A DNA stretch of 6,487 nucleotides, taken from IMG/VR virus record IMGVR_UViG_2917886563_000003; one strand, written 5' to 3'. How positions within the stretch are numbered: the stretch's first letter is position 1; each line of letters starts with the position of its first letter. Below are positions 1 through 6,487 of this stretch, in pieces. The translations under genes and the position numbers were made by a program. Origin of the DNA: a virus. Its lineage: Duplodnaviria > Heunggongvirae > Uroviricota > Caudoviricetes. The notes under the pieces were generated by a model. That model searched no databases, had not been told where the DNA came from, and saw nothing but the letters and a program-made list of their open reading frames with translations.

Positions 1-2
1 TG

Positions 3-361
<359 letters not shown>

Positions 362-370
362 CTCGATCAG

Positions 371-1429
371 ATGAAAGATGTACGGGAGAAGGCTACTAAA
401 TCTTATGATGAGGCTGAATATGTAGTTGATAAGAAAACTGGTAAAGGAGAATGGAAGGGCGGCGATAGCGGCATCAATACTTTAATGAATGAAGGATTCC
501 TAACTAAAAAGGATCTAAAAGACTTTGCTGATAATCCGGCTGGTCTGGTTAGTAAAGCAGTTCAGGGAATGGTAGCTAAAGGCTATTCAGATGCACAAAT
601 CGGTAGTCGTCTGGAAGATCTGGCTGATGATTTGATGCTCACCTCTAAATACTGGACACGCTCCGCTAAAGAAGTGGAACAATCAGCACGAGAACAACGA
701 GAATCAGGGCGCTGGGTAACGCAGGCACAACAGGAAAGCGTTATTAAATTCCGTGAACTGAATAATGCACTTAGTGGGCTTTCTGACTCACAAGGGATCG
801 CCTTTGTTGATGGCTTTATGAAATCTCTTGATCCGAAAGTGATTGAAGAGTTTAAAAAGAGCATGGTTGCAATGCTGCCAATGTTTACCAAATTAGGCGA
901 GGCTGTAGGCGGTCTACTTAATGCGATCATGAAAACTATCAACTGGTTGATGAAAAACGACGAGAAGACGGCAGCTATTCAGAAGAATTTAGGGGATGCA
1001 CCGCCACTATCTAACGAAGGAATGAAACAGAATCTTTCTAATCTCACTCCTGATCAATATAAAGGCGCTGGCACCGGAACAATTAAGCCAGATAACAGCA
1101 ATTCCCTGGTTAACACTATTAAAAGCTGGTTTATGCCAGAAGAAACGGTAGGTGGGGCGCAGGCTGTAAATCAATACAGTCTCGAAGGACAAAACATTGC
1201 AAATCTGAAACAGAGTGCAGCACAACAAGCTCTCAAGGCTCCTTCTTACACCTTTGCACCTGTTATTCACTTCAATCCAGAATTACAAGTAAATGCAGAA
1301 GTGCCGCTAACTATCGAATCAGACACCGGACGATTGAGCGAATTTATCGACTTCAAATCAAAGGCATCCTCCGCTGAGTTTAGCAAGCTATTAACGCTGG
1401 GTGTTATGTCAGGCGGGTCAACCTATTAA
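371..1429 (+). CDS. Hypothetical protein, probably a 5'-truncated gene fragment interrupted by the IS; possibly the C-terminal part of a phage tail tape-measure-like protein (weak)
   Basis: Long open frame ending TAA at 1427-1429. The frame is open back to 332, right through the IS terminus; the first ATG is at 371 with no recognisable Shine-Dalgarno upstream. The protein is rich in K/E/Q/A with likely helical stretches (e.g. LGEAVGGLLNAIMKTINWLMKN) and no catalytic motif I can name. The track's start at 347 is a TTG alternative. Confidence 0.6.
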   Translation: MKDVREKATKSYDEAEYVVDKKTGKGEWKGGDSGINTLMNEGFLTKKDLKDFADNPAGLVSKAVQGMVAKGYSDAQIGSRLEDLADDLMLTSKYWTRSAKEVEQSAREQRESGRWVTQAQQESVIKFRELNNALSGLSDSQGIAFVDGFMKSLDPKVIEEFKKSMVAMLPMFTKLGEAVGGLLNAIMKTINWLMKNDEKTAAIQKNLGDAPPLSNEGMKQNLSNLTPDQYKGAGTGTIKPDNSNSLVNTIKSWFMPEETVGGAQAVNQYSLEGQNIANLKQSAAQQALKAPSYTFAPVIHFNPELQVNAEVPLTIESDTGRLSEFIDFKSKASSAEFSKLLTLGVMSGGSTY

Positions 1430-1476
1430 TCATCGCTGTGGGGCTGTTTAGCCCCCTTAAATAAGGATTACAAATT

Positions 1477-2154
1477 ATGGCAATGGGTCCGTTAACCATT
1501 GGTCGCCCGACTGAGGCGAAAATCAACAGCACAAGCAACGATAGCAACGGTAGAACAACTAAAGGGGGTAACGGCTTTGCGATCATTGCCTCTAACCTCG
1601 GCAGTGGTGCAAATGCTGCTTACAATGACTACCAGGCATTATCATTTGATAGCGTGGAATCGACGAAAATTAGCAGAAATGCAGACGTTACAAGCTATGC
1701 TGTCGAATCAGGATCAGAAGTTAGTGATCATGTTCAAATACGGAATAACAAGTTCACATTACAGGGGCGTATCTCTGAAACCGTATTGAAGCTCAATCCC
1801 GATATGATTAAGAATGCGGGAATTAACGGCAATAGACGTATGCTTATGCTTGAATACCTAAATCAGTTGATGGACAGTCGCCAACCTTTCCTACTTGTCA
1901 CTGAGTTAAAAAATTATGACAACGTTGTGTTAGTGGGTATGGACTTCGAAGAAGAAGCAAGCGAAAGCCTATTGTTTACTCTTGATTTTGAGCAAATCCG
2001 TCTTGTCTCTAAAGCAACTACAAGCGCAATTGCGGTAAAAACAGCACCAAATAAATCTGTAGGAGGCCAGGTTAAAATGCAGGTAAATACAACAGAACAG
2101 AAAAATCAAAAAAGCCCAGGGCAAGACGTTGTAACGCCAGTATTTAAACAATAG
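1477..2154 (+). CDS. Hypothetical protein (225 aa), likely a phage structural/tail-associated protein; function not recognisable
   Basis: ATG at 1477 preceded by AAGGA at 1463-1467 (good RBS spacing). Starts 48 bp after the upstream gene on the same strand, ends TAG at 2152-2154 and is followed by a hairpin terminator. The S/T/N/G-rich composition suggests a beta-rich structural protein. Confidence 0.75.
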   Translation: MAMGPLTIGRPTEAKINSTSNDSNGRTTKGGNGFAIIASNLGSGANAAYNDYQALSFDSVESTKISRNADVTSYAVESGSEVSDHVQIRNNKFTLQGRISETVLKLNPDMIKNAGINGNRRMLMLEYLNQLMDSRQPFLLVTELKNYDNVVLVGMDFEEEASESLLFTLDFEQIRLVSKATTSAIAVKTAPNKSVGGQVKMQVNTTEQKNQKSPGQDVVTPVFKQ

Positions 2155-2195
2155 CCTTAAACGCCTATGAAACGCTCTGTAACGAGATAATCATA

Positions 2196-2227
2196 AAAGA
2201 GGCATCAGTCTATATTGAAGCCTCTTT
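2196..2227. terminator. Probable bidirectional intrinsic terminator between convergent genes
   Basis: Perfect 8-bp inverted repeat AAAGAGGC (2196-2203) / GCCTCTTT (2220-2227) with a 16-nt loop, followed by TTTATT on the plus strand and preceded by AAAA (a T-run on the minus strand). It sits between the stop at 2154 and the integrase stop at 2235. Confidence 0.55.
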
Positions 2228-2234
2228 ATTACGT

Positions 2235-3506
2235 CTATAGCGTTGTTTTACGCCTTAAATTTGATTTTTTATTGATTGATAAGCCTTTCTCTATTTCAGG
2301 GTAGCGTAAAAGCTCAATATATTTTTTAAGCTCTACTGGAGAAGCTGCATTCTTGCTATATGTGCGGAATGTTTCTGTATTGCCGCGCTGATGGCCCAAA
2401 ATTAAGGCTATGCGGTCCTCTGGAATTTGATTTCGATCAAGAAGCTGTGCTACTCCGTGTCTCAGAGAATGAAACACTTTCCTTTCTGTTCCCTTTTCCC
2501 CTAAAGCCTTTCGTTTAGCTCTTGTAAATCGTTGTGTATGCCACGTAGAGCGTTTACCGTCAGCACGCTCTGTAATGCTGGCGTGATAGAACAAAAAGCC
2601 ATTGTGAGGCTTTTCACGAAGAGATAACACCAATGGAGTGATAAGGCTATGCACAGGCACAAGACGTGCCGCAGCTTTCGTTTTTCCCTGTGTGATTTCA
2701 AAACACAGCACACCTTCGATCTCTTTCACATCGTCTATTGTGAGACTTGCTATCTCGTTGATCCGCATCCCTGTATACATTCCGATCAGTGTTATATTTT
2801 GCATTTCTTCTTCATCAGCCAGCATTGAGAACACTTTTGCGAGTTCATCATTGCTAAAGGCTTCATAATTCACCTTGCTACTTTTAGCTTCAAGGCCGTG
2901 ACCTCGCCAAGGATTATCTTGTGGTGCATCGTGATAGCGGTTACGAGCAAGATCCCAGATCTGGGCTAATGCACTGATGTAGTTTTGTATTGTTTGTGGT
3001 GCTTTCTCATTTTTTAGGTCATCTAACCAGCTAGTAACAATAGTTCGGTTAACGTCACGAAGCTGAACATCGCGTTTATTCAGATGTTCTAAGAGCACTT
3101 CTACAGCCTTGTTTGTCTTTGATAGCGTGGTGAGTTTGCGCTTCTCGCTGAACTGGAGAATGTATTGATCACGCATCCTCAAGAGGGAAGGGCAACCAAT
3201 AGAAGAATCATTAAATGATTCAGATACTTGAAATACATATGTTCCAGCTTTCCGTAGTTCTGTAATAATTTGCTCGATCTTCGATGTTTTCTCACGTTGA
3301 GGCTTTAGCTTGTTACGTAGTTTTATCCATTCCAGCGCCACCGCATCACGGAACAACCGTGCTTCTCGAATATCTCTTGTACCCGTGCTCTTAACGTAGC
3401 TGCATCGCCCACCAAATAGATGACGCATATACTTAGGTATAGCGATCCTTACCAGATAGTTTCCGCAAGAATCTGAAATTAAATAGCGATCTCTCTTGAA
3501 ACTCAT
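2235..3506 (-). CDS. int: Site-specific tyrosine recombinase / phage-type integrase (423 aa)
   Basis: Minus-strand ORF with ATG at 3506-3504. The C-terminal catalytic domain has the tyrosine-recombinase signature: box I Arg (TGMRINEIASL), Lys in GKTKAAARLVPVH, box II HSLRHGVAQ, then LGHQRGNTETFRTYSKN carrying the nucleophile Tyr. The N-terminal region resembles an arm/core-binding SAM-like domain of P4-type integrases. Confidence 0.93.
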   Translation of the reverse strand: MSFKRDRYLISDSCGNYLVRIAIPKYMRHLFGGRCSYVKSTGTRDIREARLFRDAVALEWIKLRNKLKPQREKTSKIEQIITELRKAGTYVFQVSESFNDSSIGCPSLLRMRDQYILQFSEKRKLTTLSKTNKAVEVLLEHLNKRDVQLRDVNRTIVTSWLDDLKNEKAPQTIQNYISALAQIWDLARNRYHDAPQDNPWRGHGLEAKSSKVNYEAFSNDELAKVFSMLADEEEMQNITLIGMYTGMRINEIASLTIDDVKEIEGVLCFEITQGKTKAAARLVPVHSLITPLVLSLREKPHNGFLFYHASITERADGKRSTWHTQRFTRAKRKALGEKGTERKVFHSLRHGVAQLLDRNQIPEDRIALILGHQRGNTETFRTYSKNAASPVELKKYIELLRYPEIEKGLSINKKSNLRRKTTL

Positions 3507-3545
3507 ACAAACCCCGGCTATTTTGTCAGGGCTTTTGCACTTGAT

Positions 3546-3573
3546 AGTGTACAGTGTGAAGTGTCGATGTGTT
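3546..3573. repeat. Four tandem heptamers (AGTGTAC AGTGTGA AGTGTCG ATGTGTT) in the int upstream region
   Basis: Read directly from the sequence: three perfect AGTGT cores at 7-bp periodicity plus a degenerate fourth, 40-67 bp upstream of the int start codon and about 70 bp from the tRNA-like core. Confidence 0.5.
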
Positions 3574-3642
3574 GTTAGTTTTGCTTTTGATTCAAAGCAT
3601 TACAGGAGCTTGCTAGGCAAGCGAACGACCGTAGAAATACGT

Positions 3643-3669
3643 GCCGGTTCGAGTCCGGCCTTCGCACCA
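3643..3669 (+). other. tRNA 3'-end-like fragment (T-arm + acceptor 3' strand + CCA); putative att core or island junction, not a complete tRNA gene
   Basis: GCCGG-TTCGAGT-CCGGC forms a canonical T-stem/T-loop (GGTTCGAGTCC), followed by CTTCGCA-CCA. No complementary 5' acceptor strand, D-arm or anticodon arm can be folded from the ~90 nt upstream, so only the 3' part of a tRNA is present. It lies 137 bp upstream of int, on the opposite strand. Confidence 0.5.
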
Positions 3670-3682
3670 AAAGTATGTAAAT

Positions 3683-3707
3683 AGACCTCAACTGAGGTCT
3701 TTTTTTT
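3683..3707 (+). terminator. Rho-independent terminator immediately downstream of the tRNA-like 3' end
   Basis: Stem AGACCTC (3683-3689) / GAGGTCT (3694-3700) with loop AACT, followed by a run of seven T (3701-3707). Confidence 0.7.
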
Positions 3708-3974
3708 ATGCCTGAAATTCACGCCACACAAATCTTTTCCGCTGTTTTTTTCCAACTAACGTCAACCTGGTTCAATCCATATTAAATCCCTTAAGAATAC
3801 CGAACCAAGTATGTTTGCGCTTATCTATTAAGGATTCGGCTCTTTCAGAAAATCTAATCCATCCTCCAGGCACAATATTTATTGCGATCGTGCTCGCATC
3901 GTGGACAATGTTTAATCATAAGTAATATTTACATCAATGAAATCAATGATTTCTATTATGTCACGGAATGGAAA

Positions 3975-6197
3975 ATGGACAGCAATACATTGGGATTCAC
4001 TTCATACTGGCGCAACTCCTTAGCTGACGCCGAATCTGGTAAAGGAACGTTTTCACGTAAAGATATAGATTCATTCATTCGATGGATAAATATCACTGCA
4101 GGGCAGTTGGATGACGAGACTATTCGGGCATTTTTTGACGGTGAAGGGGAGTCGGTAAAAACCGTTGAAGTCGTGTTACGGCCCCAGGTGTGGAACCGCA
4201 TAGTAAAGCATGGCAAAGAGCAAATGGCAGGTGCCCCCGCAATTATCACGCCACTGGTTACCTCCGCTCTTCTGAATAGGGAAGGTTTTTTGTTTCCTGC
4301 TGCTTCAGCCACTATTCCCCGCGATCTGCTTGAACCTCTCCCTTCCGGTCATTTTTCTATTGGTGAGTTGGCTCAATATGACAAATACAAAACCACGCAT
4401 AGCACAGCCACCATTAATGAAGATGAACCAGAACATTACGAAGAAACTGACGAAGAGAAAGCGGAACGCCATGCCAGGTATCGTCAGCATTGGCAAAATT
4501 ATCTTCAACAGTCAGATAACCTTTTAAGAAACGTCGCTGGAAATTGGGTCGCTACATCTGAGCCATACGAACGGGCTGGATACGGTTATATTGTTAAAGC
4601 TAGCCAGCATGTAGGGGCCAGCGTTCATATCCTGCCTATGTATGACCATCTTCTGATGAGTCAGGTTAAGGTTCCGCTATTAACGCGTTTTGCCTCAAAC
4701 GAAATGGCTCCAGTGGAGCCACTTCTCGCTAAGAATGCGATGTTCTGCGAACGTCTGGGGCATTCCGGCGATAAGTTTCCGCTGGCAGTGGCGCAGCGCG
4801 ATGCCCTGAGCCATTATCTGACTCAACAGCAGGGTGATATGCTCGCTGTCAACGGTCCTCCGGGAACGGGTAAAACTACGCTGGTGCTTTCTATTATTGC
4901 CACCGAATGGACAAGAGCCGCACTTAATCAAACTGAACCTCCTGTAATTATTGCCACATCGACTAACAATCAGGCCGTCACCAATATTATTGAAGCCTTT
5001 GGAAAAGATTTCTCTACTGGTTTTGGCGTAATGTCTGGGCGTTGGTTGCCGGAGGTAATAAGCTATGGCGCTTATTTTCCGTCTAAAAGCCGTCAGGTTG
5101 AGGCAGCGAAGAAATACCAGACTGAAGATTTTTTTAACCGCGTTGAATCCCAGGAATATCTGGAAAAAGCCCGGGCCTTTTACCTTGAAAAAGCGGAGGC
5201 GGCGTTTGGAGCTGGAGAGTGCAATTCGCCAGAGCATGTAGTGACGCTTTTGCATGAACGTTTAACTTCACAGTTTATGCAACTTCAGCAAATCGAACCC
5301 GCATGGCGCAGACTCAATGATATCCGCCATGAACAGCGAGTCATCAGTGAGAATCTCGACCAGTATCTTCAGGACAAAAACACACTTCTTCTCAATATTG
5401 GTAATGAAATTTCACTTTTGGCCAGAGGTAAAAAGCAGTGGCAGCAATACCGTGCCGATGAGTCGCTTATGTATGCATTTTTGTCATGGCTCCCTGCTGT
5501 TCGTGCTAAACGCCATTACCAGATTAACCTCTTCCTGGACTCTACGTTCGGCACAAGAATGACAGCGTTCCAGGGAAATTGTCCCGAAGATATTGATAAA
5601 TTTATCGATAGTTTGATCGCTAAAGCACAACAAGAGCAGGCGGTGTGCCAACAGAATATCAACTTTGCGCAGGACATAGCCCGAAGCGAAATGGAAGCAG
5701 CAAAACAATGGCGCGGGTTGACTTATGCTCTGGGCTACAGGGGAGACGATGAGCTGAACCTCGCCGGAGCGGACGAGCTTGCCGATACTCAGATTCGTTT
5801 TCCAGCGTTCTTGTTAGCGACTCATTATTGGGAAGGTCGCTGGCTGATGGATATGGCGGCAATCGATAACCTGCAAAAAGAAAAAGGAATTACCGGGACA
5901 ACTATCGCCGAGGCTCGTTGGCTAAGAAGAATGAAACTTACTCCTTGTGTGGTAATGACCTGCTACATGTTGCCTTACCATATGAACAGGAGAAAATCTT
6001 TTGGTGGGGACAGAACATCGGATAATAATTATTTATATAACTTTGCCGATTTACTGATTGTCGATGAAGCAGGGCAGGTACTCCCGGAGGTTGCTGCGGC
6101 CTCTTTTGCATTGGCGAAGAAAGCACTGGTGATTGGCGATACGGAGCAAATAGCTCCAATCTGGAATGATGTAGCCCCCAGAAACACCGGACAGTAG
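3975..6197 (+). CDS. Large P-loop NTPase with SF1B (Upf1/Dna2/RecD-like) helicase motifs I, Ia, II and III and an uncharacterised N-terminal region; apparently 3'-truncated by the IS2-like insertion (740 aa as read)
   Basis: Open frame from 3882 (TTG) or 3975 (first ATG, preferred) to TAG at 6195-6197. Walker A GPPGTGKTT at 4854-4880; motif Ia-like PPVIIATSTNNQAVTNIIEAF; Walker B/motif II LLIVDEAGQ (DEAGQ at 6063-6077); motif III VIGDTEQIAPIW at 6129-6164. The ORF stops 10 codons after motif III with no motifs IV-VI, and the stop lies within or at the edge of the IS2-like left terminus. Confidence 0.8.
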   Translation: MDSNTLGFTSYWRNSLADAESGKGTFSRKDIDSFIRWINITAGQLDDETIRAFFDGEGESVKTVEVVLRPQVWNRIVKHGKEQMAGAPAIITPLVTSALLNREGFLFPAASATIPRDLLEPLPSGHFSIGELAQYDKYKTTHSTATINEDEPEHYEETDEEKAERHARYRQHWQNYLQQSDNLLRNVAGNWVATSEPYERAGYGYIVKASQHVGASVHILPMYDHLLMSQVKVPLLTRFASNEMAPVEPLLAKNAMFCERLGHSGDKFPLAVAQRDALSHYLTQQQGDMLAVNGPPGTGKTTLVLSIIATEWTRAALNQTEPPVIIATSTNNQAVTNIIEAFGKDFSTGFGVMSGRWLPEVISYGAYFPSKSRQVEAAKKYQTEDFFNRVESQEYLEKARAFYLEKAEAAFGAGECNSPEHVVTLLHERLTSQFMQLQQIEPAWRRLNDIRHEQRVISENLDQYLQDKNTLLLNIGNEISLLARGKKQWQQYRADESLMYAFLSWLPAVRAKRHYQINLFLDSTFGTRMTAFQGNCPEDIDKFIDSLIAKAQQEQAVCQQNINFAQDIARSEMEAAKQWRGLTYALGYRGDDELNLAGADELADTQIRFPAFLLATHYWEGRWLMDMAAIDNLQKEKGITGTTIAEARWLRRMKLTPCVVMTCYMLPYHMNRRKSFGGDRTSDNNYLYNFADLLIVDEAGQVLPEVAAASFALAKKALVIGDTEQIAPIWNDVAPRNTGQ

Positions 6198-6487
6198 CTG
6201 TATCTCCAGATAAGAGATAGGCTTGAATATATGTCTAACACTAACGCCAATTTTGAGATGACCGGGATCCTGTTAGGGCAAGAAGTCCGTAAACGTAAAA
6301 CTCCTCAGGAGAAAATCGCCATTATCCAGCAGAACGATGGAGCCGGGTATGAATGTCTCCCATGTCGCCCGCCTGCATGGTATCCAGCCCAGCCTGCTGT
6401 TTAAATGGAAGAAGCAATATCAGGAAGGCAGCCTCACCGCCGTTGCGGCCGGAGAGGAAGTCGTTCCTGCTTCTGAGCTTACAGCTG
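6172..6487 (+). mobile_element. Left-hand portion of an IS3-family, IS2-group insertion sequence; continues beyond the right window edge
   Basis: The region 6172-6230 contains TAGCCCCCAG...CTGTATCTCCAGATAAG, resembling the IS2 left terminal repeat as recalled (TAGACTGGCCCCCTGAATCTCCAGACAA). It is followed by an orfA-like reading frame whose product aligns with IS2 InsC. The left boundary is uncertain, somewhere in 6167-6195. Confidence 0.75.
6258..6487 (+). pseudogene. IS2-like transposase OrfA (HTH DNA-binding protein), apparently frameshifted; 3' end outside the window
   Basis: From ATG 6258 (or 6231) the frame reads [26 protein letters not shown], then runs into [22 protein letters not shown] (stop 6402-6404). 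From 6337 the +1 frame reads [50 protein letters not shown] to the window end. Both halves match IS2 InsC as recalled ([65 protein letters not shown]), implying a 1-nt insertion near 6336-6340 (GATGGAG). Confidence 0.65.

Follow-up and report, generated by a model that had tools for sequence, protein, structure and literature searches.

A displaced leuX 3′ end very probably marks the attR junction of an integrative element with a non-P4 tyrosine integrase

Genomic islands that integrate at tRNA genes are delimited by a regenerated tDNA and a displaced tDNA fragment, which mark the island ends, and can form tandem arrays (Hudson, Lau & Williams 2015, PMC4383910). In the islands catalogued there, the displaced fragment lies downstream of the regenerated tRNA gene in the same orientation, a tyrosine integrase is encoded in the interval, tandem arrays occur at the same tRNA gene in related genomes, and a small deletion near the discriminator is a known kind of 'damage' (PMC4383910). 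The integrase and the small deletion were also observed at the locus described here, and the regenerated gene upstream and the tandem arrays in related genomes. Nothing essential distinguishes the locus from the Islander type; its particulars are an identity block of 43 nt that spans from the anticodon-stem end to the CCA, and a decayed 5′ half of the tRNA gene that was kept. The tRNA gene concerned, leuX, is a known anchor of many unrelated mobile elements (PMC9009780; PMC7545054). A hypervariable leuX-anchored region of E. coli and Salmonella was described by Bishop et al. (2005), as that work is cited in PMC9009780; to the extent of that citation, our locus belongs to the same hotspot, with unrelated mobile elements and with defence cargo comprising BREX, Kiwa, restriction-modification (R-M) as well as the Mokosh-type yjhR. 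P4-like islands at leuX (P4 prophage, KpLE2/intB and the PAI II-536 type) share the leuX 3′-end target with the element described below, and the attR of a P4-like island in AF16 is followed by the same terminator-yjhR flank.

The window, by which we mean the whole 6,487-nt stretch of DNA that was analysed, contains the following features.

1–361, no strand assigned: end of an IS3-family insertion sequence, which cuts the left side of the island ('IS3 family transposase' regions of numerous E. coli chromosomes and plasmids match at 99.7%)
362–3627, no strand assigned: integrative element ('Element A'), 3.3 kb from its right-hand side, 97–99% identical in E. coli EC13, CE0021a, AR Bank #0349 and 2016C-3878
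347–1429, plus strand: tape-measure-like gene, C-terminal 360 codons of 614 aa, cut by the insertion sequence (full-length homologue in CE0021a, L001 19212–21056)
1477–2154, plus strand: gene for a Dit-like phage tail protein, RefSeq 'phage baseplate protein' (PF21821 Dit_like, 2.4e-27; PHROG 817, 1.8e-33)
2235–3506, minus strand: tyrosine integrase, 423 aa, transcribed away from the att site (PF00589 at 1.2e-16, DUF6538 (PF20172) and Phage_int_SAM_5)
3628–3669, plus strand: leuX 3′ identity block with variable arm, T-arm, acceptor 3′ strand and CCA (43/43 direct repeat in CE0021a and E1739)
3670–3718, plus strand: native leuX 3′ flank with intrinsic terminator (same sequence after the intact leuX of MFDS1022581)
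3975–6167, plus strand: helicase gene yjhR of Mokosh MkoC type, of whose 1171 codons the first ~731 are left, cut by an insertion sequence (98–99% identical to annotated yjhR)
6168–6487, no strand assigned: start of a different IS3-family insertion sequence, which cuts yjhR (about 98% match to 'IS3 family transposase' regions)

Positions 3628–3669 on the plus strand correspond to the last 43 nt of E. coli leuX, the gene for tRNA-Leu with anticodon CAA, except that one G is missing, which gives a match of 42/43 nt over a length of 42 nt; in related genomes, the match is 43/43. A first-pass annotation, which was based on the letters of this stretch, had recognised a T-arm, an acceptor 3′ strand and CCA followed at once by a strong terminator, and had proposed that the 3′ fragment of a tRNA or tmRNA was retained as an att core. 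Each of these parts is present: the T-arm GCCGG-TTCGAGT-CCGGC at 3643–3659, the acceptor 3′ strand CTTCG-C at 3660–3665, the discriminator A at 3666 and CCA at 3667–3669. The absent base is one G of the acceptor GG, at 3664/3665. Comparison with the tRNA genes of related genomes identified the fragment as the leuX 3′ end, and a tmRNA origin was rejected because ARAGORN reported no tmRNA and the sequence is that of leuX. A fragment should go undetected as a complete tRNA, and this was the outcome: ARAGORN found neither tRNA nor tmRNA in the window (0 genes), and the window gave 0 Rfam matches at the gathering threshold. The top sub-threshold tRNA-type match in Rfam was a forced tRNA-Sec alignment (18.8 bits, E = 0.26; gathering score 47), and a tRNA was called at 0 of the 11 attR copies examined. 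A complete tRNA masked by an insert was considered and discarded on the basis of the detector scores and the lost D-arm. Because the T-arm motif is short, one might suppose a chance resemblance beside an unrelated terminator, a supposition for which we found no other support. The 42–43 nt of contiguous identity to leuX, a 24-nt core that is present once in the window and in 0/200 shuffles, and the repeat of the block at both element ends in two genomes leave chance with essentially no probability.

Given this identity, we consider it very probable that 3628–3669 is a displaced leuX 3′ fragment at the attR junction of an integrative element of 10–13 kb. In CE0021a (L001), the intact leuX and the fragment form a perfect 43-nt direct repeat, the two copies being 12,854 bp apart. 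An identical 43-nt direct repeat was found in E1739 (L014), with a spacing of 10,380 bp. The left copy in both genomes is an intact leuX that is recognised by ARAGORN. Within the window itself, no second copy of the core was found even when 3 mismatches were allowed; the second copy that the first-pass annotation expected nearby is the intact leuX, 12.9 kb (CE0021a) or 10.4 kb (E1739) to the left. The order in CE0021a is intact leuX, a 12.85-kb element with the integrase as its last gene on the minus strand, the arm, the 43-nt leuX end and the terminator, and the 3.3-kb stretch shared with the window forms the right end of this 12,854-bp element bounded by the 43-nt direct repeats. The E1739 element is related and has other cargo, an Eco29kI-type R-M system and Kiwa. 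In both genomes, the integrase is located just inside attR and reads away from it. Because an insertion sequence replaces the left part of the window's element at 361/362, its attL is deduced from the related genomes only.

The empty site provides the complementary evidence. In MFDS1022581 and three other strains that lack the element, leuX, the terminator and yjhR are contiguous, indicating that the terminator and yjhR are host flank and lie outside the island. The question raised by the first-pass annotation, whether the helicase gene belongs to the integrase-carrying element, is therefore answered in the negative, and its proposal of an att core at an island boundary, more precisely a distal junction that holds the partial copy, with host sequence on its right, agrees with both the repeats and the empty site. 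Sequence to the left of 3628 moves with the element across at least five genera, and sequence to the right of the CCA varies with the host context. When the window was compared by megablast with 5,426 complete E. coli genomes, the alignments split at this place: positions 362/374 to ~3720 matched a 'hypothetical protein / phage baseplate protein / site-specific integrase' block in few strains, island homology beginning at 362 or 374, and positions 3628/3647 to 6167 matched 'tRNA-Leu / helicase YjhR'. The exact element-yjhR junction of the window was found in 0/5,426 complete E. coli genomes. The map of the window is fixed by these comparisons, with the island ending at 3627–3669, mobile-element DNA from 362 to ~3627, and the terminator and yjhR as host flank.

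The terminator noted in the first-pass annotation was recovered by a terminator scan as the hairpin AGACCTC-AACT-GAGGTCT at 3683–3700, with a 7-bp stem and a 4-nt loop, directly followed by T8 at 3701–3708. By its sequence, this arrangement of a hairpin and an adjoining U-tract is predicted to act as an intrinsic (Rho-independent) terminator; the predicted fold has an energy of -14.3 kcal/mol (z = -4.8), and 0/200 shuffles were as stable. Relative to MFDS1022581, the flank has a T-run of 8 instead of 7 and one substitution at its 3′ end (...GAAATTC in the window versus ...GAAATCC). The yjhR start codon is at 3975, homology to yjhR ends at 6167, and the product matches the PADLOC model MkoC (1.3e-249). 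Because only the first ~731 of 1171 codons are left, the remainder having been cut off by an IS3-family element, this defence gene is probably inactive in this genome.

The junction might also be read as an attP that has not recombined and is located on an extrachromosomal or plasmid-borne element, in which case the terminator and the helicase would be the element's own. Such a reading would fit the IS3-family ends that bracket 362–6167 and the occurrence of a related int-attR segment on large E. coli plasmids. However, 3670–6167 runs collinear to the leuX terminator and yjhR on the chromosomes of strains without any element, and the CCA at the other end of the element joins quite different sequence in the two reference genomes, TCAGCACTAATC... 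in CE0021a and TCTACATATTTTCC... in E1739. This host collinearity and the differing joins at the other end argue that the junction is a recombinant attR, even if the piece was moved later, and make an unrecombined attP highly improbable.

The displaced fragment and its integrase differ from those of P4-like islands in several respects. A P4-like integrase adjoins the intact tRNA gene and is co-oriented with it, whereas the integrase of the window is located at the fragment end and points away, as the first-pass annotation had correctly remarked when it contrasted the divergent tRNA-like strand with the co-oriented P4-like layout. P4-like integrases, such as those neighbouring the element in L001 and L008, contain Arm-DNA-bind_3 (DUF4102) and Phage_int_M, in contrast to the combination of DUF6538, SAM_5 and PF00589 in the window integrase. 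Thus, the window has neither the integrase domains of a P4-like island nor an integrase that is adjacent to and co-oriented with a tRNA gene, and a non-P4 integrase, whose N-terminus is DUF6538 rather than Arm-DNA-bind_3, accounts for the non-P4 orientation. The displaced fragment also differs in length, being ~22 nt, from T-loop to CCA, in the P4-like island of AF16 and 43 nt in the family of the window element. Tandem islands, which the first-pass annotation had offered as another explanation of the orientation, do occur at leuX in several related genomes, where P4-like integrases lie beside leuX, but not in the window, where yjhR follows directly.

The integrases of the relatives have the same domain architecture as that of the window, and none of the integrases in the phage collection was >28% identical to it. 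A literature search for 'DUF6538' returned no papers, and no description of this 10–13 kb element family was found in the searchable literature. Because of the integrase identities of at most 28% and the lack of a DUF6538 paper, the family seems undescribed, though its kind is ordinary. The junction is an ordinary, well-understood signature of island integration and a routine feature in an island family that may not have been described before. What it adds is that leuX serves as the target of a second integrase family, of non-P4 type, with the integrase at the opposite island end, and that the cargo of these non-P4 leuX elements is phage-tail-like or anti-phage (Kiwa, R-M). Island annotation profits from this; no concept is changed.

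The element side of the junction was analysed by aligning 12 attR arms, which came from the window, six E. coli loci (one of them plasmid-captured), one IMG/VR contig, Buttiauxella, Scandinavium, Pseudenterobacter and Franconibacter. In the window, the arm consists of the following parts.

3507–3627, plus strand: element-side arm of attR (P arm of attP), which is also the upstream region of int; conserved with the element and not with the host flank at 12 loci
3563–3596, plus strand: decayed copy of leuX positions 1–37, from local alignment to leuX 1–41
3597–3627, plus strand: 31-nt insert relative to leuX, in place of positions 38–41, from alignment with leuX

The first-pass annotation had seen no foldable 5′ half of the tRNA. 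Functionally this stands, but a decayed leuX 5′ half is recognisable at 3563–3596, with a remnant of the acceptor 5′ strand (GTCGATG, 3563–3569) and a remnant of the anticodon stem-loop (TTGATTCAAA, 3587–3596). The local alignment of the window to leuX 1–41 scored 24 compared with 15.3 ± 2.7 for shuffles (p about 0.01), and the scores of the UViG and E1739 arms were 37–38, which were reached by 0/3000 shuffles. Most relatives retain GCAGTTGATTCAAA, which is leuX positions 24–37; the UViG arm retains GCCGGAGTGGC, for which leuX has GCCGAAGTGGC, and the E1739 arm retains AGTGGCGAA. The 31-nt insert carries the palindrome GCTTGC-TAG-GCAAGC at 3608–3622 (GCTTGC-N3-GCAAGC). It is recognisable in 12/12 arms, although strongly diverged in KE47, and the five-pair stem GCTTG/CAAGC is kept in 11 of them, KE47 having one mismatched pair. 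The simplest reading of these alignments is that the arm would be an old full-length leuX copy whose 5′ part decayed and gained the 31-nt insert. An ancestor of the element may have captured the whole of leuX, of which the part that regenerates the gene and binds the integrase would have stayed identical while the rest drifts.

We also weighed the possibility that 3563–3669 is the gene for a functional tRNA-like RNA, a leuX paralogue that would have an intron-like 31-nt insert after anticodon-loop position 37 and would use the leuX terminator. Across the 12 loci, 96% of cells retain pairing between the remnant of the acceptor 5′ strand and the 3′ strand, the four transition-type acceptor changes that were seen all give G-U pairs, the insert occupies the canonical 37/38 intron position and has a conserved hairpin, and the tRNA-Sec model can be aligned, weakly, over the full length (18.8 bits). 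In contrast to these features, the results of ARAGORN and of Rfam at gathering were negative, promoter-like sites are no commoner than in shuffles, and the acceptor stem of the window copy has one transversion as well as the 1-nt deletion. In addition, no D-arm can be recognised, the window clade, E1739 and KE47 have a disrupted pseudo-anticodon stem, the z-score of the fold is only -1.5, and compensatory double changes were absent among the arms, in which the 3′ strand is held constant by its match to the host gene. With invariant 3′ strands, an RNA structure cannot gain support from covariation. The absence of compensatory changes, the loss of the D-arm, the unconserved pseudo-anticodon stem and the z-score of -1.5 led us not to regard the locus as a functional RNA, an interpretation that has very little probability.

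A related proposal is that the acceptor 5′ strand, the anticodon stem-loop remnant and the palindromic insert form a maintained module, either a tRNA-like RNA or a protein-binding architecture (Int arm, IHF and excisionase sites) that would set the direction of recombination. In most lineages the acceptor 5′ strand has changed only by wobble-preserving transitions, the anticodon stem-loop remnant is invariant, and these two parts and the insert are common to at least five enterobacterial genera. Even so, we judge this module unlikely and favour a decayed leuX copy. Such a decayed full-length copy with a conserved insert, like the recurrent acceptor-strand damage described below, is a minor curiosity.

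Two further blocks in the arm are conserved. AAACCCCGGCTATTTTGTCAGGGCTTTTGCAC (3510–3540) lies directly upstream of the integrase start codon and is near-invariant in 12/12 arms, including the most diverged of them, whose arm identity is 58%. An imperfect hairpin that it can form overlaps a likely ribosome-binding GGGG on the minus strand, and a role in controlling the translation or transcription of int is possible. TTGATTCAAAGCATTAC (3587–3603), made up of the leuX anticodon-loop remnant and the first part of the insert, is conserved in the majority of arms. It fits, with one mismatch, the IHF consensus (WATCAANNNNTTR), and a host factor might bend the P arm at this site.

The comparisons show the flanking repeats, the unoccupied site, the integrase and the arm's homology to leuX; the recombination chemistry is proposed to be as follows. 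The tyrosine integrase of the element would recombine attP, which would carry leuX-derived sequence, with the final 43 bp of leuX on the chromosome (attB). Integration would rebuild a complete leuX at the far end (attL), and the integrase end would keep a hybrid attR. The left part of this attR, 3507–3627 and the left portion of the identity block, would be element DNA, and the right part, comprising the rest of the identity block, the leuX terminator and yjhR, would be original host sequence. Because it has neither its own promoter nor a functional 5′ half, the fragment would be a recombination scar and substrate rather than a gene. The crossover presumably took place somewhere inside the identity block, in its T-arm/acceptor part (3640–3669): in the distant KE47 relative, leuX identity begins only at CGTGCCGG (window 3640), which would place the crossover at or to the right of 3640.

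Damage to the block concentrates in the acceptor 3′ strand and was located at the following positions.

3660–3669 of the window: acceptor-strand damage
2340–2355 of L011: acceptor-strand damage
7150–7180 of L015: acceptor-strand damage
2951–3034 of L016: acceptor-strand damage
2951–3034 of L017: acceptor-strand damage

The one-G deletion (CTTCG-CACCA) is present in the window, in a Pseudenterobacter attR with an arm of another subtype and in E. coli strain 582, and the last of these has the 8-nt unit CTTCGCAC in three tandem copies. This pattern hints at strand exchange near the T/acceptor junction. The candidates for the overlap region are the T-loop and the acceptor segment CTTCGGCAC, and the damage suggests the latter. 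The one-G deletion may be recombination-linked damage, with sequencing error possible in single cases. Strains 702/18 and BS-04 also have it, in this case in a resident leuX of full length whose ARAGORN call is displaced by 1 nt, and the damage was possibly passed to the resident gene through island excision. Together, the deletion and the 8-nt triplication may mark the staggered-cut region of the integrase, from which damage may be exportable into leuX by excision.

The attP junction predicted from these comparisons is ...GCAAGCGAACG-[43 nt]-TCAGCAC... Exact-pattern scans found no copy of the predicted full attP in metagenome contigs, no copy of the left junction shared by attL and attP in viral contigs, and no copy of the exact G-deleted junction in metagenome and viral contigs. 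The IMG/VR contig L008 was considered as a possible attP and rejected, since it is one more tandem array and has a P4-like island downstream. Because an IS3-family element replaced the left part of the window's element, the latter has probably lost the ability to excise in this genome. The terminal repeat at ~339–361 of this insertion sequence looks IS911-like when compared with what we take to be the IS911 inverted repeat. Two different IS3-family ends bracket the whole segment, so that the int-attR-yjhR′ piece could have been mobilised or rearranged. On large E. coli plasmids, a related int-attR piece was found beside a BREX island (L003).

The cargo next to the integrase (window 347–2154, plus strand; L001 17793–21781) is phage-structural in flavour. 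The full-length tape-measure-like homologue in CE0021a matched PHROG 16051, 'tail length tape measure protein' (2e-27). No Pfam or PADLOC match was found for the tape-measure-like protein, and the PADLOC defence models did not match the Dit-like cargo either. The same cargo includes a weak major-head-like protein (PHROG 29, 1e-4), which is annotated as 'major capsid protein' in strain 582. In the E1739 relative, this slot is occupied by the Kiwa defence genes kwaAB. Element A could be a degraded prophage, a satellite or a carrier of a tail-derived defence module.

Four to five iteron-like repeats (ACCCNNACAGAANNNTGTTA) are present inside Element A at L001 12613–12755, upstream of a gene weakly similar to phage replication-initiator (O-like) proteins. 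These repeats and the O-like gene suggest that Element A can replicate after excision. The left, attL-side arms of the CE0021a and E1739 elements (L001 10540–10600 and L014 12530–12590) share the conserved block AAAAGCCACTGTG.TTGTTAATGGCTTTGGTATGTTA.CAC.CAGTGGC, with an inverted repeat of 9 bp ~100–150 nt from the CCA. This shared block could be an element-supplied terminator for the regenerated leuX or a binding region of the P′ arm.

Follow-up and report, generated by a model that had tools for sequence, protein, structure and literature searches.

Three AGTGT heptamers stand upstream of an integrase gene at the Escherichia coli leuX locus. They belong to the arm of attR nearest the integrase (the P arm of attP), at the right junction of a satellite-like element of ~12.5 kb that is inserted in the leuX tRNA gene. 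Our preferred reading, held tentatively and at somewhat less than an even chance, is that the array is not a functional unit and that a core box within it, kept in relatives, is a putative protein-binding site in a pseudo-tRNA att arm. The array would not be a unit because heptamer 1 is lineage-specific and heptamers 3 and 4 are the leader and 5' end of a pseudo-leuX. The repeat itself is real and modestly non-random, but short, and for this integrase family, which has been little studied, the heptamer tract is nothing out of the ordinary in an att arm. The window (the whole stretch of 6,487 nucleotides that was analysed) contains the following features.

2235-3506, minus strand: tyrosine integrase gene int, 423 aa (open reading frame; Pfam; PHROG integrase; E. 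coli genome annotation as site-specific integrase).
3496-3524, plus strand: predicted sigma-70-like promoter, TTGAAA-17-TATTTT, directed outward into the arm (promoter scan).
3512-3531, minus strand: hairpin of the int 5' leader (CCCCGG...CAGGG) enclosing the Shine-Dalgarno sequence GGGG (minus-strand fold; kept in all groups).
3529-3547, strandless: outer inverted repeat GGGCTTTTGCACTTGATAG, with its partner TTATCAAGTACAAAAGCCA at the far end of the attL arm (L007 13484-13502, minus strand).
3546-3552, plus strand: heptamer 1, AGTGTAC, lineage-specific (unconserved alignment columns).
3555-3566, plus strand: conserved core box TGTGAAGTGTCG in heptamers 2-3, a candidate arm-type or accessory protein site (invariant columns in six leuX-type groups).
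3560-3598, plus strand: decayed 5' pseudo-leuX, with leader and acceptor/D-arm relic (AGT, then GTCGATGTGTTG...), including heptamers 3-4 (local alignment; register of the arm alignment).
3583-3598, plus strand: anticodon-arm relic GCTTTTGATTCAAAGC, part of the pseudo-leuX.
3590-3602, plus strand: IHF-like site ATTCAAAGCATTA, one mismatch from WATCAANNNNTTR (consensus match; top Gibbs motif).
3608-3622, strandless: perfect palindrome GCTTGCTAGGCAAGC, within a unique insert of ~30 nt that separates the anticodon-arm relic from the identity block (hairpin in folds; kept in types A, B, C and C').
3628-3669, plus strand: attR core, the 3' 42 nt of leuX (variable arm, T arm, acceptor, CCA) with a 1-nt deletion of G, CTTCG-CACCA (identity to leuX).
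3683-3708, plus strand: intrinsic terminator of leuX, host DNA to the right of the element (terminator scan; same sequence after attR in other E. coli genomes).

The window represents the E. coli leuX locus. The element ends at int and attR, and the yjhR helicase gene lies beyond the leuX terminator. E. coli Dog168 carries the same integrase and spacer at the right end of a ~12.5-kb insertion that has an intact leuX as its left end. Products of the Dog168 element include capsid-like, tape-measure-like, Dit-like and replication-initiator-like proteins and a DNA invertase. All element genes except int are on the plus strand. Stretches of ~1-1.7 kb without open reading frames were seen in the ~12.5-kb element (L007 1000-13700; L138 10467-23500), and terminase and portal genes are absent from it. 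The integrase comprises an N-terminal DUF6538 region, a SAM-like domain and a catalytic domain; its Pfam matches were PF00589 (1.2e-16) and PF20172 (DUF6538, 27.2 bits at a cut-off of 27).

Positions 3546-3573 of the plus strand were read directly in the window as AGTGTAC AGTGTGA AGTGTCG ATGTGTT. AGTGT starts at 3546, 3553 and 3560, with a spacing of exactly 7 bp (heptamer 1, 3546-3552; heptamer 2, 3553-3559; heptamer 3, 3560-3566). The three perfect cores at this spacing that were reported in a preliminary description of the sequence were thus borne out, as was their place between the int start (ATG at 3506, minus strand) and an att-like core (the leuX 3' end, 3628-3669). The degenerate fourth copy of that description held in part. 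Unit 4 (ATGTGTT, 3567-3573) does contain GTGT, but one base out of register, at +1, which gives a spacing of 8 bp; in register it matches AGTGT at 1 of 5 positions.

The chance of such a repeat was estimated by dinucleotide-preserving shuffling. AGTGT was the sole 5-mer of the whole window with three copies at one fixed period between 6 and 12. A repeat of any such kind (period 6-12) appeared in 5.1% of whole-window shuffles, and a period-7 repeat in 0.8%. When the 121-nt spacer between int and the core was shuffled instead, 0.2% of shuffles gave such a repeat. Put to the chance test that had been proposed for it, the repeat is therefore rare, but only modestly so (5% window-wide, 0.2% in spacer shuffles). 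Allowing up to one mismatch, AGTGTNNAGTGT had 2 matches against 0.28 expected. Tandem Repeats Finder, run at a minimum score of 30, did not call the heptamer tract. With neither a repeat-finder call nor a counterpart of the array in homologous arms, the tract is not classed as a tandem array or as iterons.

Copies 95-100% identical over 3380-3627 were found in 21 E. coli genomes, and a metagenome contig (L057) encodes an integrase of 98% identity. The heptamer tract was identical in the copies that were read directly (L001, L002, L057). The triple repeat occurred only in near-identical copies (98-100% overall), which are for that reason uninformative on selection. Distant relatives were drawn from E. 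coli genomes and plasmids, one genome per species, viral contigs and metagenomes; the thrW-type genome KL53 was left out, being rearranged by IS elements, and the viral contigs had no attL within 10-kb flanks. The layout was the same throughout. Most relatives adjoin a leuX fragment, and one large group adjoins a thrW fragment.

The int ATG and the T arm of the tRNA lay 136-139 nt apart in six diverged leuX-type groups, and the arms aligned near-gaplessly. Columns invariant in all six groups were the RBS hairpin, GGGCTTTT (3529-3536), GTG (3554-3556), TG (3562-3563), G (3566) and TTCAA...TTA (3590-3601); between the outer repeat and the anticodon relic they concentrate in 3554-3566. Alignment columns vary over heptamer 1 and over most of heptamer 4, and relatives read TTTGATA, TTTGAAT, AGTTTCC, AATTGCT or AACAGTC at the position of heptamer 1. 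Type B reads TTTGATA AGTGTGA AATGTCG AAGTCTT across the tract, TGTGAAATGTGC is all that type D keeps, and types C and C' keep only TGTGTAGATTGTCG. The three-unit array is restricted to the lineage of the window. The comparison with orthologs that had been suggested thus gave a divided answer: at or below ~84% identity of arm DNA the array of three to four units was absent, but heptamers 2-3 were kept as one box, TGTGAA(A/G)TGT(C/G)G (3555-3566), the only part to survive. The N-terminal 75 aa of Int are 61-80% identical among the leuX groups.

Several further observations were made on elements with related integrases. Identical cargo proteins (e.g. WP_000999103.1) were found at thrW following an integrase of 65% identity; the int/att module has therefore been exchanged. 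At leuX, one C-type relative (L024 31475-39127; L005) has an Eco29kI-type restriction-modification pair and Kiwa kwaAB in place of virion genes. Defence islands, too, are mobilised by the DUF6538 integrase family. Several large E. coli plasmids carry a B-type int, an attR arm with leuX fragment and terminator, a second integrase gene and an adjoining IS91 transposase (L003, NZ_CP010234.1 60839-67086, and plasmid matches H2-H7); a piece of the chromosomal leuX hotspot has been transferred to plasmids. Directly inside attL, a region of ~150-250 nt is conserved in elements with differing cargo (L007 13230-13505, minus strand; L023 28845-29110; L024 31020-31290; L022 27420-27690). Long-range pairing was predicted in it between TTTGGTATG and CGTATACCAAA and between GCCACTGTG and CACAGTGGC, with compensatory changes in 11 pairs. 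The region had no Rfam match and could be either a novel non-coding RNA or a structured site in the DNA.

The arm between int and the core is itself derived from the target gene. A global MAFFT alignment of leuX with the arms misplaced leuX due to the insert, and pairwise local alignments were relied on instead. Local alignment of the arms to leuX 1-44 gave p<=0.001 for types C' and E, 0.002 for types B and C, and 0.013 for type A. The C' arm (CGAAGTGGCGAAAT-TGTA- - -GCTGTTGATTTAA) matches leuX 3-37 with a score of 38 against a null of 13.8 +/- 2.6. Carried through the gapless arm alignment, the C' register equates leuX G1 with G3563 of the window. The leader and start of leuX read ...CTTCAGT followed by GCCGAAGTGGC; heptamer 3 (AGTGTCG) matches leuX AGT/GCCG, the slash marking the start of the gene, at 6 of 7 positions, and heptamer 4 (ATGTGTT) matches AAGTGGC at 4 of 7. 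Alignment of the thrW-group arm to thrW in the same way gave p=0.003. The integrase-proximal arm is thus a decayed pseudo-leuX, visible by sequence alignment only, and on these alignments part of the 7-8-bp periodicity is inherited from the AGTG...AAGTG of the tRNA gene itself. ARAGORN and Rfam (RF00005) found no tRNA in the window or in the attR regions of relatives, and Rfam at permissive thresholds returned only a chance miRNA match over the whole window.

The pseudo-leuX arm (3563-3627) corresponds to the decayed 5' two-thirds of leuX, broken by the ~30-nt insert. In thrW-type relatives a thrW relic was seen in the arm, with a 34-nt insert replacing the T loop. The left part of the arm was also compared by eye with the sequence upstream of leuX, and homology to the leuX promoter region was rejected. 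On the core side, identity of group D to leuX extends only from GTGCCGG onward. We infer that the likely crossover region is the T-arm sequence GCCGG-TTCGAGT-CCGGC (3643-3659). The G missing from the acceptor strand at 3664/3665 was also missing from 13 of 72 attR fragments, in at least three integrase groups, and from 0 of 4 intact leuX genes examined. Other A-type copies lack the 1-nt deletion of the window.

The core box lies at a constant distance from the int ATG and from the att core in related elements, and the heptamers have the location of arm-type sites, in the att arm and outside the core identity block. Its type B homologue ATGTCGAA is an exact 8-mer with a single attR copy, where heptamer 3 lies in the window, and two attL copies; two of the three copies are outside the tRNA relic. 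Of 20000 shuffles, 35 had any 8-mer three times (p≈0.002). The A-type attL carries TATGTGAAAAAT where the B-type attL has its second copy of ATGTCGAA. Between attR and attL the type A arms share only the 6-mer TGTGAA, and no AGTGT array was found in the A-type attL arm. After masking of the IHF-like sites, Gibbs sampling returned a secondary motif, AGTGTCGAT in type A, AATGTCGAA in the B-type attR and CATGTCGAA in the B-type attL, with an information content of 8.68 against a null maximum of 8.15, a marginal excess over shuffled controls. TGTGAARTGT was not enriched in the element and its flanks (6 matches against 6.3 expected). A CRP site (TGTGA-N6-TCACA) was rejected by inspection, the TCACA half-site being absent.

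From its sequence context, the core box is a plausible candidate for the binding site of a recombination protein. Its most natural and most likely assignment would be an arm-type site for the N-terminal domain of Int, because the position of the box is fixed, the arm length is constant, related boxes occur in the other arm and the Int N-termini are 61-80% identical; a directionality factor would be the alternative. The shared N-terminus makes a common arm specificity possible. Judged by lambda P'1-P'3, a spacing of 7 bp leaves too little room for separate arm-domain footprints. Conservation of columns 3562-3566 could reflect mere descent from the 5' end of the tRNA gene.

Across the aligned arms, the strongest conservation lies outside the heptamers, in the IHF-like sites, the outer inverted repeat, the RBS hairpin and the outward promoter. 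An unbiased Gibbs search of eight attR and four attL arms gave CAANNNNTTA as the best motif, which is the IHF consensus, with one site per arm in the same orientation. CAA and TT of this site are invariant in 13 diverged arms. IHF-consensus sites were seen on either side of the core in every group examined, in the same orientation and ~45-57 bp from the T loop; the attL site is at L007 13548-13559 (minus strand). The heptamers themselves were rejected as an IHF site, with no match to WATCAANNNNTTR within 3546-3573. The outer repeat of type A matches the reverse complement of the attL arm at 17 of 19 positions, and outer inverted pairs were present in all five groups with both ends recovered (A, B, C, D and the thrW-type F), the variable half differing by group. 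In the thrW group the leader hairpin shows a compensatory change (CTCCG/CGGAG). Its loop contains the -10 of the outward promoter. Viewed on the plus strand the hairpin is terminator-like and is followed by CTTTTG. The hairpin may regulate translation of int.

The outward promoter, as predicted, overlaps codons 2-4 of int as well as the 5' leader of the gene. The predicted start is near 3531, so the heptamers would lie in the transcript. TTGNNN-17/18-TANNNT was present in 20 of 21 distinct int-start contexts, with -10 variants TATGTT, TAAAGT, TAGTTT, TAAATT and TATTAT. The RNA of 3531-3710 folded with z=-3.2. In this fold GUGUGAAG (3554-3561) pairs with the acceptor strand CUUCGCAC (3660-3667), beside anticodon-like, variable-arm and T-arm hairpins. 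A promoter scan of the minus strand over 3350-3950 found no sigma-70-like promoter for int and none overlapping the heptamers, although int may have a promoter that is weak or depends on an activator.

Four other explanations of the tract were weighed against the core-box reading. The array may be a neutral tract, a decayed leuX 5' end that already read AGTG...AGTG and gained two upstream TG-rich heptamers by substitution, with the box conserved by common descent; we regard this as possible but rather unlikely. It agrees with the absence of the array from relatives, with the alignment of heptamers 3-4 to the leuX leader and 5' end, with the ~5% window-wide chance frequency and absent TRF call, and with cross-group motif scores that scarcely exceed the null; moreover overall identity is 98-100% among the A-type copies with the array, which therefore give no signal of selection. 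It accounts poorly for an arm length constant within 3 nt despite highly diverged arm sequences, for invariant columns concentrated in the core box, and for the B-type triple of ATGTCGAA over both arms (p≈0.002), two copies of which lie beyond the tRNA relic. The strong version of the preliminary proposal, in which the three to four heptamers are iterated sites for Int, an Xis-like protein or a host factor and form an operator or directionality element specific to type A, is very unlikely. The exact 7-bp phasing, which is locally rare (0.2% of spacer shuffles), and the position in an att arm adjoining int speak for it, but the array is not conserved in orthologous arms, unit 4 is out of register, the A-type attL arm has no AGTGT array, the heptamers do not fit the IHF consensus, and tRNA descent accounts for heptamers 3-4. 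The original idea of a regulatory or directionality element in an att arm is supported in part. Its anatomy stands; the array as the element does not, being absent from relatives and in heptamers 3-4 a matter of tRNA descent. That the repeats are promoter or operator DNA of int, with the minus-strand TTCACA of the box as its -35, is hardly credible: TTCACA agrees with TTGACA at 5 of 6 positions, is kept in types A, B, D and F and lies 34-48 nt upstream of the ATG, yet no group has an acceptable -10 at 16-18 nt (CAAAAG, AAAAGC, CTTTAG), and the minus-strand scan of 3350-3950 was empty.

A function at the RNA level is unlikely. In this reading a plus-strand RNA starting at the outward promoter (3496-3524) would have the heptamers as its 5' leader. 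At attR it may pass the pseudo-tRNA and then the real leuX 3' end before stopping at the leuX terminator; in the excised circle it may cross attP into the element, and it may be antisense to the int leader. The promoter form is kept in 20 of 21 contexts with a -10 that varies yet is always TAnnnT, the fold of 3531-3710 (z=-3.2) pairs GUGUGAAG with the acceptor strand CUUCGCAC, and the remaining genes of the element are all on the plus strand. Set against this, promoter and transcript are predicted only, the conserved Lys4 codon of Int puts its own constraint on the TTG of the -35, the acceptor-like pairing needs the 1-nt deletion of the window, which other A-type copies lack, neither ARAGORN nor Rfam recognises a tRNA, and the heptamer sequence is not conserved. 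An extended form of this proposal, which we consider quite improbable, takes the arm as a decayed full-length tRNA-Leu gene in which the outward promoter still works. The heptamers would then lead a chimeric tRNA-like transcript made only at attR, and in the excised circle the same promoter would read through attP into the plus-strand genes and the conserved structured region on the attL side. The TGT(C)GAA boxes are similar to the start of the target tRNA and would at the same time serve as arm sites of the integrase. If this were true, transcription would report whether the element is integrated or excised.

Under the core-box reading that we prefer, the box would be bound by a recombination protein during assembly of the recombination complex, with the N-terminal domain of Int as the likeliest partner. 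It would act jointly with the IHF-like bend site (3590-3602) and the outer inverted repeat (3529-3547). The box is upstream of the int start and just past the outward promoter, and its occupancy would probably alter transcription across the arm, as in KplE1 intS.

The closest general model is the attP of the lambda family (P1, P2, P'1-P'3, H1, H2, H'). Likenesses are short repeated boxes in the arms beyond the core, a fixed arm length, IHF-consensus sites that separate boxes from core in each arm, and an extra N-terminal domain in the integrase, in the manner of heterobivalent integrases. Unlike in lambda, the boxes here are 7 bp apart rather than ~10-11, only one or two are conserved per arm, they are candidate sites from sequence, the N-terminal domain is DUF6538 rather than a characterised Arm-DNA-binding family, and the arm is also a decayed tRNA copy. 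At the KplE1 (CPS-53) intS/attL locus the int promoter overlaps arm-type sites of IntS and sites of TorI, and int is repressed by both Int and the directionality factor; experiments there located the promoter, the start of transcription and the binding sites (PMC2951348). There, as here, int adjoins a tRNA-derived att junction and its upstream region is an att arm, so that recombination proteins bound in it would regulate int. The present locus differs in that no int promoter is predicted, int lies beside the displaced 3' fragment of the tRNA (attR, divergent) and not beside an intact tRNA, and an extra outward promoter covers the int start. With other tRNA-integrating elements such as P4 at leuX, the element shares its leuX target and a mode of insertion in which the element brings the 3' end of the tRNA, so that the gene is restored at attL and the 3' fragment is left at attR. 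Its integrase is not P4-like (no DUF4102), and unlike a P4-type attP the arm keeps the decayed 5' two-thirds of the tRNA, split by the ~30-nt insert. A literature search on leuX arm-type sites and on DUF6538 returned nothing specific.

The repeat itself changes little, since it is the expected kind of att-arm motif and its regularity is mostly lineage-specific or inherited from the tRNA gene. The more useful outcome is the map of the arm, with its pseudo-tRNA origin, IHF-like sites, outer inverted repeat and conserved outward promoter. The DUF6538 integrase family inserts small islands, satellite-like or defence-carrying, at leuX and thrW in enterobacteria. If the core box is an arm-type site, it would be an entry point for dissecting the att site of this uncharacterised integrase family.

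What the first reader, a model, noticed from the sequence alone, without database searches (positions are those of the whole stretch)
3975..6197. Unrecognised N-terminal domain fused to an SF1B helicase core, cut off right after motif III by an IS insertion
The protein has SF1B helicase motifs in the right order: Walker A GPPGTGKTT, motif Ia ATSTNNQAV, motif II DEAGQ and motif III GDTEQ. They are preceded by about 290 residues in which I recognise no known domain. The frame terminates 10 codons after motif III, exactly where IS2-like terminal sequence starts, so motifs IV-VI (the second RecA-like domain) are missing. The gene lies beside an integrase and att-like site and between two IS elements, which is typical accessory or defence-island context; single-protein or two-gene anti-phage systems built on Upf1-like helicases exist (for example Mokosh and Nhi), but this N-terminal region does not obviously match any that I can recall. 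It may therefore be a member of an undescribed helicase-based accessory or defence family, inactivated in this copy.
Basis: partly seen in the sequence, partly recalled or inferred. Interest (0 to 1): 0.75.

Follow-up and report, generated by a model that had tools for sequence, protein, structure and literature searches.

The report
IS-truncated Mokosh type II gene (yjhR)
This is the front 62% of yjhR, the E. coli gene for the known single-protein anti-phage system Mokosh type II (MkoC), cut by an insertion sequence that removed half the helicase motor and the whole nuclease, so it is an ordinary dead copy of a described defence gene.

Summary
Window 3975-6197 (+) encodes 740 aa with Walker A (294-302), motif Ia (327-335), motif II DEAGQ (697-701) and motif III GDTEQ (721-725). 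Native sequence stops at nt 6167 (codon N731), where the inverted repeat of an IS2-like IS3-family element begins. Nine IS-encoded codons and a stop follow.

The interpretation of an undescribed family does not hold. The protein matches the PADLOC MkoC model (Mokosh type II) at E=1e-249 over profile positions 1-711 of 1136. It is 99% identical to E. coli proteins annotated "helicase YjhR" (1171 aa, 132 kDa). It is 66% identical, N-terminal domain included, to the first 398 residues available of the MkoC that Millman et al. 2022 list as verified. Intact relatives are about 1171 aa and continue into the second RecA domain (AAA_12, 795-969) and a PLD nuclease (1028-1141, HSKIVIRD at 1114).

The roughly 270-residue N-terminal domain is a constant part of this family. 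It has no Pfam hit, and a confident AlphaFold2 model (pLDDT 86) has no significant PDB or viral fold match. That is a real gap in knowledge, but it concerns the family, not this locus.

Verdict: already known, inactivated copy, low interest.

The parts
1..361 (+). 3' end of an IS3-family insertion sequence. The C-terminus of its transposase OrfB is readable at 147-353, and the element ends at ...ACTACA, nt 361.
   Evidence: Pfam rve_2/rve_3. NCBIfam transpos_IS3, profile positions 317-368 of 369. 99.7% identical to annotated IS3-family transposase genes in E. coli. Prophage homology begins at 362-374.
362..2154 (+). Prophage tail-gene remnant. It comprises the 3' part of a gene truncated by the left IS (ORF 347-1429; full length is 614 aa in L004) and a Dit-like baseplate protein (1477-2154).
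   Evidence: 99% identical to L004 8001-11345. Pfam Dit_like 2.4e-27.
2235..3506 (-). Tyrosine site-specific integrase (423 aa) of the element integrated at leuX.
   Evidence: Pfam Phage_integrase 1.2e-16, DUF6538 and Phage_int_SAM_5. Annotated as site-specific integrase in E. coli.
3628..3669 (+). 3' fragment of tRNA-Leu (leuX), serving as an att-site repeat. It is followed by a hairpin and T-run at about 3683-3707.
   Evidence: Window 3628-3721 matches annotated tRNA-Leu and its downstream flank in nearly all E. coli genomes. ARAGORN and Rfam find no complete tRNA. Prophage-side homology ends at 3718 and yjhR-side homology starts at 3647/3648, so about 70 bp are shared by both.
3648..3974 (+). 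Conserved upstream region of yjhR (presumed promoter and leader; not tested), intact in this copy.
   Evidence: Collinear with L001 (98.4%) and L002 (94.8%) upstream of intact yjhR.
3975..6167 (+). Native 5' part of yjhR/mkoC, codons 1-731 of 1171. It has no internal stop or frameshift and 7 amino-acid differences from P0001.
   Evidence: Megablast to 13 E. coli genomes annotated 'helicase YjhR' at 94-99% identity, with the match ending at query base 2193. PADLOC MkoC E=1.1e-249. Comparison with P0001.
3975..4790 (+). Family-specific N-terminal domain (residues 1 to about 272), with conserved YWRNSLADAE and IPRDLLEPL motifs. It has no Pfam family and no PDB fold match.
4854..4880 (+). Walker A / motif I, GPPGTGKTT (residues 294-302).
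   Evidence: Translation. Pfam AAA_11 273-344.
4953..4979 (+). Motif Ia, ATSTNNQAV (residues 327-335).
   Evidence: Translation. Nearly invariant in A1.
4980..6062 (+). Insertion of about 360 residues in RecA1 between motifs Ia and II. It sits where Upf1-like helicases carry accessory domains 1B/1C; that placement is my inference and was not modelled.
   Evidence: Motif positions. Pfam AAA_11 matches in two separate stretches. Millman et al. describe Upf1-like accessory domains for MkoA.
6063..6077 (+). Motif II / Walker B, DEAGQ (residues 697-701).
   Evidence: Translation.
6135..6149 (+). Motif III, GDTEQ (residues 721-725). This is the last helicase motif retained.
   Evidence: Translation.
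6168..6197 (+). IS-encoded tail of the truncated ORF: 9 codons (DVAPRNTGQ) plus the TAG stop.
   Evidence: Junction alignment of the window against L001, L002 and L005.
6167..6487 (+). Left end of an IS2-like IS3-family insertion sequence (terminal repeat TGATGTAGCCCCC...). Its orfA starts at 6231 and is frameshifted here by an extra A near 6335.
   Evidence: 98.1% identical to annotated IS3-family transposase genes in 149 E. coli genomes. Alignment with L005. The orfA of the intact copy hits 'IS2 repressor TnpA' at 160.5 bits, below the 229 cut-off, so it is IS2-like and not IS2.

Best explanation
Window 3975-6197 is a pseudogene: the first 731 of 1171 codons of yjhR, which encodes MkoC, the single protein of the Mokosh type II anti-phage system.

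Shown here or in the cited papers: the intact protein (132 kDa) has four parts in order. First comes a family-specific N-terminal domain of about 270 residues. Next comes an Upf1-like SF1B helicase whose first RecA domain carries an insertion of about 360 residues. The second RecA domain with motifs IV-VI follows. Last is a C-terminal PLD-family nuclease with one HxK(x)4D motif. Millman et al. 2022 report that Mokosh systems defend E. coli against phages, and that mutations in the helicase ATP-binding site or in the PLD active site abolish defence.

Shown here: an IS2-like IS3-family element inserted after codon 731, six codons past motif III. This leaves the upstream region, the N-terminal domain and RecA1 intact, and separates the second RecA domain and the nuclease from the rest.

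Inferred: an SF1 motor needs both RecA domains to hydrolyse ATP, because the nucleotide cleft lies between them. The effector nuclease is also gone. So this copy cannot defend. At most it makes an inert 84-kDa fragment. The lack of any other lesion suggests the insertion is recent.
For: - PADLOC MkoC scores E=1.1e-249, 829.7 bits, with protein 1-731 on profile 1-711 of 1136.
- Intact E. coli YjhR (L001 9001-12516, 1171 aa) covers MkoC 1-1135 of 1136 at 1471.6 bits. It carries Pfam AAA_11, AAA_12 (795-969) and PLDc_2 (1028-1141) and the motif HSKIVIRD at 1114.
- The window is 94-99% identical at the DNA level to annotated yjhR in 13 E. coli genomes, and the match ends at window nt 6167.
- 118 of the 120 best homologues are 1170-1180 aa. 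Apart from P0032 (1021 aa) and P0049 (860 aa), all listed homologues carry AAA_11, AAA_12 and PLDc_2.
- The window protein is 66% identical over the first 398 residues available of the MkoC that Millman et al. list as verified (IMG 2586378093, 1171 aa).
- Cury et al. 2022 identify YjhR as a fused Mokosh.
- Millman et al. 2022 give the architecture and the loss of defence in ATP-site and PLD-site mutants.
- Mokosh type II is a 132-kDa monomer by mass photometry, and YjhR computes to 132.0 kDa.
- The IS is identified.
- The native part has no stops and only 7 substitutions relative to P0001.
Against: - Nothing contradicts the identification.
- The other IS junction and the displaced 3' part of the gene are outside the window and could not be found. 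A junction scan of genome contigs gave 0 hits, and the only other contig with this protein (Logan SRR8835208) breaks 27 nt into the IS. A deletion accompanying the insertion therefore cannot be told apart from a simple insertion.
- No expression or phenotype data exist for this copy.
- The verified MkoC is 66% identical, not identical, so defence activity of the yjhR allele itself is inferred from family membership.
Confidence: 0.95

Rival explanations
1. It belongs to an undescribed helicase-based defence or accessory family with a novel N-terminal domain.
For: There is no Pfam hit in residues 1 to about 270. The N-terminal domain has no structural match in the PDB or BFVD.
Against: The whole retained protein, N-terminal domain included, aligns collinearly to the PADLOC MkoC profile at E=1e-249. 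The verified MkoC of Millman et al. has the same N-terminal domain at 66% identity. The gene already has a name, yjhR, and a published Mokosh assignment.
Confidence: 0.02
2. It is a housekeeping SF1 helicase, such as a RecD or RecD2 paralogue, that happens to lie in an island.
For: There are weak P-loop-level hits to recD (19.8 bits) and RecD2 (16.8 bits).
Against: Those scores are far below the curated cut-offs of 310 and 500 bits. The 5' part of the gene is present in only 13 of 5426 complete E. coli genomes, and the gene is a 3' remnant in K-12, so it is not a core function. The best PDB sequence relatives are Upf1-like helicases: IGHMBP2, DNA2, ZNFX1 and Nam7. Intact copies carry a fused PLD nuclease.
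Confidence: 0.01
3. The truncated 740-aa product (N-terminal domain plus RecA1 plus the insertion) is expressed and keeps some activity, for example as a decoy, a nucleic-acid binder or a dominant-negative partner of another Mokosh protein.
For: The upstream region and the reading frame are intact up to the IS. The ORF ends at a clean in-frame stop inside the IS.
Against: None of the 120 best homologues ends near residue 731-740. The two short ones (860 and 1021 aa) come from contigs of 4.4 and 8 kb. Both ATP-site and PLD-site integrity are required for Mokosh defence. An SF1 helicase lacking RecA2 has no complete ATPase site (established knowledge). Mokosh type II behaves as a monomer, which argues against a dominant-negative role.
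Confidence: 0.03
4. The yjhR-IS junction is an assembly chimera and not a real insertion.
For: The window begins and ends inside IS elements, as short-read contigs bounded by repeats do.
Against: The junction falls exactly at the IS terminal repeat TGATGTAGCCCCC, base for base as in an independent E. coli copy. A Logan assembly of SRR8835208 gives the same 740-aa product and 27 nt of the IS. A chimera formed inside a repeat would not create a junction between unique sequence and an IS terminus.
Confidence: 0.02

Closest known systems
Mokosh type II, MkoC (Millman et al. 2022; PADLOC PDLC03924), verified example IMG 2586378093 from E. coli 5-366-08_S1_C1
   Same: The N-terminal domain, Walker A, motif Ia, the RecA1 insertion and motifs II-III are the same and in the same order. 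The window protein is 66% identical over the 398 residues that could be compared. The intact allele has the same total length, 1171 aa, and covers the whole profile.
   Different: This copy lacks residues 732-1171, that is RecA2 with motifs IV-VI and the PLD nuclease, because of an IS insertion. It is a different allele of the family from the verified protein.
E. coli yjhR (RefSeq 'helicase YjhR'; K-12 pseudogene in the leuX-fimB region)
   Same: It is the same gene: 99% DNA identity to intact yjhR in 6 genomes. It has the same conserved upstream region, which begins inside the leuX att fragment.
   Different: K-12 and 1730 of 5426 E. coli genomes keep only the 3' part, from about nt 2291, and in K-12 that part is frameshifted. 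This window keeps the complementary 5' part, broken at nt 2193, so it is an independent inactivation.
Mokosh type I (MkoA helicase-STK plus MkoB PLD nuclease)
   Same: The helicase is Upf1-like. PADLOC MkoA hits the helicase segments at 1.7e-14 here and 9.3e-34 for the intact protein. MkoB hits the C-terminal PLD domain of intact YjhR at 4.2e-15.
   Different: Type I has two genes, and its helicase gene carries a serine-threonine kinase domain. The MkoA profiles do not align to the N-terminal 270 residues of YjhR.
Eukaryotic Upf1-like SF1B helicases (Upf1/Nam7, IGHMBP2, DNA2, ZNFX1, MOV10L1) and the PLD6/Zucchini nuclease
   Same: The RecA-core motifs are shared. These are the best sequence matches in the PDB. 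Cury et al. report structural similarity of YjhR to MOV10L1 (TM 0.74) and PLD6 (TM 0.63).
   Different: Sequence similarity is very low (E 2e-4 to 8e-3). The accessory domains differ, and no eukaryotic relative of the N-terminal domain was found.

Membership tests
Mokosh type II (MkoC) | Significant, collinear match to the MkoC profile HMM | tested here: met
   PADLOC PDLC03924 scores E=1.1e-249, 829.7 bits, with protein 1-731 on profile 1-711 of 1136. The intact orthologue covers 1-1135 of 1136 at 1471.6 bits.
Mokosh type II (MkoC) | Upf1-like / COG1112 SF1 helicase with both RecA domains (motifs I-VI) | tested here: not met
   The window copy has only motifs I, Ia, II and III. AAA_12 (RecA2, 795-969) is present in intact YjhR but lies beyond the IS break. 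The gene lineage meets this feature; this copy does not.
Mokosh type II (MkoC) | C-terminal PLD-family nuclease with an HxK(x)4D motif fused in the same polypeptide | tested here: not met
   There is no HxK(x)4D motif in the 731 native residues. Intact YjhR has PLDc_2 at 1028-1141 and HSKIVIRD at 1114. The domain was lost here through the IS insertion.
Mokosh type II (MkoC) | Homology to an experimentally verified defensive MkoC | tested here: met
   66% identity and 79% positives over the first 398 residues available of IMG 2586378093, which is marked 'v' (read here as verified) in Millman et al. supplementary file 11.
Mokosh type II (MkoC) | Protection against phage infection | not testable with these tools
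   This needs plaque assays. It is expected to be negative for this truncated copy, because ATP-site and PLD-site mutants lose defence.
E. coli yjhR locus | Near-identical DNA and a conserved position downstream of a leuX att fragment in the leuX-nanS-fimB region | tested here: met
   94-99% identity to annotated yjhR. Upstream homology starts at 3647/3648 inside the leuX fragment. Intact loci lie next to nanS/nanM/nanC/fimB. The downstream side is not visible in the window.
RecD / RecD2 housekeeping SF1B helicases | Score above the curated NCBIfam cut-off | tested here: not met
   TIGR01447 scores 19.8 bits against a cut-off of 310, and TIGR01448 scores 16.8 against 500.
Nhi / Hhe / PLuB helicase defence proteins | Profile match beyond the P-loop or motif II segment | tested here: not met
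   Nhi scores E 0.0017 over 40 residues and Hhe 8e-4 over 37 residues. PLuB and Hhe in NCBIfam score 27.7 and 25.5 bits against cut-offs of 999 and 2000.

The most novel reading that the evidence does not exclude
The roughly 270-residue N-terminal domain shared by all MkoC proteins (conserved YWRNSLADAE and IPRDLLEPL motifs; a mixed alpha/beta fold with a 30-residue helix in a pLDDT-86 model) may be a previously undescribed fold. It could act as the sensor or regulator that decides when the helicase-nuclease fires. The domain is intact in this window and would be a convenient entry point for working out how Mokosh type II recognises infection. This concerns the family as a whole, not anything peculiar to this locus.
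Probability: 0.35. Interest if true: 0.4.

Novelty: already known. Interest (0 to 1): 0.12.

Why it matters
It matters little as a discovery. The gene is named, its family is in PADLOC and DefenseFinder, and a close relative has been verified as an anti-phage system. Three minor points are of use.

1. This is a clean example of defence-gene decay by IS insertion in the leuX-fimB hotspot. In 5426 complete E. coli genomes, the 5' part of yjhR occurs in only 13, while 1730 keep the 3' part.
2. Annotation pipelines should mark this ORF as a pseudogene and not as a 740-aa helicase.
3. The N-terminal domain of MkoC remains without a Pfam family or a structural relative, which is a real open question for the mechanism of Mokosh type II.

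Tried and rejected
- A scan of genome contigs with the 51-nt yjhR/IS junction, meant to find the source genome and the displaced 3' part, gave 0 hits.
- The look-up of encoding contigs with the 740-aa product returned only one 2.6-kb Logan contig that breaks inside the IS, so it gave no further context.
- The first AlphaFold2 run of residues 1-290, using only close homologues (at least 63% identical), gave pLDDT 56.5 and was discarded. A second run with 70 sequences including distant representatives gave pLDDT 86.1.
- A sequence search of the PDB with full-length YjhR gave only weak Upf1-like core hits, so no solved MkoC turned up by sequence.
- Rfam and ARAGORN found no complete RNA gene in the window.
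- RecD, Nhi, Hhe and PLuB membership were considered and rejected on score.
Full report
**1. What is in the sequence**

The window has an ORF at 3882-6197 (+). From the ATG at 3975, which is the start used for annotated orthologues, it encodes 740 aa.

| Motif | Sequence | Residues |
|---|---|---|
| Walker A | GPPGTGKTT | 294-302 |
| Ia | ATSTNNQAV | 327-335 |
| II | DEAGQ | 697-701 |
| III | GDTEQ | 721-725 |

Pfam finds AAA_11 (2.4e-14), AAA_30 and AAA_19 from residue about 270 onwards, and nothing in the first 270 residues. Motifs Ia and II are about 360 residues apart. That is a large insertion in the first RecA domain, at the place where Upf1-like helicases carry accessory domains.

**2. 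The break**

Megablast of 3975-6170 against 5426 complete E. coli genomes finds 13 chromosomes, all annotated "yjhR: helicase YjhR", at 94-99% identity. Every match stops at query base 2193, which is window nt 6167. Side-by-side reading shows native ...GGCGATACGGAGCAAATAGCTCCAATCTGGAAT followed in intact genes by TGTCTACCCGT... In the window it is followed by GATGTAGCCCCCAGAAACACCGGACAG....

That second sequence is the terminal repeat of an IS3-family element found in 149 E. coli genomes. It aligns base for base from TGATGTAGCCCCC with a copy in strain ABWA45. The orfA of that intact copy resembles the IS2 repressor TnpA at 160.5 bits, below the 229-bit cut-off, so the element is IS2-like and not IS2.

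The native protein therefore ends at N731, six codons after motif III. Nine IS-encoded codons (DVAPRNTGQ) and a stop follow. The 731 native codons have no stop or frameshift and differ from the closest full-length protein, P0001, at 7 positions. The IS is the only lesion seen.

**3. What the gene is**

The PADLOC library gives MkoC (PDLC03924), the single protein of Mokosh type II, at E=1.1e-249 and 829.7 bits. Protein residues 1-731 align to profile positions 1-711 of 1136, so the match is collinear from the first residue and includes the "unrecognised" N-terminal region.

The intact E. coli orthologue (L001 9001-12516, 1171 aa) covers the profile 1-1135 of 1136 at 1471.6 bits. It carries these features:

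- Pfam AAA_11
- AAA_12 at residues 795-969
- PLDc_2 at residues 1028-1141
- a PLD active-site match at 1110-1134
- the motif HSKIVIRD (HxK(x)4D) at 1114

Of the 120 best homologues among 5.8 billion protein clusters, 118 are 1170-1180 aa. The two shorter ones (860 and 1021 aa) come from contigs of 4.4 and 8 kb, and all the others listed carry AAA_11, AAA_12 and PLDc_2. None ends near residue 731-740.

Millman et al. 2022 (bioRxiv 10.1101/2022.05.11.491447) define type II Mokosh as a single gene with an Upf1-like RNA helicase followed by a PLD nuclease. They report that ATP-site and PLD-site mutations abolish defence. Their supplementary table lists a type II system marked 'v' (which I read as verified) from E. 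coli 5-366-08_S1_C1, whose MkoC is IMG 2586378093, 1171 aa. Its first 399 residues are held in the supplement, and the window protein is 66% identical (79% positives) to them. That stretch covers the entire N-terminal domain.

Cury et al. [quoted passage not shown] A 2025 preprint (10.1101/2025.07.10.664194) reports Mokosh type II as a 132-kDa monomer that protected only against an ssDNA phage in its panel. YjhR computes to 132.0 kDa.

**4. What the IS removed and what follows**

Residues 732-1171 are missing from this reading frame. They comprise the second RecA domain (motifs IV-VI) and the PLD nuclease.

It is established knowledge that the ATP site of SF1 helicases lies between the two RecA domains. 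Both the ATP site and the PLD site are needed for Mokosh defence. I infer that this copy is non-functional for defence.

Whether the 3' part survives beyond the IS could not be determined. The window ends 320 nt into the IS. A scan of the species-representative genome collection with the junction found nothing. The only other contig encoding this exact product (Logan SRR8835208) stops 27 nt into the IS.

**5. Context**

- **Left of the gene.** A 42-nt 3' fragment of tRNA-Leu (leuX) lies at about 3628-3669, followed by a hairpin and T-run. No complete tRNA is detected.
- **Further left.** There is a tyrosine integrase (2235-3506, -), a Dit-like baseplate gene (1477-2154), and the 3' part of a tail gene cut by a second IS3-family element that ends at nt 361.
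- **The att repeat.** Prophage-side homology ends at 3718 and yjhR-side homology starts at 3647/3648. Both sides therefore share about 70 bp derived from leuX, as expected of an att repeat between tandem elements at leuX.
- **Neighbours in intact loci.** yjhR sits between leuX-linked mobile DNA and nanS/nanM/nanC/fimB. In one strain it is next to DNA methylases, a phosphorothioate-dependent restriction endonuclease and an HNH endonuclease. In another it is next to a P4-like satellite and a reverse-transcriptase gene.

**6. Population picture**

The 5' part of yjhR occurs in 13 of 5426 complete E. coli genomes. The 3' part occurs in 1730, mostly starting at about nt 2291 of the gene. K-12 is of this type, and its copy is annotated as frameshifted and missing the N-terminus. 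The window is therefore an independent inactivation that leaves the complementary part. It was broken at nt 2193 by an IS.

**7. The N-terminal domain**

- phmmer of residues 1-272 against 1.84 billion cluster representatives finds only 229 proteins at E of 1e-3 or better. The full-length hits are about 1120-1280 aa with the domain at the extreme N-terminus.
- Of 8 diverse hits (24-41% identity), 6 have AAA_11 + AAA_12 + PLDc_2. Two have helicase domains without a PLDc_2 hit, and one has only AAA_12.
- Across the 70-sequence alignment (25-99% identical to the window protein) the conserved positions include Y11 W12 R13, D18, H79, G104, R116 D117, P121, H263 and Q274 R275.
- An AlphaFold2 model built with that alignment is confident (pLDDT 86.1, pTM 0.73). 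It shows a mixed alpha/beta domain with a 30-residue helix at 159-188.
- The AlphaFold DB library was not available.

The domain is thus a constant, family-specific and structurally unassigned part of a known protein. Its role as a sensor or regulator is my speculation.

**8. Rivals**

- **A RecD-type housekeeping helicase.** Excluded by scores far below cut-off, by the rarity of the gene, and by the fused nuclease.
- **Nhi, Hhe or PLuB.** These match only over 37-40 residues around the P-loop or motif II.
- **An assembly chimera.** Unlikely, because the junction is exactly at the IS terminus.
- **Residual function of the fragment.** This cannot be excluded by computation, but it has no support.

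**9. Verdict**

This is an IS-disrupted copy of yjhR/mkoC, Mokosh type II. It is already known and of low interest.

Noticed in passing
window 6231-6404 (around nt 6335): The orfA of the IS2-like element has one extra A (CAGCAGAACG against CAGCAG-ACG in the E. coli ABWA45 copy). This shifts the frame after about 35 codons, so this IS copy may itself be defective, or the base is a sequencing error.
   Followed up: partly
L005 2484-2500 and about 3825-3840 (E. coli ABWA45): The intact copy of the same IS is flanked by a 16-bp direct repeat, TCTTAATGCCAGAAGT. That is much longer than the 3-5 bp target duplications usual for IS3-family elements. It is unexplained.
   Followed up: no
window 1-361 and 6167-6487: The window starts inside one IS3-family element and ends inside another. 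This is the pattern of a whole short-read contig bounded by repeats. An independent Logan contig (L003, SRR8835208) breaks 27 nt into the right-hand IS.
   Followed up: partly
window 347-1429: The left IS has truncated a prophage tail gene. The full-length homologue in L004 (7212-9056) is 614 aa, and only its 3' part remains here. So both flanks of the integrase region show IS-mediated decay.
   Followed up: partly
window 3647-3718; L001 8685 onwards; L002 8676 onwards: A stretch of about 70 bp derived from the leuX 3' end and its terminator is shared by the prophage end and by the region upstream of every yjhR copy examined. yjhR therefore always sits directly behind an att repeat of leuX-integrating elements.
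   Followed up: partly
P0139 (1144 aa), P0196 (1121 aa), P0261 (1179 aa): These distant proteins carry the MkoC N-terminal domain and helicase domains but have no PLDc_2 hit. They may be Mokosh variants with a different or separate effector.
   Followed up: no
L006 (E. coli K-12) 2985-4225: K-12 yjhR is the complementary 3' remnant (frameshifted, N-terminus missing). The 3' part of the gene is present in 1730 of 5426 E. coli genomes, against 13 that have the 5' part.
   Followed up: yes
L001 1019-4854 and 12827-14486; L002 1-8326: Intact yjhR loci lie beside other defence-type genes: two DNA methylases, a phosphorothioated-DNA-binding restriction endonuclease and an HNH endonuclease in one strain, and a P4-like satellite with a reverse-transcriptase gene in another.
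   Followed up: no

What the first reader, a model, noticed from the sequence alone, without database searches (positions are those of the whole stretch)
6160..6200. Junction between helicase-like gene and IS2-like element: stop codon apparently supplied by the IS
The TAG stop at 6195-6197 lies inside sequence resembling the IS2 left terminal repeat (TAGCCCCCAG...TAGCTGTATCTCCAGATAAG). The last 1-8 codons of the ORF are therefore probably IS-derived, which is the classic signature of insertional truncation. The exact insertion point cannot be fixed from this window alone; candidates are about 6172 and about 6195.
Basis: partly seen in the sequence, partly recalled or inferred. Interest (0 to 1): 0.5.

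Follow-up and report, generated by a model that had tools for sequence, protein, structure and literature searches.

The report
IS insertion truncating Mokosh defence gene yjhR
A common 1.3-kb mobile element (an IS2 relative, probably ISEcl1) has landed inside the anti-phage helicase-nuclease gene yjhR (type II Mokosh), cutting it after 731 of 1171 codons and supplying nine junk codons and the stop; this is an ordinary gene knock-out by a jumping gene.

Summary
The ORF ending at TAG 6195-6197 is yjhR. An intact E. coli copy (1171 aa) matches the PADLOC MkoC model (type II Mokosh) end to end. The window matches intact yjhR up to base 6166/6167 and then diverges. From 6167 (TGATGTAGCCCCC...) it is 98% identical to the left end of a 1336-bp IS3-family, IS2-group element found in more than 1600 enterobacterial plasmids and about 150 E. 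coli genomes.

The IS terminus is therefore 6167, not 6172 or 6195. Nine sense codons (DVAPRNTGQ) and the stop are IS-encoded. The truncated product keeps Walker A, DEAGQ and GDTEQ. It loses the second RecA-like domain (AAA_12) and the PLD nuclease, so it is almost certainly inactive.

The element is not IS2 (66-69% nt identity). It is probably ISEcl1, but I could not test this against ISfinder. The expected 3-5 bp target duplication is wrong for it: 12 of 12 independent full copies carry perfect 15- or 16-bp duplications. The other end of the IS lies outside the window and was not found in any collection, so simple insertion and IS-associated deletion cannot be told apart. Both parts are known, and interest is low.

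The parts
3975..6166 (+). 5' 62% of yjhR (type II Mokosh, mkoC-like): codons 1-730 plus the first two bases of codon N731. Contains Walker A (aa 294), DEAGQ (aa 697) and GDTEQ (aa 721).
   Evidence: 99.1% nt identity to annotated 'helicase YjhR' in 6 E. coli genomes. The start at 3975 is taken from PGAP's annotation of L001. There are 7 aa differences in 731 residues. PADLOC MkoC scores 829.7 bits, aa 1-731 against profile positions 1-711 of 1136. Pfam finds AAA_11, AAA_30 and AAA_19 only.
6151..6166 (.). Predicted left copy of the target-site duplication: AGCTCCAATCTGGAA (15 bp, 6152-6166) or TAGCTCCAATCTGGAA (16 bp, 6151-6166).
   Evidence: Inference from 12 of 12 independent copies of the same IS carrying perfect 15- or 16-bp duplications and one empty-site check. 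The right copy is outside the window and was not found.
6167..6487 (+). Left 321 nt of a 1336-bp IS3-family, IS2-group insertion sequence (probably ISEcl1), in the same orientation as yjhR. It runs off the end of the window.
   Evidence: 98.1% identity over the full length to many copies. Boundaries come from 13 full copies. 66-69% nt identity to IS2.
6167..6214 (+). Left terminal inverted-repeat region of the IS (TGATGTAGCCCCCAGAAACACCGGACAGTAGCTGTATCTCCAGATAAG). It has A at 6180 where all other copies examined have T.
   Evidence: Alignment with full copies and with the IS2 left end.
6168..6197 (+). IS-encoded tail of the truncated ORF: GAT GTA GCC CCC AGA AAC ACC GGA CAG TAG = DVAPRNTGQ*.
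   Evidence: Translation. Intact YjhR continues ...IWNCLPVTDMGNMLEE at this point.
6258..6404 (+). Start of IS orfA (the HTH_Tnp_1 protein in intact copies). Here it is frameshifted by one extra A near 6333 and ends prematurely at 6404.
   Evidence: Alignment to the consensus copy shows 5 substitutions and a 1-nt insertion. PGAP's CDS start in full copies maps to 6258. The 48-aa product has no Pfam hit, whereas intact OrfA hits HTH_Tnp_1.
1..361 (+). Right end of a different IS3-family element (ends ...TGACCACTACA at 361). Together with the IS at 6167 it brackets the 5.8-kb unique segment.
   Evidence: 99.7% identity to 'IS3 family transposase' loci in 64 E. coli genomes, with the match stopping at 361.

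Best explanation
A copy-out/paste-in IS3-family element of the IS2 group (1336 bp, probably ISEcl1) inserted into the anti-phage gene yjhR (type II Mokosh, a single-polypeptide Upf1-like helicase plus PLD nuclease). The insertion lies between window bases 6166 and 6167, three codons after helicase motif III.

Shown:
- The gene's frame reads straight into the IS left inverted repeat.
- It picks up nine unrelated codons and stops at the first in-frame stop, TAG, at IS positions 29-31.

Inferred:
- The product (731 YjhR residues plus DVAPRNTGQ) lacks the second RecA-like domain and the PLD nuclease, so it cannot provide Mokosh defence.
- The insertion should have duplicated 15-16 bp of target ((T)AGCTCCAATCTGGAA), and the 3' 440 codons should follow the far end of the IS unless they were later deleted.
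For: - Window 3800-6167 is 99.1% identical to intact yjhR, with the match ending at 6167.
- The IS match starts at 6167 in most of the copies listed.
- All 13 full copies examined begin TGATG after unrelated flanks.
- Intact YjhR is 1171 aa. It matches PADLOC MkoC at 1471.6 bits end to end and has AAA_11, AAA_12 (795-969) and PLDc_2 (1028-1141).
- The window product matches MkoC only to profile position 711 of 1136 and has no AAA_12 or PLD hit.
- Cury et al. (bioRxiv 10.1101/2022.12.12.520048) treat E. coli YjhR as a fused MkoA+MkoB Mokosh.
- Millman et al. (bioRxiv 10.1101/2022.05.11.491447) report that mutations in the helicase ATP-binding domain or in the PLD active site abolish Mokosh defence.
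- An independent assembly (Logan contig from SRR8835208) has the same junction.
- IS family assignment: OrfA has HTH_Tnp_1 and OrfB has HTH_21/rve/rve_3. Amino-acid identity to IS2 is 75% for InsC and 63% for InsD. PGAP annotates 'IS3 family transposase, programmed frameshift'.
Against: - The right end of the IS and the 3' part of yjhR are not in the window. They were not found in genome contigs, metagenome contigs or the protein database, so a simple insertion with a target duplication is not demonstrated for this locus.
- The window is bracketed by two IS ends. That fits a repeat-bounded contig but also a rearranged region.
- The Logan run may be the same data the window was assembled from, so it may not be a biologically independent sample.
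- Loss of function is inferred from domain content and was not measured.
Confidence: 0.9

Rival explanations
1. The IS did insert here, but the 3' part of yjhR is no longer adjacent to its other end. An IS-mediated adjacent deletion, or recombination between IS copies, removed or relocated it. The junction would then be a deletion or rearrangement endpoint rather than one side of a simple insertion.
For: - The unique 5.8-kb segment is flanked by ends of two different IS3-family elements.
- Several copies of this IS or its relatives lack any target duplication: L002, L031, L032 and L033. Secondary rearrangements at such copies are therefore common.
- yjhR is often found as fragments, for example the 338-codon K-12 pseudogene and clusters of 338-aa and 397-aa C-terminal fragments.
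- No right-junction sequence was found anywhere.
Against: - 12 of the 13 independent copies of this IS examined are simple insertions with perfect duplications.
- Failure to find the right junction is expected if the source strain is simply absent from the collections searched.
Confidence: 0.25
2. Assembly artefact: the contig was wrongly joined to a repeated IS, and yjhR is intact in the real genome.
For: The window begins and ends in repeated IS sequence, which is typical of short-read contigs that break or mis-join at repeats.
Against: - yjhR and the IS share only one base at the join, so there is no repeat that could mislead an assembler.
- A separate k-mer-based Logan assembly of SRR8835208 reproduces the join and extends 28 nt into the IS.
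- The IS boundary coincides exactly with the true terminus defined by 13 other copies, as expected for real transposition.
Confidence: 0.03
3. The IS terminus is at about 6172 or about 6195, so only 1-8 codons or only the stop codon come from the IS.
For: The tip of the IS resembles IS2 only loosely. A second IS2-like block (TAGCTGTATCTCCAGATAAG) starts at 6195.
Against: - Identity with all other copies of the element starts at 6167 and is continuous through 6172 and 6195.
- Identity with intact yjhR ends at 6167.
Confidence: 0.01

Closest known systems
IS2 (E. coli K-12 IS2A, 1331 bp; IS3 family, IS2 group)
   Same: - Similar size and layout: orfA (HTH) and orfB (DDE/rve), with a programmed frameshift annotated.
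- Related terminal repeats (GCCCCC near the tip, an ATCTCCAGA box, right end ...CA).
- 75% (InsC) and 63% (InsD) amino-acid identity.
   Different: - Only 66-69% nt identity, too low for the same IS.
- The left end has about 20 extra bases between the tip and the ATCTCCAGA box.
- The target duplication is 15-16 bp, against 5 bp (ATTAC) at IS2A.
ISEcl1 (IS3 family, first named in Enterobacter cloacae)
   Same: - Published length is 1336 bp, IS3 family (PMC5001619), identical to the length of the full copies here.
- It is reported as an IS1X1-ISEcl1 module on Klebsiella IncFIB plasmids (PMC7319535). Copies here lie next to IS1X2 and are most common on Klebsiella plasmids.
- One ISEcl1 insertion upstream of qnrS1 was reported with 14-bp direct repeats (PMC10913469), which is unusually long, like the 15-16 bp seen here.
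   Different: The identification is circumstantial. No ISfinder reference sequence was available for alignment. The window copy is a 98.1% variant with a frameshifted orfA.
Type II Mokosh (MkoC) / E. coli YjhR
   Same: The window ORF is the N-terminal 731 residues of YjhR, 99% identical to annotated YjhR. The intact protein matches the MkoC profile end to end and has the helicase plus PLD architecture that defines type II Mokosh.
   Different: The window copy lacks AAA_12 (RecA2) and the PLD domain, so it is a pseudogene fragment and not a working system.
yjhR pseudogene of E. coli K-12 (b4308)
   Same: It is another decayed yjhR allele, lying next to nanS-nanM as intact yjhR does in strain 18KM2445.
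   Different: K-12 keeps only a 3' fragment of 1017 nt (338 codons). The window keeps only the 5' 731 codons. These are independent inactivation events.

Membership tests
IS3 family (IS2 group) | Transposase of the DDE/rve type made from two overlapping ORFs (orfA with an HTH, orfB with the catalytic core) by programmed -1 frameshifting. | tested here: met
   In full copies, OrfA hits HTH_Tnp_1 and OrfB hits HTH_21, rve and rve_3. PGAP annotates 'IS3 family transposase, programmed frameshift'. Identity to IS2 is 75% (InsC) and 63% (InsD). The window itself holds only the first part of orfA, which is frameshifted.
IS3 family (IS2 group) | Imperfect terminal inverted repeats ending 5'-TG...CA-3'. 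| tested here: met
   The left end is TGATGTAGCCCCC... at 6167. The right end of full copies is ...GGGTCAAGATCA. The reverse complement of the right end, TGATCTTGACCC..., pairs imperfectly with the left end.
IS3 family (IS2 group) | Short target-site duplication (3-5 bp is my recollection of the usual range for the family, not checked; 5 bp for IS2). | tested here: not met
   12 of 12 independent insertions have 15-bp (6) or 16-bp (6) perfect duplications. One was confirmed against the empty ydeE site. IS2A shows 5 bp. A 78%-identical relative also shows 15/16 bp. This is a departure from the usual family behaviour, not grounds for exclusion, because transposase homology defines the family.
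IS2 itself | Near-identity to the IS2 reference (my recollection of ISfinder practice: isoforms share about 95% or more nt identity). | tested here: not met
   66% identity in a global alignment and 69.5% in the best local alignment to K-12 IS2A.
ISEcl1 | Sequence identity to the ISfinder ISEcl1 reference. | not testable with these tools
   Only indirect agreement: the 1336-bp length, the IS1X association and long direct repeats. A published primer said to lie in the ISEcl2-qnrS1 region is absent from the element, which weakly argues against ISEcl2.
Type II Mokosh (MkoC) | A single polypeptide with an N-terminal Upf1-like (COG1112) helicase and a C-terminal PLD-family nuclease. | tested here: not met
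   The feature is met by the intact homologue (L001: AAA_11, AAA_12, PLDc_2, HxK at 1114; MkoC 1471.6 bits). It is not met by the window copy, which stops at profile position 711 of 1136 and has no AAA_12 or PLD.
Type II Mokosh (MkoC) | Confers resistance to phage infection. | not testable with these tools
   Defence was shown for Mokosh systems by Millman et al.. This allele was not assayed.

The most novel reading that the evidence does not exclude
The inserted element belongs to a lineage inside the IS2 group (ISEcl1-like, plus relatives at about 78% identity) whose integration stagger is 15-16 bp instead of the 5 bp of IS2. That is one helical turn longer, which implies a different geometry of the transpososome on target DNA. 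Apart from one passing remark about '14-bp DRs', I found no description or mechanistic study of this in the searchable literature.
Probability: 0.4. Interest if true: 0.45.

Novelty: already known. Interest (0 to 1): 0.2.

Why it matters
For the finding itself, the junction identifies a naturally inactivated type II Mokosh anti-phage gene and shows exactly where the gene stops being gene and starts being IS. That matters for annotation: the 740-aa ORF should be called a pseudogene, not a helicase. It adds one more example of mobile elements eroding defence islands, alongside the independently decayed yjhR of K-12.

The only point with wider reach is the side observation. This very common plasmid-borne IS makes 15-16-bp target duplications. 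Anyone who looks for its insertion sites using the 3-5 bp rule will miss or mis-call them. The one-helical-turn difference from IS2 could also be used to study what sets the stagger in copy-out/paste-in transposases.

Tried and rejected
- Right junction and source genome:
  - One genome-contig scan with the C-terminal 440 aa of YjhR returned only intact or unrelated loci.
  - Two metagenome scans, with the predicted right-junction and the observed left-junction patterns, returned nothing.
  - A search of the 5.8-billion-protein database with the C-terminal part returned many YjhR fragments, but none at 99% identity starting at the junction.
  - An exact look-up of the 740-aa product found one 2.6-kb Logan contig that ends inside the IS. 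The same sequence is not in the 15-billion-protein collection.
- Plasmid origin of yjhR: no match in PLSDB.
- Naming the IS: PGAP gives only 'IS3 family transposase'. A published primer said to lie in the ISEcl2-qnrS1 region is absent from the element. ISEcl1 fits circumstantially but could not be verified.
- Literature on long duplications in the IS3 family: three term searches found nothing relevant, and one search was badly designed. A fifth found the single '14-bp DRs' remark.
- Using the end of the Logan contig (window 6194) to infer the repeat boundary from k = 31: rejected, because the end can be shifted by chance flank matches of other IS copies.
- Closer IS copies carrying the same orfA frameshift: none at 99% or above in complete E. 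coli genomes.
- tRNA scan of the window, to look for an integration site: none found.
Full report
**What is in the sequence.** The ORF that ends with TAG at 6195-6197 runs from 3882. By homology with annotated genes it starts at ATG 3975. Its last residues are ...VIGDTEQIAPIWN-DVAPRNTGQ*. Downstream lies the start of a transposase orfA.

**The gene.**
- Window 3800-6167 is 99.1% identical to 'helicase YjhR' in six complete E. coli genomes and 94.5-94.7% identical in seven more. All 13 alignments stop at window base 6167. There is no plasmid match.
- In E. coli 18KM2445 the intact gene encodes 1171 aa. It sits among DNA methylase and restriction endonuclease genes, upstream of nanS-nanM-nanC.
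- The intact protein has AAA_11 (273-344), AAA_12 (795-969) and PLDc_2 (1028-1141). Walker A is at 294, DEAGQ at 697, GDTEQ at 721 and an HxK motif at 1114.
- It matches the PADLOC MkoC profile end to end at 1471.6 bits.
- Millman et al. define type II Mokosh as a single gene with an N-terminal helicase and a C-terminal PLD nuclease. They report that mutants in the ATP-binding domain or the PLD active site lose defence.
- Intact orthologues also occur in Escherichia sp. E1V33 (99%) and in another E. coli (88%). More distant ones (65-76%) occur in Buttiauxella, Pantoea, Tatumella and an unnamed Enterobacterales isolate.

**The junction.**
- A base-by-base comparison shows the window identical to intact yjhR through ...CTGGAAT (6167) and unrelated after that. 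It is unrelated to the IS before 6167 and identical to it from TGATGTAGCCCCC onward.
- T6167 is common to both alignments. However, 13 full copies of the element from E. coli chromosomes and from Escherichia, Klebsiella, Enterobacter and Leclercia plasmids all begin TGATG after unrelated flanking bases. The IS therefore begins at 6167 and the target ends at 6166.
- In the yjhR frame, codon 731 (AAT) takes its third base from the IS. Nine IS-encoded codons and the stop follow.
- The window product matches MkoC only over residues 1-731, profile positions 1-711 of 1136. It has no AAA_12 or PLD hit.
- The insertion lies three codons after helicase motif III. The second RecA-like domain and the nuclease are therefore missing. 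Since both activities are required for Mokosh defence, loss of function is the clear inference, although it was not measured.

**Is the junction real?**
- The two sequences share a single base at the join, so a repeat-induced mis-join is implausible.
- A Logan contig assembled independently from run SRR8835208 carries the same yjhR allele and the same join, and ends 28 nt into the IS. That run may be the source of the window, so it counts as an independent assembly but not necessarily as an independent strain.

**The element.**
- Full copies are 1336 bp and end ...GGGTCAAGATCA.
- OrfA has HTH_Tnp_1. OrfB has HTH_21, rve and rve_3. PGAP calls the product an IS3 family transposase with a programmed frameshift.
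- Against K-12 IS2A the element is 66% identical globally and 69.5% locally. InsC is 75% identical and InsD 63%. It is therefore an IS2-group relative and not IS2.
- Its left end carries about 20 extra bases between the GCCCCC tip and the ATCTCCAGA box.
- It occurs in 1642 PLSDB plasmids, 1366 of them from Klebsiella, and in about 150 complete E. coli genomes, with up to 15 copies per genome.
- It is probably ISEcl1. That IS is listed as 1336 bp and IS3 family (PMC5001619). It forms an IS1X1-ISEcl1 module on Klebsiella IncFIB plasmids (PMC7319535), and copies here abut IS1X2. I could not align it to an ISfinder reference, so the name remains an inference.

**Target duplication.**
For this element that expectation is wrong.
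- Twelve independent full copies carry perfect direct repeats of 15 bp (six cases) or 16 bp (six cases), all with different sequences. One plasmid copy has none.
- For the ydeE insertion, I rebuilt the site with a single copy of the 15-mer. It matches 100% over 400 nt in single pieces in the best hits, and 5397 of 5426 E. coli genomes hold at least 80% of it. The repeat is therefore a true target duplication.
- IS2A in K-12 shows the expected 5 bp, ATTAC.
- A relative at about 78% identity, inserted in a porin gene, also shows a 15/16-bp duplication. Three other diverged copies show none.
- One paper mentions an ISEcl1 insertion 'flanked by two 14-bp DRs' (PMC10913469). Otherwise I found no discussion of this property.
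- The difference from IS2 is about one helical turn. I suggest, as inference only, that the two strand transfers occur on the same face of the target one turn further apart.
- For this locus the predicted far junction is ...GGGTCAAGATCA + (T)AGCTCCAATCTGGAA + TTGTCTACCCG.... With a 15-bp duplication, an ATG in the IS right end would be in frame with the 3' part of yjhR (MEGQDQAPIWN...). Whether such an ORF exists or is expressed is unknown.

**What could not be settled.** The window ends 321 nt into the IS. The far junction was not found in species-representative genomes, JGI metagenome contigs or the protein database. The source is not among the complete E. coli genomes. I therefore cannot distinguish a simple insertion from an insertion followed by deletion or rearrangement. 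I give the latter about 0.25. The window also starts inside the right end of a different IS3-family element, and copies lacking duplications exist.

**State of this IS copy.** Compared with the common sequence, the window copy has five substitutions, one of them in the terminal repeat (A6180), and one extra A near 6333. The extra A frameshifts orfA, so the ORF stops at 6404. If it is not a sequencing error, this copy cannot make its own transposase.

**Verdict.** The observation and the interpretation are correct in substance, and the coordinates are now fixed: target to 6166, IS from 6167, IS-encoded tail and stop at 6168-6197. Both components are known (yjhR/type II Mokosh and a widespread IS2-group element), and the event is a routine insertional knock-out, so interest is low. 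The one feature worth passing on is the long target duplication of this IS lineage.

Noticed in passing
L015-L020, L024-L030 (full IS copies); bears on window 6151-6166: The inserted IS (IS2 group, probably ISEcl1) makes perfect 15- or 16-bp target-site duplications in 12 of 12 independent insertions (six of each). IS2 makes 5 bp. One case was verified against the empty ydeE site. A relative at about 78% identity (L034) shows the same. The only literature trace I found is a remark about '14-bp DRs' flanking ISEcl1 (PMC10913469).
   Followed up: yes
window 1-361: The window begins inside the right end of a different IS3-family element (ends ...TGACCACTACA at 361; 99.7% identical to copies in 64 E. 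coli genomes). The 5.8-kb unique segment is therefore bracketed by two IS ends. ORF 347-1429 starts inside that IS end, so its gene may also be 5'-truncated.
   Followed up: partly
window 6180 and about 6333 (orfA 6258-6404): This IS copy is a 98.1% variant. It has A instead of T in the terminal repeat at 6180 and one extra A (CAGCAGAACG against CAGCAGACG) that frameshifts orfA. The copy is probably defective, or the extra A is a sequencing error. No copy at 99% identity or above exists in complete E. coli genomes.
   Followed up: partly
window 362-3721 versus 3647-6167: The window is a mosaic. A tyrosine integrase (2238-3506, minus strand), a Dit-like phage tail protein (1477-2151) and a hypothetical gene occur together in other E. 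coli without yjhR. In those E. coli that have it, the yjhR module sits instead next to methylase and restriction genes and nanS-nanM-nanC. This looks like a variable defence-island hotspot.
   Followed up: partly
L021 4016-5032 (E. coli K-12 yjhR, b4308); P0012, P0004: yjhR decays repeatedly. K-12 keeps only a 338-codon 3' fragment. The protein database holds large clusters of C-terminal fragments (338 aa with 1335 members; 397 aa with 695 members). The window keeps only the 5' part.
   Followed up: partly
predicted right junction (not in window): If the duplication is 15 bp, an ATG in the IS right end (GAGATGGAGGG) falls in frame with the 3' 440 codons of yjhR (MEGQDQAPIWNCLPV...). A C-terminal RecA2+PLD fragment could then be translated. 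With 16 bp it is not in frame.
   Followed up: no
L003 (Logan SRR8835208_334), equivalent to window 3635-6194: The only other public contig with this junction ends exactly at the last sense codon before the TAG. Its partial gene product therefore happens to equal the full 740-aa truncated protein.
   Followed up: no
L033 about 1600-1660: A relative of the IS at about 78% identity sits with its right end one base from the left terminal repeat of an IS2 copy (…GGGGCAAGAACA G TAGACTGGCCCCCTGAATCTCC…). Several target sites of the main IS end in CTGGAA(T), CTGAAT or GGAATG. This hints at a preference for sequences resembling IS ends, but the sample is too small to test.
   Followed up: no
IS right terminus in full copies (…AAGATCA): The right end of the IS contains a GATC (Dam) site. 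A Klebsiella methylome paper reports a consistently unmethylated GATC just downstream of an IS3-family (IS2 group) transposase gene on IncFIB plasmids (PMC7985491). This may be the same element, but I did not check.
   Followed up: no

Follow-up and report, generated by a model that had tools for sequence, protein, structure and literature searches.

A one-base frame break in orfA of an ISEcl1-like element at a contig end of Escherichia strain E4736 is probably a sequencing or assembly indel

The orfA gene of an ISEcl1-like insertion sequence at the right end of a draft contig is broken by one extra A, and the break is probably (at about 0.8) a sequencing or assembly indel of an Ion Torrent draft, in which A was called as AA. 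This assignment draws on circumstantial evidence. The stretch of DNA analyzed, referred to here as the window, is the entire contig PDHX01000035.1 (6,487 bp; assembly GCA_004745245.1) of Escherichia cryptic clade II strain E4736. A preliminary description of the window had reported a frame switch inside the HTH region of orfA. That switch is present in the deposited sequence, and its cause is the one extra A.

Results

Identity of the element

The window holds the left end of the element; the right end and the orfB of this copy lie outside it. Its position is as follows.

6167 to 6487, plus strand: left 321 nt of an ISEcl1-like IS (IS3 family, IS2 group), from alignment of copies with differing flanks.

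The left boundary, T6167, was set by multi-copy alignment and by the uninterrupted yjhR of locus L013. The left inverted repeat is TGATGTAGCCCCCAGAAACACC, and the contig stops inside the element. The terminal repeats are of the form TG ... CA; the left end, TGATGTAGCCCCC, starts at 6167, and full copies end in ...GGTCAAGATCA. ISEcl1-type copies are 98.1% identical to the window stretch in nucleotides over 321 nt. These 98.1%-identical elements, labeled 'IS3 family transposase', are present in 149 complete E. coli genomes out of 5,426 and in 1,642 plasmids of PLSDB, most of which come from Klebsiella; one plasmid record names the element ISEcl1. The identity of ISEc48 to the window stretch is ~81%, and that of IS2 only ~73% and confined to the orfA part.

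ISEcl1 (AF342826), first described in Enterobacter cloacae, is a 1,336-bp member of the IS2 group of the IS3 family (PMC10425158; PMC8805313; PMC5001619). It shares the position of orfA and the OrfA amino-acid sequence with the window copy, and its left inverted repeat is that of the window except for one base. The window copy is a diverged isoform of it, with five marker substitutions in the stretch in addition to the extra A. The organization of the IS2 group, with orfB next and in the -1 frame, is common to ISEcl1 and IS2, and IS2 InsC is 75% identical to ISEcl1 OrfA in a gapless alignment of residues 5-122. The match to IS2 InsC that had been reported from the sequence is therefore real, at 75% identity, but the element is a relative of ISEcl1 and not IS2 itself. 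On these comparisons 'IS2-like' is right at the group level, and 'ISEcl1-like, IS2 group' is the better designation.

The frame break in orfA

Both parts of orfA that the window contains can be read, in two different frames.

6231 to 6404, plus strand: ORF as deposited, 57 aa from the ATG at 6231 or 48 aa from the ATG at 6258, from the ORF list.
6258 to 6335, plus strand: orfA codons 1-26 in the original frame, from translation; PGAP starts the intact gene at the equivalent ATG.
6333 to 6334, plus strand: one-base insertion, AA for a single A, from DNA alignment; it causes the +1 frame change.
6337 to 6486, plus strand: continuation of orfA, residues 27-76 of intact OrfA, in the +1 frame, from translation and Pfam.

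When the translations are compared, window residues 1-25, read from 6258 on, are the same as residues 1-25 of intact OrfA. Codon 26 is AAC (N) in the window versus ACG (T) in the intact gene, a change caused by the extra A. Residues 27-76, read from 6337 on, are identical to those of intact OrfA and cover HTH helices 2-3. In the DNA alignment with three intact copies, the window has CAGCAGAACGATGG and the intact copies have CAGCAGACGATGG, which is gapped as CAGCAG-ACGATGG. Intact copies on E. coli chromosomes and plasmids carry both parts in a single frame. The preliminary description had placed the switch at about 6336-6340; the extra A is at 6333/6334, 3-7 nt upstream of that estimate.

After the break, frame 1 runs on out of frame to the TAA at 6402-6404. 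The ORF at 6231 to 6404 has no match in Pfam, and neither of the frameshifted products, of 57 aa and 48 aa, is on record by exact look-up in the protein collection. Intact OrfA (122 aa) matches HTH_Tnp_1 (PF01527) with E = 5e-19 over residues 11-88 and profile positions 4-74, and the downstream piece of the window alone matches the same profile with E = 7e-11 over positions 21-59. As mapped by these matches, the break falls within the HTH_Tnp_1 DNA-binding domain, in the interval between helix 1 and helix 2. Judged by the translations, the frame switch is not a product of chance, since both pieces are identical to intact OrfA and there is an HTH_Tnp_1 match.

The programmed -1 site and the orfA start

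It had been stated that the break is not the programmed -1 frameshift site of the family, and the position of that site agrees with the statement: the homologous site would lie near 6578, about 245 nt downstream and beyond the window end. Homology to intact copies identifies CGA AAA TGG as this site, the ATG of orfB there being in the -1 frame. A slip on A-AAA agrees with the length of the joined CDS, annotated at 1,208 nt, and PGAP labels ISEcl1 copies 'programmed frameshift'. The putative slip site of ISEcl1-like elements is A-AAA-T (CGAAAATGG), whereas IS2 (L032) has GCAAAAAAGTGG at the corresponding position; the slip site of IS2 is A6G. At 6325-6345, where the sequence was read directly, there is no slippery motif.

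An orfA that genuinely starts at the ATG at 6337, which the preliminary description had named as grounds for abandoning its frameshift, was considered and rejected. The residues encoded upstream of 6337 are conserved in IS2 InsC and fall inside the HTH_Tnp_1 profile, and PGAP starts the intact gene at the equivalent of 6258. The gapless 75% identity of OrfA and InsC over residues 5-122 also shows that the start is not at 6337.

Source and ends of the contig

The E4736 draft (PDHX00000000; read set SRX3200104) is an Ion Torrent assembly, built from single-end reads 35-400 nt long at a coverage of about 100x. MIRA 4.0.2 and SPAdes 3.6.0 were the assemblers; their output was merged and then finished with the help of a reference and by hand, repeats at contig ends being used for manual gap closure (PMC6639607). 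The window ends reach 361 nt (left) and 321 nt (right) into IS3-family elements, about one read length, and the extra A is 154 nt from the contig end, within the repeat. The element at the left is the following.

1 to 361, plus strand: right end (...GTTGACCACTACA) of an IS911-like IS3-family element, from sequence comparison with E. coli copies.

The IS911-like element sits in a phage tail gene and makes the left contig end. L011 (VATT01000059.1) begins 18 nt inside this element and shares both IS junctions with the window; L004 (Logan SRR8835208) has the yjhR-IS junction; both stop 19-30 nt into the ISEcl1-like IS. That these sister contigs break 18-30 nt into the same elements shows them to be multicopy repeats in the lineage. 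As the sister assemblies break at the IS boundary, they are silent on the A at the same locus.

The isoform and its other copies

Five substitutions, in addition to the extra A, separate the window from ISEcl1: one in the inverted repeat, at 6180, and the others at 6314, 6405, 6450 and 6483. The four coding substitutions of the isoform in the stretch are all synonymous. Noise at the contig end was considered as a source of the five substitutions and rejected, in that L012, L020 and L021 have exactly the same five changes and the coding four are synonymous. L012, an IMG/VR contig recovered by a gapped pattern search of IMG/VR, is a full copy with all five marker bases and a single A. L020 (Logan SRR6148301) and L021 (Logan SRR26188679) were found by exact look-up of the isoform OrfB. 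All three are the same as window positions 6167-6487 over 321 nt, except that they are without the extra A. L020 and L012 share an insertion site and so represent one insertion seen in two datasets.

Over its full length (L012), the isoform is 95.5% identical to ISEcl1 in nucleotides. At the protein level its OrfA is the same as that of ISEcl1, and 14 of the 293 OrfB residues differ (~95% identity), with 29 synonymous and 14 non-synonymous codon changes. In the loci with the identical isoform, the 293-aa OrfB has the Pfam domains HTH_21, rve (the DDE transposase domain) and rve_3. With isoform level set at about 95% nucleotide identity or higher, values of 95.5% for nucleotides and ~95% for OrfB are at the border for a separate ISfinder name. 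By its marker bases, the window copy belongs to a distinct ISEcl1-related isoform. Since the coding changes of the isoform in the stretch are synonymous and its OrfA is unchanged, the lineage was under purifying selection, and the extra A is either very recent or artefactual.

In the insertion shared by L012 (681-683) and L020 (679-681), orfA codon 108, directly 5' of the putative A-AAA-T slip site, is changed from CGA to TGA; translation of orfA would end two bases short of the orfB ATG, which would leave no means of making an OrfAB fusion. This copy is probably defective. Codon 108 is intact in L021. L023, a metagenome contig (ENA ERZ12815794), has an ISEcl1 copy with a 5-nt deletion at the equivalent of window 6267-6271, an independent frame-disrupting indel in the N-terminal part of orfA. 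A 96-aa 'MEPGM...' product reported by gene callers was considered as a mark of the same frameshift elsewhere and rejected; the contigs that encode it start inside the IS, have an IS truncated by another element, or carry the 5-nt deletion of L023.

Direct target repeats of 15-17 bp flank seven of eight full-length ISEcl1-type copies (L001, L002, L012, L014, L015, L016 and L017), and the repeat predicted for the window is at 6151-6166. Direct repeats of the IS2 group are given as 5 bp (PMC10425158), far shorter than the 15-17 bp here. An ISEcl1 insertion with 14-bp direct repeats has been mentioned (PMC10913469), so long repeats have been seen before; a limited look at the literature found no discussion of their mechanism.

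Neighboring genes

The ISEcl1-like element interrupts a helicase gene.

3975 to 6166, plus strand: 5' part of yjhR (helicase), interrupted by the IS, 98.4-98.9% identical to annotated E. coli yjhR.

The junction of yjhR and the IS was checked against the intact yjhR in L013. The yjhR fusion ORF ends at the TAG at 6195-6197 inside the IS. The A at 6180 (T in ISEcl1) changes an in-frame TGA to AGA in the fusion frame; truncated YjhR is therefore five codons longer and runs to the TAG in the IS. The 740-aa truncated YjhR is also found in L004 (SRR8835208), and the same junction is in L011. Sister strains with this yjhR::IS insertion are those of assembly GCA_005781225.1 and run SRR8835208. The identical 740-aa product in SRR8835208 implies that the same isoform is at the same site there.

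Farther upstream, at 2235-3720, a 423-aa tyrosine integrase (DUF6538 and Phage_integrase) adjoins a tRNA-Leu 3' remnant and small phage-like genes, one of which encodes a Dit-like protein. ARAGORN finds no complete tRNA gene in the window, only the tRNA-Leu 3' remnant being present. Related loci have the same integrase at the edge of a compact phage-satellite-like element that carries a capsid gene and a resolvase.

Private differences of the contig

Two further one-base differences from relatives were found in homopolymer runs.

11 to 14, plus strand: G4 run in the IS911-like element, from alignment; G5 in E. coli copies.
3700 to 3707, plus strand: T8 run in the terminator hairpin after the tRNA-Leu 3' remnant; T7 in L004, L005, L006, L009 and L011.

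The T8/T7 difference is the sole difference of the window from L011 over 5,842 nt and from L004 over 2,560 nt. From this comparison, T8 is likely a run-length error of Ion Torrent sequencing. Nothing but the G4/G5 difference separates the 361 IS bases from the E. coli copies, whose matches are 99.7% identical over a 360-nt query. The private differences in 6.5 kb are thus three, and all are one-base run-length changes (+A, T7 to T8, and G5 to G4); against the nearest relatives there are no private substitutions in the 6.5-kb contig.

In Ion Torrent data, short homopolymers are over-called and long ones under-called (Bragg et al. 2013, PMC3623719). Site-specific high-frequency indels occur at ~1 per 1-2 kb, are mostly A/T insertions or C/G deletions, and lead to frameshifts in assemblies, and substitution errors are rarer than indels by a factor of about ten (PMC3623719). 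The window is alike in pattern, in that its +A extends an existing A and stands beside a +T and a -G with no substitutions. Its indel density, ~1 per 2 kb, is close to the 1 per 1-2 kb of Bragg et al., whose rates are for reads versus a reference, whereas the window is an assembled consensus.

Uniqueness of the extra A

Comparison with other copies, in the expectation that a sequencing error would leave them one nucleotide shorter at this point, had been proposed as a test, and all the other copies examined have a single A. The single-A version is present in 13 of the 32 fetched loci, that is, in L012, L020, L021 and 10 other fetched copies, and the one locus with AA is L010, the window. Megablast with a 41-nt probe across the AA, designed so that every 28-mer seed spans it, gave no match in PLSDB (72,556 plasmids) or among the 5,426 E. 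coli complete genomes; the control probe with a single A matched 1,470 plasmid records. The AA version had no exact match in the genome, viral and metagenome contig collections, and the isoform-specific pattern had no match in the genome contig collection. Within these collections, the extra A is unique to the window contig.

Discussion

The preliminary description left the choice between a defective copy and a sequencing indel, and that pair of outcomes holds, with the evidence on the side of the indel. The sequencing indel is favored because the data are from Ion Torrent, the site is at a contig end in a repeat, private homopolymer indels occur at two other places in the contig, and no other copy examined has AA. 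The proposed event is a single-base insertion error at 6333/6334 during Ion Torrent sequencing or assembly. The DNA of E4736 cells would then be without the extra A, and the orfA of this copy would most likely be intact and in one frame. The intact element would make OrfA, together with OrfAB by the usual -1 frameshift farther downstream.

Some observations run against a sequencing or assembly error. A change from a 1-mer to a 2-mer is not the classic long-homopolymer error, and the T7 to T8 change over-calls a long run, for which under-calling is more typical. As a rough estimate, some 25-30 reads with an anchor in unique yjhR sequence are expected to cover 6333, so a random miscall should be outvoted; only a site-specific high-frequency error or an artefact of the MIRA/SPAdes merge would be expected to survive such coverage. 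IS copies also decay, as the orfA nonsense codon of the L012/L020 insertion illustrates.

If the one-base insertion were real, orfA would be a pseudogene encoding a 48-aa peptide with HTH helix 1 only, neither OrfA nor OrfAB would be made, and, more speculatively, the copy could be mobile only by transposase supplied in trans. The extra A is in the sequence as deposited, defective IS copies are common (the other insertion of this isoform has its orfA nonsense codon), the IS is multicopy in the lineage, so that a source of transposase in trans probably exists, and a 1-mer to 2-mer miscall at good coverage is unusual for random flow errors. This reading is nonetheless unlikely, if by no means negligible. 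The data are from Ion Torrent, the site is near a contig end within a repeat, and the A is missing from all copies in the large collections searched as well as from the three datasets that share the identical isoform. Real differences among bacterial sequences are mostly substitutions, and three indels with no private substitutions, two of them at other homopolymers, are an unlikely pattern for real divergence. Should the A be real, the copy would be non-autonomous, and a truncated OrfA lacking helix 1, which might start at the internal ATG at 6337 or at 6349 (the latter preceded by GGAG), might interfere with transposition of sister copies; this is a rather doubtful suggestion.

An assembly chimera, in which reads from two slightly different IS copies, or from related elements, went into the contig end and the indel arose when the two assemblies were merged, finds some encouragement in the MIRA/SPAdes merge, in the manual gap closure that used contig-end repeats, and in the position of the site in a multicopy repeat near the end. 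It is very improbable as a separate cause, since the 321 nt are otherwise perfectly matched to one isoform, without a mosaic of ISEcl1-type and isoform-type bases, and no known copy has AA to act as donor. In practice it is a sub-case of the artefact. Programmed recoding that regulates OrfA, by +1 ribosomal frameshifting or transcriptional slippage, has only the frame change itself in its favor; recoding is known in the IS3 family, but it is -1 and at the orfA/orfB overlap, and the -1 site of the family is ~245 nt downstream of the break. The site, AUC CAG CAG AAC GAU GGA, is without a slippery run, an in-frame stop or a rare codon, and has no Shine-Dalgarno-like stimulator upstream. All other copies, including those of the identical isoform, have a single frame and do not need recoding. 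The site sequence, lacking any slippery or stalling motif, and the other copies together exclude programmed +1 recoding for practical purposes.

Frameshifts in the E4736 assembly that are unconfirmed by reads or independent data should not be taken as biology. This caution is strongest near contig ends and inside repeats, and it probably extends to the 15 sister assemblies of the same project. As an artefact, the extra A would leave an ordinary, intact IS copy whose orfA counts as a 'pseudogene' in the draft only through an annotation error brought on by Ion Torrent chemistry; as a real base, it would make the copy one more decayed IS. Either reading is ordinary and carries little biological weight.
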